The position numbers were made by a program, and so were the translations under genes. Shown one piece after another: positions 1 to 64,000 of a DNA stretch of 64,000 bases. The stretch is from an uncultured Acidobacteriota bacterium (lineage in GTDB: Bacteria > Acidobacteriota > UBA6911 > RPQK01 > JAPXNP01), in assembly GCA_963777605.1 (NCBI GenBank), contig CAVZRV010000031.1, forward strand, positions 224,001 to 288,000, written 5' to 3'. How positions within the stretch are numbered: the first letter of the stretch is position 1; each line of letters begins with the position of its first letter. Under the pieces are notes generated by a model. That model searched no databases and was not told the DNA's origin. It saw only the letters and a program-made list of their open reading frames with translations.

Positions 1-684
1 GTCGTACTCGATCCGAAGAGTCCGAAGAACGGACGGACTCTCTATGCGGCGCTTTTCGAAGCCGGCGTATACAAGTCAATTGACGACGGCAAGACGTGGA
101 CGAAAAAATCCGAAGGGCTGGGCGCCCCCGGAAAGAACCTCCGCGCCTGCCGGCTGATTCTGCATTCGGACGGGACGCTCTTCTGCCTGGTCACCGCCCT
201 GCGCAAGGATGACCAGTTCCAACCCGAGGGCCCGGGGTTGTACGCCTCGAAGGACGGTGCAGAATCCTGGAATCTCCTGAATGGGTCTCAGCCCCTGTTG
301 TGGCCGAAGGACTATGATGTGGATCCGCGCGACAGCAACGTCATATACCTGGGCGCTGCCGATGCCAATGAAAAGCAGGAGGGCGGGCTGTACAAGACCA
401 CTGACGGCGGCCTCACCTGGAACCGCATCGCCCGAGAGGGACCGGAGACCTTTGGGGCCACCGTGCACCCGAAGCGGCCCGACTGGGTCTACATGAGTCT
501 CACGGAAAGCGCCCCGGGTTCCGGCCTCTGGCTGAGCAAAGATGCCGGAAGGACCTGGAAACCATTTGAGGGTATTCCGTTCCACAACATCCAGCGGATC
601 TCTTTCGACGAGACCGACGAGTCAACAATCTATGTCAACACTTTTGGCGGGAGCATATGGAAAGGACCCGCCGAGGAACCCTGA
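1..684 (+). CDS. BNR/Asp-box repeat beta-propeller protein (VPS10/sialidase-like), 5' partial
   Basis: Frame 1 is open from base 1 (VVLDPKSPKNGRTLYAALFEAGVYKSIDDGKTW...) into ORF 238..684. Repeated S/T-x-D-G-x-x-W Asp boxes (SIDDGKTW, SKDGAESW, TTDGGLTW, SKDAGRTW). Confidence 0.8.
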   Translation, partial: VVLDPKSPKNGRTLYAALFEAGVYKSIDDGKTWTKKSEGLGAPGKNLRACRLILHSDGTLFCLVTALRKDDQFQPEGPGLYASKDGAESWNLLNGSQPLLWPKDYDVDPRDSNVIYLGAADANEKQEGGLYKTTDGGLTWNRIAREGPETFGATVHPKRPDWVYMSLTESAPGSGLWLSKDAGRTWKPFEGIPFHNIQRISFDETDESTIYVNTFGGSIWKGPAEEP

Positions 685-786
685 CAACGGTCCGGCAGAG
701 AGACAGCCGTCTTGCGGCTTATCCAGCTCATGACTCTTATCTTCTTCAGGCAGGTGAGAGGCCGACCCGAAGATTTCTTATCGACC

Positions 787-1876
787 CTAGAAGACTCCAG
801 CCTTCTTGAGGCCGGGCAAAATATCGTAAGTGAGGATCATGTCAAGGCGAAAACCGTTGGTGTCGCGAAACTCATTGGAGAATCCATTCTGGACGAAGAC
901 CTGAGTGCCGAAACCTTGAGGAAGTGAGATCTTCGTCACTGCGAAAACCCGGTTCCCTTTCTTGAATCGGTCGCCGTTCAACCCTCCATACGAGGTGTCG
1001 ATGCTTGCGACTCCTCCCCCGAATGAGAACCGTCTGTGGAGCTTCTTATCGAACTGGAATGCGAACCCGTAAGCTTTCACTCCCTCCACCCGCTGGTAGT
1101 TCTCAAAGCGAATCGAGTCTGCCACCTTGAGTTGGGGAACCTCGAACTTAATCGCTTGTCGCAGCGTCGAAATCCCCCATTGCGACGTATAATCCCCTGA
1201 AATCACCGCTCGCTGACCGATCTTCTTACCGAGGAGAAAGTGGTAGTAGTTCACCTCGTCGATCCGATCGAATCGATTGAAGACGTTCGGGTCCTTGAGA
1301 TCACCCAAGAACGCCATCGTTCCAGTGATTTCGTCAAAGAAGAGAGTGTCAGGATTCTTCATTGAGACCCTGGTTCCAACGAGAAAACCATCGTTGTCAT
1401 AGGTGGTGATCTCGGTTGAGGCGCCTCTCACAGGGGAAATGCCTCCCCACTGAAATTCGAAACCATCAGTCGGCTTCAACCCGACGTAAAGCTGGCGGAC
1501 ATTGAAGTTCCAGCTTGCACTATTGTCCGATCCCGTCCCAACTCCCGGTAAAGCCGGTCCCGGATCCAAGGACGCTATTGACGGTGAATCTACCCTCGGA
1601 GTCGGCGCGGAACTGTAGATTGAACCACTCCTTGTGCTGTTGCTGATTACTGAGCGTGTCTCCCTGATCACTCTCCACGTACTGATAGCGTGTGTAGAGC
1701 GTCCCGGTCTGAAGATCGAACCAGCGGTGTCGAGGACCCTCGTCGTTTGTCCTGGTGGTGGTTGAAGCGCCGACAGGTGCCGACTCAGAATCGGCCTCGG
1801 CGTACAGGGGAAAAGTGCCGAATACAAACACGAGCAATAGAATCAAACTGGTGTGCCAGCGCTCTCTCATCTTCAC
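787..1876 (-). CDS. Putative outer-membrane beta-barrel protein, split by one frameshift near 1530
   Basis: ORF 1520..1876 has a signal peptide (LILLLVFVFGTFPLYA). ORF 787..1827 C-terminal part has alternating amphipathic beta-strands (FNVRQLYVGLK, YGFAFQFDKK, GFRLDMILTY). Confidence 0.6.
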
Positions 1877-2183
1877 CGTCCTCCAAGATTCCGACTGCCC
1901 AATTCTTGACGTTAGCGGAAAGGTAGGCTCGATTATCCTTCCTCATGTCTGAATCGACACGACGAAGACGCGACTGCATGACATTTGTTCCTATGTTCGC
2001 TGTAAGATTTTTCTGTAGGGTTGCCTCACGCTCCTGGATATCAGGGCTCTTGGTGATCTGAGGCGGTAGTATCCGGGACACACCTTGTCCGCCGGCATCC
2101 GGTTACGCTGCAGTTGACTCTCGGGGTTCCGGGAATCCTGGTCCCATTTCACCTCAGCAAAATGAAATTCCGAGGCCAACTCG

Positions 2184-4181
2184 TTAGTGAATCGTGAACT
2201 CCTTGCGAAAGGTCTTTCTCGAATCGCCTTTCTGAACGTCCACCCAGAGCACCCGGTCAGACCACGAAAAGCCGACCTTCTTTACGAACTGGCCGGTGGC
2301 CGGGTCGACGGGAACTTCTTCGCCACCGACTCGCACCGTCGTCCCCGGCTCGACAAAGCCGTACACCTTGGTGGTGGCCGGACCCGTGTCCAGGACCGTA
2401 TTGGGAGATGGATCGGTTCCCAGCAGAACCAGCGGCTCCTCTCGGATCTTTGTCAGTTCGGCGGCCAGGAATCTCCTGACGGCGTAGAAGATCTCCGGAT
2501 CTGTGGTGTAATCGGTCAGGCTCCCGACCAGCCGGCCGCAGATCTCGCGGCTGGCGGTTTTCGGAGAGAACTGATCCGGGCTGACGTTGAGCCGACTCAT
2601 GATCTCTCGGGTCCTCTCCTCGAGCAGCCAGAGATACTCGTAGTCTTCCATTCCCTCCCGCAGCATCTCCCACCGCATCGAACTCATCGGTCCATTCTTG
2701 CCCGGGTAAATGATGTGCGAGTCGCCCGGAGGAAACCGGGGAGCAGGACCGAAAGGATCGTTCCAGCCGTAAGTGAGGCCCCAGTGCAGAAATCCTTCCG
2801 TGCCTGTGAAGTAGTTCATCCAGTGGAGAATCCGGGTCTTGCTCAGGTGATAGTCGAGGAAGCGGTTGGCATAGCGGCCCCAAGGGGCGCAGCAGGTATA
2901 GAACCAGAGCTCCGTACCGCGATCCTGAGCCGCCTTGAAATCGTCGAACCAGGTGTGAACATCCCGGGTGAGCGGAACCATGATATCGAGAGAGTCTTCG
3001 TAGCCAGTCGCTCCGATCGCATCAATCGTCTCGACACCCGGCATGTGTTCGCGAACGAATTTCGCGACGGCCTTCCACTGGCCCATGTTGTGAAAAGAGG
3101 GTTCGTCCGCCACGTGAACAATCGCGCGGTCGAGCCAGCCCCGTTCTCCGAGGTGCCTGTGGAGGTCACTGAGCAAGCCGGCCATCCCCTCATTTTCCGG
3201 GAGAGAAACCCGTTCTCCGCTCGCCCTGTCGACCGGCTTCACGTCATAAATGAGGATCTCGTTTCCTTGTAGTCCCTCCTCCCCATGATGGGCAACATGC
3301 TGGATTTCGATTCTCTCCGCTGTGCCTGCCTCAATGAAGGTCTCGACAAAACGATCGAAATCGGAGTAGTCGTACGTCAGCCTGCCGTCGGCTTCCCGGA
3401 AGATCTTGATCAGGCGCCACGGGGTATAGATCACATTCTGATGATGTTCCGCAAAGTCTCGAGCATAACGACTGAGTATTTCCCAATATTCGTCCGAGAG
3501 AAGTTCCACACCATGCGCTTGGGCGATGTGGTTGCCCTGAAACCAGTTCGTCAGGTAGAGGTGGCGTTCGTCCGGAAGCTCAAAGGGAAAGACGGTCAGT
3601 TCAATCGGAAGATCGACATTTCCCGACGAGGTCTGGACTCCGATGGTGCCCCGATACAAACCTGGCGGTGTCCCTTTGGGAACGCGAGCGGTGATCCAGA
3701 CCGGCTGGGACGTGTCCGCAGGCACAGTGACCGACGTTTCCTCGAGAAGAGGGTCAGGACAGTCAAACGGAGCCAGCCTCAGGAGTTCTCCCGGAGGGAT
3801 ATCGAGATGCTCTCCGCACTCTGCCTCGGTGGTGTTTCGTTCGACCGGAACGTAGCCGACAAATCGCCACTCCAGATTGGCTGCCGCAATTCGAGCTTCT
3901 CCTGACGCGTGAGAGAGTTCCGACACTGTGACCGAGACATTTCGAAGTTCCCGGTCAGAGCGGATCACGAACTGACCCGATTCGAATTCATTTGCTGCAC
4001 TTTCCAGCGTGAGTACCGGTTCCCCGTCAGAAATCAGCCTCGTGTCGTGGAAAATCTTATCGAGCGGGCTCACGACGGAAACCTGTATCTCGCTCTGCGC
4101 GAAAAGACTCGCACCACTTCCGAGGATCAAGCCCGTCACCAAGACTGTCTGCTTCACTAGTTGGTTGATCTCACACTTCAT
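2184..4181 (-). CDS. Secreted glycoside hydrolase family 123-like / DUF4091 domain protein
   Basis: Signal peptide after MKCEINQ. Motifs NEFESGQ, ADEP, LWFYTCC, GFLHWG, PPGDSHIIYPG and SSMRWEMLREGMEDYEYL are typical of DUF4091/GH123-like proteins. Confidence 0.8.
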   Translation of the reverse strand: MKCEINQLVKQTVLVTGLILGSGASLFAQSEIQVSVVSPLDKIFHDTRLISDGEPVLTLESAANEFESGQFVIRSDRELRNVSVTVSELSHASGEARIAAANLEWRFVGYVPVERNTTEAECGEHLDIPPGELLRLAPFDCPDPLLEETSVTVPADTSQPVWITARVPKGTPPGLYRGTIGVQTSSGNVDLPIELTVFPFELPDERHLYLTNWFQGNHIAQAHGVELLSDEYWEILSRYARDFAEHHQNVIYTPWRLIKIFREADGRLTYDYSDFDRFVETFIEAGTAERIEIQHVAHHGEEGLQGNEILIYDVKPVDRASGERVSLPENEGMAGLLSDLHRHLGERGWLDRAIVHVADEPSFHNMGQWKAVAKFVREHMPGVETIDAIGATGYEDSLDIMVPLTRDVHTWFDDFKAAQDRGTELWFYTCCAPWGRYANRFLDYHLSKTRILHWMNYFTGTEGFLHWGLTYGWNDPFGPAPRFPPGDSHIIYPGKNGPMSSMRWEMLREGMEDYEYLWLLEERTREIMSRLNVSPDQFSPKTASREICGRLVGSLTDYTTDPEIFYAVRRFLAAELTKIREEPLVLLGTDPSPNTVLDTGPATTKVYGFVEPGTTVRVGGEEVPVDPATGQFVKKVGFSWSDRVLWVDVQKGDSRKTFRKEFTIH

Positions 4182-4447
4182 CTGTGTCCTCCCAGCCTGC
4201 CCTGCTTCCTCGCCCGGATCTGTCAATTGAGAAAACCCGGACCATTCTCGATCGTTCTTCTTGTATGGCAACCACGCCAGATATGCAAGGGGAGACTTGG
4301 CCGTCCGCGGACGAGAGCGGACGGCAAGTTTATCGAGAAGTCCGGCAGTTCTCCAGGCAGCTGAAGTGGACTCCGGGGCGTCTCGATCCGGTTCCTGCCG
4401 GTTTTCGATTCTCGCTTACACCGCTTCTGAGGCAGAATAGATGGACT

Positions 4448-6205
4448 ATGTCGCGTTGGATTGGTTTCGTTTGCATTGTTGCTGTAGTGGCGGGTTGCGG
4501 CGGTGGGCGGGCGTGGGCGGCGGAGGGGCCGCAGAGCGTTCAGGAGCGGCTCGCCTGGTTCAAGCATGACAAGTTCGGAATGTTCATCCACTGGGGGCCG
4601 TATTCGGCCCTGGCGGGCGAGTGGAACGGCCGCCGCGTGGAGGTCGGCGACATCGCCGAATGGATCATGGAGCGTCTCCGGATTCCGGTCGCCGAGTATC
4701 GCGAGATGGCGCGGGACTTCAACCCGGTCGAGTTCGACGCTCAAAGCATCGTAAAACTCGCGAAAGAAACGGGAATGAAGTACCTGGTGTTCACCTCGAA
4801 GCACCACGACGGCTTCGCGATGTACCACTCCAGGGTCAGCGGATACAACATCGTGGACTGGACAAAGTTCGGCCGGGATCCTCTGCGGGAGCTGGCGGAT
4901 GAGTGCCACCGGCAGGGTATCCGGTTCGGGATCTACTATTCCCATCGCGAAGACTGGAACGAGCCCTTCGCCTACGGCAACACCTGGGACTTCGACTTCG
5001 ACCCGGAGCAGGACCTGGGAACGTTCGAAAAGAAATACCTCGAGGTGAAGGCCAAACCGCAACTGCGGGAGATTCTCAGCAACTACGGCGAGATTTCCCT
5101 GCTCTGGTTCGACCGCGGCATCTACACGCCGGAAGAGGCCAAGCAGTTCTCGGACATCGTCCACGAGCTCCAGCCGAAAGCGATCATCAACGGTCGGATC
5201 GGCAGCTACGGCCAGGAGCTGCTGGGCGACTACCAGAACACGGACGACAACGGGATGCCTCCGGGCGGCATCGAGGAGTACTGGGAGACGCCACAGACGC
5301 TCAACCACACCTGGGGCTACAGCAAGTTCGACACCGAGTGGAAAAGCCCCGCGGAAGTGGTGCGCCGGCTGGTCGACATCGTGAGCAAGGGCGGCAACTA
5401 CCTGCTGAATATCGGCCCGGACGGGATGGGCCGCGTGCCGCAGGCGTCTGTCGATGTCCTCACGCGGGTTGGGAGATGGATGCGGGCCAACGGGGAGAGC
5501 GTCTACGGGACTACGGCGAGCCCGTTCGGCCAGATCCCCTGGGGCACCTGCACGGTGAAGGGGGAGCGGCTCTACCTGCATGTATTTGACTGGCCCGCCG
5601 ACGGCAGGCTCACGCTCGAGGGGCTTCGCAGCGAGGTGCTTGGGGTCCGGCTGGCTCCGAAAGAGGGTGGAATGCTGCCGTTTGAGCAGAACGGGAGTAC
5701 GGTTGTCGTTACGGTTCCGGATGAGGCTCCGGATGAGCTGGACAGTGTGGTGGAGATGGAAATCCGCGGGGTTCCCGAGGTCGATCCAGCCATGGTGACT
5801 CAGGGCAACGATGGTGCTTTCCGTCTCGACTACATGACGGCCGTGACGAGCGGACGCGCAGTGAAACGGTTCAACCGCGTCGGGAAGTTTCACATTTCGA
5901 AGTGGAAGGGCCCGGAGGACAAGATCACTTGGCACGTAGAGATTACGAATCCAGGGGAGTTCGAAGTGAAGATCACTTACGCCGCCATGAAGGAGCGGGC
6001 CGGAGCTCCGTATGTAATCAAATCGGGTAACGCTGAAGTGATTGGCACGGTGGAGACTACGGGAGACTGGTACGAATACAAAACTTTTTCGTTGGGAACC
6101 CTGGAATTGCCGAAGGCAGGCGCCCAGACGATCGAGATCCGCCCGCGGCACGAACTCCCTGAAGACATGATGTATTTCAAGGAAATCGAGCTGCGGCCAA
6201 TGTAG
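4448..6205 (+). CDS. Alpha-L-fucosidase (GH29) with C-terminal carbohydrate-binding-like domain
   Basis: KFGMFIHWG, TSKHHDGF, LLWFD, WETPQTLNHTWGY, SKGGNYLLNIGP. Signal peptide MSRWIGFVCIVAVVAGCG. Confidence 0.93.
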   Translation: MSRWIGFVCIVAVVAGCGGGRAWAAEGPQSVQERLAWFKHDKFGMFIHWGPYSALAGEWNGRRVEVGDIAEWIMERLRIPVAEYREMARDFNPVEFDAQSIVKLAKETGMKYLVFTSKHHDGFAMYHSRVSGYNIVDWTKFGRDPLRELADECHRQGIRFGIYYSHREDWNEPFAYGNTWDFDFDPEQDLGTFEKKYLEVKAKPQLREILSNYGEISLLWFDRGIYTPEEAKQFSDIVHELQPKAIINGRIGSYGQELLGDYQNTDDNGMPPGGIEEYWETPQTLNHTWGYSKFDTEWKSPAEVVRRLVDIVSKGGNYLLNIGPDGMGRVPQASVDVLTRVGRWMRANGESVYGTTASPFGQIPWGTCTVKGERLYLHVFDWPADGRLTLEGLRSEVLGVRLAPKEGGMLPFEQNGSTVVVTVPDEAPDELDSVVEMEIRGVPEVDPAMVTQGNDGAFRLDYMTAVTSGRAVKRFNRVGKFHISKWKGPEDKITWHVEITNPGEFEVKITYAAMKERAGAPYVIKSGNAEVIGTVETTGDWYEYKTFSLGTLELPKAGAQTIEIRPRHELPEDMMYFKEIELRPM

Positions 6206-6240
6206 TCCTAACGGGCAATCCTTCGCAGATCGGCAGTGAG

Positions 6241-6522
6241 TTCAAGCGAGCCCCGCCCTTCCACGTTGCCGGGATCATTCTCAAAATGAAACCGGTGAAG
6301 CATTGCCAGATAAGCGCGCCAACCGCGCAGAGTCATTTTCAGCCCGGCGGCAACGCCCCGGGAATGGGGCCGAGGCGGCATTGCAGAACTGAAAGTGCGC
6401 TTCAGTCCCAGTGGCTGACTGTTTCGGGTCAAACCGAAAATTGAAGATCCTGGATTGACCCCTTTTCGCTTCCGCCGGGCAAGCTGCCCGGGCGACATAC
6501 CAGGCACGGCTGCCTAGATTAC
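6241..6522 (+). repeat. Dispersed ~280-bp intergenic repeat, type A, copy 1 (homologous to 60884-61166)
   Basis: Colinear shared blocks with 60884-61166: ggatcattc..tgaaac.ggt, gcgcgccaac.gcgcag.gtcattt.cagcccggcggcaacgccccgggaat, ctgaaagtgcg.ttcagtccc, atcctggattga, cttccgccgggcaagctgcccgg, tgcct.gattac. Confidence 0.9.
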
Positions 6523-6692
6523 AGGGCTCCGGGAAGCGCTTGAAGGAGGTTCCTCAGCGGTGTTCTTTATCCCAGCCTACTCCAGTCGGCAGAAAACCTC
6601 GACCGTGGTTTCGACGATACCGAGACTGAACGGTTCCTTGTGGCATTGCCTCTATAGTATTGCGGGCGTTGGCATAACGCGGAGGAGGTCCT

Positions 6693-8400
6693 GTGCAGTC
6701 CAAAGGCATCACTCTGGCGAGTCTTTCTCGCGTTCTGGGATTTGCAGCTCTCCTTGTCCTCCCTTCGGGAACGCTTCGGTCCGAGGGGACGGATTGGAAT
6801 CCTCAGCCTCGAGTTGAAGAAGGACTGGAACAGCGGGCCTCTTTATTGGGAATTCCGACGAGCCGGTTGGCTAAGGCCCGAGAAGCCCTGGTCCAGGCGA
6901 CCCGTGTCCAACTCCCGGACCTGCTCGAGAATGAAATGTACGATCCCCAAGCCCTGCTTCGGGAGTGGGAGCGGCTGCATCCTCAGGCGATCAACTCGGT
7001 GATCAGTCTCAGGGGCGCGCAGTTGACCGACACCCGGGACTCCGAAACGGTTGCCAAAGAGCTGGTCCCTCTTTTCGCGGAAATGGTCGAGACCGATCCG
7101 ATCCGGCTTCGTCAGCTGCTGACAGGCTCGATTCTTCAATCCCGTCGAACGAGACGCCCTGCTCAATCGGATCATCCAGCACAGGTTGAAGACGCGGGCG
7201 GTGGGAGGGTTCTGCAGACGCTGACCAGATCATCGATATGCTGGACGAAGTTCAACGGGAGTACCCCGAATTCCGGATGATCTTCGAGATGAGGGGGCTT
7301 CTGGTCAGACAACTCTGGCTCGAGAACCGGGTCGCCGAAGCCCGCCAAGTCGCTGGAAGACATCCCGCAAGATTTCAAGAGATGTGTCCCCATCACGCCC
7401 TGGTTAATCGAAGACTTCGGGCAGGGAATTCGCTGGATCGGGCGGTTGACTCCAGACGTCTTTTTGACGGGATTCGATCTATTAGACGAGGCGCTGAAGC
7501 ATTCAGTCGAAGCGCAGAATCAATATGAACTGCTTGCGAAAGACGGCATCGGCTCCGTCTCCGTCAGTTGGGCTGACCAGGTACGGCTCAAGACTGTGCC
7601 GGGGCTTCGCCCGATCAGAACCGGCATGGGAGCAGCTCCTGGCCGGCCGACCCGAGTTGAGAGAACTGGTCGAGCGGGTCAATCTCAGAGGCCGCCAGCT
7701 CGTACTACCTCCGGTTCCCTTTGCTTTGCCCGAGATCAGGAGTCCCAGGACGCAGGGGAACAGCTGGTCTCCGAGCTGCTGGATCGCTCCTCCCGGGCCG
7801 TTCGCGGCTTTCGCGGTTCGTCCTACATGATGCAATCCTCGATGACCGGAACGACGCCGGGTTTTGGACCGGGGCTGCCCAACGAATTCGGCCGCGCAAC
7901 GCCGGCGCCAAGCTGGCGTTCGACCCGGTCCCGCCTGGCACGAGAGTTGGGAACGCTGGAGAAATTCGATCTGCTCTTCCGCTACTCGAGTTCGAGAGCC
8001 CTCCCCGACAAGTGCCGGCGGGAGGCACTGAAAATCTCCTACAAACTCTTGGACGAAGCCACGGACCCGCTCCTGCGGGCTCGCCTTCTGACCGGGATCC
8101 TTCCGCTGGAGCGCCGGTTCGGGGAGAAAGACGTCGCGGCCGGCCATCTCGCGGAAGCCAGGAAACTGCTGGCCCAACTGCGAAAGTCTCCGACCGTCGA
8201 ATGCCGGCGGAGCCGGTCCGGACGGAGTCCGAATGGCGATCGATACGTTCGAGCGGGTGGTCGTCGCCGAATGGGCGTGGGTCGATTATCCGGGCGCAGC
8301 GTCATACGCGGCGAAGCTCAGCGGTTTCAACCGGTTCGCTGCCTTTCTGGAGATCGCGCGTCTGCTCTCGCTGTCGCCGTATTATCGCAACTGGCCGTTC
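6693..8400 (+). CDS. Hypothetical secreted helical protein, fragmented by several frameshifts
   Basis: RBS GGAGGAGG before GTG 6693 and a signal peptide (LSRVLGFAALLVLPSG). Successive overlapping ORFs 6693..7280, 7238..7528, 7525..7830 and 7446..8492 each carry protein-like helical segments. End coordinate is approximate. Confidence 0.45.
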
Positions 8401-8413
8401 AGTCCTTAGTGCT

Positions 8414-9412
8414 TCAGGCTCGCCAGGGGCGGGTTCGATTCAGGTCTGACGCGAGCACCGTTTTGACCGTCTCGACATTCCTGGGCACGTGAAAGTCGAA
8501 CATGCCGACACAGAGGAAGTCGGCGCCCCCTTCGAAGGCAAAACGGAAGGCCCGCTTCGGGTCCAGGGCTCCCGCCGCCAGCACTTTGAAGGCGACCCAG
8601 GGCACTTCGCTTTGGGCCATGACGTGTCGAGTTTCCTCCGGCTTGATGCACCAGATGTTGTCGTGATCGTGCCCGCTCCCGCTGTCTACGTTGAACTCGA
8701 CCCTCTGGTCCCTCGGAGTAGCGGAGAAATAGTCGTCTGAGTGATAGGTCTTCATGAAGAAATCGGGACGAATCCCCGCCTTCAGCACCGCCTTGGTCGT
8801 CTCGATGGAGTGACTTCCAATCCCCGAAGGAAGACCAGATTCCTGCATAGCTTCCAGGACTTCCCCCAGTTCTTCGACGGCGCCGCGTGAAACGAACGAA
8901 TCTCCGATCCCGCCCTGCACGTAGAGGGCATTGGGCTCGTTATCGAGAACTTCGTTCAGGTTGGCCTTCATGTCGGCGAGGGAGCATTCGCGGTAGGGCT
9001 TGGATGGATGAATCTCGGAGAGCCACTGGATCCTGCCGCCCCGTTCTTTGCGGTATTGCTTCATGAGGCGAACCGGCCTTTCAAACGGATCCGACAGGAC
9101 AGTATTGACGCCCAGTTCTTCACACCGCTGCCAAGTGTCGAGGACCCGGTCGTCGGTTTGATAGGACCGCATCAGTTCGGGCAGGTAGCGCAGGTCCCTC
9201 CCGTGAGCGTAACCACTGACCTGGTTACAGCCGATAAAGAGCCGGCTGACCCGGAGATTCCCCAGACGCCCCAGCGGCATTCCCTTCTCGGAAGCCTCCG
9301 GCATCACCACCGCAGGAGACGCCTGGGCAACACTGCGGCTGACTTCGACCGCAGCTGCGGTTCCCAACGCGGAATGCTTAAGAAAGTCCCGACGATTCTG
9401 ATGGTTCGTCAT
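8414..9412 (-). CDS. Tat-exported aldo/keto-reductase-like TIM-barrel protein
   Basis: MTNHQNRRDFLK Tat motif. SRLFIGCNQVSGYAH, FFMKTYH, AFKVLAAGA, GADFLCVGMFDF. Paralogous to the C-terminal domain of 10363..11877. Confidence 0.75.
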   Translation of the reverse strand: MTNHQNRRDFLKHSALGTAAAVEVSRSVAQASPAVVMPEASEKGMPLGRLGNLRVSRLFIGCNQVSGYAHGRDLRYLPELMRSYQTDDRVLDTWQRCEELGVNTVLSDPFERPVRLMKQYRKERGGRIQWLSEIHPSKPYRECSLADMKANLNEVLDNEPNALYVQGGIGDSFVSRGAVEELGEVLEAMQESGLPSGIGSHSIETTKAVLKAGIRPDFFMKTYHSDDYFSATPRDQRVEFNVDSGSGHDHDNIWCIKPEETRHVMAQSEVPWVAFKVLAAGALDPKRAFRFAFEGGADFLCVGMFDFHVPRNVETVKTVLASDLNRTRPWRA

Positions 9413-9481
9413 GGAATTGCCCTCCTGGGTCCTTAGGTTAGCAGCACGACATTCATTTGAACATCCTTTAAGAAGCAGCAC

Positions 9482-10163
9482 TCATGGAATCGGCGTGTCT
9501 GCGATGCGCCACAGGTAGAGGGACGCAATTGAGCGATACGGCTTCCAGCGCTCACTCTGGTTCGAAATCGCCTCTCTGACTGGTGCACGGGAAAGACCGT
9601 AAACCCGCCGAAACCCCCGGTGTATTCCGACGTCACTCAGCGGCATGACGTTCATCCGGCCCAGGAAGAAGATCAGGAACATGTCCGTCGTCCATTCACC
9701 GATTCCCTTGAACTTGAGAAGACAGGCCCGGACCTCCTCGTCAGGCATCTCTCTGAGTTCACCGACGCCGGGCAGGGTTCCGTTGACAGCCTCCGCGGCG
9801 AGGGCCCTGATAGCCCGGGTCTTCGCGGAGGAAACGCCGGATACGTCTGAACTGGGACTCTGCGATCCCGAGGGACTCCTCCGGCGATATGACTTCCCCA
9901 GGATACAGAGTGACGACCCTGCGAAAGATCGTCGAGGCTGCCTTTCCCGACAACTGCTGGCCGATCACCGACCTGACCAGGCTCTGAAACGGCGTCATGA
10001 CGCCACTCTTGGGAACCAACTCCAGGACGCCAATATGACGGATGTGCTGTCCAAGCCTGCTGTCCGAGTTGCACAAGTGCTCGAATGCCCGCCCGGCAAG
10101 CGAATCCGGGTATTCCGTGCCCCGGTCACTTTCGCGGAGAGGGGATCCGGGCGAAGGGTTCAT
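9482..10163 (-). CDS. alkA: DNA-3-methyladenine glycosylase II (AlkA, HhH-GPD family), frameshifted near 9760-9850
   Basis: N-part PFQSLVRSVIGQQLSGKAASTIFRR. C-part LLKFKGIGEWTTDMFLIFFLGRMNVMPLSDVGI and WKPYRSIASLYLWR. Confidence 0.85.
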
Positions 10164-10362
10164 CGAGAGAAAATACCGGGTTCCTCTGACTCGAAACTTC
10201 GGTTTGGATGAACTGGAAGGCCTGGGAGGATTTGAGGACGTCTGGCGGAAATCGAGGCCACGGACCGTCGAATCGTCAACGGCACCGGATTTTTCACATC
10301 TGCCGCGATCGTGCTTCGAGTTCTTCGTGGACACACTCCAGCCCACGCACTACACTTTGGGG

Positions 10363-11877
10363 ATGAACTGGAAGCGGATCTTCATCACTTTCCTTCGGGT
10401 CGCAATCGGCTGGCACTTCCTCTACGAAGGGGTTTCCAAGCTGATAGCCGACGGCTGGACCGCCCACGGCTACCTGGTCAACTCCTCGGGATTCCTGTCG
10501 GGCTTTTACCACTGGCTGGCCTCCTCGCCCGGAGCGATGAGTGTGGTCGATCCGTTGAATATCTACGGATTGATTTTGATCGGCCTCGCCCTGTTCCTCG
10601 GCGTGTTTATCCGCCCGGCAGCCGTCGCCGGGGTCCTGTTGTTAGGGTTGTACTACTTCGCCTACCCTCCATTCAGCGGGTCATGGTTCGGATCGACAGA
10701 GGGGAACCTGTTCATTGTCAACAAGAGCTTCATTGAGGCTGCCGCCCTCATCCTCCTTCTCGCTATCGGGGAAAAGGGTTATGGTCTGCATGCCTTGAAG
10801 TCATTTATCTGGAAGCCCGGTGACGCAGGCCGGAACGAGGACGTCACCACCGGGTCCGCCAACTCGAGAAGAGAACTGATCAAAAATCTTGCCACCGTTC
10901 CGGCCCTCGGAATCGTCGGATGGGGCGCCTACCGCGAGCATCAGAAGTACGGAGTGGACACGCTTTCCGGAGCCACCATTCAGGTAGGCAGGGCCGATCT
11001 ATCCGAGTTGAAGGGAGAATTGCAGAAGGGGAAGATCGGGGATCACGAAATCAGCAGGCTGGTCCTCGGGGGAAACCTCATCGGCGGCTGGGCACATGCC
11101 CGTGACCTTATCTACGTCTCTTCCCTCTTCCGTGCCTACAACACGGAGCGGAAGATCTTCGAGACCCTGATGACAGCTGAAGCCGCCGGGATCAACACCA
11201 TTAACATCGGCTTTCCCTCGAACCCGGTGATCCAGAAGTACAAGAGAATTACCGGCAGCAAGATCAAGGTGATCTCCCAGGTCGCACCCGACCTGGAAAA
11301 AGGAGACTACTTCGTCAACATCGACCAGGCCATCGACTACGGAGTGGACATCGTCCAGATTCAGGGCAACCAGGTTGACTGGCTCGTGCGGGACAACCGA
11401 ATTGACGTCGTCGCAAAGATGATGGACAGGATTCAAACCCAGGGATATACCGCCGGGCTGGCGTCCCACACGGTGGATGCGCTGATCGCGTGCGAAGATG
11501 CGGGCATCGTGCCCGATTACTACATGAAGACCATGCACCACGACCGCTACTGGTCGGCCCACCCGATCGAAAACCGGGTTCCTTTCGAAGTGGACGGCAA
11601 GCAGTACCTTGATCACAACCGTTTCCACAACAACATCTTCTGCCTCTTCCCCGAGCGCACGGTCGAGTTCGTCCAAAGGGCGACGGTTCCCGTTATGGGG
11701 TTCAAGGTGCTGGCCGCGGGAGCTATTGCACCAGAGGATGGTTTCCGCTGGGCATTCGAGAGCGGTGCCGATTTCATCTGCGTGGGAATGTTCGATTTTC
11801 AGATCGTCAACGACGTCAACATTGCCCTCGATGTCCTGAACGAACTGCCGAGACGCGAGCGCCAATGGTACAGCTGA
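10363..11877 (+). CDS. DoxX/DoxD-family membrane domain fused to an aldo/keto-reductase-like domain
   Basis: N-term FLRVAIGWHFLYEGVSKL (DoxX signature) with about 4 TM segments. Internal SRRELIK Tat-like motif, then SRLVLGGNLIGGWAHARD, YYMKTMHH, GFKVLAAGAI, GADFICVGMFDFQ. Confidence 0.8.
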   Translation: MNWKRIFITFLRVAIGWHFLYEGVSKLIADGWTAHGYLVNSSGFLSGFYHWLASSPGAMSVVDPLNIYGLILIGLALFLGVFIRPAAVAGVLLLGLYYFAYPPFSGSWFGSTEGNLFIVNKSFIEAAALILLLAIGEKGYGLHALKSFIWKPGDAGRNEDVTTGSANSRRELIKNLATVPALGIVGWGAYREHQKYGVDTLSGATIQVGRADLSELKGELQKGKIGDHEISRLVLGGNLIGGWAHARDLIYVSSLFRAYNTERKIFETLMTAEAAGINTINIGFPSNPVIQKYKRITGSKIKVISQVAPDLEKGDYFVNIDQAIDYGVDIVQIQGNQVDWLVRDNRIDVVAKMMDRIQTQGYTAGLASHTVDALIACEDAGIVPDYYMKTMHHDRYWSAHPIENRVPFEVDGKQYLDHNRFHNNIFCLFPERTVEFVQRATVPVMGFKVLAAGAIAPEDGFRWAFESGADFICVGMFDFQIVNDVNIALDVLNELPRRERQWYS

Positions 11878-11883
11878 GATAGG

Positions 11884-11906
11884 GTAGGACATGCTTCCAG
11901 CTTGTC
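11884..11906 (+). repeat. REP-like GTAG-initiated short palindrome
   Basis: GTAG-GACATGCT-TCC-AGCTTGTC: GTAG tetranucleotide followed by an imperfect hairpin, just after a stop codon. Confidence 0.5.
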
Positions 11907-11930
11907 GCCGTGATCGAAGCCACCTAACCG

Positions 11931-12119
11931 GAGACCGGGAGGAAATCGAGAAGCGAGCATCGAGAATGGTTCTCGAATGACGAAAATCGGGTGCTCCTGA
12001 CACCATCGCGGCCTATCTCTGCAGGTGGGTTCATTCCCGATTGCTCCGCTTCTCGCTTCTCGCTTTGAACACAGTTTCAATCTTTGAATGATCCGCAAGC
12101 GCCCGGGGTCGGGCTGATC
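11931..12119 (-). repeat. Dispersed ~190-bp intergenic repeat, type B, copy 1 (inverted homolog of 26287-26488)
   Basis: aatcgagaagcgagcatcgagaatggtt.tcgaatgacgaa.a.cgggtg..ccatcgcggcc.atctc..gtgggttcatt matches the reverse complement of 26344-26488. 12072-12119 is the reverse complement of the shared core motif. Confidence 0.88.
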
Positions 12120-12131
12120 GGGAGAACAGGT

Positions 12132-13013
12132 ATGCCAAAACAACTCACAGCCATCGTCATTGCGGGCTTCGCCGTCCTGGGATGGGCTTTCGCGCAGCAA
12201 GATTTCTCGTCGGTTCAGATCACATCCCAGCGGGTCGCTGGGAACGTTTACATGTTGCAGGGATCGGGCGGCAACATCGGCGTTTCGGTTGGCCCCGACG
12301 GCGTGTTGATCGTTGACGACCAGTTTGCGCCGCTTGCCGACAAGATCCGCGCGGCGTTGAAGGAACTCTCACCCGGCAAGCTGAAGTTCATTTTGAACAC
12401 CCACTTCCACGGCGATCACACGGGCGGAAATGTCGAGTTCGGACCGGAGGCTCCGATCATCGCCCAGACCAATGTGCGCAAGCGCCTGATGGGCGGCCAG
12501 GGGCTATCGGGCTCATCCGATGCTGTACCGGCAGAAGGCTGGCCGGTGATCACCTTTGACGAGTCGCTCTCGGTCCACTTCAATGGCGAAGAAATCCAGG
12601 TCGTTCACCTTCCGCACGGGCACACCGACGGTGACGCTGTCATCCGGTTCACGAAGTCGAACGTCGTCCACACGGGAGACCTCTTCTTCAACGGAGGCTT
12701 CCCTTTCGTGGACCTCGAGCACGGGGGCGATGTTCCCGGTCTGATCCGTAACATCGCCCAGGTCCTGGAGACGCTCTCCGGCGACGTCCGCATCATTCCC
12801 GGTCACGGCAGCCTGGCGACCGTGGACGACCTGAAGATCTACTACGGGATGCTGGTCGAAACCACGGAAATCGTCCGCAAGCGGATGCAGTCCGGACAGG
12901 GCCTCGACGCGGTCAAGGCGGTCGGCCTGCCCGAAGAGTGGCAATCCTGGGGAACCGGGTTTATTTCAACGGATCGCTGGATCGAGACGATTTACCGTTC
13001 GCTTTTGAGGTAG
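12132..13013 (+). CDS. Secreted MBL-fold metallo-hydrolase (cyclase-like)
   Basis: Signal peptide, NTHFHGDHTGGN (HxHxDH), GHTDGD, HTGDLFF, IIPGHG. Confidence 0.92.
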   Translation: MPKQLTAIVIAGFAVLGWAFAQQDFSSVQITSQRVAGNVYMLQGSGGNIGVSVGPDGVLIVDDQFAPLADKIRAALKELSPGKLKFILNTHFHGDHTGGNVEFGPEAPIIAQTNVRKRLMGGQGLSGSSDAVPAEGWPVITFDESLSVHFNGEEIQVVHLPHGHTDGDAVIRFTKSNVVHTGDLFFNGGFPFVDLEHGGDVPGLIRNIAQVLETLSGDVRIIPGHGSLATVDDLKIYYGMLVETTEIVRKRMQSGQGLDAVKAVGLPEEWQSWGTGFISTDRWIETIYRSLLR

Positions 13014-13078
13014 CGACCCGTTCGGAGGGTCTAAAGACAGGCTTCCGCCGCTCACGCCTTGAAAGGAGGGTTCAGGAT

Positions 13079-15328
13079 TTGGCTCGCAGAATCAGGATCG
13101 CCATTGCCCGGTCTGCTAGTCATGAGCCATTTCGATCTGTATTCGGATTGCTTCGGACCCGGTTCTGGGTGCGGGAGTCAAGATCCTGGACCGGGAACAT
13201 CACAGCCGGGTCCTCGGAGAAACCCGCCACTACCGGATCTTCCTGCCTCCCGACTATGACTCGTCGCCGCAGAAGCGGTATCCGGTCATCTACTTCTTTC
13301 ACGGCTGGGGCGAGCGCTACAACCGGGGGCCAAACGAGGGAGCCGGCGCCTATGATTCCGGAAACGATTACGGCGGCGACAACCTCGCGGCCTTCGTCGA
13401 GAAGAACCCCGTGATCGTGGTGAAGTGGGACGGCTACAACCCGCGCACTCCGGGCGAAGACTACGTGCGTCCGTACAATATCGGACCGGTCGAGACTTAC
13501 CGACAGTTCCCGATTTACTTTCCCGAGTTCGTACAGTACATCGACGGCAATTACCGCACCATTGCGGACCGTGCCCACCGGGGGATTTCCGGTCTCTCGA
13601 TGGGCGGCTTCATGGCTTTCTGGGTAGGAGGGAAGTATCCGGACCTGGTGGGAAGCGTCTCGAATTTCATGGGGTCTCCCGAGTTCGTCGTCGGGCCGCG
13701 GGACTTCCCCACCGAGTATCTCCACACCGACATGTACTGCAACTACGAAGGCGTGCGCACCCGTCTGGTGATGGGATCGAGAGACTTCATCCGCTGGTAC
13801 CACGCCCGCATGAACCGGATCTGGGATGTCCTGCGCCCCAATTTCGAACACGAAATCTTCGACTGGGATCACGGCACTCCCGGCATGGACAAGCAGCTGC
13901 AGTTTCACCTGGACGCGTTCCAGGACCCCCTTCCCGAGCCGAGCCTGTGGCACCACATCGATGTCTATCCGACCTTCTCGGTCTGGGGATACTCGGTCTC
14001 GACCGATCGGCACCGCCCGGGATTCACGGTACTGGAGAATGTCACCCGGTCGGGTTTCCGCTGTTCGGTTCGGGAGTGGCTCCCCGACGGCCAGCGGATG
14101 CCCGACGTTCGCACTCAACATCGCGACCGCCCGGATCTACCGCCCATCCGTCGAGTACCAGATCGTCGACGTCAACCTCCACACCGGAACCATCCGCAGG
14201 GAGCGGCAACGTGCCGACCACGACGGACGGCTTCACATCCGGCTGGACGGCGATCTGCACGAGGTCGGCATCGTGGAGGAAGAGGGCCCGGTGCTCACCC
14301 TGGCCGATTTCAAGATCGCCGGTGCCGGCTGGGCCACTGCGGGAAGGCGGGTCAAGCTGGACCTTCACCTGCTCAACAAAGGGACGGTTCCGGCGAAACA
14401 GGTCACCCTCTCTTTGACGTCACCGAACGAGGGAGTCGCCATCTTCCCGGGAGAGACAGAGGTTGAACAACTGGTTCCGGGCCAGAGTCGGATCAGCCCG
14501 GATTTCAGTTTCGAAGTGAAAGACCGGATTCAGGCCGCTGCTGCGTTCGAGCTTCACTTGACAGACGCAACCGGGCGGAGCTGGCAGGTCCCGTTCGAGG
14601 TCATGCTCGTTCCTGAAGTCGAAGAACTCCGGGATGTGGAATTCGCTGACGGCCGGCGACTCAATGTCCAGGTTGGAGGCAACCAGGTCGAGGAGCGGAT
14701 GCTGGGTATCGGCAACGGCGACGGCCGGGTCAATCCCGGGGAATCGATCGTCGCGGTCGTCCGAGACCAGGGTGTCTTTCACCTCCTGTCCCTCCGCTCG
14801 GCCGACCGCTGCGTAAATCCGGCCGGGCTGAACCTTCGCTTTTCCGACTACTGGGGAAACTACGATCACGTCGGGGCCTCGGCCAAGTACTCGATGCCGA
14901 CCATTGCCGCAGACTGTCCAGCCGGTCACCGGATCGCCTTTTTCGCCGAATACCTCGTCCCGAACGCCCCGGAGCACACCCTGAATCAGGGCTTGGTAAC
15001 CGTTCCGGTCACCGGAGCCGACACCACTCCCCCGGCAGTCCGCTCGGCGGAACTGCTGCCGGGCAACCTGCTCGAAACCCAGCTCATCGAGGGCGGAGCG
15101 GTCAAATCGGCCCGCGCCACAATCACCCGAGTCTCCAATCCCACCTTCGCGGTCGAAGTCGAGTTGAATGACAAGGGCCTGAACGGCGACAAGGCGGCCG
15201 GAGACACCTGGTTCAGCGCGGTCGTACCGGAACTCCCCGAAGCAGACTATCGCGTTACGCTGGAGATGACCGACGATTCGGGAAACCGGACGATCGAGAT
15301 CCACGACCTGGTCAAGTCGGGGCCGTGA
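13079..15328 (+). CDS. Secreted alpha/beta-hydrolase (putative esterase) with C-terminal beta-sandwich domains, frameshifted near 13120 and 14110
   Basis: Frame upstream of 13411 reads ETRHYRIFLPPDYD..KRYPVIYFFHGWG. Nucleophile elbow GISGLSMGG. Continues in ORF 13826..15328 (GNGDGRVNPGE, ELNDKGLNGDKAAGDTWFSA). RBS AGGAGG precedes TTG at 13079 (start inferred). Confidence 0.7.
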
Positions 15329-15329
15329 C

Positions 15330-15535
15330 CATTTCAGGCCGGCAACACCCGGGGTATTTCGGCTCCAGCGCCGCCAAAGAGTAATCCAGGCTGCCGAGCC
15401 TGAGATGTACCCGCGGGCTTCCAGCCCGGCGGAACCGTCCTGCTTGCGGTTCGCCGGGCAAGGCTGCCCGGATTCCCTTGGATGCCGGGCAGGGCTGCCC
15501 GGCCGACATGCCAGGCAAGCTGCCTGGACTACTTG
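15330..15535. repeat. Composite palindromic repeat made of type-A terminal modules
   Basis: 15381 gtaatccagg..gcctgagatg is the inverse of the 61139-61166 module. 15484-15532 gccgggcagggctgcccggccgacatgccaggcaagctgcctggactac matches 6474-6522. Confidence 0.75.
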
Positions 15536-16282
15536 GGGGAAGTCGCGTTTTTGACAGCCCAGCAAGTGAAGTCTATCCCCTTTTCTTGCGATTTGAATCT
15601 TTCGCACTGGTCTTCTGGTGACCTGGGAGGTCCTCTGTCGGTCGAACTGAACGGCGAAATCGTCTCGGGCGAGACGGAGTTCACGATTCCCGGAGGATGC
15701 CGCCCGAACGGTTCTGTCTCAGGGCAGGCTCAAGCTGGGTATCGGAGCGCATCGAGCCCTCTTCCTGGACCAGTTTCAGTGGGCTCCCAGCATTGATTTC
15801 ACCGCGTTTGAAGGAACCCTTCGGGCCCGGGCAGACGGCCGAACCGCCGCCACCGTCCTGCAGTCCCGACCGGACAATTCGCCACCATGCCCGTGTCCCC
15901 CAAGCCCGCCGGATTGATTGCGCGAATTAAGATCTGAGCCAACGGCGCCCCTGTCCACACGGGGGGAAATCGAAAGAGTGCGACAGGTTACGGCGCACTG
16001 CACGCCACCGCCGATTTAAAGGGAGAGTAGGAGGTCCATGTGGAAACTTCAGATCATCATGGATTGCCCATCCTGGATCTTGCCTCAATCCGAACGGTTC
16101 CGGCCTCCGGCATCAGTGCTAAGTACATCCGAACGTCCGGCGCGGCGCTCGAGTAGGAAATGCAGGCTCTTCACGATCGCACCGTGAACAGCAGCCTCAA
16201 AGTCTCTGAGATCGCCCCGAACTCGATCCAAGCGAGGCCAGTTCATCCAGTTCATCCAAGGATGAAGCCTCAAGGCAGTCGT

Positions 16283-17384
16283 TCACATTTTCCAGCTCAA
16301 CAGCTCCCGGCCGTAGTCGAGCAGCGGCGGTTCTCCGAACCGATCTACGTAATCCTGGTTCACCCAACAGGTGACCGAAGTGATATTCCGGATTCCGACC
16401 TTCTTGAGGAATTCCAGGTCTTCGTGTAGCACCTCGGGATTCCATGGAGCCCGAACCCATCTCTCCTCCTTCGTCTTCCAGCCACTGGCCCGGTAAGAAT
16501 CAAACCAGTACTCGAAAACCTGGGCGCCCTCTGAACCGAAGATCTCGAGATTGGCATAGAGCTGGTCCACCAGCCGGCCATGTTCGCCGTCCTTTGCACT
16601 GCGATCCGTATAGGGCCGATCGTGGGTTCGTGTGATCGGAGCCCACTCCAGGAAGACTCCCGGATCCGGCTTCACCTGGCGAGGCGGAGCCAGGGTGTGG
16701 AACGTATGCCGGATGGCTGACGGTTGCGGTTGGGTTCTCACGCCGCAACGCCTTGACGATCGAATTCTGGACCATCAGGGTCTGGTCACTGGGCGAGTAA
16801 ATGCGGCATTTCGGGCAAAGAACACAGATTCTTGGCGTCATCCGAAATGTAGAGGTATCGCCCCGTGGTCGACCGGAGCAACTGCGACCACTTCAGCCGC
16901 ATTTTCGGTGACAATCCCAAGGGCACGTATCGAACTGACGCAGAAGTTGGAATCCGGGGTCCGCTCCGTCCCGGTTCATCCGGAACATTGACGGGTCCTT
17001 CGTGAAAAGGTCCCGGGGCAGAAGCGTGGAATAGGAGTGGAGCGAGTGTTCCACGTCCAGGCCGAACCGGGCACAATCCGCCTGAAAAACCTTGCCCTTC
17101 TCAGTGCCGAGAAAAGCCAGAATCTCCGCCGGGTCGTGATGCGTAGCAATCGTGTTCAACCCGGCGGCATGTGCCTTCGCCGGCCAGTCCCATCTGGCTA
17201 AATCCGTCGCCCAAACGGTCACTCCTCGCCGTTCGAAGTAGGGTGAAGTGCCGTTGTCTTGGGGACTCCCCCTGACCGATCGAGGCAACCCGAATGCTGC
17301 CAAGCCGGTGACCGCCAGGGTCCAGCCACCCAGAAACGAACGCCGGGAAGTAAGCCGCCGGAAATCTTGCCCGCCAAGGTCCAT
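16283..17384 (-). CDS. Tat-exported DUF4838-like protein, several frameshifts
   Basis: TSRRSFLGG Tat motif. WPAKAHAAGLNTIATH, VEHSLHS..LLPRDLF..PSMFRMN, CxCxxC (CSLPEMP/LCPKC across frames), FLEWAPITR, AQVFEYWFDS, GIRNITS spread over ORFs 16893..17417, 16500..16841 and 16283..16741. Confidence 0.65.
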
Positions 17385-17690
17385 CGCTCGAACCTCCCTT
17401 TCATCAGATCGTAACAACGCCGAGGCCCAGGAACAATGGTCAGATCAACCCAGGAGTGAATACGGCCACGAGAGAACTGAACATGGCGATCAGTTGGTGT
17501 TCAGAACCAAAACGAAGCGGTCAACACTCCCTTTGGCCAATGCCCAGCATCGCGGACTCCTTCGCGTGATCGGCAGGTGGGGGGCATCGCCGGCTCAGGG
17601 GTCTACGTTCCCACCACCGGCCCTGCCCCTTCTAAGGGGAAGTCCGCGTCCTGCACTGCGCAAGAGTCTGCTCCGAATTGTTGACCGCCG

Positions 17691-17855
17691 TCATCCTCTA
17701 GTATTCGGCGGTGGAGGCGGAGGCGGAGGACTCGGACAGCAGTCTTCCGTTTGAACCGTCGTATCTTGAGACTCCACTCCTGAGCCGGTTTGCGTATCCG
17801 TCGGAGCGACAGCCGACAATGCCATTAAGGTCACAACCAAAATCCACTCAACCAT
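17691..17855 (-). CDS. Small secreted Cys-Cys/poly-Pro peptide precursor (54 aa; absent from the supplied ORF track)
   Basis: Manual translation: MVEWILVVTLMALSAVAPTDTQTGSGVESQDTTVQTEDCCPSPPPPPPPPNTRG*. RBS-like AAAGGGAG about 6 nt upstream. Hydrophobic N-terminus ending in AVA. Confidence 0.72.
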   Translation of the reverse strand: MVEWILVVTLMALSAVAPTDTQTGSGVESQDTTVQTEDCCPSPPPPPPPPNTRG

Positions 17856-17924
17856 TTCTTACTCCCTTTCTTGTCCATCGGACCCACGCAGCCTAGACCC
17901 GGCCCACGGTTGGGACCAAAAATT

Positions 17925-17972
17925 TTCAGCAGGACCGAACACTTTGGCGTTCGAGTGTTCGGAAATTCCGAA
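17925..17972. promoter_or_regulatory. Paired palindromic operator TTCGG-N5-CCGAA (sites 17925-17939 and 17958-17972)
   Basis: TTCAG-caggA-CCGAA (one mismatch) and TTCGG-aaatt-CCGAA, 33 bp apart, in the divergent peptide/7TM intergenic region. Same architecture at 19903-19950. Confidence 0.7.
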
Positions 17973-18057
17973 AAGTGGTGACGAAAACGGAGTCCTTGAT
18001 CTAAGCTTGAGATCGCGAATAGACTTCAGGGGATGTCGCCGTCTGAAATCCCGACGT

Positions 18058-18771
18058 ATGTCAACACGGCTACTATTGGTGGTACTGGTCGTCCGGATCG
18101 TGCGCAAGAGATTGGCTGCCCGCTACCGGGTGTTTGTGGGTTATCTGGTGTTCGAGACGGTTTCAGTCCTGATCTCGGATTGGATCATCTTGGACTTCGG
18201 ATTGGAGTCGTCAGTGTACCGGGTTCACTACTACGCATACTCGACCCTGACCCCAGCATTGCAGATCTGGGTGCTCATCGACCTGGCCCGCCGGAACTTC
18301 AGGCTCGGCAGTGAGGCGCCCCACGCCACCAGTGTGCTCGCCGTGCTCTCGCTCCTGGTGGGGCTTCCGGTGTTCGTTTTCGTAGGGTTCTTACCAGTCT
18401 ACGGCTATGACCGGGTTCAGGCGATCAGCCTGGTTTTTCAAATGGTTCTGACCCTGCTGATCTACCTCTACCTGCTGGAACGACGGGACATCGACCCGGG
18501 AAAGAACCTCAAGGCTATTCTGGGCGGGATGACCCTGATGGTCACCTGCCAGTCGTTGAATTTCCTGAGCTATTTCCAGGACCGAATCGGATTTGAGTTT
18601 TTCCAGTTCGGGGTTCCGGCTATCTACGGCGTGGCCCTGCTGATCTTCACAGCCGGCCTTTGGAACTACGCACCGGCAAGCGCGTCGGCGGAACAGCGCA
18701 CGCTGAACCTGGGATTGCAGCGGAGCGTCCGTTTGATGCTGCACCTTCTCTACGAGAGGCCATCCAGCTAA
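18058..18771 (+). CDS. Predicted 7-transmembrane membrane protein (candidate peptide receptor)
   Basis: Seven hydrophobic segments (LLLVVLVVRIV; VFVGYLVFETVSVLI; YYAYSTLTPALQIWVLI; VLAVLSLLVGLPVFVFVGFL; AISLVFQMVLTLLIYLYLL; AILGGMTLMVTCQSLNFLSYF; FGVPAIYGVALLIFTAGLW). True start may be ATG 18033 with a frameshift. Confidence 0.75.
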   Translation: MSTRLLLVVLVVRIVRKRLAARYRVFVGYLVFETVSVLISDWIILDFGLESSVYRVHYYAYSTLTPALQIWVLIDLARRNFRLGSEAPHATSVLAVLSLLVGLPVFVFVGFLPVYGYDRVQAISLVFQMVLTLLIYLYLLERRDIDPGKNLKAILGGMTLMVTCQSLNFLSYFQDRIGFEFFQFGVPAIYGVALLIFTAGLWNYAPASASAEQRTLNLGLQRSVRLMLHLLYERPSS

Positions 18772-19200
18772 TGAGATTCGATGACTACATTGAGATCTAC
18801 TTCCTGGGACTGGTCGTCTGCGTGGCCATCGTTGCGGCATACTACCACCTGGCCCGGATCGAGGTCCGGGAATCGGATCGCGAGAAGCTCAGCGAGGCCA
18901 ACCTCAACCTGGAAGTGATCCTGATCATGCTGGAAGCGCCCGACACGCAGTACCTGATGTCAAGATCGGGCAAAGGAAAGTTCCTCTTCACGGAGTATTC
19001 CCGCTCGCTCAGGGCAGACGTCCTGGGGCTCATCCGGACACGGGAATTGGGTCTGAAGTCCTACGGGCTGATTGCCGCCTTTTACGTTGCCTACTGGGTC
19101 ATGTCCTGGAAGAGCAAGCTCTCGGCCAGCCTCAACGACATTCGCGGTGCTCTCCGCGCTGGAACTCAGGCTGGTCCGCGCTCTAGTCGTTCTGAGTCCT
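18771..19200 (+). CDS. Small membrane protein translationally coupled to the 7TM gene (about 140 aa; 3' end probably frameshifted)
   Basis: TAATG stop/start overlap at 18769-18773. MRFDDYIEIYFLGLVVCVAIVAAYY N-terminal TM and a second hydrophobic segment YGLIAAFYVAYWVM. The ORF-track extension to 19604 overlaps the convergent regulator and is probably an indel artefact. Confidence 0.65.
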
Positions 19201-19762
19201 CAGCAGAACAGCGCACACCAGTTGACGAGGTAGTGCTGAACCAGCTTCTCCACGAAACTCGGGCACCCTTCCGCCTTGAGGAAGAAATGGTAGGTGGTGT
19301 TGAGGAAATCCTGGTGCCACCACATCCCCTGGTTGGGCGGGTCTCCGTTTTCCAGGCGGACGAGGCATCGATCGAGCAGGAAGTCGCTCAGGTTCTGATA
19401 CATCACGATCCGGCACGATCGGCCCCGGGCCTCGAACAACGCGCCTCCTTCAGCCTGGGACAGGCGAATGACCTCTCCCAGCCGAAACTCCTGGAGCCGC
19501 CTCAAGTAGAGGAGTTCGTTGTCCTCGGCGCGGGTACCCGACACCTCCAACGGCCAAACCGCCGTGATGTCGATCTCGAGCGCTGCCAGCACCCTGAACA
19601 GTGACTCCAGGTTCAAACGGTATGCACGGCTTCCATTGACCCATAAGAACTCGTATGAATGCCGGCTCGCTCCGCAATTTCTCTCACACCGACGTTCTTG
19701 GAGAGCCGCAGTCGTCGAAGCCGCTGTCTGACAAAATCGTTCACCGATAGCCCGGAAAGCAT
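19200..19762 (-). CDS. XRE/Cro-CI family HTH transcriptional regulator with a ~120-aa C-terminal domain, frameshift near 19620
   Basis: FVRQRLRRLRLSKNVGVREIAERAGIHTSSYGSMEA joined to LNLESLFRVLAALEIDITAVWP gives a complete HTH_3-type domain. RBS GGGGGA upstream. Confidence 0.78.
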
Positions 19763-19902
19763 GATTTCCCCCCTTGTGACACTGTGCGGAGAAACGTTAT
19801 CGGCGGCTTCGCTCGCTGTCAATACCCAGCAACGACACTTCGCCGATAATCCGGGTGACCATCCTCGATGGACCTCGGAAATGCTTCAAATTCGCTCGCC
19901 TG

Positions 19903-19950
19903 TTCGGACATTCCGAACACTGTAGGCCCGGCGTGTTCGGGTATGCCGAA
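19903..19950. promoter_or_regulatory. Paired palindromic operator TTCGG-N5-CCGAA (sites 19903-19917 and 19936-19950)
   Basis: TTCGG-acatt-CCGAA and TTCGG-gtatg-CCGAA, 33 bp apart, between the divergent XRE gene and hybrid kinase gene. Confidence 0.72.
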
Positions 19951-20057
19951 TTGTCATCCGGTTAAAGGCCATCCTCGGTTAGAGTTCCTTTGAGGCGAAT
20001 GGTTTTCGAAAACATGGACGTTCAATTCGGCGAATTGCTGCTCATGGAGGAAAGCGC

Positions 20058-21824
20058 ATGACACCTCCACGGCGAAAGACACTCTGGTTTATCTTCCTCT
20101 ATGTCGGCGTGGCCGGAAGTTGGATCATCGTTTCCGATTACGGCCTGGAGTTCCTACTCGGAGTCTCCGAGGAATCCCTGACATGGCAAACGATCAAGGG
20201 TCTGGCCTACGTTGCGGTCACCTGCCTGGTGCTTGCCCTCTGGTTCCACCGCCACGTCAAGAATGAACATGATGCCTATCAGAAACTTGACGAAGACAAG
20301 AGAACACTTGAGGCACTGGTAGCAAAAGTCACCGCCCAGCAGAGAGACGAGAGCCTGCACCAACAGATGTTCGAACACTCCCCCGATCTGCTCTTTATCG
20401 CGGACTCTGACGGAAGACTGAGAGAGCTGAATCCGGCTTGGAGGCACGTCCTCGGCTGGCCCCTGGATGAGATTACCTCTCGCCCGTGGAGAGACTTGGT
20501 CCACCCTGAGGACCTCGCGGCCACGGTTGCAGCCGAGAAGCAGGTCGCCCAGGGTCAGCCGATAACCGGTTTGGAGAATCGATGCCGCTGTGTGGACGGT
20601 AGTTACCGAACACTGTTCTGGACCATGATCCTGCTCGACCAGGAAGGTTCTCTCTTTGGTTCCGGCCGGGATGTCACGGAACAAAAGCAGATGGAGCGGG
20701 AACTCATTCATGCACAAAAAATGGAAAGCCTCGGCCACCTGGCCGGTGGCCTTTCGCATGACTTCAAAAACCTTCTCACCGTGATCGTTGCTCACGCGGA
20801 ACTGGTCAGAATGGACCTCCCCGAGGAGGAGTTCCCGGAAATTTCCGACGCCCTGGCACAGATCATCGAGGCCGGCAGCAAAGCGACCGAGTTGGCGGAT
20901 CGTCTGCTGGTCTTCGCGCGGAAGAAGAAGGTTCAGATATCGGCCCAAATCAATCCCTTAATTGAAGACCTCAAGAAGCTTCTCGCACCGATGCTGGGTA
21001 AAAGGATTGCGATCGAACTGGATCTGGACCCAAGGCTGGGAAACATCCTCCTGGACGAGTCCCAGCTCGAGCAGGTACTGATGAATCTTTGTGTCAATGC
21101 CAAAGATGCCATGCCTGAAGGGGGTTGCCTCGTCATCCGGACACGAGCGATCACGTTGACCGAATCGGAGGTTCTCAACCTGGCCGGGGGGACGTTCGCC
21201 GAGATTACAGTGAAAGACACGGGCACCGGGATTCCTGAAGAGTTTCGCCCCCACATTTTTGAACCATTTTTCACAACCAAGTCGGATTTGGGTGGAACCG
21301 GCCTGGGGCTTTCCACTGTCTATGCGATCGTTACCGGAGCCGGGGGCCACGTGTCGTTCGACAGTCTCACCGGCGACGGGACTCGATTCCGCATCCTTCT
21401 GCCGTTAGATGGCGACAGCGAGGCCGAGCCAAGTCAACGAGCGGTTCCAACCGGCTCAGCTACCGTCCTTCTGGTCGATGATGACCCCGCCCTTCGAAAA
21501 ACCCTCGAGCGATCTCTCAGTCGTTGGGGATATGAAGTCCTCACGGCCGCCAACGGCGGGGAGGCACTCCGAGTGGCAGCGCAGCACCCGAGGCGAATTG
21601 ACCTCTTGCTCACCGACATCGCGATGCCCGGCATCAGCGGTCTGGATCTTGCGTACCAGCTCGGTCGTGATCGCCCGGAAGCCGCAGTGCTCTTTCTGTC
21701 GGGTTCCCCGGAAGTCAAGGATTCCGACCTTGCTCGAGACGCCCGATTCATCGAGAAACCGTTCCGAGCCGAAGAACTGGCTCGAAGAATCGAGGAGGCA
21801 CTGGCCGACACCGGTATTCAGTAG
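20058..21824 (+). CDS. Membrane-anchored PAS hybrid sensor histidine kinase/response regulator (CckA-like)
   Basis: Two N-terminal TMs, PAS ([15 protein letters not shown]), H-box [14 protein letters not shown]-box [29 protein letters not shown], receiver ([22 protein letters not shown]). Confidence 0.93.
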
Positions 21825-23524
21825 CCAAAGGCGCAGCCGGCGCGCCTGGGGTCGCTCGCTCCGTGCCAGTTCCCTTCCCCATCGTTGAGGATGGCCTGGT
21901 AGCCCCCGAAAAACTGCTGTGTTCCCAGCGGGTTTGTGCGGTGTCCAAGGTGCTCGAGCTGGCGAATGACTCCCTGGGCCACGCCGACCTCGTATGCGAC
22001 CGACCCGCCCTGTTCCATCCGCTCCCCCCAGGGCTGGCTGGAACCCATGTGACGGATTCGGGGGGCGTCCCCCGCTTCCTGGATGTCCATTCCGAAATCG
22101 ATCATGTTGACCAGCACCTGGACGTGGCCTTGAGGCTGCATGTTGCCGCCCATCACCCCGAAGCTCAGCCAGGGCCGGCCGTTCCGGGTGACAAAGCTGG
22201 GGATGATGGTGTGGAAAGGGCGCTTGTGAGGCTCCAGCCCGTTGGGATGCTCCGGATCGAGGTTGAACATCGCACCCCGATTCTGCAGTACAAAACCGAG
22301 GTTGTTCGGCACCCATCCCGATCCGAACGCCCAGGAGTTGCTTTGAATCAGGCTCACCATGTTGCCGTCCTTGTCGGCAACCGCCATGAAAATGGTATCG
22401 CGCTCTTCCGGCATGTCGCCCGGCGAGTCGGTCATCAGGACGCGGTCGGGCCGGATCAGCTTTCGCCGCTCGGCGGCATACTCCTTGGAGAGCAGGCGAT
22501 CGAGCGGGATCTTCGCAAATTCCGGGTCGGCATAGTAGCGGGCGCGGTCGGCGAAGGCCAGCTTTTTGGCCTCGATCAAGACATGCAGGTATTGGGCGCT
22601 GTTGAATCCCATGGAGGCAAGGTCGTACCCCTCGAGAATATTCAGCATCTGGAGCGCGGCGATTCCCTGCCCGTTGGGAGGAAGTTCCCAGACTTGATAG
22701 CCCCGGTAGTCAACCGAAACCGGATCGACCCACTGTCCGTGCTGATCGGCAAAATCTTTCATGCTGAGAAACCCGTTGTGCCGCTTTGAGAACTCCACGA
22801 TGCGCTCGGCAATTTCACCTTTGTAGAAGGCATCGCGACCGCTGCGGGCGATCATTCGATAGGTGTCCGCCAGGGCCTGGTTTTTGAAGAAACTGCCGTT
22901 CTTCGGAAAGTGGCCGTCCGACATGTAGGTGTCGGCGAACCCGGGAATGTCGTAGTAGGCAGGCCCCGGATCGTCCCAACCCCTGATCGGAAAGCCGCTC
23001 TCGGCATATCCGATTGCAGGCTGCAGCAATTGCCCAAGATCCATGGTTCCAAAACGCTCCAGCAGCATCGACCAGCCATCAACGCACCCGGGCACCGTCC
23101 AAACCGCCGGCTCCTGAGCCGGAATCGCCGTGTAGCCCCGCGATTTCACGGCATCGACATCGATTGCGTAGGGCGAGCGTCCACTCGCATTGAGTCCGTA
23201 GAGCTTCTGTGATCGGGCATCCCAGTAAATCACGAACAAATCGCCCCCGATTCCGGAATTGGCGGGTTCCGCAAGTCCGATCATGGCGTTCGCGGCTACC
23301 GCTGCATCGATGGCGTTGCCCCCTCGCTTCAGGACGTCCAGACCAACCATGACGGCCAAAGGCTGGCTGGTCGCCACCATGCCATTCGGCGTGGAGACGA
23401 TTTCCCGGGTCTTGCCCATCATGAATCGCCGCGTTCCTGCGTCCTGGGCAGACAGGGAAACCAGGACGAAAGAGGTTACAGCCAACGTCGCAATCAACCG
23501 TTTCCAGGACTCAAACCCGTGCAT
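21818..23524 (-). CDS. ggt: Gamma-glutamyltransferase
   Basis: GMVATSQPLA, GGNAIDAAVA, GIGGDLF, TVPG, ELPPNGQG, EAKKLAFADR, catalytic Thr in DTIF, KRPFHTIIP, GVMGGNMQPQGH, GASDPRR. Confidence 0.93.
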   Translation of the reverse strand: MHGFESWKRLIATLAVTSFVLVSLSAQDAGTRRFMMGKTREIVSTPNGMVATSQPLAVMVGLDVLKRGGNAIDAAVAANAMIGLAEPANSGIGGDLFVIYWDARSQKLYGLNASGRSPYAIDVDAVKSRGYTAIPAQEPAVWTVPGCVDGWSMLLERFGTMDLGQLLQPAIGYAESGFPIRGWDDPGPAYYDIPGFADTYMSDGHFPKNGSFFKNQALADTYRMIARSGRDAFYKGEIAERIVEFSKRHNGFLSMKDFADQHGQWVDPVSVDYRGYQVWELPPNGQGIAALQMLNILEGYDLASMGFNSAQYLHVLIEAKKLAFADRARYYADPEFAKIPLDRLLSKEYAAERRKLIRPDRVLMTDSPGDMPEERDTIFMAVADKDGNMVSLIQSNSWAFGSGWVPNNLGFVLQNRGAMFNLDPEHPNGLEPHKRPFHTIIPSFVTRNGRPWLSFGVMGGNMQPQGHVQVLVNMIDFGMDIQEAGDAPRIRHMGSSQPWGERMEQGGSVAYEVGVAQGVIRQLEHLGHRTNPLGTQQFFGGYQAILNDGEGNWHGASDPRRAGCAFGY

Positions 23525-23693
23525 GGACACCTCTCTGATGATGGGGGTTGGCAAACAACAGCGTGCCCAAGATAGTCTGCCGGGCAACTGCATAGCAAGT
23601 CTGCGGGGATTCGCAGGGTAGCGGACACTCACCGAACGTGATTGAATCGGTTCCTGCATTGGACCCCACGAATTCCGTGCCCAGGGAGGCGCC

Positions 23694-25135
23694 ATGAAGA
23701 TCGTTCGATCATCGCTTGGAGTTTCAGCGATAAGTTCCCTCACTCAAGGTCTCTCCGTTCTCGTTCTCGCTCTCCTCACCCTTACGTCTGCGTGTGCAAA
23801 AACGGACCCGCTACCAGGTGGCTCGACCATGAGATCACCCGCAAATTTGGGAAACAAAGATCGCCTGGAGTGGTTTCGTGAAGCCCGATTCGGGATGTTC
23901 ATTCACTGGGGTCTCTATGCTCTCCCGGCGGGGGAATGGAATGGGCGGACCAACCACGGGGAGTGGATTCAGTTCCAGGAAAGTATTCCCGGAGCCGAGT
24001 ACGAGAAGCTTGCCGGCCAATTCAACCCGGTCGAATTCGACGCAAAGGAGTGGGTGTCGGTAGCGAAACAGGCCGGGATGAAATACATGGTGATCACGAC
24101 CAAGCACCACGAAGGCTTCGTCATGTACGACTCCCAGTTGACCGACTATGACATTGTGGAGGCCACGCCCTTCGGCCGGGATCCGATGAAAGAGCTCGCC
24201 GAGAGTGCCGCCGACAGGGCATCACCCTGTGCTTCTACTATTCGGTACAGGACTGGCATCATCCGGACTATCCGACACTCTACACCCGGCGGGACAAGCG
24301 GCATCCCGAGGGCTTCCACGGTTTCGCCAATCCCGATGCCGACTTCCTGAAGTACATGGACTACCTCCAGGGCCAGGTCCGGGAACTGCTCACCAACTAT
24401 GGCCCGGTCGGGATTATCTGGTTCGACTGGTACGGGGACGCCTTCCAGTCGCCAGCCGAACTGCAGCGGGCAAAGGACGTGGTCTCCATGATCCATGAAC
24501 TGCAGCCGAACTGCCTCGTAAACAATCGCTTCGGTGGCGTCGGCGCGGACTACGGCACTCCGGAACAGCAGATCCCGGGGGGAAGTCAGGCAACCGCCTT
24601 CGAGGTCTGCATGACCATGAACGGTCACTGGGGCTACAACAGTCACGACGACAACTGGAAGGACGCCAGGACCATCGTTTTTAACCTTTGCGACATCGCG
24701 AGCAAGGGGGGCAATTACCTGCTCAATGTCGGGCCCACCGCCGAGGGACGGTTTCCCGACGAATCGGTGAGAATCCTGAAGGAGGTTGGCCGCTGGACAG
24801 CTGCCAACGGTGAGGCAATCTATGGAGTCGCAGCGGGGCCGGACATGAGATGGGAGGCCGATATCGACATGGTGACCCGGCGGCCTGACCGGGACTACCT
24901 CCACGTGTTCAGGTGGCCCAAGGACGGTAAGATCTTTTATCAATATCCCTTCTTCGAATTCGAACGCGGCCTCAAAAAGGTCTACCTCCTGCTCGATGAG
25001 TCCCGCACTCCCCTGCCGGTCGCGAAGTTTCGCCGCGCGATCCAGTTTGAGGTTCCCCAGGAGGCGCCCGACCCGATCAACAGTATTGTCGTCGTCGAAT
25101 ATGAGACGTCCAAAATCAAGCCAGGAGATCACTGA
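23694..25135 (+). CDS. Alpha-L-fucosidase (GH29), lipoprotein-like signal, frameshift near 24210
   Basis: RFGMFIHWG and TTKHHEGF in ORF 23694..24350. IIWFD, FEVCMTMNGHWGY and SKGGNYLLNVGP in ORF 24356..25135. Confidence 0.9.
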
Positions 25136-25400
25136 TGAGCAAGAATGCCGGGATGCAGAGACAAGTCACTCGAAGGGAGTTGTTTGGAACGATGACGGCG
25201 GCAGCAGCCGCTGCTGCTGTGGTGCCGGGCTCTGGATTCGGAGCGCCGGTTCTGCAGTCCCGTCCGGGCAAATCCGACTCCAATTTCGGTGGGGTTTAAA
25301 TCGGCGCCATCACGTACAGCTTCCGAAGCATGCCCAGCACGGCGGAGGACCTGCTCAAGTACCTCACCCAGTGGCTCGAATGCGGTTGCCGAGGTGGAGA
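25135..25400 (+). pseudogene. 5' remnant of a Tat-exported sugar-phosphate isomerase/epimerase (AP-endonuclease-2 TIM barrel)
   Basis: Coupled start (TGATG). Manual translation MSKNAGMQRQVTRRELFGTMTAAAAAAAVVPG..SDSNFGGV*IGAITYSFRSMPSTAEDLLKYLTQ shows an in-frame TAA, then similarity ends. Confidence 0.65.
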
Positions 25401-25480
25401 AATGCGTTGACTTCTGCAGGATCGCCTCGGCCTGAGGAGCCGCCATTGACATGAAATAGCGATGAAAATAGACTAATTTC

Positions 25481-25714
25481 ATGTCAAAAACCATGGTTCA
25501 GATCCGCAATGTACCGCCTGAACTCCATCGGCGCCTGAAGGCCCGGGCGGCCCTTGAAGGGATGTCGATGTCGGACTACGTGTTGCGTGAGTTGCGCAAG
25601 TCGTTGGAGCGCCCAATGCGCCATGAGGTACTGGAACGGCTCCGGACTCAAGCCGATCGGGTCTTCAAGTTGAGCCCGACCGAGGCGATTCGGATGGAGC
25701 GAGACGCAAGGTGA
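25481..25714 (+). CDS. vapB: FitA/VapB-like ribbon-helix-helix antitoxin
   Basis: MVQIRNVPPELHRRLKARAALEGMSMSDYVLREL. Overlaps the toxin start (GTGA). Confidence 0.88.
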   Translation: MSKTMVQIRNVPPELHRRLKARAALEGMSMSDYVLRELRKSLERPMRHEVLERLRTQADRVFKLSPTEAIRMERDAR

Positions 25715-26106
25715 TCGTCCTCGACGCCTCCGCTCTTCTGGAGTTGCTTCTGGGCACTGCTCGTGGAAAGTCCGTCAGCGTTCGGATCCAGGACCCGGCC
25801 CTCAGTCTCCACGTCCCGCATCTCGCCGACGTCGAAATCACCCAGGTGCTGCGCCGCTTCGTGAGGGAAGGTGAACTCGAACCCGCAGCGGCGTTGACGG
25901 TTCTCGAAGATCTGCGATCGCTCGACCTGGAACGGCACCCACATGAACCGCTTTTGGAACGGGTCTGGGGGTTACGGGAGAATCTGTCTGCTTATGATGC
26001 CGTCTATGTGGCTCTGGCCGAAGCGCTGGAAACGGTCCTCCTAACATGTGATGCCAAACTGGCCCGTGCACCAGGTGCTCACCTTCGAGTTGAACTGATC
26101 GAGTGA
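25711..26106 (+). CDS. vapC: VapC-family PIN-domain toxin
   Basis: MIVLDASALLELL, VPHLADVE, NLSAYDAVYVALAEAL, LLTCD. Confidence 0.93.
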   Translation: MIVLDASALLELLLGTARGKSVSVRIQDPALSLHVPHLADVEITQVLRRFVREGELEPAAALTVLEDLRSLDLERHPHEPLLERVWGLRENLSAYDAVYVALAEALETVLLTCDAKLARAPGAHLRVELIE

Positions 26107-26294
26107 ACGGCGTTCCAAACCTGCCCGGCGAACTCCAGGTGGCTATTACGCTAAAGGAGGTTTCCGTTGGCACCGGACTGGAGATCGTGCAGGAAGGCGT
26201 GCCCGATGTCATCCCTCCGGAAGCCTGCTACCTTGGCTGGCAGGAATCGCTAACGCTACTTGCCAAACTGGTCGAAGCCGAGATCCCAGGTTAG
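26103..26294 (+). pseudogene. 3' remnant of an SRPBCC (AHA1-like) family gene
   Basis: PNLPGELQVAITLKEVSVGTGLEIVQEGVPDVIPPEACYLGWQESLTLLAKLVE matches only the C-terminal part of that ~145-aa family. Confidence 0.7.
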
Positions 26295-26488
26295 CCCCGC
26301 CCCCGCGCTTCGCGGAGACCGTTGAGAGAGTGAAACTTTTTTCGAATCGGGAATCGAGAAGCGGGAAGCGAGAATGAACCCACGCCTAAGCGAGATGGGC
26401 CGCGATGGCGTTAGAAACACCCGGTCTTCGTCATTCGACAACCATTCTCGATGCTCGCTTCTCGATTCCCGATTCCTCCCCCGGTCTT
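26287..26488 (+). repeat. Dispersed intergenic repeat, type B, copy 2 (core motif plus heptamer-armed inverted repeat)
   Basis: Core ggttagccccgcc..cgcgga..gagagtgaaact at 26287-26337. Arms gaatcgggaatcgagaagcg (26344) and cgcttctcgattcccgattc (about 26456-26475) are inverted. Confidence 0.88.
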
Positions 26489-26664
26489 CTATCTTCTGTT
26501 CGCTAGTGCGATCCCGGAACACCCCCGAGGTCACGGCAGCGGATCCCGGGTAATCTCCCAATTCAAGGTACAATTCGGTTCGACGCGACGAGCTGCGGCT
26601 CCGTCGACGGACGGAATGCTCATAAATTCACAGGCAGGGCGATCGACCCTGGAGGTACTCACTG

Positions 26665-28162
26665 ATGAAACGACGAGATTTCTTGACCCACTCGGGACTG
26701 GTCGGATTGGGAGCGGCTTTCTCTTCCAAATTTGGCTCCGCCCAGTCGATTCACCCTGAGCCACCGGTTCGTTCGGCTCGAAACATCATCTTCTACGTCT
26801 ATGACGGATTCAGCTGGGAAGACCTCGCGGTCGCCCGCCACTTCATTCACCGCAGTAAGGGGAGGGCCCTGGCGCTGGAACGGCTCCTGACACTTGGAAG
26901 GTCAGGATCGATGTTTACCCACAGTCTTACGAGCATCATCACCGATTCTGCTGCTGCTTCAACCGCATTTGGAACCGGACGAAGGACAGGCAACGGCAAC
27001 ATCGGCGTCTTCCCGGACGGACAGAAGCTGACGACAATCCTGGAAGTGGCGAAGGGACAAGGAAAGTCAACCGGTCTCATCACAACGGCCCGGGTAACTC
27101 ACGCAACCCCCGCCGGATGCTCGGTCCACGTCAAGGACCGGGACAACGAAGACGAGATTGCCGCCCAATACCTGGAACTGCAACCGGATGTGATCCTCGG
27201 AGGAGGTTCCAGACACTTCGGGTCCGCTAGCCGAGGTGACGGACGAGACCTTTATGGAGAGTTCGCAGCCAAGGGATATTCAGTTGTCAGGACGGCGGAA
27301 GAACTCGAGGCGCTCGCGGGATCAAAAGTACTCGGCACGTTCAGCAATTCGCACATGCCCTACGAAATCGATCGCCGCTATCAGGGAGTCGAAGGCCCAA
27401 GCCTGGCCGATATCACCAGGACGGGCCTCGACCTACTGTCGGCTTCGTCCCGAGGATTCGTCGTCCAGATCGAAGCTGGACGAATCGACCACGCCAATCA
27501 CAACAACGATCCCGGGGCCATGCTTTGGGACGTGCTGGCAGCTGACGAGGCGCTGGAGATCGTCCTTGATTTCACTGACCGAAATCCGGGGACGCTGCTG
27601 ATTCTGGGATCGGATCATGGGACCGGAGGCGGCGCCATCTATGGAATCGGAACCGAGTATCAAAGGTCCTCCACTTCCTTCGATCGGATCGGCTCGCGAA
27701 GAGGCATCCTACGAACACATCCTGGGTCAGCTCGGATCGTCGCCGCAGGCGTCCGAGATAGCGGAAGCGGCCAGAACTTACCTGGGCCTCTCTCTCAAAC
27801 CGGAAAAGGCCGCCATCATTGCCGACGCCATCCAGGGGCATCCCCGGATCGCCAATATCGCCGCCTACCACGAACAACCGGCCAACTCGCTGGCCTCCGT
27901 GGTTGCCGCCGGCATGAATTTTGACAACCCTGACAACCTGAACATCCAGTATTCGGCCGGACAGCACACCGCGGGGCCGGTGCCGATCGCGGTCTACGGC
28001 GCGGGAACGACCACCGCTCAACTGGGCCTGGTCGACATCACTGAGATCTACCCCTGGATGACCAGCGCCCTCGGTGTACAGCACGACAACCCTGTGATGA
28101 GCGAAGCCGAGGCGATTTCCATTCTTGAAGGGACAGAGGGGGCCACCGGGACCGAAGGTTGA
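26665..28162 (+). CDS. phoA: Alkaline phosphatase (PhoA family) with Tat signal, frameshift near 27700
   Basis: MKRRDFL, NIIFYVYDG, ITDSAAASTA (phospho-Ser), THATPA, EAGRIDHANH, SDHGTGG. C-terminal QHTAGPVPIAVYG in ORF 27617..28162. Confidence 0.88.
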
Positions 28163-28184
28163 GGCGAGGAAGATCGACTGGAAC

Positions 28185-28580
28185 CTACTCCTGGCCTCGT
28201 CTGGGCTTTCGCATTGATGTAGACCTCGGGCTTGTTCTGGCTCCGGGCATCACGAACGTTTTGTCGTCGAGGCGTCCTTCTGTGTATGCTCTCAGGACGC
28301 CAGGGACATCCCCACAGACCTCGTCAAGAACTTCGATGCCTTTCGATTCCAGGAGCAATTTGAGTGATCTCGAAATAGCGCCGCAGATCAAGACATCCAC
28401 GCCCAGATCGGCAACCTGGGTTGCACGACGCGAAGGATCGTAGAGAACAATGCTCTTCTCGGAGCAAGCAATTTTGCCGGTGACCTCCAAGTCGAGCATG
28501 AGAAGATGATTCGCGGCATCAAAGACCGGAGAGACTCGTCCCCTCCAATAGGGTACTGCGACTTTCACGCCGGACTTCAA
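28185..28580 (-). CDS. NifB/NifX-family (FeMo-cofactor-binding-like) protein
   Basis: KVAVPYWRGRVSPVFDAA and GVDVLICGAIS. Confidence 0.82.
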   Translation of the reverse strand: MKSGVKVAVPYWRGRVSPVFDAANHLLMLDLEVTGKIACSEKSIVLYDPSRRATQVADLGVDVLICGAISRSLKLLLESKGIEVLDEVCGDVPGVLRAYTEGRLDDKTFVMPGARTSPRSTSMRKPRRGQE

Positions 28581-28989
28581 CGCAAGTTACCTTCCAGAGA
28601 CGGCGCACCGACTCTGCCAGCCCAAACCTCCGGTTCCTCCTTGCCAGGATTGATAGCGTGCCGGTTCAACCGACTACCCTGCCGCTTTGAGAGCTTCTGT
28701 TGAACGACTCAAAAGCCTGCACCGTGCAACGACAACCGTTCTCACAGAGGCATTTTGCAATGCCCCGGCCCGGCTTCTCCAAGGCCAGGCAGCTTCAACG
28801 TGCTCTCTGGCAACGGTCTCAAGGGAAGAAGAACACGGGTCACTTATGGAATGCGGTTTGCTTTCAGCAGATATGTGATCGTGGTGTGAACACGGTAATC
28901 AGCTGCTCTGCAACTCAAGCTGTCGCCACTTGATTGCGGCGACTCCTGAAGCCGTGAAATGGACGTTGGCGGGATGGAGGGTAGCCCTC

Positions 28990-29500
28990 ATGACCGTACA
29001 AGCGCGGGAGCCGATTCTGAATCTCGAGCCGGACGAGTTTGAGAAGAAGATCCTCAGAGCATCAAGGGAACGAATCGTACTCCTCGAATTTTGGGCTGAG
29101 CGGTGCCACTCCGGTGGCGAAGTTGCCGACACGCTGACGCGGCACGCAGAACGATTCCACGGCCAGTGCGTACTTGCCCGTGTGGATGTCGAACGGTGGC
29201 CGGAATTCGCGGCGAAGTTCTGCATGCAAGGGATTCCCACTATTCTCGTGTTCTCCGATTGCAAGCTCGTCGGCAAGTTCGTGGGGCCACATCCCGATAA
29301 GCAGCTTCGAAATCTCCTTGACCAGTATGCTACCGGTGATGCGCATCCAGGGTGGGACTCTCACCAACCGCCCGAGAATGTCGAACGAAAGCACAGGAGG
29401 GCCCAACTCGGCCCTTCGATCGAGCTCAATGCAGAGCCGTTCCCGTCGTGGCCGCACGTGACCGATAGCGCTATGGAACCGGGCCGGGCCCGGAGGGACA
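28990..29500 (+). CDS. Thioredoxin-fold protein (YbbN/CnoX N-domain-like) lacking a CxxC motif; 3' end uncertain
   Basis: RBS GGAGG. IVLLEFWAERCHSG, LARVDVE, MQGIPTILVF, GKFVG. Sequence after about residue 115 is not thioredoxin-like. Confidence 0.6.
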
Positions 29501-29535
29501 ACCAAGCCTGGAACCGAAGCCCCCGGAGGTCAACT

Positions 29536-29874
29536 ATGAACAACAAGGGGAGCAACATCCAACAACGGTGGGGCGACTGGTACGTTGAACCCGACCGTCT
29601 CGAACTCGTACTGGATCGCTCGGGCTGTGTCGAGTACGTCGTCGACCTCGAGATGTGCACCAGCAGCGCTCGGGTCTTGAATCAACTCGTCGAACTTGCC
29701 GGGAAACCCTGGATCCAGCCGATGGATGTCTACGGACTCCTGAAAGCCTTGGACGACCTACTTCAGATTCAGGTAACGCTCTGTCCGGACGAATCGGAAA
29801 GCCGGCTCGACAAAACCACGCTCGGAGAACTGATCCGGAGCTCTGCTGGAACTGCAGTCAGATGTCGAACTTGA
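29536..29874 (+). CDS. Hypothetical protein (112 aa), probably a separate gene though in frame with the thioredoxin ORF
   Basis: Own RBS GGAGGT 6 nt before ATG 29536. RWGDWYVE..YVVDLEMCTSSA..LKALDDLL. Confidence 0.55.
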   Translation: MNNKGSNIQQRWGDWYVEPDRLELVLDRSGCVEYVVDLEMCTSSARVLNQLVELAGKPWIQPMDVYGLLKALDDLLQIQVTLCPDESESRLDKTTLGELIRSSAGTAVRCRT

Positions 29875-29957
29875 TCTGTCCCTGTCGATCATCAGACGCG
29901 CGGCCGTCCAAGGAGCCGCTACATTTCCACTCCCCCGCAGCTTCTTCCAGCCCATTT

Positions 29958-30791
29958 TCAGAAGCCCGCAAGGTAGACTAACCCACCAACACCCAACCCG
30001 AATATCAGGTTCAGAGCCTTGATCAGGATTGAGTCTCTGACCGTGTAGGACAAGAGCGGCAGCATCCCATGCCCATCCTGGACTATGGAATTGGTCAACA
30101 ATATCGAGAACGGAATGATTCCGCTGGCGAACAGAGTCACGAAGATCAGGTTTGGCCCGGATTCCGGAATGATCCCGAACAGCGCACTCAGAATAAGCAC
30201 CATACCAAGGTGAGCTCTCACGATTGCCCCCAGGTCCCAGTAGTGTGTCCCGCTGCTGACAATCAGGAGCGCCAGGAAGGTCCAGATGAAGACCCTCCAG
30301 AGATGGCGCTTGACGATATGTCCCCAGACATGGTCTCTCAAGTAATGACCCACCGTCTCGTGGCCCGGGTGGTGCTCCTGCTTACCGCACTTCTCGCAAG
30401 GGATAATGCGGAGCAGGGCGGCCACGCGATCAGCAATCCAGCCAAACACGACCCCCAACACAAACAACATGCCGAAAAGCAGGAGGGCCTGTTTGGGAAA
30501 CATGGCGAGCATCACAAAGGCCTCGTCCCCGGAAGTGGCAACCATACAGGCGACGATCGCCCCGAAAGTCACAACGCCGTGCACGTATAGGGTTACCGAC
30601 ATGAACGCCCCGAGGCAGCCCGGGGTTGCGCCGAGGAGAGACGTCAGGATGTACTGTCGCCACTGCCCTCCTCTCAGTAGCAACCGCAACCGCCCCTGAG
30701 TTCGCACATCGACCAGGTCCACCAGAATCATCATGACGAGGACCAGGAGCGTGATCTGGAGAGCTTGAAGCAGATTCTCGCCTAATTGCAT
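29958..30791 (-). CDS. Putative manganese/heavy-metal transporter (DUF2899/ArsP_2-like)
   Basis: Multiple TMs, LGATPGCLGAF, ATSGDEAFVML, GIIPESGP, NSIVQDGHGMLPLL. Cys/His loop CEKCGKQEHHPGH. Confidence 0.8.
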   Translation of the reverse strand: MQLGENLLQALQITLLVLVMMILVDLVDVRTQGRLRLLLRGGQWRQYILTSLLGATPGCLGAFMSVTLYVHGVVTFGAIVACMVATSGDEAFVMLAMFPKQALLLFGMLFVLGVVFGWIADRVAALLRIIPCEKCGKQEHHPGHETVGHYLRDHVWGHIVKRHLWRVFIWTFLALLIVSSGTHYWDLGAIVRAHLGMVLILSALFGIIPESGPNLIFVTLFASGIIPFSILLTNSIVQDGHGMLPLLSYTVRDSILIKALNLIFGLGVGGLVYLAGF

Positions 30792-31261
30792 GGCCTCGAC
30801 GCAGAACTGACGGGTCCCTGCGGGGAACGGATTACTTCTACAGCACAAGGGGCTTCGGAGAGGACGGCCTGGGACACCGATCCTCGCACGATTCGGCCGA
30901 TGACCCCATAGCCGTGACTTCCCAGCACCACAAGATCCGCAGCGATCCTTCGAACCTCCTTCAGGATCGACTTCTTGGGAGAACCCTCGATCGTCTCGAC
31001 TTCTACAAAGTCGACCGTGAGATTCTGCCGAATTCGCTCCGCCGCATCTTCGACCCGCCTTTGTCCGGATTCCTGTTCTTCCTCCAGGGACTGCTCATGT
31101 GCGGCGTAAAGAGAGAAGAGCGGATCTGGAATTTGGGGCACGCGGGGGTGGACAACGTAGAGAATCACCACTGAACTCCCTTTGGGCCAGGGTCGAGCGG
31201 CAACCTCGGTAATCGCCGCGTCGCTGCAAAGCGATCCGTCGACGGCTAACAATATCTTCAT
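30782..31261 (-). CDS. Universal stress protein
   Basis: MKILLAVDGS, ADLVVLGSHG, GSVSQAVLSEAPCAVEVIR. Confidence 0.92.
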   Translation of the reverse strand: MKILLAVDGSLCSDAAITEVAARPWPKGSSVVILYVVHPRVPQIPDPLFSLYAAHEQSLEEEQESGQRRVEDAAERIRQNLTVDFVEVETIEGSPKKSILKEVRRIAADLVVLGSHGYGVIGRIVRGSVSQAVLSEAPCAVEVIRSPQGPVSSASRPCN

Positions 31262-32172
31262 TGGGCGACCTCCTTGGCTTGGCCTTTCGGCGTTGCTGAC
31301 TCTTCAAGCTTCCGGACCATTTCCTTGATCCCATCCTCGTCCTGGAGTTCAAAAGGAACGCCTTCCAGCCATGCCCCGGCAATCGGGAGATCGTCGGGGA
31401 TGGTCACGGTCGGATCAAGTCCCCGCCCTCGAAGCCGCTGGATCATTCGGATCTCTACTTCGGGATCACGGACTCTATTCAGAACGACGAAGAAACCCGC
31501 GATCTCGGCCAGTTCGAAGTTTTGATTTGCGATCGCAACCAGTTCAGCGGTCTGCAAGTGACTCGTGGCTGGACGGACTCCGCCTCTGATTTTCTGAACG
31601 GATTCGTACAGATCCATCGCCATCTGGATAGCGGCAGTCGTCGGGTCTACGACCGCAACGATCTGGTCGAGGCTCGCAATGACTCCCCGAGCGATATCTT
31701 CGAAGCCCGCCTTAAAGTCGATCACGGTGACATACGGTTCCGGGTTGTCAAGGATCCGGACATCCCGCACGATCTTTGAAACAGGCCCGTCGCAACCCGA
31801 TCCCGGTCCCTGCCCACCAATCTTGCCCGCCACCAGATACAGGATTCCTTCCGGTGTAATGGAGTAGTAGGCTTGCGGCAACTCCGCCAGCACGATTCCG
31901 GCCCCGGCCAAGGGTGTAGGGTCATCCACCGGGCAACTGACTCGACCGCCTGTGAAGACCGCCCCACCGAAGTACTCAAGCAGGGAAGCCGGAGCCGATG
32001 GTATTCCGAGGACCTGGTCAAGGCCCAGATTTGTCGAATCGGCATCCAGAACACAGACCTCGTAGCCAAGTCTCCGGAGAGCCTTTGCCAAAAGAACGGT
32101 CACCGTGCTCTTTCCGGCTCCCCCTTTCCCCAGAACACCGACTCTGCAGCCAATCAAAGGGTGTCGAACCAT
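31258..32172 (-). CDS. CooC-like MinD/ParA P-loop ATPase (nickel-insertion family)
   Basis: GKGGAGKST, LDADS, GSGCDGP (CooC GSGCxC position, second Cys absent), VIDFKAGFED.ARG. Confidence 0.75.
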   Translation of the reverse strand: MVRHPLIGCRVGVLGKGGAGKSTVTVLLAKALRRLGYEVCVLDADSTNLGLDQVLGIPSAPASLLEYFGGAVFTGGRVSCPVDDPTPLAGAGIVLAELPQAYYSITPEGILYLVAGKIGGQGPGSGCDGPVSKIVRDVRILDNPEPYVTVIDFKAGFEDIARGVIASLDQIVAVVDPTTAAIQMAMDLYESVQKIRGGVRPATSHLQTAELVAIANQNFELAEIAGFFVVLNRVRDPEVEIRMIQRLRGRGLDPTVTIPDDLPIAGAWLEGVPFELQDEDGIKEMVRKLEESATPKGQAKEVAQ

Positions 32173-32194
32173 CAATTTCCTCCTGTCACGCTGT

Positions 32195-33165
32195 TTAGGA
32201 CGCCCAGCAATTCCAGACGGCCTGAAGACTCGCACAGTCGGAGCTGCGGGCCCACTCAGGGTATTCCTGTCTCATTCGGCTCAGAGACTTGTAGAGCCTC
32301 TCGGGACGTCCCCAGTCACTCCAGAAGACACCTTCGAGAGGCATCACCAGACTGCGAGTGGCGATCTGGGCCAGAAAATCCCGTGAAAAGTCTGCCTCCG
32401 GCAGCTTCTCGAACACTCCATTCCATCGATCTTCGGAAGATCGGCCCCAGGAACTGCGGAGATTTGCAGAATCGACACGTTCCAGAGTCTCGACCACTTC
32501 CGGCAAGACCTTTCGACCCAACTCCCAGAGTGTCTGAGCACGACCGATCGTAATCATCGTGTTCCACAGATATCCCGCTCTTTAGCCAACGGTTCGCCTG
32601 ACCCAGCGACGGTTTCTCGTGGAAACTCGAGACTTTGTAGTACCGGGCCGACTGTTCTTGGGATGCCGAACCCCCAATGGGCGCGATCCAACCGTAATCG
32701 GTCTCCGGCGCATCCGGTAACACTCCCACGAGGACGGCATTGCGGGGATGGCCCTTAGCTAGCTTGCATGCGGCGTCCAACTCGATCGCAAGCCGGGTCC
32801 GCGGATAGAAGTAATGGTCCGATGGCAGGACGAGAACTATGGCTTCAGGGTTTTCGTCGAGTACGTGGGCTAGGGGCGCAAAAGACCGCAACCGCAGTGC
32901 CACGCATCTTGGGCTGCTCTAGAATCCGGCCGGGAATGCCGCCCGCCACGAAACCACGATGGCCGGTCCCGATCACCGTGATCAATGCTTGTGGCTCAAC
33001 CAGGTCAAGGGCTCGATCGATGGTCTGCTCCAACATCGATTTAGCTCCGCAGAACCGACAATATTGCTTCGGACGTCCTTGTTCAAAACAACGGGCAACC
33101 AGGGGACACATCCGTGTGCCTTCCCCTCCGGCGAGAATGATCGACCAAAGCGACTGAGACGTCAT
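32195..33165 (-). CDS. Mannose-1-phosphate guanylyltransferase-like nucleotidyltransferase, two or more frameshifts
   Basis: IILAGGEGTR, PKQYC, EQPKMRGTA, VLPSDH, PETDYGWI, FHEKPS, DFSRDFL, WSDWG over three ORFs. Confidence 0.8.
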
Positions 33166-33766
33166 AACGATTCTTCTCCTTGATTGCGAGGAGCGGAGAG
33201 CGGCGATCGAAGGAGTGTACGAGTTCATACAGCCACCCCAGCTCCACGGGCGAATGCTAGTGTCCTGTCGGGGGCCACAACCTCGGAGAATGTCAGAAGT
33301 GAACAGCCTGCCGTCACCGTGTGGTCCCTTGGGGCTTGTGAAAGCAGGTTTGATTACAACCCCAGGACGCGATCTTGAGATACCCGTCTTGACCGAGGCA
33401 ACAGGCCAAATCACACCATCATTGGGGCTTGCTCAGAGACGAAACCGACGCTTTTTGCAACGATCACTGCTGGAGAAACTGCAGTCTGCATGGCCTCCCT
33501 GGATCCCGCTTCCAAACTGGACAAATCAGTATGTCTTGACCAGGTTTCACGAGAGGTCTCTCCTGGTTTGCGGTCTGCCGGGCCAGGTCCCGGTTCGCCT
33601 TCCCGGATCGGCGTATATACTAATGTTTGTGAGCGGATCCGGGTGGTTCAACCGAAGGAATCTGCCGATTGTGGAACCAAGACGATGACTTTAGTCAAAC
33701 TGGGCAGTGGTGAAGGGGTTCAAGTTGCGTGTGAATTCTAGAGTGGAATTCAATCTTTGTGACGCC

Positions 33767-35036
<1,270 letters not shown>

Positions 35037-35134
35037 CTTCTGGCTCGACGACGATCACCGCTACATGAAATCCTAAACACTCTTGCGTGCCATGAACTAA
35101 GCCTCTGCCCAGGTGAGGACTCGACCCGCCGTCC

Positions 35135-35485
35135 TCACCTCGGATTTGAGCAGGAATAGAGGTGGATCACTCGACACAGAAGCGAGGCTCGAATCTCCAG
35201 GTTCTCGCCGCACCTTACGGGGTGAACGAAGCGTACGTAGAGGTCCCCGGTCACCGCCTGAATTCTCCTGTGGAACAGGCAGTGGGTCATCCCTGCATCG
35301 AGCAGGGCCGCGATCACGCCACCGTGCAGCATGCCGTCGTATCCCTGGTAATAGGGTTGCGCCCTGAAGCCGGCCCGGACCCCTCCGTTTCCGTCGGATT
35401 CAAAGTGAAGGCCACGAAGCGACCTCGGGTTGCGGTCTCCGCAAAGCAAGCATCCCGAGTGAGTTGAGCTGGAATGTGTCGCCAT
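35135..35485 (-). CDS. PaaI-family (hotdog fold) thioesterase
   Basis: HSGCLLCGDRNPRSL, YQGYDGMLHGGVIAALLDAGM, VTGDLYVRF. Confidence 0.85.
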   Translation of the reverse strand: MATHSSSTHSGCLLCGDRNPRSLRGLHFESDGNGGVRAGFRAQPYYQGYDGMLHGGVIAALLDAGMTHCLFHRRIQAVTGDLYVRFVHPVRCGENLEIRASLLCRVIHLYSCSNPR

Positions 35486-36376
35486 TCAGTTCTACTGCAG
35501 TCCACAAGTCGCCCCGCAGACCCGTTCGACATCCCCGGCACAAGGAGTCGGCGTATCGACCATCGCCTGCTCCCTGGTCTTGGGCCTGGGTCACTTCCGG
35601 GTCATAACGGATACGTCCTGAAATCGTGGCTCCAAGTTGGCGAGTTTCTTCCTCTATCCGGTCTGCGAGTTCGGGGTTGATATCCCACTTGTTGACGTAA
35701 AACCGAGGTCGGGATTTCGAAGTGCCGGGTCAGGGAAAGCAACCTCTCGAATATCGTGCCGTCCCGACACCGTTGGCTCCGTGACCGCGAGAACCTGGGT
35801 GGCCCCGGTCAACGAAGCGATCACCGGACAGCCTATGCCCGGAGGACCGTCCGAGGATGACCAAGGGACGCCCCTAAAACCTGGCAATCCGGTGAGCCTC
35901 TCGACGAATCTCCGTGACCAATTTTCCCGAGTTATCTGCTGCCACTCCAAGTTGGGCGTGAACCATGGGTCCGCAGCGGGTATCCGAGATCATCCACTCG
36001 CCACAGTCCCGCTCCGGAAAGTCAATCGCCCCGGCAATACAGGAACGAACACAGACTCCACAGCCTTCACAGGCGGTCGCGTCGATCGAATATCGGACAG
36101 CGACAGGCGGTTTGCCGGTCACCTTCACGGCATCAAAACGGCAATTTGTGGCGCAGGCCCCACACGACCGAGACAGTCCTCCTGCCGAATCCACGCCTCG
36201 TGCCCGCTGATGAACCGATGCCGCTCTTTCACCTGGGGAGACAGGATCAACTGCAGGTCCGAGGCGTCCACGTCACAATCCGCGAGGACGGGCCGGCTGG
36301 CCAGCACTGCAAACGACGCGGTAAGGCTGGTCTTTCCGGTTCCTCCTTTTCCACTGATAACAACGAGTTCTTTCAT
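35475..36376 (-). CDS. MinD-superfamily P-loop ATPase with inserted 4Fe-4S ferredoxin domain (COG1149), heavily frameshifted
   Basis: MKELVVISGKGGTGKTS, ADCDVDA, CEGCGVCVRSC, GPMVHAQLG..NSGKLV, DGPPGIGCPVIASLTG, VTEPTVSG across four or more ORFs. 3' end approximate. Confidence 0.82.
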
Positions 36377-36380
36377 GAAT

Positions 36381-36800
36381 TCAACCTGCTCCCTTCATGC
36401 GCCCGACACTCGAACGATCAAGGTGGCAGGATCCCGATCCTTTCAACGAGTCTGTCACCCAATCCTGCGTATTTGCCCCATCCCCGTGTAACGTCGATCT
36501 TCCCGGCCGGGTGAACTTTCGGAGGAGAAACCTGTGTCCTCCGTAATCCACTTCCACGAGATCGCCACGCGCGACCAGGCGGTCCACCAGCGACCGGTCA
36601 ACTCCCGCTTCAGCCAGGAAGATCTCGACAGCGTCAAGCCTCATCGGGTGGACAGCCGTGATACTCAACAGGTCGCTTTCCGCGTTTCCTGTGTCCGCGG
36701 CAAAGCCGTTTCCTTCGTAGCCGGTCAGGTACTCGAACTGCTCTCATCCGCCCCGCACAACCAAACTCAAGACAGTCAAGAACTCACCGAAAACAGGAAC
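36381..36800 (-). pseudogene. C-terminal portion of a radical SAM Fe-S oxidoreductase (COG0731-like); N-terminal domain missing
   Basis: EYLTGYEGNGFA..DLLSITAVHPMRLDAV..LVEVDYGG matches the C-terminus of this family. No CxxxCxxC motif, and only about 490 bp is available between the neighbouring genes. Confidence 0.6.
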
Positions 36801-36868
36801 TCGCGATTCCGGCGTCTCAATCTGCAATATCTGCCTCTAGCCCGTACAGGTCTTCCATCCCACACAAT

Positions 36869-37722
36869 TTAAAGACTCAGGAACTCCACTTCCAGGAGAA
36901 CCTCTTCGGCCAGGCGTTCAAAGAGCGCGCGGTACTCCGGAAGGTGCTCGACGATTAAGGCTCCTTTCGACGAGAGTTCCGCGACCCTCCGGTCATCCGG
37001 AATCTTGGCCAGCACCCGGATTCCCTGTCCAGCCTCAAAAGTCGTGCACCCGGTCATCACCGATTCCGGCCCGGTTGATCACCACACCGAACTTGAGTCC
37101 CAGCTCCCGCGCCATTTCGACAGCCCACTTCAGCTGATGGAGGCCTACGGAGTCGACTCTGTGACCAGGAGAAGGTAATCCGCATCCCTTACCGTCGCTA
37201 TGACCGGGCAGGTTGTCCCGGGCGGGGCGTCCAGGATGGCGGGTGAATCATCGGTTCGCTTAGCCCGGACCGCCCGGATCAGCGGCGGCGCCGTGGCCAC
37301 GCCGACGTCAAGACGGCCCTGAATCAGGGTGACGTTGCCAGAGCGCAGTGTCGAGACGACGCCGATGCGCCTGTCGGCCTCCCAGATCGCCTCCCAGGGA
37401 CAGACCATCGCACATCCGCCGCACCCGTGACAAAGTTCGGGAAAGACCAGGGGCCGGTTTCCCAGGCAAACGATGGCATGAAACTGGCAGAACCGGGAAC
37501 ACTCGCCACACAGCTGTCGCAGAGTGAGGTGTTAACCTGCAGGATAGGTATGGAGACTTCTTCTTCCCTGTCCAGGGAGGCAAGAGAGGAACAGGTGGTC
37601 GTTCGGTTCCTCGACGTCGCAATCCAGCAACTGGACCGGCGTCCCACACACCTTGGCTATATTCTATCGCTGACAGCTGTCTTTCCGGTGCCACCCTTCC
37701 CCGACGCAACCGCGAGGATCAT
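36869..37722 (-). CDS. Second COG1149 MinD/ferredoxin ATPase, heavily frameshifted
   Basis: Manual reading MILAVASGKGGTGKT, LDCDVEEPNDHLF, ELCHGCGGCAMVCP, ILDAPPGTTCPVI, LVTESTP, IPDDRRVAELSSKG. Confidence 0.82.
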
Positions 37723-38226
37723 GAGTCTCCTCCGCCACCGTAGTTTCGACGTCCCCGTACCCGGGCAGTACCCTCGTCAACGTCGTCCCGCCAGCCGTTT
37801 TGCAACGTTTTGACATGGTCGAATTTCTCTGTGTAAGGCTTGAGGTCGAGTACCGGAGTACCGTCCAGTATGTCCACTCCCTGCAGGTGGAGGACATTTC
37901 CCTCCACCCGCACCAACTGAACGATGCTCAATCCGATCGGGTTGGGTCGCAAAGGGTACTGGGTCGAAAATACTCCCCGGTCCACATCCTGGAGGAAAAG
38001 TTAACTCTGACCGTGAGCCTGGAAGGTGCTGCCCTGTGCAGGTGATAAATCAAATAGACATAGGAGAACCCGTCGAGGTCCCGAAGACCTTCAACGTACT
38101 CGGGAATACTCTTCCAATCGTACCTTGAATAGTCCGAAGCGTACGCCGGCTGAATCGGCGTCTTTTCAGCGATTCGATGTCTGCTGTGGACAATCCCGAT
38201 CGGTGTGTAGGTGACCTTCCCCAAAC

Positions 38227-38230
<4 letters not shown>
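37719..38230 (-). CDS. tsaA: TsaA/TrmO tRNA m6t6A37 methyltransferase family protein, frameshifted
   Basis: YTPIGIVHS..TPIQP, GLRDLDGFSYVYLIYHLH, RGVFST..RPNPIGLSIV, GVDILDGTPVLDLKPY. Confidence 0.85.
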
Positions 38231-39443
<1,213 letters not shown>

Positions 39444-39444
39444 T

Positions 39445-39673
39445 AATCAGTTCTTCGAGCGGACGAGAAATCGCCCCGCACACCAAGGTTTCTAAGCCCA
39501 GTTCGGCGAGCCGTAACACCTTCTGGATGGGCAACTCTTCCCAAATCACCTCCCGCTCTCGCCGGCCACGCGGCCGTCCACAAACTCGATCACACGGAGT
39601 TCGCGGGCGGTGTCAAAGACCGGAGCAACCCGGTTGGCCAAGTGAGAAAATGCCGTTTTACGTCGCTGTCCAT
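39445..39673 (-). CDS. NifB/NifX-family protein, 5' part (truncated by poly-T)
   Basis: NRVAPVFDTARELRVIE and LAELGLETLVCGAISRPL. Paralogous to 28185..28580. Confidence 0.72.
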
Positions 39674-39693
39674 CGGTCACGCTTCCCTGATTG

Positions 39694-39710
39694 AGCAAGA
39701 AGAGTGCCAG
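39694..39710 (-). promoter_or_regulatory. Sigma-54 (-24/-12) promoter of the NifX/COG1149 operon
   Basis: Minus strand CTGGCAC-TCTTC-TTGCT matches TGGCAC-N5-TTGC, about 20 nt upstream of ATG 39673, next to a sigma-54 activator gene. Confidence 0.85.
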
Positions 39711-39796
39711 TCGACAACCGTTCTCAGAAAAAAGCTGGAAGTTCAGAAAACAGGGAAGTTAGGCAACGCAGACCAGGATCTCCGCCATTCCAGACA

Positions 39797-39812
39797 GTAG
39801 CGAATCCGCTAC
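39797..39812. promoter_or_regulatory. Candidate upstream activator site
   Basis: GTAGCG-aatc-CGCTAC inverted repeat about 90-100 bp upstream of the -24 element. Confidence 0.45.
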
Positions 39813-39842
39813 GCTTGCGGGCAATTGAAGGCTGCAAACAAG

Positions 39843-41235
<1,393 letters not shown>

Positions 41236-41492
41236 CCCGATATCCGGCAGGTTACCCAGTCGCTTAAACGGCCGTCCGGGTTCGTTCCACAGGGGCGCTC
41301 CCCAATGCATCCGATAGGGATAGGGGAGCCAGCTTTACCCTCGACGAGAATACTCTATCATCCCATCACCTCCGGAAGGCTGTCGAAATGCGGCCGGCAC
41401 TTCCGGGACACCGCAAACGGTCTGTCCCAGTCGAACGGGCAGGAGTGGCAATCGCAACCAAAATGACTCAGAAGTAACTCTTTTCTAAAATC

Positions 41493-41591
41493 TACATTGA
41501 TCAATGTATAAATAAGCTGTAGACTTACGGCGTGCAAGCCATTCTTTTTGATTGGTTTGTCAATCAATCCTTCCCAGTTGATCCCTATCCA
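41493..41591. promoter_or_regulatory. Cluster of palindromic sites in the AT-rich promoter region of the cytochrome gene
   Basis: Perfect 16-bp palindrome TACATTGATCAATGTA (41493-41508), TTGATTG-N6-CAATCAA (41548-41567), and FNR-like TTGAT-ccct-ATCCA (41578-41591). Confidence 0.5.
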
Positions 41592-41638
41592 CATGAATCG
41601 ATCGGGGTTCCCCGACGCAGCTTTCACAGGAGGTCACG

Positions 41639-43544
41639 ATGAGAATTCGAGTCACCTTTCTGACCCTGCTGCTTGCGTTTGTCGGTGCAGACCTGATGTT
41701 TGCCCAGGCGCAATTTGACACCAGCCTGCACAAGAGCAGGGCAGGGAAAGTTCACCGCCTACGCCAAAGAAAACGGTGGTATGGAGTTGATCACGGACAT
41801 TCCAATGCAGGATTTGTCTTGCTGGAAATGCCACTCGGGCACGGGAAAGGATGCCGCCGGTAATGATATCGATCCGGCCGCCTACTCTCCAACCTGTTCC
41901 GACTGCCACGCCTCCGACCTTTCAGTCGAGGAGCAGAGCTGCCTGAACTGCCACAGCCGTCAGGTGTACGAGCGAGTCCGCTACGGCAATGCCGAAACCG
42001 ATCCCAAGGTGGATGTCCACATGAACGCCGGCATGACCTGCTGGTCGTGTCACACCAGTGCTGAACTGCACGGCGATGACGGCGTTGAGTACGTCTCACT
42101 GAAAGAAGACGGCGCCATTAAGGCTTCGTGCGAGGGTTGCCACACGACGCTGGCCAAAAACGAGTCTCACGTCATCCACGCCGACACCGTTGACTGCGCC
42201 GCTTGTCACGCCGTTGGAAGCGTCGCCTGTGCCAGTTGCCACTTCGAAACGCTGATCGCCACCGGAAAGAACCGTGCAATCAACCAGATCTGGAACTTCA
42301 AGATGCTGGTCAAGAAAGACGGCAAGGTTAGCCTGGGTAACTTCATGACCCACACCTACGACGGCAAGACCAACGTCATCATCTCCTCATTTCATTCGCA
42401 CACCATCAAGAAGAACGGTTCCGAATGCAAGGACTGTCACGCCAACTTCGGCGGGTCCAACTCCGCAATCCAGGAATACAACACGACAGGGTCCATCACG
42501 ATGACCCGGTGGAACCCGGATACCAAGAAGATTGCGGGGCCGACGGGCGTGGTTCCGATTCCGGCGGACTGGCAAACCGCCTTGAAGTATGATTTTGCCC
42601 AGTTCGATGGAGACGTCAACAACCTTCAGGAAAACAGCGACTGGTCGTATCTCAAATCCGAGGTTGACAACCAGCACCTCTTTTACGCCGAACCACTCGA
42701 CAAAGAGACCATGAGCAAGCTCGGATTCCAGGTGGCACACCTGGAACCTGAGTTCTCAGACGTCTTCTATTTTCCGCTGGTCGGCGACGGGCTGTCGGAC
42801 GGGATCCAGTTGAAGAGCAGTCTTTTGCTCGCCAGTGTCGGGGAAGACCGGGATGCCGTGGTTGAGTTCTACGATCGGGCCGGGAATCCTCTGGCGGTCA
42901 CATTGGGTGAGAGCGGCCCCGCGTCTGCATTTGACCTGACTTTTACGCGGGGACGGGTCTTCTCGGCGCAGACGCCGGGGACCGAAGATGGGCTCCAGGT
43001 CGGCTACGCCCTGGTCAAGGTGAAACGCTCCTCCGATCCCCAGGCCGACAACACCACGTCACCGATCACCGGTACCGTGGTATTCAGTCGTGCCGACAAC
43101 GGAATCACGATGACCGAGGCAGGCGTTCCGGCCGCGCGCCCGATTCAAGACTTCACGGTCCTGCTCGACTCGACGGCAGCCAACGACACCGGGCTTGCTG
43201 TCGTCAATCCTGCGGGTGACACCACGAACCCGGGTACTCCGGCTACGTTGACGTTTAGAGTATCGGATCAGGCCTTCGAAACTCAACTGGGGCAGGTCCA
43301 GATGATCCTGCAACCCGGGCAAGCGATCGGAAAGTTCATCTGGGAGATCTTTCAGGAAGCCGGGGCAGCCCCAGAACTGGTCAACCAGTTGCGCGAAATG
43401 GAAGGAGTGGTCACTGTGGGCAGCGACGTCTCCGTAGCGGCACTGACCTTGCGACAGAATGGCGACGGGGCCGTACCGTATCCCAATGAGGTCCCAATTT
43501 TGACAGCGTTTCCAGTGATGGCAGGTCGCGCCGACGCAAATTAG
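41639..43544 (+). CDS. Secreted octaheme c-type cytochrome with a ~270-aa non-heme C-terminal beta domain, frameshift near 41750
   Basis: RBS AGGAGG and signal peptide MRIRVTFLTLLLAFVGADLMFAQA. Eight CxxCH motifs (CWKCH, CSDCH, CLNCH, CWSCH, CEGCH, CAACH, CASCH, CKDCH). Confidence 0.88.
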
Positions 43545-43555
43545 CACCAGCCACG

Positions 43556-43590
43556 AAGGGGGGCACAACCGGATTCGTCGGTGCCCCTCA
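43556..43590. terminator. Hairpin between convergent genes, possible terminator
   Basis: ggggcac..gtgcccc inverted repeat just after the cytochrome stop. No strong U-tract. Confidence 0.35.
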
Positions 43591-43674
43591 CTCAAATTAA
43601 TGTGTCAGGTCAGGCAACAGCTTCAATCAAACAATCGTCGTCACTCGGCATGGGGAAACTCAAGTCCCCTTTAG

Positions 43675-45966
43675 TTAGAATTCCACGGCCAAACTGACAT
43701 AGAGAGTTCTGGGAAACCTCGGACCCCAAACGTACCCGGAGTCACGGTCCGGTCCCCGATCAAGATCGTCCTGGTAAAAGTCGGTCAAGTTCTTTCCTCC
43801 AATGGTCACCAGCACTCTGGCATCAGATCGCACCGGCAAGGACCTGGATATACTGGCGTCCAGCGTCCAGTATGATGGACTTCTTTCGAGTCTCTCCTCA
43901 GCAATCCAGCCGGCGTAGTGAGGTACGCTCATCTGTCCCGTAAATCATGTTCCCAGAAAGAGATCGACCAGTCGAGTATTCCGGTAAACCAGGGTCGCCA
44001 GGCCGTAGCGATTGGGGGTGCGAAAGAACTCGCTGCTTCCGAAATCGGGTTCGGCATGGTCGAAAAGCGCCCGCTGCTCCACGTACCCGAGCTGAATCTC
44101 CAGGGATGGATTGAACATGTACCCAAGATTGACTTCAGCGCCGTGGACCCTCGCTTTGCCAAAATTGACCCGAGTGAACTCCATCTCCTCGGTTTCAAGA
44201 AGGTCGTCCTCCACGACGTTGAAAAGGTCCTTCATCGAAGTATGGAACAGGTTGATTCCCACCAGGCCGACCCCGCCTCCCACCCTGGGCTTCCACTCGA
44301 ACCCGGCCATCAGCGTGGTCGAACGTTCCTCCTTGAGATCGACAGCATTTCGGATGACCTGGGCTTCGCCTCCGGCTACCGTAATATGCAGGTCTTCGTC
44401 GAACACACGGGGAGCCAGGAAACCGGTCGCCATCGACGTTCGCACGCGCAAGTCGGGTGCCGCCGTCCACATCAGGGCCACTCTGGGCGAGAAAACCGGT
44501 TCGGCAATCGCGCTGTGTTTGTCGATCCGGCCTCCCCATACAAACTCCAGGCCGGGAAGAAAGAACCAGTCGTCCTGAATGAACGCGCCCATGTTCCGGT
44601 AGGTTTCGTCGTACGTGCGGTCGTAAGCCGGCTGAACATCCTCGACCCCGTCCGAGGAGACCTGGCCTCCCCACGACAGAACATGCGGGCCGAGAAAATG
44701 ATTGAACTGGGAGTCAATGACCCACAGCGGATTCCGACTGGTCCCATAAGCGTTTGGGTCTTGTCCCGAGCCGTAATAGGTATCCCTCTTCATCCGGGCC
44801 ACCGAAAATGCGAGGCGGTAGTCAAACGCAGCGCTCGGAGTGTGGTGCCAGCTCACACCGCCGGCTGAACGCGTGCTCTCTACCGCTTCGGCCAAGCTGG
44901 CCTGATCAGGCGACAGATCGAGGCGGTCTCCCCCGCGACGTTCCTCCTGAAACCGGTTGAAGTCAGCGGTCAACTCACCTTTCTGATCGAGGAAGTCATG
45001 CCTGATACGGGCTCCCAACGCCCCAAAATCCCTCTTGGAAACTTCGGTGAACCCGTCGCCGTCAATGTCCACGGGATGAACCTTGTCGCTCTGCCCAAAG
45101 ATGGTCACAGCGCTGTCTCGATCTGAAGAGGCCCAGTCGGCGGAAGCACTGAAAGTCTGATCGGGAACCCCGTTCATCCAGCCGGTACGGCCGAGCAGGC
45201 GTCCGCCGGTCTGGGACGGAACGTGGGAGACGATGTTCACCACTCCTCCAACTGATCCGGGGCCGTAGATGGACGACCCACCTCCCTTGACCACTTCAAT
45301 TCTTTCCACCATCCGGGAGGGGATCTGCTCGATCCCGTACACCTGCGCCAAAGAAGACATCGTCGGCTGACCATCAAAAAGTATCTGGGTATACGGTCCC
45401 TGCAGCCCGAGCATCCGAATCTGTGAGAAATTGCAGTTCTGACAATTGCTTTCGACCCGTATTCCGGGGCTGAACTCCACCGCGTCAGCGAGGTTCCGGG
45501 AGGCGGAAAGCTCGATCAACTCCGGCAGGACCACTTCGGTCCGAACCGGCACCTCATCGAGACTCTTGACGGTTCGGGTCGCCGCCATGACCGTGACCAT
45601 CTCCTCGATAATTGCCGGAAAGAGGATCAGGTTCAGTTCCGTAACCGGCGGACTGGACACCCGCAATTCCGTCCTCTGTTCCTCGAATCCAGGAGCGTTC
45701 ACCGAGACAGCGTTCGTCAGGGGATCGATTTCGGGAAAACAGAAGCTCCCATCCTCGTTGGTTGTGACGCTTCGGACGCCGGGCTCCAACACAACGATCG
45801 CCCCGGGGACCGCCGCGCCGGACGTGTCACGGACCACGCCGCAGACCACACATCCCGAGTCAACCTCGAACCTCCCGGCTCGCCAACCGGACCAGACCGG
45901 CGCTCCGCGCGAGTCACGCAGTTCGATGACCTCCGAACCAAGACCGAGCCGGGCGGCAATCAGCAC
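43675..45966 (-). CDS. TonB-dependent receptor with N-terminal carboxypeptidase-regulatory-like domain, frameshift near 43940, no clear signal peptide
   Basis: GVVRDTSGAAVPGAIV, plug motif ESNCQNCNFSQIRMLGL, ERIEVVKGGGSSIYG..GGVVNI. C-terminus RDSGYVWGPRFPRTLYVSLAVEF ends in Phe. Confidence 0.88.
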
Positions 45967-46035
45967 TTCCTCCCCCTCGATCGTGACCAGGGACTCGTCA
46001 CGCGTTGAGTGTGGACAGGATTGAATTCCCGGAAG

Positions 46036-47575
46036 CTATTGAACGGCGGGTTCCGAAAGCTTGACGGGGGGCACCGGGATTCCCCTTCGTCTGTATTCCG
46101 CGAGCCTCTTTTCTAGCTGAGTCGCCTTCAGATCACACTGCTGCAGGTGGGACAGGCTGTTGAGTTGGTCCCCGGTCATGCGATAGCCGATTGCCAGTAG
46201 TTGGTGAAGTCTGGTTTTCTGGTCCGGATTGAGGATCGCATCGCCGTACTCGAGGTACTTCTCCGCGAAGTCGTTCAACTCCACGAAATAGAGCCCCTCC
46301 AGCAACTCCGAACCGTAGCTGTCGATCTGACGGCTTATCGGAGCATAGAGCACCTGCGGTTCTCTCGGGTACTTGCCAGACTCGACGCCGCGCAAGAGGA
46401 ACGCGTCGCGCGCCTTTTCCATGAGGAGGTGTCTGCTGCGCCACTGTCCGGGACTGCGCAGACTGCTCTCCCTCATCTTCTCGGCAAGTTCCACAAGAAG
46501 TTCGCCATATCGGACAAACGGCTTCCACAGGTGTGTCCGCTCCCCGGATGCACGGGAAAGATCCACGAGCAGTGCATGCAGACGTTCCAGGCGACCCCGA
46601 AGATCTGCGGTCGGAGGCAGGCGGAATCCTGGGTCAACCGCGAATGCGGGGAATTCGAGCCTCCACTCCTCCCGTCCACAGGGAACTTCCGAGGTGCTCC
46701 AGTCGGGCGGGTCCAATCTCAGGTAACTCGGGGCACTCGGCTCCAGGCGAAAATCGTCCTCCAACTGAACCAGGAACTGGTACAGCTTCGTGGTCGACGA
46801 CAGATTCGAAAAGTCAAATCGGATCAATACATTGTACAGAAAGGCCAGGCGATTCCGGGCCTCGGGGAACTCCTGGTAGGCCTTGCACAATGCCGGTCCC
46901 AGCACCGTCCCGAACTGCTGGCCAAACAGCGTCGGGAAACGATCCGCGTTTTCCAGCGACAGATCAATGAACTGCTCCAGTTCTGAAAGTCCTGGTGCCG
47001 TTGCCTCCTCGGAGCCGCCTTCCTCGCTCTTCTGGTTGGCAAGTTGCTCGAAAACCAGCCGGTAATCCTCCAGCGCCGATTCGACCATCGAGATGCACTC
47101 CATGACGGGAAGATCCTCGTCAATCATGCAGAAGTGGATTCTCGAGGAGGCGTGTGCGAGGCGGTCCTGGAATTCGAGATCGGGTTCGGCAATCTGCTTT
47201 CTCGTCTCTTCGTAGAAGTCGAGGATGCGCCCCTGGAGGCAGTGGAAATCCGCCCGTTCCTCGGCGGGACCGGGAAAAAGGTGGTAGTCGTTAACGCAGG
47301 CGGCGATCTTTGAGGCGACCACAAGGTTATCCCGCAGGGAGCGCTGGTCCGGAGCCGACTTGGTGATCAGCAGCATCTCACGAAAGTGCTCGATCTGTCC
47401 GAACTGTTCCGGATCGACACAATCGAGCCTGCTCGACGGCCCGCTCGGCTTCGGCCTCCGTGCATTTTCCGCCGGGGGCTGCAGGGCGCTCCTGGGCGAG
47501 AACCATCGAGCCGGAAACGAGCAGCACTACAGCCACCAAAACGATATGGCGCCTCGAGCAAAGTATCTGCCTCAT
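46036..47575 (-). CDS. Hypothetical secreted alpha-helical (TPR-like) protein, frameshift near 47400
   Basis: Signal peptide MRQILCSRRHIVLVAVVLLVSGSMVLAQ in ORF 47378..47617, continuing in the 446-aa ORF. Confidence 0.6.
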
Positions 47576-47746
47576 CCTTCTTCCAACTTCCTGACTGATC
47601 AATCCAAATCGCTCCAAACTAGCTCCGCCTACCGTTCAGAGAGTAAAACGTGCCACGAGTGTCTTAACTGACTAAGCCGCGAAGGCGCTAAGCAATCTCT
47701 TGTTTGCAACTGTAGAAGCCCTTGGCGATCTTCGCGACTTGGCGTT

Positions 47747-48919
47747 TCAGATTTCTGCGGTAGGCGACGGCTCCTTTCGGGAACGCGAAGATCGCCGTGG
47801 CAAGCTGCTCCGGTGCCGGACTAACCATGCCGGCCGCCTAGGATTGCACCGGAACACCCGGATCGCGCCAGGTTCTTCCGAGTTCCAGCTCAAACTCCTC
47901 CAAATCCTCCAGTGCATCCAAGATCGAAGTTTCAACTCAGCGGGATCCCCTGCCCTGTCAATGCCTTCTTCCAACCCTGCTCCTCGGCCCGCAGCACATT
48001 CGATGCGGTCCTCGACGTCATTCCAAAACCGGACCGCCTCGGCCAGAAAATCCATGTCCGGGATGAGCTCTTTCTGGGTCAGGTTCAATGACGTGATCTG
48101 ACGATCGAGGTAGCCGGCTTCGTCGGACGTCCCGCACCCAGGCTCCTCGGTGTCGACCCGTCTCAGCCAATCGGTCTGTCGGACGACATTTTCCAGGGCA
48201 CGGCGTCGCGCGTCGAGACTCAGGCCCTCTGCTGCCCCCTTCGCCCCGGGCAAGTCAAACACACGGGTGGGGACGACCGTGACGTTGGCAATCTGAAAGC
48301 AGCCTTCACCGTTCGTCCCGGAGCCTTCCGCCGCTGGAAAGGGAACGATTCTTGGCACCATCACCAACTGTAATTGCGCCAGATCTTCCAGGAACGTCCC
48401 CAATTCGCTCGCCTCGATCACTTTGACCACTTCCTCGATTCGAGCAGGCCCGCCAACCGGCAGCGCGAACCGGCGCGTTGCCTCCTGGTCCGCCCGCTCC
48501 ACCCGCAGGCGCGAGATCCCGTAGAACTGAAACGACTTGTCCGCGGCGAACAGGCCCGCGGGTTGCTCCAGTCCTTCGGCCGACAGCGAACCGGCATCCA
48601 CGTAGAGCCGCAACGTGAGATCGTTCCCGGCTTCGAGGGAACAGGGAGCGTTGCTTTCGGTGAACGACTCGTAGAAGCTCTTGAGCTTCTCGATCTTGCT
48701 CCACTCGGGAAGGGACGGCTGTCCGGGCACATCCTGGACCAGTCCCAGGTCCGCGGCAATCATCTCGGGAGACTTCGGGACCACAATGTCTTCGGTCTTG
48801 CACAGTTGCTGGGCCGACACTGGAACCAGGGTCGCTGCCCCCGCCAACACTATCAAGCCCATCAACAGAGAATTGATCTTCAATTTGGCCGCTGCCCTTC
48901 TGCGATATTCAACGTTCAA
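47747..48919 (-). CDS. Hypothetical secreted protein
   Basis: Signal peptide LLMGLIVLAGAATLVPVSAQ. Overlaps the upstream gene's stop. C-terminus possibly frameshifted. Confidence 0.6.
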   Translation of the reverse strand: MNVEYRRRAAAKLKINSLLMGLIVLAGAATLVPVSAQQLCKTEDIVVPKSPEMIAADLGLVQDVPGQPSLPEWSKIEKLKSFYESFTESNAPCSLEAGNDLTLRLYVDAGSLSAEGLEQPAGLFAADKSFQFYGISRLRVERADQEATRRFALPVGGPARIEEVVKVIEASELGTFLEDLAQLQLVMVPRIVPFPAAEGSGTNGEGCFQIANVTVVPTRVFDLPGAKGAAEGLSLDARRRALENVVRQTDWLRRVDTEEPGCGTSDEAGYLDRQITSLNLTQKELIPDMDFLAEAVRFWNDVEDRIECAAGRGAGLEEGIDRAGDPAELKLRSWMHWRIWRSLSWNSEEPGAIRVFRCNPRRPAWLVRHRSSLPRRSSRSRKEPSPTAEI

Positions 48920-50180
48920 TTCGGATCCTCATCGGCTGGGATTGGAAATCATCGCTGGCGACAATGCGGAGTTCCTGCGACTCACCCGGTCGCAGAATAT
49001 CCTCGATTCGCCCGGTCACCTTGAGATGCCAGTCGCCGGTCAGGGGATCGCGACGCAACTCGTAGGGAACTCCTGCCGGCTGAAGATTGGAGAAGCGTGC
49101 CACCCGAACGTCCGGGCGCCCTCCGATGGGGTCGGTCGTCCCATCGGGATCAATGATGTGGCGACTGAGGTTGAAGTAGTAGTAGCCCTGGTCCCGCTCG
49201 AAGAAGTTCCACTCGTAGAAGATCCGAACGAAGTAGACGTCGCTTTCCCCGGGGCCCAGGTAAGTGGATCGCGGCGGCTCGTTCTTCAGCAGGCTGAAAC
49301 CGACCGTGAAGTCCACCTGGACCTTGTTCGCATCGAAATAGTGACCGCGCTGTTCGTAGGTCTGCCCCGGAGCCAGCGAGCGAATCGGACGGAGCCGGCC
49401 CCGGTCAAAATCGGCTTCCAGGATGGCCCCATTCTTCCACTCCCCGCCCGCCGCTCCTTCCAGCACGCGAATCTGGCGGTACCGGTCCCATCCGCCCCAC
49501 GCCCCACCTTCCTTCAGTCGTTCCGAGATCAACCGGGGGAGCGGAAACGGCCGGCCCTGGACCACGGGGATGTCTCCGAAGCGGAGTTCCTCCTGCCGCA
49601 GGAACTTGACGAGGCGACTGTACTCACCCTGCTCGCCACGGCGGTCCTGGAGTCGCCCTCTGCGGAAGAACTTGAAACCGAACCGGACGTTGTAGTCACC
49701 CGAAACCAGTCGCGTCTCGTCCCCTACGAGGTCCAGCAGGTTGAAGGTCACTCGATGCAGGACCGCCTTGTCTCCTCCGGTCAGCTGGTCCCAGCTCAGG
49801 TTGACACAGTACGGCAGGTCCGCCCGGCAGGGTTCCGAGGGAGCCAGCGTCGAAGCGAGGAGTTCCTCTCCCAGGTGGTTCTTCAGCGAGAGCACATAGA
49901 CGACGAACGTGTCGTAGGGCTGACCGAGGGAGAGGGGCTTGAATTCGATCGAAATATAGGGATCGTCCGGGGTGACCACCTCGTCCGGCGCTGCGGTCTC
50001 TCCGGCTTCGATGCTCACCGGAATGTGGAAGACGTAGTAGTAGTCCTCGAAAAAGCTGACGCCCAACTGCGTATTGAGCGCATTCTGGTAGAGAAACACC
50101 AGGGCGATGACGATTTTCGCCACGTTCATCCAGAGATTGGCGAAGTCATAGCCGGCGGCCCGGTGGATTGCATTGTTCAT
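48909..50180 (-). CDS. Hypothetical membrane-anchored/secreted beta-rich protein (423 aa)
   Basis: Long ORF with N-terminal hydrophobic segment (VAKIVIALVFLY) and aromatic-rich beta-like segments. Confidence 0.65.
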   Translation of the reverse strand: MNNAIHRAAGYDFANLWMNVAKIVIALVFLYQNALNTQLGVSFFEDYYYVFHIPVSIEAGETAAPDEVVTPDDPYISIEFKPLSLGQPYDTFVVYVLSLKNHLGEELLASTLAPSEPCRADLPYCVNLSWDQLTGGDKAVLHRVTFNLLDLVGDETRLVSGDYNVRFGFKFFRRGRLQDRRGEQGEYSRLVKFLRQEELRFGDIPVVQGRPFPLPRLISERLKEGGAWGGWDRYRQIRVLEGAAGGEWKNGAILEADFDRGRLRPIRSLAPGQTYEQRGHYFDANKVQVDFTVGFSLLKNEPPRSTYLGPGESDVYFVRIFYEWNFFERDQGYYYFNLSRHIIDPDGTTDPIGGRPDVRVARFSNLQPAGVPYELRRDPLTGDWHLKVTGRIEDILRPGESQELRIVASDDFQSQPMRIRIER

Positions 50181-50203
50181 ATCAGCGAGGTCTCACGAAA
50201 CGG

Positions 50204-50764
50204 TCAGCCATCCTGACGAATCGCCTTCAGTTCCGCCCTTCCGGCAAGCACTCTGAGCGCGGCGAATCCAGCAATTGAGAACACCATGACGAGCAGAAGC
50301 ACCTTGGCCAGCGTATCGATCCAAGGCACGCTTCCCGCGATGATCGGCAGCAGCATCGCCGCCGCCCCACAGAACAGACCGCACGCCGAGACCACCGTTG
50401 CCGCGGTATAGAGCTTTGATGTCGTGAGGTTGGCATCGAAGGGCGGTCGGCTGAGCGACACGTTCGCTCGCTGAAACCACTCCCGAAGCGCCGTCGGGGC
50501 AGTGCGGCCAAAGGTCACCTCGACCCCGTCGTGACTTCGTTCGGTTATTCGGCACTCACACCGCCAAACCCCTGGCAGGAAGGGATTCTTGTTCCATTCA
50601 ACCGTGAGGTCCTCGAGACCCGCCGGAGGCTCCTCCCACTCAATGAACATGCCGGCCGGACCAAGTCGAATCCGGCGGGGCACGAACGTGACCCGTTCCG
50701 AATCCGGTCCAGGATAGGTCACTTTGAGATCAAGTCCTGCCAGACCCAATTCGCACAGCTTCAT
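50204..50764 (-). CDS. Hypothetical membrane protein (PilZ-like N-domain possible, two C-terminal TMs)
   Basis: RBS AAAGGA before MKLCELG. RLGPAGMFIE resembles the PilZ D/NxSxxG strand. Two TM helices at the C-terminus. Confidence 0.55.
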   Translation of the reverse strand: MKLCELGLAGLDLKVTYPGPDSERVTFVPRRIRLGPAGMFIEWEEPPAGLEDLTVEWNKNPFLPGVWRCECRITERSHDGVEVTFGRTAPTALREWFQRANVSLSRPPFDANLTTSKLYTAATVVSACGLFCGAAAMLLPIIAGSVPWIDTLAKVLLLVMVFSIAGFAALRVLAGRAELKAIRQDG

Positions 50765-51263
50765 TCCTTTTACACCCTCTCCGTGAGGCACCGTCTGCAC
50801 GAGGCGCCACTGCCACCGGACGATCGACCGGCGATACTGCCGCTGGGACAAGTCACCGTCACGCAGGATGGGAACCGGTCGCACTACCGGTCGAATTTCC
50901 AGGATCGAATCGAAGCCCCCACCCGGCGGATTCCGTTATCTTACCCGCCAACGGCAGAAATTCAATAGACGGACGGAAATCATCGGAGTCCAACCTGTGG
51001 CACACCGCCGTCCGGTTAGCTTCTGCGGCTGCCTCTCGGATTCATTTGGAATGCGTGAACCGACAGGTTTCGCTTTGGGACCGGGCAGGTCGGCCGGAAG
51101 CAAAAGCTTCCGCCGTGGGGGCAAGAGCTGAACCTCTCGATTCAGCACCAAATGAGCGTGGGTTTGGGCTTGGGGTGCTTCCGTAGTCTGAATCCCGGGC
51201 TGCCGATACCGGGCAATCGATGGTGGAACCTGGTACGGAACACGTTGGCCCTGGAATTGCGAA

Positions 51264-52130
51264 CTATTCAACGGGTTGACCGGAACCTTCAAGCTCCGGG
51301 TAGTGCTTCACCAGGCAATCAGGGCAAACTCCGTGCGTGAATCCAGCGTCTGAATGCTGCGCCACATAGTTCTCAACCTGATCCCAGTACCCCTTATCAT
51401 TTCGTATTTTCTTGCAGAATGAGCAGATGGGCAGGATACCCCTGAGAGTCTTTACTTCAGCCAGCGTCTTTTCCAGGCGTCCCACCGTCTTGAGCAGTCT
51501 TTCGATGATCGGATCGATGATCTTGACGAATACGCCCGCCCCAATCGTAATCACCAGGATTGCGATGAGCGCGCTCAGCAGAGCAGCCCTGACGAAGGGT
51601 GCCCTGATTTCCGAAAGATCAATCTTCGACACGATCCCAAGGTCCAGGACGGCTACCGGCTCATAGGCGGCAAGCACCCGTTCTCCCCGATAGTCGAGAC
51701 CGACGATTGTCCCGGATTGCCCCTTCAATGCCAACCGCATGGGCTCGGCCAGATCAGAAATCCAGGGAATCGGTCGTGGATTGCTGAGATCGAAGTGACG
51801 ATGATTCAAGAGAAAGACGATTTGGTCATTCTCCTTCGCCGACAGCGTCAGCTCGCCACTCTTGCCAAACCCGCCATAGTTGGCATGGGCTTCCCGTATT
51901 TGGTCGAGTGTCGCCTGCCTCGCCCCGAGTGGATAATCGCCGCTGTAGTTCTGGTCAAAGCGAGCGACCGCTTCAATCATTCGAGCCTGGCTCTTGGCGA
52001 TCCCTTCAAGACGCAAACGTTCTTCTTCAAACGCAGTCTGGTATAGAAGGCCGATCGCAATCGACTCGACAACAAGAACTACCAACGACATAATGCCGAT
52101 CAAAAGCGCGATTCTCTTACGGAAATTCAT
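51264..52130 (-). CDS. Membrane sensor with Cache-like domain and C-terminal Cys-rich (LPIC..CKKIR..HG.CP.C) domain
   Basis: TM, Cache-like segment (GLDYRGERVLAAYEPV..GIVSKID), TM, then LRGILPICSFCKKIRNDKGYWDQVE..FTHGVCPDC. Confidence 0.8.
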   Translation of the reverse strand: MNFRKRIALLIGIMSLVVLVVESIAIGLLYQTAFEEERLRLEGIAKSQARMIEAVARFDQNYSGDYPLGARQATLDQIREAHANYGGFGKSGELTLSAKENDQIVFLLNHRHFDLSNPRPIPWISDLAEPMRLALKGQSGTIVGLDYRGERVLAAYEPVAVLDLGIVSKIDLSEIRAPFVRAALLSALIAILVITIGAGVFVKIIDPIIERLLKTVGRLEKTLAEVKTLRGILPICSFCKKIRNDKGYWDQVENYVAQHSDAGFTHGVCPDCLVKHYPELEGSGQPVE

Positions 52131-52336
52131 CCGGGGCCTCTCTTCGTTTCGGCTGGTGATTTCGCTGCCCCATCGAAGCCCGGTAACCGAGTCGGGTGAA
52201 GATCATCAGTCTGCAGTCAGGCGATTTCGTTCAATCTGTTCGCAACGCGATTCGGAAACTCCCAAAGTTGGGCATACTGTCTCCCGCGGCCTAAAAGGGA
52301 CCGCGCCGATCCAACCGGAGATCGAAAATGAGGATG

Positions 52337-53659
52337 TCACCGTTGCCTGTCGCCGATTTTCGCTGGATCCCAGCCATCGAAATGAACCGGAGTCTCCTGC
52401 AACCAACGTTGGAAGAACGTCTGCCAGGCCGGATCGATGTTGGGTCCGTTGGCGTGGTGACCGTCCGCGGTGGACGCGAAAACCAGGCGCTCGCCGATCC
52501 CGAGTAGTTCGTAGACTTCTTTGGCCCGGTTGAAGTAACCCCAGCTCTCGAGATCGTCCGAGTCTCCGCCCTGGTCTTCCGACTGGCTCCCCCCGATGAG
52601 CAGGAAGGGGCGCGGTGCGGCCATCGCCAGCAGTTCGTGGTGGTTTCGCTCGAACCCGGGGCGGCCGGGGTCGGGGTTGAGAAGGCTCTGCACCGTCCCC
52701 CTGAGTTCTGGAATCGCGTAATCACCGGTTTCTATGTCAGGAAACCGGTGTTGCCAGTCCAGGTACCATTTGGAATAGTAGTTGGTCCCCCCGTTGATCG
52801 CGATGTGGGGGTCAACCGCGACAACTGCCGTGATTTCAGGAGCCAATGCCCCCACATAAACCGCGGTCTTGGCACTCAACGAGAAGCCGATGAAGCCGAT
52901 CCGGCTGCTGTCCACCTCCGGGCGGGACTTCAGGTAGAACACCTCCCGCTGAACATCGTGAACCATCTTGGCCATCGGAAGCCACCGGCCAAACCGTCCA
53001 TACAGCAACTCGGACGCTCCTGTTCCGTAGGTCGTCCCGTCACGGTAGTTGCGGATGAACGACCAACTCGTGAGTACAACAAATCCATGGGAGGCCAGAT
53101 ATTCGCCCCACCAGATTTCCGGCTGTTGATAGTCGGGTGTGGTAGAGGTCCAGGCAATCACCGCCGGGAAGGGACCCGGTCCCTGGCCTCGCGGCAGAAG
53201 GAGAAGGTGTTTTTGGTAGAAGTCGACCTCAATGGGGATTTCCAGGTCGATTCGGGTGTAGTGGTCACGTTCTTCGGTACTGTTGATCTGAACCTTCGTC
53301 ACGTCTCCGAACCACTGCGCATCCTGTCGATCCGGCCCCAGCTTGCCCAGCACCTTGGTCCACAATGCAACCAGTTCGGGCCGGCGCCGGCCGTACCACT
53401 CCTCGGCGGTGGTGACCACGTTGCCGTTCTCCATCCGAAGCGGGGAAATCAGCGGAGTTTTCTCCTGTCCGGTTTCCGGGGCCGGAGTCCCACGGCTGTT
53501 TGCGACATGGTAGTTCCGCCGCTCCAACTCCCGTTGAGCCGGAACCGGAACCACGACGTCGGTCGGCTCCGTCTGGGCGAGCCCGGTCGGAAGACTACCG
53601 GCAAACACGGCCATGAAGAAGGTGAACAATCCCAGACGAGAGAGGTATCCGTTGTTCAT
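52337..53659 (-). CDS. Secreted alpha/beta-hydrolase (dienelactone hydrolase/carbohydrate esterase-like)
   Basis: Signal peptide, GPFPAVI, LKSRPEVDSSRIGFIGFSLSAK (nucleophile elbow), HHELLAMAAPRPFLLIGG, GHH. Confidence 0.82.
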   Translation of the reverse strand: MNNGYLSRLGLFTFFMAVFAGSLPTGLAQTEPTDVVVPVPAQRELERRNYHVANSRGTPAPETGQEKTPLISPLRMENGNVVTTAEEWYGRRRPELVALWTKVLGKLGPDRQDAQWFGDVTKVQINSTEERDHYTRIDLEIPIEVDFYQKHLLLLPRGQGPGPFPAVIAWTSTTPDYQQPEIWWGEYLASHGFVVLTSWSFIRNYRDGTTYGTGASELLYGRFGRWLPMAKMVHDVQREVFYLKSRPEVDSSRIGFIGFSLSAKTAVYVGALAPEITAVVAVDPHIAINGGTNYYSKWYLDWQHRFPDIETGDYAIPELRGTVQSLLNPDPGRPGFERNHHELLAMAAPRPFLLIGGSQSEDQGGDSDDLESWGYFNRAKEVYELLGIGERLVFASTADGHHANGPNIDPAWQTFFQRWLQETPVHFDGWDPAKIGDRQR

Positions 53660-53721
53660 GATGTCCCTTCGAATCAACCCACGAAAGATACCAGTAACTG
53701 CTGAAGCCGTATACCTGCACC

Positions 53722-55404
53722 TCAACACGGGAGAGAATTGAGATCGAACAACTCTTCGTCATCCATCTCTCTGGTCGGCTCCAGGAATCGACTCACCCGC
53801 TCCTTGAGATCGCCACACTGGAACGCCAGGTCGGGGTAAGCGCGGGCGACGTTCTCGAGCCCATCCCGAAGCCCCGTCAGAATCCCCAGCGTGGCATCGA
53901 TGTCGTCAGCAGCCTGGGCCTCAACGGTATCGCGCAACTGACAGTACGTGTGCCGAAGGCCGCTGACCATCCCATCTCGCGCGCCAGCCGTCGCATTCTC
54001 TCCTGCGAAAGCTTCTTCGTCCAGCCTCTGCAGATCCACGATGAGTTCGCTCAACGGCATTCCAATCGCGAACAACCGGGCCGCGAGCGGCGCTTCGGAA
54101 TAGTGGCGGGCCGAAAAGCTCATTTTCCAGACAAGGTCGGGGTCCACCCAGCCGTCGCCAGGGAACCGCACTCCAAGCCGCGTCTCTTCGGCATGTTGCT
54201 CCTCGAAACGTCTATTGAACTCCTCGTGCTGGTGTTGTTCCGCTTCCCATTCGTCGCGGGTCTCGTGCCAGAGCGAAAAGGCGAAGTCGTCATCCATGCC
54301 GCTGCCGTCGAGATGCCAGAAGACCGGCCCGGGCAACTCGGCCTGCATTTCGCAGAACGGGCAGTCGGGATCGACAATCGACTCCTCAGGGCTCATGGCT
54401 TCCGGGATCCGGACCCGTTCGTTGTGCATAATGCTTCGCGGAGTCCGGCCGTGAAACTCCGGATCCGGCGAATCGAACCACCATTCGCGCATTTCGGCCA
54501 GGCGCTCGATTTCCCCAGCGATGAAGTCCTCCCGGTTCAGGCCCTCCGGCTTCGAACTTTCGCAGTCAGCAACGTTATGGCGACAAGCCCACATCAACTC
54601 TCTCGCGAGCTCGTAATAGGAAACCAACTCGTGGGTACCGAATCCGGCCAGTCGATATGCTGCCGAATCGCGATTAAGCCCAGGCGGGCATTGCCCAGTT
54701 CGCGACCACTGCAACTCCCGGTCCTGCAGGTCGGCACAGATGAAATCCCGTTTGGCCAACATGGCTTGCCGGGGTGACTGGCCACGCAGATCGTGGCGCG
54801 ACTCCATCATCCACCGGACGTGGATGTCGCGCACCAGGTCGTACTCCCGCTGATAGGCCGGATCCGCCCAATCCGCTTTGGCGGGCATCCCCTGACCGTG
54901 GAAAGCCTCAAGACACTCTCCCGCGATAAACCGAAGCAGCGGCTCGCCGTAAACCACCTTACGGACGTCGAGAGGCGGCTCCGCGGCACGCCTGAGCCGG
55001 CGTTCTGCAGCCTGCACCCGCCAATCGGTCGCATCGTCCGATAAAAGCCAATCGTCCGACAAATGGTATCCAACTCCAAGGTCCGTGGCACTGTTTCCGT
55101 CGTGGTATTCCACGACTCCTTCCGGATTGGCTGCGGAATAGGTTGAATCACAGACAACAAGCCGGGCCGCCAGATCAACAATCACCAGTCCCGCATCGTG
55201 GGGTCTCTCTCCGCCAGATGCCGAAAAGCCTCCAAAAAAGGTCCCTTTACCTCGTGCCATGAACCGTTCCAAGGCCGCATCCAGTTCCTCGATTGTCTCC
55301 GGTTCGGCGCTCAACGCCGCAATGACACGGTCGGCGAAACTGCCGTGTTGCTTTGCCTGAACCTCGCGGTGTGCGTCACAAATCACCAGTCGTACTTCAC
55401 TCAT
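53722..55404 (-). CDS. Conserved-looking hypothetical protein (560 aa)
   Basis: Strong RBS GGAGGGG, long acidic ORF, motifs AALSAEPETIEEL, DAGLVIVDLAAR, DPDCPFC, FWHLDG. Confidence 0.75.
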   Translation of the reverse strand: MSEVRLVICDAHREVQAKQHGSFADRVIAALSAEPETIEELDAALERFMARGKGTFFGGFSASGGERPHDAGLVIVDLAARLVVCDSTYSAANPEGVVEYHDGNSATDLGVGYHLSDDWLLSDDATDWRVQAAERRLRRAAEPPLDVRKVVYGEPLLRFIAGECLEAFHGQGMPAKADWADPAYQREYDLVRDIHVRWMMESRHDLRGQSPRQAMLAKRDFICADLQDRELQWSRTGQCPPGLNRDSAAYRLAGFGTHELVSYYELARELMWACRHNVADCESSKPEGLNREDFIAGEIERLAEMREWWFDSPDPEFHGRTPRSIMHNERVRIPEAMSPEESIVDPDCPFCEMQAELPGPVFWHLDGSGMDDDFAFSLWHETRDEWEAEQHQHEEFNRRFEEQHAEETRLGVRFPGDGWVDPDLVWKMSFSARHYSEAPLAARLFAIGMPLSELIVDLQRLDEEAFAGENATAGARDGMVSGLRHTYCQLRDTVEAQAADDIDATLGILTGLRDGLENVARAYPDLAFQCGDLKERVSRFLEPTREMDDEELFDLNSLPC

Positions 55405-55703
55405 CTCACCCCTCCTTGATCCTACAATTTCGAATCGCCTTTACTCCAGGCCGACTCGTTTGCAACCACTTGCTCCTTCTACGTCGCCGGGCCCCAGGCG
55501 GGATCTTCCGGCATCGACCTCGAATGGTCGGACGGTCTTCACCTACAAATAACGTTTGAGTCTCCAAATCTGCGGGAATAAGAGCGACAAAAGGGGAGGT
55601 GTAACGTTGACTCGAGAAACGCCGTGAATGAGAGTGTGGATCACGAGGCTGGCCTGACCCGCCGAGCGGCATCGCTGTCCGGTAGTCCCAGACAGGAAAC
55701 AAA

Positions 55704-55868
55704 ATGGAACCGTCAGCGCGGGAGAATGTCACACCGTTGCTGTTGAACTGGCGAAAGGGTGACAAGAGTGCCCTCGACCGCCTGATTCCGCTCGCACACG
55801 GCGAACTGGCCTTTGCAAAAGGTTGGTTGTATCGTGAGTTGACTCCCGGGAGCACCGATGAACGATGA
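55704..55868 (+). pseudogene. Internally deleted TIGR02999-type ECF sigma factor (54-aa in-frame mini-ORF)
   Basis: Manual translation MEPSARENVTPLLLNWRKGDKSALDRLIPLAHGEL-AFAKGWLYRELTPGSTDER*. The family N-terminal motif is joined directly to the C-terminal motif. Overlaps the kinase start. Confidence 0.78.
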
Positions 55869-57690
55869 CAGAAGGACACGTCTCAAGGATCTCTTCTCAC
55901 GGGCGATCGACCTCGCCCCCAGGGAGCGGGCGAGCTTTCTGGAGGGATCGTGTCCGGACGACCCCAGCCTCGGCACAGAAGTGGCGGAGTTGATTGCAGC
56001 CAGCGAAAGGGGCGACCACCTGTTCGGCCGGATCGTCGAGGATGAAGCCGAGTCTCTCGCTGACACCCGGAATACGGACGTGGTGTCAGACTCCAACGGC
56101 TCCGGCATCCCCCTGATCGAGTTGGTTGAAGGGGAGGCGCCACGGCAAACGTCCGACTACCAGCAGACTCTCCGCGACCGTCTCAAAGCCGCCGGCATCG
56201 TCCTCTCCGTGATCACCGGAGCTTCCTCGCTCCTGAGTCTGCGGCATCCGCCACCCATACCGATCTGGTCACTCCAGTTCGGCCAGTTCCTGGTGGTGTT
56301 CGCCATGACGATGATTCTGATCCGGCGAGGAGCGCGTTTGAGCTCGAGACTCCTGCGTACCCTCGAGTACACAATGGTTGCCTCGATGACGGTCTACTTC
56401 TCGGCGATCAGGTACTGGCTGCTGGCCGACATCGCCCGGGGAGAAAGACCAGGCGGACTTGCCGCCCAGATCGGATTGCTCACCGGTATCCCCTTTCTTT
56501 TGCTGATCTTCATCTACGCGTTGTTCATTCCCAATTCGTGGAAGAGAGCTGCCTGGATTATCGTCCCGGTGGCGCTGGCTCCGTCGGGAGTCCGGTGGAT
56601 GGTCGAGCTGCAGTACCCGGACTCACCCCAGTGGCGGCAGCCGGAAGGTCTTCCGTTCCTGATCCTGACCAGCCTGGTGGCACTTTACGGTGTCCACGTC
56701 GTCAATTCGCTGAGAAGAGAAGTCTTCAAAGCCCGCCAGTTGGGCCAGTACCGGCTCACCGAGCAGATCGGCCGGGGCGGCATGGGTGAAGTCTGGAAAG
56801 CGGAACATCGAACGCTCTCGAGGCCTGCGGCAATCAAGCTCATCAGGCCCGAAACCCTCGGTGCCAAGAGCCCCGAAGACGCCCGGACGACTCTGCGCCG
56901 TTTCGAACGAGAGGCCGAGGCGATGGCCAACCTGACGTCGGTCCACACGATCACTGTCTTCGACTTCGGCTTGACCGAAACCGGCACCTTCTACTACGTC
57001 ATGGAACTCCTCGACGGGATGGACTCGGAGACCCTCGTGAAACGCTACGGGCCGCTGCAGCCGGCCCGCGTCGCCTACCTGCTCATGCAGGCCTGCGAAT
57101 CCCTCGAAGAGGCCCACCAGAACGGTTTCATTCACCGGGATATCAAGCCGGCGAACATTTTCGTTTGTCGGCGGGGATTGCGCCACGATTTCGTGAAAGT
57201 GCTGGACTTTGGACTGGTCACCCCATTCGGCGAGACCCGGGAGAGGAAGCAGAGACTGACCCAGGAAGGCGCGCTGACCGGAACCCCGGGATACATCTCC
57301 CCCGAACAGGCTCTCAATCGGCCGCTTGACGGCCGGGCCGACATCTACGCGCTCGGCTGTGTCGGATACTGGATGCTGACCGGGAAGCTGGTATTCGAAT
57401 CGGAGAATTTTATCGAGGTCATGGCCAGCCATCTCAAAGCCACTCCGCCACCTCCGTCCGAACGAATCGGGAGAGATCTCCCACGCGACCTGGAACAGCT
57501 GATTCTCGCCTGTCTCGAAAAGGACCCCGCCCATCGGCCGGAGTCGGCGAGGAACCTCTCGAACCGATTGGCCGCCTGCCGGTTCGATCAACCCTGGGAT
57601 AGCGATCAGGCTGAGCGCTGGTGGAACAGCCGACAAAGCGCCCCCGTCCCGGCCGTTCAGCTCATCGACCGGAACAGTCAAACGCTGTAG
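55858..57690 (+). CDS. Membrane-bound Hanks-type Ser/Thr protein kinase
   Basis: IGRGGMGEVWKA, AAIKLI, RFEREA, IHRDIKPANI, KVLDFGL, GTPGYISPEQ, ADIYALG. About 6 TMs N-terminal to the kinase. Confidence 0.93.
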   Translation: MNDDRRTRLKDLFSRAIDLAPRERASFLEGSCPDDPSLGTEVAELIAASERGDHLFGRIVEDEAESLADTRNTDVVSDSNGSGIPLIELVEGEAPRQTSDYQQTLRDRLKAAGIVLSVITGASSLLSLRHPPPIPIWSLQFGQFLVVFAMTMILIRRGARLSSRLLRTLEYTMVASMTVYFSAIRYWLLADIARGERPGGLAAQIGLLTGIPFLLLIFIYALFIPNSWKRAAWIIVPVALAPSGVRWMVELQYPDSPQWRQPEGLPFLILTSLVALYGVHVVNSLRREVFKARQLGQYRLTEQIGRGGMGEVWKAEHRTLSRPAAIKLIRPETLGAKSPEDARTTLRRFEREAEAMANLTSVHTITVFDFGLTETGTFYYVMELLDGMDSETLVKRYGPLQPARVAYLLMQACESLEEAHQNGFIHRDIKPANIFVCRRGLRHDFVKVLDFGLVTPFGETRERKQRLTQEGALTGTPGYISPEQALNRPLDGRADIYALGCVGYWMLTGKLVFESENFIEVMASHLKATPPPPSERIGRDLPRDLEQLILACLEKDPAHRPESARNLSNRLAACRFDQPWDSDQAERWWNSRQSAPVPAVQLIDRNSQTL

Positions 57691-57920
57691 ATCTCGTTCT
57701 GCCGGCGGCCGTTGCCAGCACCCTGCCCAGTTTCTCCGCTCACGTGAGCTGTCGAAAAACTGCAGAATGGGTTTCTGATCCAACACTTGTTCGGTTATGA
57801 TAGGCGCTTCTTGAATTCTGCGCCGAACCACCTTGTGAGATCGACCGTTTGGAGTCAGGGAGACTGGCTGCTCGGGCGCTTACGAGCTGAAATTTACATT
57901 TCAAGTACAGAGGTTGGCAA

Positions 57921-59393
57921 TTGTCCGAACAAATTCCAGAATCCAAGCCATTGCCATTGCCCGGTCAACGGCGTCGGTCCATAGTCTCCGAACTGAACTA
58001 CAAAGAGGTCTTCGAGTGGTTCTGCAAGCGCAGCAACGGTGAGATCTTCCGCAGCGAAGTCGCCCTGCGTGCGTGCAGACTGTCCAGCCATGACTGGATC
58101 ATCGCTTCCGTCCGGGACGCCGCCTCGATGACCGATCACCGGCGGACACTGGAAACCCTTCTTGCCAACGAAGAGCGCCTGCGGATGGCCGGAACTCACA
58201 TGGACATTTCCGAACGGAAGACGGCCGAAGCGGAAAGGGAGAAACTCCAGGAGCAATTGCAGCAGGCGCTGAAGATGGAAGCAGTCGGAAGACTGGCAGG
58301 GGGCGTGGCGCATGACTTCAACAATCTGCTGACCACGATCAGTGGCAACGTTGAACTTTCCCTGACGGGACTTGATCCGTCGGACCCGCTTGCCCAGCAA
58401 CTCGAAGAAATCCGGACAGCCGCGGCCAGCGCGGCATCGTTGACACGGCAACTGCTGGCATTTTCGCGACGGCAGAAGATCGAACCCGTCGTCTTCAACC
58501 TGAACGAGATGGTCGAGAGACTCCAGAAAATGCTGGCCCGACTGATCGGGGGAAACATCGAAATACAGATCAACCTGGCCAGGGATCTCGGTGCCGTCCG
58601 GGTTGATCCGGGTCAGTTCGAGCAGGTGCTCGTCAACCTGGGGGTAAACGCCCGCGATGCGATGCCTGGCGGCGGGAGGCTCCTCATCGAGACGTACAAT
58701 CTTGAGGTCGAGCGAGAATCCCGTCTCAACAACTCCGCGTTGCAACCGGGAAGATACGTTACGCTAGTCGTTTCCGATACCGGAGAGGGCATGAAGCCCG
58801 AAGTCCGGAAGCACCTATTCGAGCCCTTTTATACGACCAAGGGAACCGGCCATGGGACGGGGTTGGGCCTGGCAACAGCATTCGGGACCGTGACTCAGGC
58901 AGGCGGTGCCATCGATGTCGAATCTGAAGTCGGGGAAGGGACGACGGTCCGGATCTTTCTCCCTCGAGTTGCAGAGAAGGCCCGGACGCTATCTTCGGAG
59001 AATGGAACCGATATGCACCCGGGCGGCCATGAAACCATACTGCTGGTTGAAGACGAAGACAGTGTCCGCAAGCTGGCGCAGAGAATTCTGAAGCGCCTCG
59101 GATACCAGGTACTTGAGGCCCCCAACGGGATTGAGGCCCTCAGGATCGCCGAGAAGCACGATTGCACCATCGACCTCCTGATGACCGATGTCGTGATGCC
59201 GGGGATGAATGGCCGGGAATTGGCCGAGAGGTTGGCCCGGCTCCAGCCGGGAATGAAGGTGCTGTTGACGTCGGGCTATGCCCAAGGCGTCATTGGAACC
59301 ACGGTGAAAACGGAGGAGGACATGAACTTCATCGGGAAGCCGTACACGATGCAGGCCCTCGCCGAAAAGCTTCGGGAGATCCTTGCCCTCTGA
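57921..59393 (+). CDS. Hybrid histidine kinase/response regulator with truncated PAS/PAC remnants
   Basis: LAGGVAHDFNNLL, EQVLVNLGVNARDAM, FEPFYTTK..GTGLGL, receiver (LLVEDE, LMTDVVMP, GKPY). N-terminus has only PAC fragments. Start uncertain. Confidence 0.85.
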   Translation: MSEQIPESKPLPLPGQRRRSIVSELNYKEVFEWFCKRSNGEIFRSEVALRACRLSSHDWIIASVRDAASMTDHRRTLETLLANEERLRMAGTHMDISERKTAEAEREKLQEQLQQALKMEAVGRLAGGVAHDFNNLLTTISGNVELSLTGLDPSDPLAQQLEEIRTAAASAASLTRQLLAFSRRQKIEPVVFNLNEMVERLQKMLARLIGGNIEIQINLARDLGAVRVDPGQFEQVLVNLGVNARDAMPGGGRLLIETYNLEVERESRLNNSALQPGRYVTLVVSDTGEGMKPEVRKHLFEPFYTTKGTGHGTGLGLATAFGTVTQAGGAIDVESEVGEGTTVRIFLPRVAEKARTLSSENGTDMHPGGHETILLVEDEDSVRKLAQRILKRLGYQVLEAPNGIEALRIAEKHDCTIDLLMTDVVMPGMNGRELAERLARLQPGMKVLLTSGYAQGVIGTTVKTEEDMNFIGKPYTMQALAEKLREILAL

Positions 59394-59437
59394 ATTCTCT
59401 CCAGTGCCGACATCGACACGCTGGCCGCACCGAACAA

Positions 59438-60514
59438 TCAACGGGAGTCATCCAAAGTCAACTCCACCTTGAGCCACCAGCGGGGTTTGTCCACGATCTT
59501 GATCGGAATCCCGGCGAATTTGCCGGTCGCAGAGGTCCACACCGAGAAGTCATGCCCGCCGGATTCTCCTTTCCGGCCGGTTTCAAAGTCGATCTCGAAG
59601 ACATCTCGGACGCTCTGATTGTGTTCCAATTCCACCTCGTCGTGATGCTTGACCCTCTTGATCTCGAGTGAGTAGTCCCGGGCATTGTAGACGTAGCTTC
59701 TCTCCTGGTCTTTCAGCTGATCCCAGCGTTTCTTGTCGACACCTGCCCTGATCACGTCCGAGAGGCAGGCAGCGACCGCCGTCAGGAACCCGAGCGGCTG
59801 CGAAGGCGGCGGTTGATGAGTCAGCGTTCTGACCTCATCCGGCGGATTGACCTTCAGCAGGTCCAGATACTGCCCCGCAATTCCAGCAGGATCCTCGAAC
59901 GACGCCACCGCAGGGGCGACAAAGCGACGGATCTCAACAGACGCGTGATCCGGGAAAACGGAGCTTACGGTTCCTTCGAAGGCCGTTTCCTCGGATGCGG
60001 CGCCTTCGCCTTTCCTCACCTCTGAAAGCGAGTCTTCACTCGACTTCGTCATGAAACCTTCAAAGACGGTCTTTGCCAGTGCCGGTTTGGACGAAGCCGC
60101 TTCCGCCTCATCCCAAAACGCGAGTTCGCGGGCATAGCCCCACCGGTTGTGCCCACCCGGCACCGCCTCCGGCTTTGACCCGAAAAGCACTTCCCATCCA
60201 TCAAACCAGGAGCCCGTCTGATCCCCGCTCGATCGAATCCTGCTGACCCATCCTCCGCCGACTCCACTCTTGCCAATCCAGAAGAACAGAAGACGGACAC
60301 TTCCCCGCATGTCGTAGTGGAATCGCTCGATCACCACGGGCTGGTTTGAATCAGGAAGCGGGAAGCCCTCCCATTCCTGCTCCGAGCCGAACACGGAGGA
60401 AATGGAGAGGACCCCAATGACTAAAGGCCAGGCCAAGGCGGCCGCCCCCCTCGAACACTGAGGGCTTGCCGCTCGACTTCTGATTTTTTCAAGGCTGCTG
60501 AACATCGTGACCAC
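59438..60514 (-). CDS. Hypothetical secreted protein
   Basis: Signal-like segment AALAWPLVIGVLSISSVFG. Motifs VRLLFFWIGKSGVGGG, NRWGY, FEGFMT, PRWWLKVELTL. Confidence 0.7.
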   Translation of the reverse strand: MVTMFSSLEKIRSRAASPQCSRGAAALAWPLVIGVLSISSVFGSEQEWEGFPLPDSNQPVVIERFHYDMRGSVRLLFFWIGKSGVGGGWVSRIRSSGDQTGSWFDGWEVLFGSKPEAVPGGHNRWGYARELAFWDEAEAASSKPALAKTVFEGFMTKSSEDSLSEVRKGEGAASEETAFEGTVSSVFPDHASVEIRRFVAPAVASFEDPAGIAGQYLDLLKVNPPDEVRTLTHQPPPSQPLGFLTAVAACLSDVIRAGVDKKRWDQLKDQERSYVYNARDYSLEIKRVKHHDEVELEHNQSVRDVFEIDFETGRKGESGGHDFSVWTSATGKFAGIPIKIVDKPRWWLKVELTLDDSR

Positions 60515-60737
60515 CCAACAAGCCTAAACTACAGCGTGTTCCGAAGGGTAGGAAAGAAATGCATCATCAGAACTGCTTCAGCAGCATTGAGTGGTCTCTG
60601 GCTCTTCCCCTGGTAGTCGCCGCCTTGAGTCCACTCCCGGCGCCGGCGCCAAATGGCTCGGCAAATCCAATTCTGTCGGCGGGTTACGACTGCCGACAGT
60701 GGCATTTCAGGAGTTACCCACCCAGCCCATGTTCCGG

Positions 60738-61271
60738 GTCAGGTTCGCCCCCGGCGACTCCGGACGATTCAGAGAGTGAAACTGGGTCCGCGAACCCGGG
60801 GGCGCGGCTTCGCCTTACCCCCGGCTCTGTGTCCGTGCCATTCCACGTTTCAAATGGACCCAGGATCCAAGCTTCAGGTGACGTTTCAGGTCAGCCCCGC
60901 CGCCGCGCCCTCCGCGGATCATTCAAAGAGTGAAACTGGTGGAGCATCGCCAGATGAGCGCGCCAACGGCGCAGGGTCATTTCCAGCCCGGCGGCAACGC
61001 CCCGGGAATCGGAGCCAAGACGGCAATGCAGCACTGAAAGTGCGATTCAGTCCCGGCGGCGGACGGTTTCAGAAAAACCCGGAAATCAAGAATCCTGGAT
61101 TGAGAAGGTTCACTTCCGCCGGGCAAGCTGCCCGGCCGCCATTTCAGGCAGGGATGCCTGGATTACTTTCCCTCCAGAAACGAGAAACCAGGAACCAGGA
61201 ACTCATCTCGATTGAAGTTTCAGGTCAGCCGGGCCCCCGGCGCCGCCGGACCATTCAGAGAGTGAAACTGG
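60738..61271 (+). repeat. Array of three core-motif copies (60738, 60884, 61218) including type-A copy 2 (60884-61166)
   Basis: Three copies of tcaggt(c/t)..gcc..cgga.(c/g)attca(g/a)agagtgaaactgg, separated by different GC-rich palindromic modules. Confidence 0.88.
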
Positions 61272-61350
61272 GAGGATTGGCGCCTTGGCTTCAGCACCTC
61301 GATTGCGGCCTGTAAGGTCGCGCCCCGGATTCACTTCGTCCGAAGAGGTG

Positions 61351-61437
61351 TTCAGCCCCTTCAGGGCTGGATTCTTGATGGGTGGACCGTGAACCCAGGC
61401 AAATGCCTGGGCTGGAAACAGGCCCCCTTCAGGGGCC
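61351..61437. repeat. REP-like triple-hairpin element
   Basis: cagccccttcagggctg, cccaggcaaatgcctggg, gcccccttcaggggc. Confidence 0.65.
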
Positions 61438-61487
61438 AGTCCGGCGCCGATCCTGTGATCATCACTCATCCAAGTCTGGCACCTGAC

Positions 61488-61511
61488 CAGGATCCAGGAT
61501 CCAGGATCCAG
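61488..61511 (+). repeat. Heptamer tandem repeat (CAGGATC)x3
   Basis: caggatccaggatccaggatccag. Confidence 0.75.
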
Positions 61512-61701
61512 CCGAGAGCCACGGTTTTTGAGTTCCACCGATCGCCCGATTCTCCGTCCAGACGCATCCAATTCGTCCAGGTCTTTCAACTCATCCAAAT
61601 TGAAGTTTCAGATCGGGCTGCCGATCCTCAAGTTGGATCTGCCCACATCCCTGAAATTGTAGTGCGAATTGACGGAGCACAGTCTCGCGAGGGCACCGTC
61701 G

Positions 61702-63042
61702 TCAGTGGCCTGTCCCAGAAAGCCGGGCGCTGCGAGCGCCCAGCAGGAACCTGAGCCATTCGCGAGCCACCAGACGATGGTAGGGCTCGGTCATGTGAAT
61801 CTTGTCGAGGCAGAGGAAGCTGGCCCGGTCCGGCGCGGCGTTCAAGAGAGGCTCAACTTCGATCACTCTCAACCCCAACTCGCCGGCCTTTTCCCACAAC
61901 GGCTCCGGCCCGGTCGCTTCCGACGGATCCTGGAGGTTGTCGAAGGTGCAGACCCGGGCGCCGGAGCCGGCCAGGCCGTTGCACATACTCGCGAAGTCAG
62001 TACGATCCTCCTCGCCACGCAAAGCCACCGCGAAAAGGACCAGGTCGGGCTTCCAATCCAGGACCTCGCTGTAAAAATTCCGATAAGCGCGGCTTGCCGT
62101 CAACCCTCCAGCGCCCCACTGCCGGTACTGGATCGCGGGATTGGTCATCGCGAGAACGGCGCCCACGACCGCCGCAAAGGAGCCGGGGGTAGCCCAGTGG
62201 CTCTGCATCGTGAAGGAGTGGCCGATGACGGCAATCCGTCGAGGTTCCAGTGCCTTCATTGACGGAATGAGAATTCGGATGTCCGGCTCTTCCAGTAATT
62301 CCCGCGCCATCACAAATTGGTCGCGGACATGAAGGTTCTTGAGTCCCCAATTCCAGATCTTGCGCCCGCAGATCTCCCAGGCGAAGGGCGTGCTCGGGCT
62401 GTCGGGAAAGGGCGCGTCACAGGTAATCTGAGCCAGTTTCCTGCCGACCGCCAGAAAATCCTCGTCCGTTCCGGGCAGGCCCAGTTGACCTGTGTAGGTG
62501 GGCAATCCAAGTGCCTGAATGAAATCCATCAGGTCCCAAAGCAGTGTCCCGTCCCGATCCACTTCCAGGCAGACCTGGTAAAGAGTGGCAATTGCACGGG
62601 CATTCACCCGATCCGCTCCGGTGGTCTCTATCAGGTAACTGCTGAACACGTTGACCGGGAGCTTCGGGTCGAGCCGGAGCGGGGCGTTCAGCATCGGCTC
62701 CAGATCTCTTGCGGGGTCGAACCGGGTCGGTTCCCGACGGGTCCACGCCAGGACCTGGATGAGGTCGTCGTGAAGCAGGGCCGCCTGGTGATCGACAAGC
62801 GACTGGAGTTCCGGCTCCGAAAGGCCGTTCGGGGAAAAGCAGATCAAGTCAGACCTGCCCGACTGCTTCGCCAGCAAAACCTGGTAGGCGTGGGTCGCAA
62901 CGATATTCGCTTCGATCAACTGCTCCAGTCGGCTGGCAGGTTGTTCAGCGCCTCCCGGAACGGGATGACTCTCACCCCGAACAGAGACCAGGCATCCCAT
63001 GCACAACACACCCAGAAGCGAAACATGCGCTCGACGATTCAT
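61702..63042 (-). CDS. Secreted protein with C-terminal SGNH/GDSL-hydrolase-like domain
   Basis: Signal peptide, IAVIGHSFT (block I-like), GAGG, KPDLVL, DKIHMTEPYH (DxxH block V). Confidence 0.65.
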   Translation of the reverse strand: MNRRAHVSLLGVLCMGCLVSVRGESHPVPGGAEQPASRLEQLIEANIVATHAYQVLLAKQSGRSDLICFSPNGLSEPELQSLVDHQAALLHDDLIQVLAWTRREPTRFDPARDLEPMLNAPLRLDPKLPVNVFSSYLIETTGADRVNARAIATLYQVCLEVDRDGTLLWDLMDFIQALGLPTYTGQLGLPGTDEDFLAVGRKLAQITCDAPFPDSPSTPFAWEICGRKIWNWGLKNLHVRDQFVMARELLEEPDIRILIPSMKALEPRRIAVIGHSFTMQSHWATPGSFAAVVGAVLAMTNPAIQYRQWGAGGLTASRAYRNFYSEVLDWKPDLVLFAVALRGEEDRTDFASMCNGLAGSGARVCTFDNLQDPSEATGPEPLWEKAGELGLRVIEVEPLLNAAPDRASFLCLDKIHMTEPYHRLVAREWLRFLLGARSARLSGTGH

Positions 63043-63224
63043 CGTGAAACTCTCCCCGGACAGGTTTTGGCTCGTTGAAAGTCAACATAGTCAAGAAATC
63101 CGGAAAACTCAATGATTTGTTAGTTCTCGGTCCAGGGCTGAATCATCGGGTCGAACCGTTCAGTCGGGACAGCCCGCTGCCGGTGCCACCGAGCCAAGGT
63201 TCGTTCGGCCGGTTGGCGAAAACC

Positions 63225-64000
63225 CTACGCCCGAACCAATTCGTGCTTCTTAATGAAATCGGGAGAAATGTCTACTCCGAGACCGGGGCCGGTCGGGACC
63301 AGGATCTCCCCGTTTTCGACCTGCAACGGGGAGCTCTCACAGCTGAACTCGACTTCGGTGTGCAGTCCCTTGAACTCGTGGTGCTCCAGCGCATTGGGGA
63401 GCGCCGAAACGAAGTGCATCATGTAGAGGAACCCCAGGCCACCTCCCGACATGTGCGGCGTGCAGGTGCTTCCCGAAGGCCTGCGGCCATCCGGGCGACT
63501 TTCATGGATCGGATCATCCCTCCGAAGTAGTAATTGTCCGGCTGTACAACCTGGAGCCCGTCGTTGGCAACCAGCCATCGGAAGCCATGGAGGCTGTATT
63601 CCTGCTCACCTCCGGCAACCGGAAGGTCAAGGGCATCGGCAACCTGTCTGGTTTCTTCGTACCAGTCAAACAGGACCGGCTCCTCGAAGAAGCGGTAGCG
63701 GTATTCTTCGAGGAGCCTGCCGACCCGGATAGCTTCGTCCACGGAGTAGAAGCCGTTGGCGTCGGCGTAGAGGTTCATGTCGTCGCCAAAGGTCCTGCGG
63801 ATGAGGGGGATCATCGTCTCGGTCCTTCCCGGAGGGCCGACCGCGTTGATATCGGCCGTCATGAACATGAGGCCGCCGACCTTGATCTTGAGCGCATGGG
63901 CATTGTATTCGGCAACGTCCCGCTGGATCAGTTCCAGGGACTCCTCGACCGGCTTTTCCCGGTACTCAGTCGCCTGGTAGACCGCAACCCTTGGGTGGTG
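63225..64000 (-). CDS. Mandelate racemase/muconate-lactonizing (enolase superfamily) enzyme, 5' partial, frameshift near 63480
   Basis: ALKIKVGG (upstream in frame), [37 protein letters not shown]. Confidence 0.9.

Follow-up and report, generated by a model that had tools for sequence, protein, structure and literature searches.

By sequence comparison, four neighbouring genes in a 64-kb window of Acidobacteriota DNA (the whole stretch that was analysed) form a module that is conserved, previously undescribed, and found in one group (an order) of Acidobacteriota. The genes encode a small peptide, a seven-transmembrane (7TM) protein, a small membrane protein (the partner), and an XRE-type regulator, and they are accompanied by pairs of 15-bp inverted dyads that are candidate operators. 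Our preferred reading, to which we give a probability of about one half, is that of a membrane-controlled transcription module in which the regulator is docked on the partner, the 7TM protein is a sensor, the peptide is its likely ligand or a third subunit, and the output feeds back.

Conservation of the module across Acidobacteriota

All four open reading frames (ORFs) listed by the initial annotation were found again at their coordinates in the window, and its proposal that they belong together was borne out elsewhere: regulator, partner, and 7TM protein were encoded together in 23/23 assessable loci of other Acidobacteriota, all of them distinct and outside the source genome. The 7TM protein has no known family, so that neither of the two grounds on which the initial annotation would have given up its proposal, missing linkage or a known 7TM family, was encountered. 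Co-occurrence was seen in 11/11 loci reached via the 7TM protein and in 21/23 reached via the full-length regulator, the two exceptions being one contig end and one degenerate copy. These three were the only families of at least 80 amino acids common to all 21 loci compared. Gene arrangement was likewise consistent: in every locus the regulator gene converged on the partner and 7TM genes, and the peptide gene adjoins the 7TM gene, with the regulator about 2 kb away. No dedicated exporter, protease, or kinase was linked to the module among the 21 loci compared; receiver-domain genes adjoined it in 5 of them. The occurrence of such genes in Acidobacteria, suggested by the initial annotation, held for 33/33 regulator-found loci, all titled Acidobacteria or Acidobacteriota. 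Outside the source genome, several families of the order had the module as one or two copies, in stable contexts.

Full-text literature searches returned no description of such a system, and judging from family searches, none of the peptide, the 7TM protein, the partner, or the C-terminal domain of the regulator is in any known family; the three non-HTH proteins had no match among PADLOC and PHROG families. Codon-position variability among paralogs points to purifying selection on all four frames. At codon positions 1/2/3, the counts of variable sites were 7/8/28 for the peptide (four paralogs, 47 sites per position), 45/11/94 for the 7TM protein (232 sites per position), 11/5/27 for the partner (126 sites per position), and 23/14/65 for the C-terminal part of the regulator (135 sites per position).

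The peptide and the two membrane proteins

The peptide ORF (17691-17855, minus strand, 54 amino acids) starts with a hydrophobic, signal-like N terminus, continues with a Thr/Ser/Gln-rich linker, and ends in a DCC-PS-PPPPPPPP-NTRG tail (DCCPSPPPPPPPPNTRG). In other genomes, 21 of the 22 assessable loci had a divergent small ORF, and 19 of these ORFs encoded a Cys-Cys pair followed by a Pro-rich tail; two loci (L031 and L035) had a Pro-rich peptide lacking the Cys pair, and one (L034) had no peptide ORF within its 628 nt. A search of six-frame ORFs from 50 loci for the strict peptide motif elsewhere gave no further match. The Pro runs of several loci were interrupted or short (CCGYPPPDGGDS, CCVEPWPCFPGEVCH), and the C-terminal tail varied among copies (NTRG versus CRDGNC). 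The only Pfam match of the peptide, to PRIMA1, was below threshold (E value of 0.0086; 16.3 bits versus a cutoff of 38.6).

The 7TM ORF (17944-18771, plus strand) has a usable ATG at 18058, giving a protein of 237 amino acids (18058-18771). The paralogs start at an ATG matching 18033, which in the window has been put out of frame by a 1-nt insertion near 18068. An AlphaFold2 (AF2) model of an 88%-identical paralog (pLDDT 85, pTM 0.77) had seven transmembrane helices, a C-terminal amphipathic helix 8, and periplasmic loops of only 4 to 5 residues; the charge distribution suggests an N-out topology. Family searches confirmed the earlier statement that the protein has no kinase domain, and no curated family was assigned to it in Pfam, NCBIfam, PADLOC, or PHROG. 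Among 40 diverse relatives searched against Pfam, 38 had no match and 2 had single marginal ones (E values of 0.0018 and 0.0082), and every Atlas neighbour of the protein was annotated as "hypothetical protein." The residues invariant in the family alignment are R21, Y62, G156, N158, Q173, N176, and F190; none of them is a Cys, His, Asp, or Glu. In structure searches with Foldseek, the top matches of the model were proteorhodopsin and the transmembrane domains of G protein-coupled receptors (GPCRs), at TM-scores of 0.42 to 0.53 and E values from 0.039 to 0.6, none of them at or below 0.001.

The partner gene (18771-19195, plus strand; 140 amino acids in intact paralogs) begins at an ATG at 18771 that overlaps the 7TM stop codon as TAATG, and a tally of ORF coordinates gave such a stop/start overlap in 13/24 loci. 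In the window, 1-nt insertions near 19145, 19190, and 19206 extend the ORF to 19604; the paralogs end at a site matching about 19195. In the protein, an N-terminal transmembrane helix is followed by a loop that bears the invariant A-P-D motif, then by a second hydrophobic segment, a short one, and finally by an amphipathic tail. Since the loop and the C-terminal tail are both basic, the second segment may not span the membrane, which makes the topology ambiguous.

The regulator and its predicted docking on the partner

The regulator gene (19200-19822, minus strand) encodes an HTH domain followed by a C-terminal domain of about 115 amino acids and no known family. The convergent XRE-HTH gene of the initial annotation is thus present and on the minus strand, but in the window it is two ORFs, not one: 19613-19822 (69 amino acids) and 19200-19616 (138 amino acids), split by a 1-nt deletion near 19626, inside the HTH domain, that the other three full copies lack. 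The start in the window is likely the site matching the Met of the paralogs, at 19762. An intact regulator of 191 to 213 amino acids is encoded in the copies C30a, C30b, C44, and C13. The N-terminal ORF in the window fell below the Pfam cutoff (HTH_31, 20.4 versus 27 bits) because the frameshift truncates it; homologs carry PF01381 and PF13560. A profile of 25 homologs matched, with its N-terminal domain, the XRE repressors DdrO, C.BclI, C.AhdI, and SinR (E values of 2e-6 to 2e-4), and kinship with HTH domains of the DdrO/C-protein/SinR type was also seen in the Foldseek search. The AF2 model placed the HTH helices within residues 7 to 61, as an N-terminal five-helix domain of the HTH_3/HTH_31 type, and gave the C-terminal domain an a-bb-a-bb-a fold (four strands, three helices) with a pLDDT of about 90 over residues 90 to 180. 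No Pfam family, TPR included, was assigned to the C-terminal domain, in agreement with the earlier statement that the regulator lacks both TPR and receiver domains.

The initial annotation had supposed that a signal passes from the partner to the C-terminal domain of the regulator, and controlled complex prediction favours this link at the level of predicted docking. The regulator C-terminal domain on the partner loop scored 0.63, against 0.43 for the best of three controls, a margin of exactly the 0.20 required. The 0.43 control was the one in which the 7TM chain was replaced and the partner-regulator pair left intact; the two in which the regulator was swapped scored 0.00 and 0.00. The docking mark was reached by 58/80 solved complexes versus 2/110 mismatched pairs, a calibration unlike the present run, which used three chains and 22-row alignments. 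Contact agreement among runs was at least 59%, and the pLDDT of the partner chain was at least 71. The predicted interface comprises partner residues 44 to 79 and regulator residues 83 to 91, 151 to 153, and 169 to 188. On the partner side it includes the invariant P57 and D58 and the near-invariant I50, A56, and R69, and on the regulator side the near-invariant Q91. Judged by these models, the regulator probably docks on the small membrane partner.

Paired operator dyads

A double palindrome had been described as shared by the peptide/7TM promoter and the region upstream of the regulator. It is present at both places beyond chance: CCGAACAC-N12-GTGTTCGG had two matches in the window, at 17935 and 19913, versus 0.02 expected, and 0/100 shuffles reached at least two. 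In the 6.7-Mb assembly it had 10 occurrences, 7 of them exact and 3 with a single mismatch, every one at a cassette copy, and a reversed control pattern had 0 matches in the whole assembly. The element is better read, however, as two adjacent dyads of the form TTYGG-N5-CCRAA, 15 bp each and 33 bp apart, whose inner halves make up the "double palindrome." Operator pair 1 (17925-17972), in the divergent peptide/7TM promoter, consists of TTCAG-N5-CCGAA (17925-17939, one mismatch) and TTCGG-N5-CCGAA (17958-17972), with starts 33 bp apart. Operator pair 2 (19903-19950), between the regulator gene and a divergent hybrid histidine kinase gene, consists of TTCGGACATTCCGAA (19903-19917) and TTCGGGTATGCCGAA (19936-19950), at the same spacing. 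No sigma-70-like promoter was found in 17400-20200.

In other genomes, a dyad pair at 32 to 33 bp was present in the peptide/7TM promoter of 13/21 loci versus 0/21 for each of three control patterns, counts made on the loci on which the motif had been refined, which are relatives and not independent samples. Dyad density was 3.5 per kb in the peptide/7TM region versus 0.32 per kb elsewhere. With one mismatch allowed, the dyad was absent from this region in 3/21 loci; a fourth (L029) is a contig end. The second part of the earlier claim, an operator ahead of the regulator gene, holds as a rule for the source-genome copies but for only 3/21 other loci, so autoregulation of the regulator gene is not general.

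Copies in the source genome

The source genome carries four full and two partial copies of the 2.2-kb module, at about 85% nucleotide identity. The second operators of these copies face operons for RHS-repeat proteins, secreted proteases, and the hybrid histidine kinase. The last (20058-21824, plus strand; PAS, HisKA, HATPase_c, and receiver domains by Pfam) faces operator pair 2 and is a probable target, outside the module core; in the C45 version of the locus, cassette and kinase gene are both missing. The window copy, with its frameshifts, looks partly broken and may have lost its autonomy. Many frameshifts interrupt the membrane genes of the C44 copy, whose regulator ORF is open; since 1-nt deletions run along the full length of C44, its frameshifts may reflect contig quality.

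Proposed mechanism and alternative explanations

In the mechanism that we propose, the regulator would recognise the TTYGG-N5-CCRAA dyads, as the position and conservation of the motif suggest. The two dyads are three helical turns apart, and the divergent promoter would drive the peptide gene in one direction and the 7TM-partner operon in the opposite one. With its C-terminal domain docked on the cytoplasmic loop of the partner, as predicted, the regulator would be held by a membrane-bound anti-regulator comparable to anti-sigma factors and LytTR membrane inhibitors. The 7TM protein, a receptor-like bundle with no conserved catalytic residues that is translationally coupled to the partner, would be the sensor. 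The peptide is a likely extracytoplasmic ligand or third subunit that would shift the regulator between held and released states, and because the operator would control both peptide and receptor genes, the loop would feed back on itself. In the source genome, the module appears to have been amplified and the regulator-side operator pair placed before RHS-repeat, protease, and hybrid-kinase genes. A bolder version makes this a new class of transmembrane signalling, in which 7TM protein and adaptor hold an XRE factor that is released when the secreted CC-polyproline peptide of neighbouring cells, which could form a disulfide, binds, for quorum or kin sensing, switching on the RHS-repeat, protease, and kinase genes; we regard it as rather unlikely.

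The same parts could instead form a structural, transport, or envelope-stress complex of peptide, 7TM protein, and partner, with the regulator a mere local repressor, its binding to the partner, if real, a product feedback, and the peptide a fixed subunit in place of a ligand. The very short periplasmic loops of the 7TM model, the fixed gene order, and the want of a linked exporter, protease, or kinase are in keeping with such a machine, as is a peptide N terminus that often has no clean signal-peptidase site and so may stay anchored. Yet every part is free of a transporter or enzyme signature, the predicted docking involves the partner's best-conserved motif, beyond what product feedback needs, and operators in the source genome also front unrelated exoprotein genes, which fits regulatory output. 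This explanation is unlikely but keeps some credence.

Multiplication within one genome raises the question of conflict between cells: four full and two partial copies at about 85% identity, adjoining RHS-repeat proteins, with a variable peptide tail, a cassette-free version at C45, and frameshifted membrane genes beside an open regulator ORF at C44, are what one would look for in a spreading and diversifying cassette whose peptide serves as a kin marker or as a toxin of the bacteriocin type, whose 7TM protein and partner confer immunity, and whose regulator is a local switch. Against that, the stable, single- or double-copy occurrence in several families outside the source genome, the missing linkage to a dedicated exporter, the lack of PADLOC or PHROG matches for the three non-HTH proteins, and the possible origin of the C44 frameshifts in contig quality all count; nor is there an evident need for an immunity protein to bind the regulator, as the docking predicts. 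We hold this distinctly unlikely. EF-P-dependent ribosome stalling on the eight Pro codons, with a functionless peptide product, would explain why runs of 6 to 10 Pro codons are the best-conserved feature in many loci, but the hydrophobic N terminus and the Cys pair are conserved too, the runs are broken or short in several loci, and the codon-position bias indicates selection on the entire peptide. Moreover, the polyproline ORF has nothing to attenuate, because it is divergent from the 7TM operon and the sequence downstream of it is not conserved. Such a translational sensor is highly improbable.

Implications

Acidobacteriota are abundant in soils and sediments and hard to grow, and to our knowledge, the ways in which they perceive their environment or one another are almost unstudied. 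The module looks like a new route from the cell envelope to genes, and it is defined by four genes, a 15-bp operator with 32- to 33-bp pairing, and a predicted interface with named residues. If the docking is real, the membrane-inhibitor principle of sigma factors and LytTR proteins would apply to the XRE family too, a very large one, and would gain a receptor-like 7TM protein. Control of competition factors is possible, given the source-genome operators before RHS-repeat operons and secreted-protease genes. Its small size would allow the module to be reassembled in a laboratory host and so tested without growing the source organism.

Comparison with known systems

Several known systems share some features with the module. 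A type II toxin-antitoxin system was rejected: such a system co-transcribes the toxin with its HTH antitoxin, but in every locus the regulator gene and the partner and 7TM genes converge, and the other three proteins have no PADLOC match. Among solved structures, controller (C) proteins and XRE repressors of the DdrO/SinR type are nearest to the HTH domain. Controller proteins of restriction-modification systems bind paired dyad operators as two dimers (PDB entry titles, C.Esp1396I); unlike them, the module has no linked restriction-modification genes, and it has an extra C-terminal domain and a predicted membrane-protein partner. In the PRAD motif of the cholinesterase anchors ColQ and PRiMA, as in the peptide, two adjacent Cys directly precede a polyproline run. 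In PRAD, four amphiphilic helices wrap the polyproline II helix; it is an animal extracellular assembly motif, and the likeness is one of low complexity that does not imply homology. Microbial rhodopsins and GPCR transmembrane domains resemble the 7TM protein in having seven helices, a probable N-out orientation, and an amphipathic helix after TM7, but no sequence similarity to either was found. A microbial rhodopsin was rejected, as TM7 (model residues 187 to 208) has no Lys that could bind retinal and the family has no conserved Lys at any position.

Among peptide-signalling systems, Agr (AgrBDCA) has a Cys-containing precursor peptide that adjoins a polytopic membrane protein in an autoregulated promoter region, and the module similarly sets a small Cys-bearing peptide gene next to a polytopic membrane protein gene. 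Neither Cys nor His is invariant in the 7TM protein, which hence lacks AgrB-type catalytic residues, and membership in Agr or ComCDE was rejected on the absence of a histidine kinase or response regulator from the core in 21 loci. In RRNPP systems (Rgg/SHP, ComR/XIP, PlcR/PapR), an XRE-type HTH regulator adjoins the gene of an exported peptide and has its own sites in the peptide promoter; the module shares the small ORF with a signal-like N terminus, the XRE regulator, and the candidate sites in the peptide promoter. RRNPP membership was nevertheless rejected, for the C-terminal domain is about 115 amino acids of a-bb-a-bb-a fold and not a TPR peptide-binding domain. The hosts differ as well (a diderm acidobacterium versus a firmicute), and the module has two obligatorily linked membrane proteins and a regulator predicted to sit on one of them, whereas an RRNPP regulator binds imported peptide.

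Parallels extend to the LytTR regulatory systems HdrRM and BrsRM of Streptococcus mutans, in which a regulator is paired with an inhibiting transmembrane protein (PMC6193735), and to pairs of ECF sigma and anti-sigma factors. Like these systems, the module has repeated candidate sites in its own promoter, and it would share with them the pairing of a regulator with an inhibitory membrane protein, the resulting feedback loop, and independence of phosphotransfer. The regulator of the module is of the XRE HTH type and not a LytTR or sigma-70 protein, and its sites are inverted dyads 32 to 33 bp apart, where LytTR systems have direct repeats. LytTR systems keep the genes of regulator and membrane protein in one operon; in the module these genes converge. 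Inhibition by the membrane protein, known for LytTR systems, is predicted for the partner, and the single membrane component of LytTR systems has its counterpart in three parts of the module: the 7TM protein, the partner, and the peptide.

A conserved four-gene cassette with three new families

An ORF scan of the window agreed with the cassette proposed in the initial annotation: a 54-amino-acid minus-strand peptide ORF (17691-17855; MVEWILVVTLMALSAVAPTDTQTGSGVESQDTTVQTEDCCPSPPPPPPPPNTRG), a divergent polytopic (seven-transmembrane, 7TM) membrane ORF on the plus strand (17944-18771, with 18058 as the usable ATG), another membrane ORF, here termed the partner, on the same strand, whose ATG at 18771 overlaps the TAA of the 7TM ORF as TAATG, and an XRE-type helix-turn-helix (HTH) regulator on the minus strand (19200-19822). 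The convergent position of the regulator stood as described; its description as a single ORF did not, the window copy being split into ORFs of 69 and 138 amino acids. Neither Pfam nor NCBIfam had an above-threshold match for any of the three non-HTH products (peptide, 7TM protein, partner) or for the regulator's C-terminal part, and the regulator's N-terminal part in the window had only a sub-threshold HTH_31 match; PADLOC and PHROGs likewise returned nothing for the peptide, 7TM protein, partner or XRE C-domain. The three non-HTH components are new families. Rfam had no match in 14000-22000, a scan for promoter-like sites returned 0, terminator-like sites were no commoner than in shuffles, and no RNA run was found among sequencing runs holding the window sequence; three runs contained 5-7% of the sampled words. 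All four are genes under selection, since variation among the cassette copies of this genome concentrates at third codon positions, which hold most of the variable sites in every cassette frame (7/8/28 of 47 at codon positions 1/2/3 in the peptide frame).

The cassette genes were conserved in other genomes in fixed order and coupling. Relatives of the 7TM protein (25-33% identity) were present in 16 of 40 related genomes, comprising 6 of the 15 from the same family and others from other families of the same order, and at all 11 loci fetched through this protein the partner and regulator genes were its neighbors, identically arranged. Scanning the regulator alignment against one genome per species yielded 33 loci, whose titles all read Acidobacteria or Acidobacteriota. 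A full-length regulator was encoded in 23 of the 33, and the partner and 7TM genes accompanied it in 21; the two exceptions were L036, where the contig ends, and L039, a degenerate copy. Nine of these 21 were places already reached via the 7TM protein, so the linkage that the initial annotation would have checked by homology and neighborhood holds, with 7TM, partner and XRE genes together, in 23 distinct loci outside the source assembly. The remaining 10 loci (L041-L050), from two MAGs (SMAG_U15852 and PL23a_bin.88), matched in the HTH only: their regulators had a closely similar HTH and a different, longer C-terminal part, had no accompanying partner or 7TM gene save weak matches at L050, and represent a multicopy sister family. 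At another locus, L040 (CBDCOR010000022.1), the regulator was split into an HTH part (1387-1788) and a C-domain part (3459-3908), the HTH lying about 1.7 kb upstream, as if by insertion into the gene.

Clustering of ORFs of at least 80 amino acids identified only the regulator, partner and 7TM protein as families common to all 21 loci. The next real family, receiver-domain proteins, occurred in five of the 21 (L021, 5675-6040; L028, 2839-3336; L030, 2854-3270; L032; L038). At L030, an XRE-side dyad (3311) lies immediately upstream of the divergent receiver gene, echoing the kinase that faces the second operator in the window. In an even, phylum-wide sample of 300 other genomes, 7 matched the partner profile. 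All 7 were among the 19 sampled from the same order, and none of the 281 Acidobacteriota genomes sampled outside it matched. Among the genomes searched (tallies that include one unpublished genome, G018), the module was thus confined to one order of Acidobacteriota.

Properties of the encoded proteins

The initial annotation also anticipated that a small Cys/Pro-rich ORF would accompany 7TM relatives, and 21 of 22 assessable loci indeed had a small ORF upstream of, and divergent from, the 7TM gene; L029, which ends at a contig edge, was left out of the count, and L034 had no small ORF in the available 628 nt. These ORFs open with a short N-terminus, in many cases containing a single Lys or Arg, and continue through about 12-18 hydrophobic residues into a variable Ser/Thr/Pro/Gln-rich linker. 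At 19 of the 22 loci they encode two adjacent Cys residues and, no more than a few residues on, a Pro-rich tail (for example, CCADPPPPPPPGGRG, CCGPVAPPPPPPPPAER, CCGYPPPDGGDS and CCVEPWPCFPGEVCH), while two related loci had an APPPPLPPPK(T/K)R tail without the Cys pair. Six-frame ORFs of the 50 loci searched contained no further instance of the strict CC-Pro motif. The hydrophobic stretch is of signal-peptide length, and the peptide may be cleaved and released.

The AlphaFold2 (AF2) model of the 7TM protein (pLDDT 85, pTM 0.77) comprised seven helices plus an amphipathic eighth (219-240). Because basic residues come after TM1, TM3 and TM5 in the sequence, the topology is suggested to be N-terminus outside and C-terminus inside; the outside loops are 4-5 residues long. 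Invariant residues were R21, Y62, G156, N158, Q173, N176 and F190; no Cys, His, Asp or Glu was invariant in the family, which makes a peptidase or similar enzyme unlikely. Foldseek gave no significant match (E, 0.04-0.6), the best being proteorhodopsin, other microbial rhodopsins, and class B/C GPCR transmembrane domains (TM score, 0.42-0.53); unlike microbial rhodopsins, the protein has no Lys in TM7. A profile search run in full against 1.84 billion representatives recovered 537 relatives at an E value of ≤0.001 and 178 at ≤1e-10, and among the 150 matches listed nearly all were stand-alone proteins of 220-280 amino acids. A word-based homology search found only eight close relatives, none named, and an Atlas feature search only unnamed Acidobacteriota clusters. 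With two marginal singleton Pfam matches among 40 diverse relatives, and none in Pfam, NCBIfam, PADLOC or PHROGs for the protein itself, the 7TM protein matches none of the transporter or enzyme families curated there, membership of which would have counted against the initial annotation.

The partner has almost nothing before its N-terminal TM helix. Next comes a loop of about 65 residues, in which the motif L-(L/V)-(E/D)-A-P-D contains the invariant P57 and D58; beyond the loop lie a further short hydrophobic segment and an amphipathic tail that is conserved. In the regulator model (AF2, pLDDT 85), HTH helices at 7-61 are joined by a flexible linker to a confident C-domain composed of a helix (79-102), two hairpins, and helices at 127-138 and 169-190. 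Sequence and fold matches (DdrO, ClgR, C.BclI, C.Esp1396I and SinR) fell on the HTH only; the C-domain had no family in any homolog and no usable Atlas feature match. A roadblock/MglB-like fold, raised by a Foldseek match of the full model to 1j3w (rank 50, TMq 0.37), was rejected as too weak.

Paired operator dyads

The same palindrome, CCGAACAC-N12-GTGTTCGG, was present both in the peptide/7TM promoter (17935-17962) and upstream of the regulator (19913-19940), as the initial annotation had noticed; these two matches compare with 0.02 expected in the window and no instance of two in 100 shuffles. Similarly, TTCGG-N5-CCGAA occurred four times in the window, three of them at the cassette, versus 0.23 expected. 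The exact palindrome was not found in other genomes, and k-mers common to both promoter regions were of no help, even with a known positive. An inverted-repeat search of peptide/7TM intergenic regions of other genomes did find a common 15-bp dyad, TTYGG-N5-CCRAA. The window dyads, TTCAGCAGGACCGAA (17925) and TTCGGAAATTCCGAA (17958) in the first operator pair and TTCGGACATTCCGAA (19903) and TTCGGGTATGCCGAA (19936) in the second, fit this dyad, and the palindrome is therefore the two inner half-sites plus three extra conserved bases.

Allowing at most one mismatch, the dyad occurred at 3.5 per kb near the 7TM start versus 0.32 per kb elsewhere and was paired at 32-33 bp in 13 of 21 loci, the motif having been refined on these same loci, which are relatives of one another; three control patterns occurred at 0.11-0.68 versus 0.14-0.19 per kb and were so paired in 0 of 21 loci each. 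Four loci beyond the 13 had at least one dyad near the 7TM start. In one genus, where the 7TM-partner gap is 200-320 nt, a second perfect dyad pair (32 bp) lies between the two genes (L019, 4565-4611; L020, 4574-4620; L022, 4571-4617), and the partner there appears to have its own operator. Five loci had a single dyad outside the promoter region, either in the 7TM-partner gap (L023, L025 and L037) or inside the 7TM ORF (L026 and L027). Of the 21 other loci, only three (L018, L028 and L030) had a dyad upstream of the regulator gene.

Copies, frameshifts and neighbors in the source genome

In the 6.7-Mb source assembly, the palindrome occurred at 10 places (7 exact and 3 with one mismatch), all at cassette copies, and a reversed control pattern at 0. 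By BLASTN the repeated unit extends from about 17706 to about 19985. Contig C30 carries two further full copies, at 84.9% and 85.7% identity to the window copy, and contig C44 carries one within a 7.7-kb stretch at 88.9% identity; the full copies on C30 are named C30a and C30b. Of the partial copies, one is near 407 kb on C30 and another, on C13, comprises the regulator alone. A 51-nt inverted match (17925-17975 and 19900-19950) raised the possibility of a mobile element with terminal inverted repeats, a reading that was rejected because the repeated unit reaches past both arms and because the "arms" are operator pairs present in single-copy loci of other genomes.

Alignment of the four full copies revealed five places at which a single-base indel sets the window copy apart from the rest: near 18068, displacing the 7TM start of the paralogs; near 19145, 19190 and 19206, shifting the partner 3' end and altering the last regulator residues; and near 19626, breaking the regulator within the HTH domain. 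The C30 copies were intact (7TM, 246 amino acids; partner, 140; regulator, 192 or 213). On C44, 1-nt deletions run along the entire length, including the kinase and a gene that, from a reading of its ORF, is putatively gamma-glutamyltransferase-like, and so these frameshifts may reflect contig quality or a divergent strain; the contamination estimate of the assembly is 5.68%. The assembly holds three versions of the locus (window, 16280-24000; C44, 22665-30348; C45, 32134-34248). The C44 flanks were 97-99% identical to the window, its cassette and kinase only 78-90% with many 1-nt deletions, and the C45 version was without about 17.5-21.8 kb, that is, the cassette and kinase. These differences point to mixed strains or to a presence/absence polymorphism of the cassette and kinase.

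Several other features were observed near this segment. The segment that C45 lacks has a palindrome, CTGAACA-N14-TGTTCAG (17477-17504), at its left edge, which is kept in C44 and may be a terminator or a recombination site; a heptamer near 21814 at the right edge, TATTCAG, resembles it. Two consecutive minus-strand ORFs of 152 and 174 amino acids at 16283-17417, the upstream one with a twin-arginine-like N-terminus (RRSFLGG), look like one frameshift-split gene, and the middle of this stretch is missing from C45. Short GC-rich hairpin-forming repeats (e.g., GGGCAGGGCTGCCCGG ... CCAGGCAAGCTGCCTGG) at 15461-15539 and 16046-16260 had about 30 (about 82-90% identity) and about 15 (about 68-90% identity) BLASTN matches, respectively, on many contigs of the assembly and look like REP- or MITE-like elements.

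The XRE-side operator pairs of this genome lie in divergent promoters. In the window, the gene facing the operator encodes a hybrid PAS-HisKA-HATPase-receiver kinase; at C30a, a 259-amino-acid protein with a signal-like N-terminus, followed by a 1,899-amino-acid RHS-repeat protein and then an RHS/SLT protein and a TonB_C protein; at C30b, a 285-amino-acid protein with the same N-terminus, with a MopE-motif protein downstream; at the partial C30 copy, a 687-amino-acid S8 subtilase; and at C13, a reprolysin-like metallopeptidase on one side and a 256-amino-acid protein plus a 1,582-amino-acid RHS-repeat protein on the other. BLASTP did not link the 256- and 259-amino-acid proteins (E, 0.14). These neighbors lend circumstantial support to a regulatory output aimed, in this genome only, at exported competition factors. 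Across the fetched loci of this assembly (L051, C30:383001-403000; L052; L054, C13:1-14000), the RHS, RHS/SLT, TonB_C, subtilase and metallopeptidase genes were each downstream of or divergent from an operator pair.

Predicted docking of the regulator on the partner

A complex of the 7TM protein, partner and regulator was predicted from 22-row alignments that all listed the loci in one order, and was scored on the regulator chain. The complex scored 0.63 (runs of 0.62, 0.64 and 0.63), and the best of three controls, 0.43, was the one in which the 7TM chain was replaced and the partner-regulator pair left intact; replacing the regulator gave 0.00 and 0.00. In the tool's calibration, 58 of 80 solved complexes and 2 of 110 mismatched pairs attained the score mark; the present job, with its own alignments and three chains, is unlike that calibration. 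Runs shared at least 59% of contacts, with a partner-chain pLDDT of at least 71. The confident interface joined partner residues 44-79 to regulator residues 83-91, 151-153 and 169-188, taking in both invariant partner residues (P57 and D58) together with the C-terminal helix of the regulator, and contained no 7TM residues. The model supports binding of the regulator C-domain to the partner loop; such docking requires a cytoplasmic loop, which fits the basic residues just after TM1.

A candidate membrane-controlled circuit

We propose that the regulator would bind the dyads, that the partner would hold or inhibit the regulator, that the 7TM protein would serve as sensor, and that the peptide would be exported and act on the membrane pair. 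We give this whole chain roughly even odds (about 0.5), with greater confidence in the regulator-operator step and less in that of the peptide; its strongest version, in which the peptide is a diffusible cell-to-cell signal, seems unlikely. The same genes could instead encode an envelope complex with a local repressor, an account we hold to be improbable and yet the best of the alternatives. A bacteriocin-like toxin with its immunity function would be a poorer bet than either that account or the diffusible signal, and a sensor of polyproline stalling is very improbable.

No description of this module was found in open-access full text or bioRxiv. The closest likeness to the proposed membrane-held regulator is with LytTR regulatory systems, which pair a regulator with a membrane inhibitor and carry repeats in their own promoter (PMC6193735); the logic proposed for the cassette, with a membrane protein predicted to bind the regulator, resembles this, but the cassette has no LytTR domain. 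Anti-sigma factors follow the same logic as these regulator/membrane-inhibitor pairs. The likeness to peptide quorum-sensing circuits is looser: there is no kinase in the core and, as the initial annotation had it, no TPR domain in the regulator, which sets the cassette apart from Agr circuits, along with its lack of a catalytic His or Cys, and from RRNPP circuits, respectively. The cassette is best placed with membrane-controlled transcription factors, as a variant with new components.

Follow-up and report, generated by a model that had tools for sequence, protein, structure and literature searches.

According to the accessible portions of two reports (10.1101/2025.02.05.636593; PMC9973294), CutF of Rhodobacter capsulatus and CruR of Bordetella pertussis (DUF2946) are short proteins exported through Sec that combine a Cys/His metal site with a Pro repeat at the C-terminus, and stalling during co-translational export controls a downstream gene in cis. 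In the same portions, the mature CutF chain of 90 aa bears CxxxC at residues 41-45 and PPP at its C-terminus, and CutF-like proteins are delimited by a length below 150 aa, a Sec-type signal, a Cys site and PP no more than 15 residues from the C-terminus. Bufferins, as the accessible part of their description has it, carry a Sec signal on a small Cys-containing precursor (PMC11626156). Arrest peptides of the SecM, MifM, VemP and RAPP types are small ORFs that pair an N-terminal export or insertion signal with a C-terminal hard-to-translate motif; all of these lie upstream of Sec/YidC pathway genes and act in cis. In RRNPP systems (Rgg/SHP, PlcR/PapR, ComR/ComS, PrgX), a secreted-peptide gene lies beside an XRE-HTH regulator gene, often divergent from it. 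The locus described here shares one or more of these traits with each of the systems.

Annotation routinely misses small secreted proteins, and the Acidobacteria, which are abundant in soil, have almost no characterised signalling peptides. We analysed a peptide ORF from an acidobacterial assembly; the window referred to throughout is the whole stretch of DNA that was analysed, 64,000 nt long. An ORF below the calling threshold led in this case to a defined family with a fixed partner set and a recognisable operator: public protein sets held 25 homologues at E <= 0.01, all of them unnamed or called 'hypothetical protein' and two with Acidobacteria source names. We regard it as an unannotated small-protein family within an uncharacterised four-gene regulatory cassette, whose biochemical role we infer. 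The gene is real, and the family, the cassette and the operators are conserved. A literature search, with subscription journals and supplements (including the CutF-like lists of PMC9973294) outside its scope, returned no description of the peptide family or the cassette.

As read from the sequence, the peptide gene belongs to a conserved and compact four-gene cassette of acidobacteria; its other members are an XRE-HTH regulator, a 140-aa two-TM protein and a 246-aa 7TM protein, with the peptide transcribed divergently. Relative to the peptide, the regulator gene (192-213 aa) lies on the same strand and the two-TM and 7TM genes on the opposite strand, where their start and stop overlap; the conserved intergenic region between peptide and 7TM genes is about 175 nt long. 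The window contains the following features.

17691..17855, minus strand: peptide gene, 54 codons plus stop with an ATG start, based on the ORF listing, purifying selection and orthologues
17862..17869, minus strand: Shine-Dalgarno sequence AAAGGGAG, 6 nt upstream of the ATG at 17855-17853
17924..17973, no strand: palindrome pair of GTTCGG-N5-CCGAAC type (17924-17940 and 17957-17973), with starts 33 nt apart, between the peptide and 7TM genes
18033..18771, plus strand: 7TM gene, 246 aa in intact paralogs
18771..19200, plus strand: 140-aa two-TM gene, start overlapping the 7TM stop
19200..19822, minus strand: XRE-HTH regulator gene, 192-213 aa in intact paralogs
19902..19951, no strand: second palindrome pair (19902-19918, exact GTTCGG-N5-CCGAAC, and 19935-19951), 33 nt apart, upstream of the regulator

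The 54-aa translation of 17691..17855 (minus strand) in the ORF listing reads:

MVEWILVVTLMALSAVAPTDTQTGSGVESQDTTVQTEDCCPSPPPPPPPPNTRG

A signal-peptide-like N-terminus beginning MVE is followed by an acidic Thr/Gln/Asp/Glu linker, CC at residues 39-40, a P8 tract and an NTRG tail. The P8 tract is encoded by three CCT, four CCG and one CCA codons. The features on which the original prediction was built (the ORF, a ribosome-binding site, a hydrophobic N-terminus, the Cys pair and eight prolines with mixed codons) are all present in the sequence. So is the out-of-frame upstream ATG that it had placed at 17878: this ATG (17878-17876) lies 23 nt before the peptide start and opens a 15-codon ORF only. 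The further suggestion that an assembly indel hides a longer N-terminus (MDKKGSKKWLSG...) was rejected, because none of the four gene copies in the assembly has the upstream ATG in frame (at 23, 23, 22 and 23 nt) and the Shine-Dalgarno sequence and start are conserved: relatives in other genera begin at the same Met-plus-hydrophobic position directly behind a GGAGG-type Shine-Dalgarno sequence. A scan of 17300-18150 against Rfam gave no matches at E <= 1, and a sigma-70 promoter scan gave no sites. One weak terminator-like site was found at 17530-17514, not above shuffled sequences.

A six-frame search of the window's assembly found four copies of the peptide (A-D, A being the window copy), with 81-84% amino acid identity to the window peptide and all intact at 54-55 codons. 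Over 41 gap-free codons, dN/dS was 0.08 for A against B, C or D, 0.23 for B against C and 0.18 for B against D; copies C and D differed by two substitutions only, both synonymous. The 36 variable columns among the four copies were distributed 6/7/23 over the three codon positions, that is, 23/36 at position 3. The low dN/dS values and this third-position excess bear out the proposal, made earlier from the mixed proline codons, that selection acts at the protein level. A strict pattern (Shine-Dalgarno sequence, hydrophobic N-terminus and CC...PPP in 30-110 aa) had four matches in the 6.73-Mb assembly, and the ORF is beyond chance because those matches were the four copies and nothing else. Among family members, GGAG or GAGG lay no more than 16 nt upstream of the same start in 19/21. 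With a coding signature in the copies, the Shine-Dalgarno sequence and start retained and orthologues in other genera, the ORF is, on these signatures, a real, conserved small-protein gene, as had been predicted.

Copies A, C and D are clear paralogous loci. The status of copy B as a paralog is doubtful, because its contig C44 (30,348 nt) shadows the window's contig and the bin contamination estimate is 5.68%: C44 is collinear with C31:240,280-270,646, which is window 16,280-46,646, with 28,954 of 30,348 bases matched at 92-98% identity. Judging from this alignment, copy B probably either comes from a co-binned related strain, as the counterpart of copy A, or belongs to a large duplication. 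A further contig, C45, also matched C44 (77-95%).

The repeated unit common to the copies is about 2.1 kb long and ends inside the Pro tract. The tails differ, NTRG in A and B and CRDGNC in C and D, and the switch falls inside the Pro tract. The peptide ORF of copy B (L011:8775-8939) has A-like flanks (91% over 9.6 kb), but its codons 1-41 are far closer to C and D (dS 0.22-0.24) than to A (dS 1.78). This mosaic suggests gene conversion or recombination among the cassette copies.

Family anatomy was measured on 25 members, which were 53-79 aa long. The uncharged N-terminal stretch (h-region) had a median of 14 residues (range 8-21), usually with small residues after it. By this measure it is of signal-peptide length and not of anchor length, in keeping with the signal-like hydrophobic N-terminus originally predicted. 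Only 11/25 members had K or R within the first six residues, which is atypical for Sec signal peptides, as is the MVE start of the window peptide. The linker was variable and mostly acidic, with a mean column identity of 29% between genera, and the net charge of the exported part ranged from -10 to +2.

The C-terminal Cys/Pro tail was the conserved part of the family. CC was present in 23/25 members, at positions 32-54, an apparent invariance that is partly circular, as some of these peptides had been recognised by the CC pattern in the first place. In all 23 members with CC, the first Pro followed within 0-4 residues, and the last Pro lay 1-10 residues from the C-terminus in 25/25. Tails were short and hydrophilic, like NTRG in the window, or carried further Cys, as in copies C and D; many members had extra Cys in or after the Pro tract (2-5 Cys in all), and two cases had His. 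Two orthologues from one genus (L032 and L033, in genomes G013 and G009) kept the signal-like N-terminus and the Pro tract with no Cys at all. The Cys pair is therefore not indispensable. It is plausible that the mature C-terminal peptide is the signal, as first proposed. An atlas search with the peptide gave no usable match.

The 7TM protein was found in 29/76 genomes of the order, the window genome included. In a phylum-wide sample, 18/401 genomes matched it, seven of them outside the order and weakly. Among the 30 returned loci, tblastn detected the 7TM protein and the regulator in 26 each and the 140-aa protein in 27. A lack of conservation in syntenic relatives had been named among the results that would refute the ORF, and conservation was observed: a small ORF preceded by a Shine-Dalgarno sequence, with a hydrophobic N-terminus and a Pro-rich tail, lay divergent to the 7TM gene in 23/30 loci, with CC in 21. 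Sixteen of these 23 were recognised by the CC...PPP pattern, three by eye and four by a filter for a Shine-Dalgarno sequence and hydrophobic N-terminus without any Cys/Pro requirement. No peptide was found in 7/30 loci: two were cut by contig ends (145 nt or less available), two were weak loci without the cassette, and three (L023, L024 and L036) had sufficient sequence with no peptide seen.

A second gene order was also observed. In 4/16 remote or divergent 7TM loci (L054, L055, L062 and L068, in genomes G289, G298 and G035), a small Cys/Pro signal-peptide ORF with CxxC- or single-Cys-type motifs, not CC, preceded the 7TM gene by 83-159 nt in the same orientation. The small-ORF filter has a background of 33 ORFs in 6.73 Mb, or 0.017 per 3.5 kb, and at this low background the linkage of peptide and 7TM protein holds in two gene orders. 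The same-strand arrangement would permit cis control.

Scans of the cassette proteins against Pfam, NCBIfam, PADLOC and PHROGs gave HTH matches only, and the 7TM protein matched no family in the four collections. Its predicted model (pLDDT 88, pTM 0.79) contained seven TM helices and a C-terminal helix in the position of helix 8. Foldseek returned nothing at E <= 0.001, the best matches being GPCR and rhodopsin chains at E about 0.09. With an exhaustive aligner, the 7TM domain of LYCHOS/GPR155 came first (Z 13.1, rmsd 3.6, 186 residues), followed by GPCRs at Z 10-11.6; by the aligner's own note these matches are near the helical-bundle background, and we therefore claim topology only, which from the model would be GPCR-like, N-out/C-in. 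When the alignment was placed on the model helices, the conserved polar residues S59, Y62, Q173 and N176 mapped to what would be the outer ends of TM3 and TM6 in the inferred topology. No Cys, His, Asp or Glu occurred among the invariant columns.

Atlas neighbours of the 7TM protein were hypothetical acidobacterial proteins. An exhaustive profile search found 565 representatives at E <= 0.001 and 41 at <= 1e-30; among the 150 matches listed, all relatives were 280 aa or shorter, and none of the 37 of these that were scanned reached a Pfam cut-off.

The regulator has an HTH_3/HTH_31 domain and is thus of the XRE/Cro-C1 HTH type: an intact paralog scored 27.6 bits with PF13560 (cut-off 27) and 25.2 bits with PF01381 (cut-off 23). 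Its model (pLDDT 85) showed an HTH, a long helix and a four-stranded alpha/beta domain of about 110 aa. The HTH part matched XRE structures at Z 10-11.4, with PlcR, PrgX and ComR among the fold matches through this domain, and the C-terminal domain matched MglB/Roadblock (Z 10.1, rmsd 2.9, 101 residues) and GAF (Z 9.4). A Roadblock/MglB-like domain thus occurs in the regulator alongside LYCHOS/GPR155 as the top structural match of the 7TM protein. Eukaryotic Roadblock-domain proteins and the LYCHOS/GPR155 receptor act in one pathway; at these model Z-scores the pairing is probably a coincidence.

Operator-like palindromes accompany the cassette. A permissive scan (two mismatches or fewer) gave 724 matches against about 394 expected, was uninformative and was replaced by a stricter one. 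The exact GTTCGG-N5-CCGAAC occurred eight times in the assembly, four of them upstream of the four regulator genes, and palindrome pairs 31-35 nt apart occurred ten times, six of them in cassettes (in the peptide/7TM intergenic region and upstream of the regulator). In other genomes, TTCGG-N5-CCGAA with at most one mismatch was present in the peptide/7TM intergenic region of 12/18 loci, where 0.006 would be expected per 180 nt. One genus had a second palindrome pair, 32 nt apart, between the 7TM and 140-aa genes. Because of where the palindromes lie, the XRE regulator is a candidate to bind them.

A solo intact regulator paralog (191 aa, 5947-6522, plus strand) was found on contig C13 (region C13:5745-7900), with no 7TM or peptide gene present. 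One operator pair there (5745/5778) lies upstream of the solo regulator and another (7005/7038) inside a 317-aa ORF (6947-7900, plus strand), where an internal signal-peptide-like Met (MKRGLVLT...) follows about 110 nt downstream of the pair. Other targets may also be under the control of this regulator family.

The comparison with described systems sets this family apart from each of them. CutF/CruR is the closest described kind, and membership in it nonetheless fails. Like CutF and CruR as presented in the accessible portions of their reports, the peptides are small, with a signal-peptide-like N-terminus, a Cys site and a C-terminal Pro repeat, and at 53-79 aa with the last Pro within 10 residues of the end in 25/25 they fall within the published size and PP limits (10.1101/2025.02.05.636593; PMC9973294). 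An hmmscan of 21 peptides at E <= 10 gave no match to DUF2946 (0/21). The family has CC and not CxxxC, placed 0-4 residues from the prolines and not about 40 upstream as those portions give for CutF. Instead of metal-homeostasis genes, its conserved partners comprise a divergent 7TM gene together with genes for a two-TM protein and an XRE regulator. No same-strand downstream target within 1000 nt was conserved, and the next gene was convergent in 5/17 loci; a same-strand downstream gene was seen in individual copies only, for example at 273 nt in copy A.

The remaining systems share fewer traits. The peptide resembles SecM, MifM, VemP and RAPP-type arrest peptides in being a small ORF with a putative N-terminal export signal and a C-terminal hard-to-translate motif; a RAPP-type motif is absent from it, and the family has no Sec/YidC pathway gene downstream. 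The cassette resembles RRNPP systems in having a putative secreted-peptide gene beside an XRE-HTH regulator. Unlike those systems, its regulator has a Roadblock/GAF-like domain in the model and no TPR peptide-binding domain, two membrane proteins belong to the conserved set, and the host is a diderm acidobacterium. RRNPP membership, which is defined by HTH plus TPR, was rejected; the XRE HTH is the only part in common. The MNIO (DUF692) maturase and partner enzyme of bufferins are missing from the cassette: the products of the three neighbouring genes, scanned against Pfam and NCBIfam, matched HTH families only.

The only Pfam signal in the peptide was PRIMA1 (E 0.0086, 16.3 bits against a cut-off of 38.6), a low-complexity match found in 4/21 members. 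Like the PRAD of ColQ and PRiMA, the peptide has an adjacent Cys pair followed by a polyproline run in what would be an extracytoplasmic segment. In eukaryotes, PRAD organises cholinesterase tetramers. Inspection of the cassette proteins by eye showed no Trp-rich partner helix. PRIMA1/PRAD membership was rejected at a score far below the gathering cut-off, and the likeness is one of CC and polyproline only.

We tentatively favour, at somewhat below an even chance, a Sec-exported peptide that would work in trans together with the 7TM protein as part of an envelope signalling module under XRE control. The short signal peptide would probably be removed to leave about 37 aa of acidic peptide, in which a C-terminal CC leading directly into the polyproline tract would be the one conserved feature. 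The peptide and 7TM genes diverge from the operator-bearing intergenic region, and in this genome operators of the same type precede the regulator gene; the regulator would control both promoters. The exported peptide could then act at the outer face of the inner membrane as a ligand or tethered partner of the 7TM and two-TM proteins, and this membrane complex might feed back on the regulator to close an envelope or cell-cell signalling loop. We infer export, signal-peptide cleavage, the peptide-7TM interaction and regulator-operator binding from the data presented above. A predicted complex of the 7TM protein with the mature peptide (residues 18-55), run without controls, gave ipSAE values of 0.09 and 0.00 against a mark of 0.32 and carries no weight for or against the interaction. 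Together, the peptide, 7TM protein, two-TM protein, XRE-Roadblock regulator and operator would make a complete circuit that is open to direct test.

An extension of this scheme, which we consider unlikely though worth stating, is an undescribed peptide-receptor system in which a Sec-exported CC/polyproline ligand, a 7TM receptor of GPCR topology, a two-TM adaptor and an autoregulating XRE-Roadblock factor would form an autocrine or quorum-type circuit in Acidobacteria. In a sub-variant, the Pro tract would double as a translational pause, letting a mini-protein of fewer than 60 aa be targeted co-translationally. If true, such a peptide-receptor circuit would draw on components with no relation to those of the Agr, RRNPP or two-component peptide systems.

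Next in likelihood, and already quite doubtful, is a secreted bacteriocin-like peptide, for which the 7TM and two-TM proteins would provide self-immunity and the XRE protein would be the repressor. The patchy, accessory distribution described above (29/76 genomes in the order and seven weak matches outside it among 401 sampled in the phylum) would suit such a system, as would the several copies per genome with a degraded copy and a solo regulator, the strong variation of the linker between genera, and the apparent co-regulation of the peptide with membrane proteins from a shared operator region, as the palindromes suggest. Most bacteriocins, however, are cationic or amphipathic peptides, and the exported part here is acidic to neutral and Pro-rich. 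The cassette also includes no dedicated exporter, protease or modification enzyme in the Pfam, NCBIfam, PADLOC and PHROGs scans, and the near-identical peptides from one genome's copies fit poorly with diversifying toxin/immunity pairs.

It is improbable that the product is a periplasmic peptide whose thiols bind soft metals (Cu, Hg, Cd) or serve as a redox reporter, with the membrane proteins as transporter or sensor and the regulator as output. The near-invariant Cys pair and the further Cys of many members favour this, and there are precedents: in the accessible portions of the respective reports, Cys-rich Sec-exported small proteins serve copper sensing or buffering (CutF, 10.1101/2025.02.05.636593; bufferins, PMC11626156) and a vicinal Cys pair acts in mercury transport proteins (PMC5715351). 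No metal-homeostasis genes were present in the cassette or consistently beside it, however, and the enzyme on which the bufferin route depends is absent from the cassette. The two Cys-free orthologues count against this account as well, as does the 7TM protein, whose invariant columns offer none of the four residue types Cys, His, Asp and Glu.

Rather improbable, too, is an arrest peptide of the CutF/CruR or SecM/MifM kind, in which the ribosome would pause on the Pro tract during export engagement and a pause tuned by metal or force would control a neighbouring gene in cis. In this family about 25-35 residues separate the end of the h-region from the Pro tract, which falls in the range over which nascent chains experience pulling forces. 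Copies A and B also have a same-strand gene with a twin-arginine-like motif (identified by eye) 273 nt downstream, and the four remote loci place the peptide ORF upstream of the 7TM gene on its own strand. Against this, the Cys pair adjoins the prolines in every member that has it and would sit inside the ribosome tunnel at the pause, so it cannot be periplasmic at that time. The main gene order places the conserved partners on the opposite strand, which makes cis control through the mRNA impossible; downstream genes vary between genomes, and the 2.1-kb repeat unit ends inside the Pro tract. A leader peptide for a conserved downstream gene was rejected, as downstream genes are not conserved.

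The family nonetheless matches the three-part architecture that the accessible portions of the reports use to define CutF-like proteins (PMC9973294; 10.1101/2025.02.05.636593). It thereby marks a boundary for that class: the same signal, Cys and polyproline architecture is combined here with a spacing and a gene neighbourhood that rule out the CutF mechanism, and arrest-peptide sensors should therefore not be annotated from architecture alone.

That the ORF is spurious, or an artefact of assembly within GC-rich intergenic DNA, is barely credible: it is short, several genes of the window are split and the cassette neighbours of the window copy bear indels, but the dN/dS and codon-position pattern, the conserved Shine-Dalgarno sequence and start, the orthologues across many genera and the intact peptide ORF in 4/4 copies all stand against it.

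The apparent indels in the window's cassette were read from the assembly sequence; they are four 1-nt changes in the regulator, 7TM and 140-aa genes. A search for sequencing runs listed two holders, with shares of 0.06 and 0.05, and none for RNA. The regulator is split by a 1-nt deletion into ORFs of 69 aa (19613-19822) and 138 aa (19200-19616). In the 7TM gene, a 1-nt insertion places the first 13 or so codons (from 18033) in another frame than the rest, and translation could yet begin at an in-frame ATG (18058) or at a TTG (17944). The two-TM gene loses its frame after about residue 125 (near 19146), and its ORF runs on to 19604. Given these 1-nt indels in three genes, the window copy of the cassette may be decaying. 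A generally indel-rich assembly, as described earlier, is not evident over this unit, because copies C and D are intact and clean over the same 2.1 kb.

At C30:406950-408045 lies a fifth, degraded cassette: it retains one operator pair, a regulator gene broken by a frameshift (119 + 114 aa) and a shortened 140-aa gene, and neither 7TM nor peptide was detected in it. Elsewhere in the window, a 174-aa ORF with a twin-arginine-like motif is followed by a 152-aa ORF (16283-17417, minus strand); the two had no family in a Pfam scan and look like one frameshifted gene. A pair of ORFs of 351 aa and 500 aa at 13411-15328 (plus strand) likewise looks like one gene split by a frameshift.
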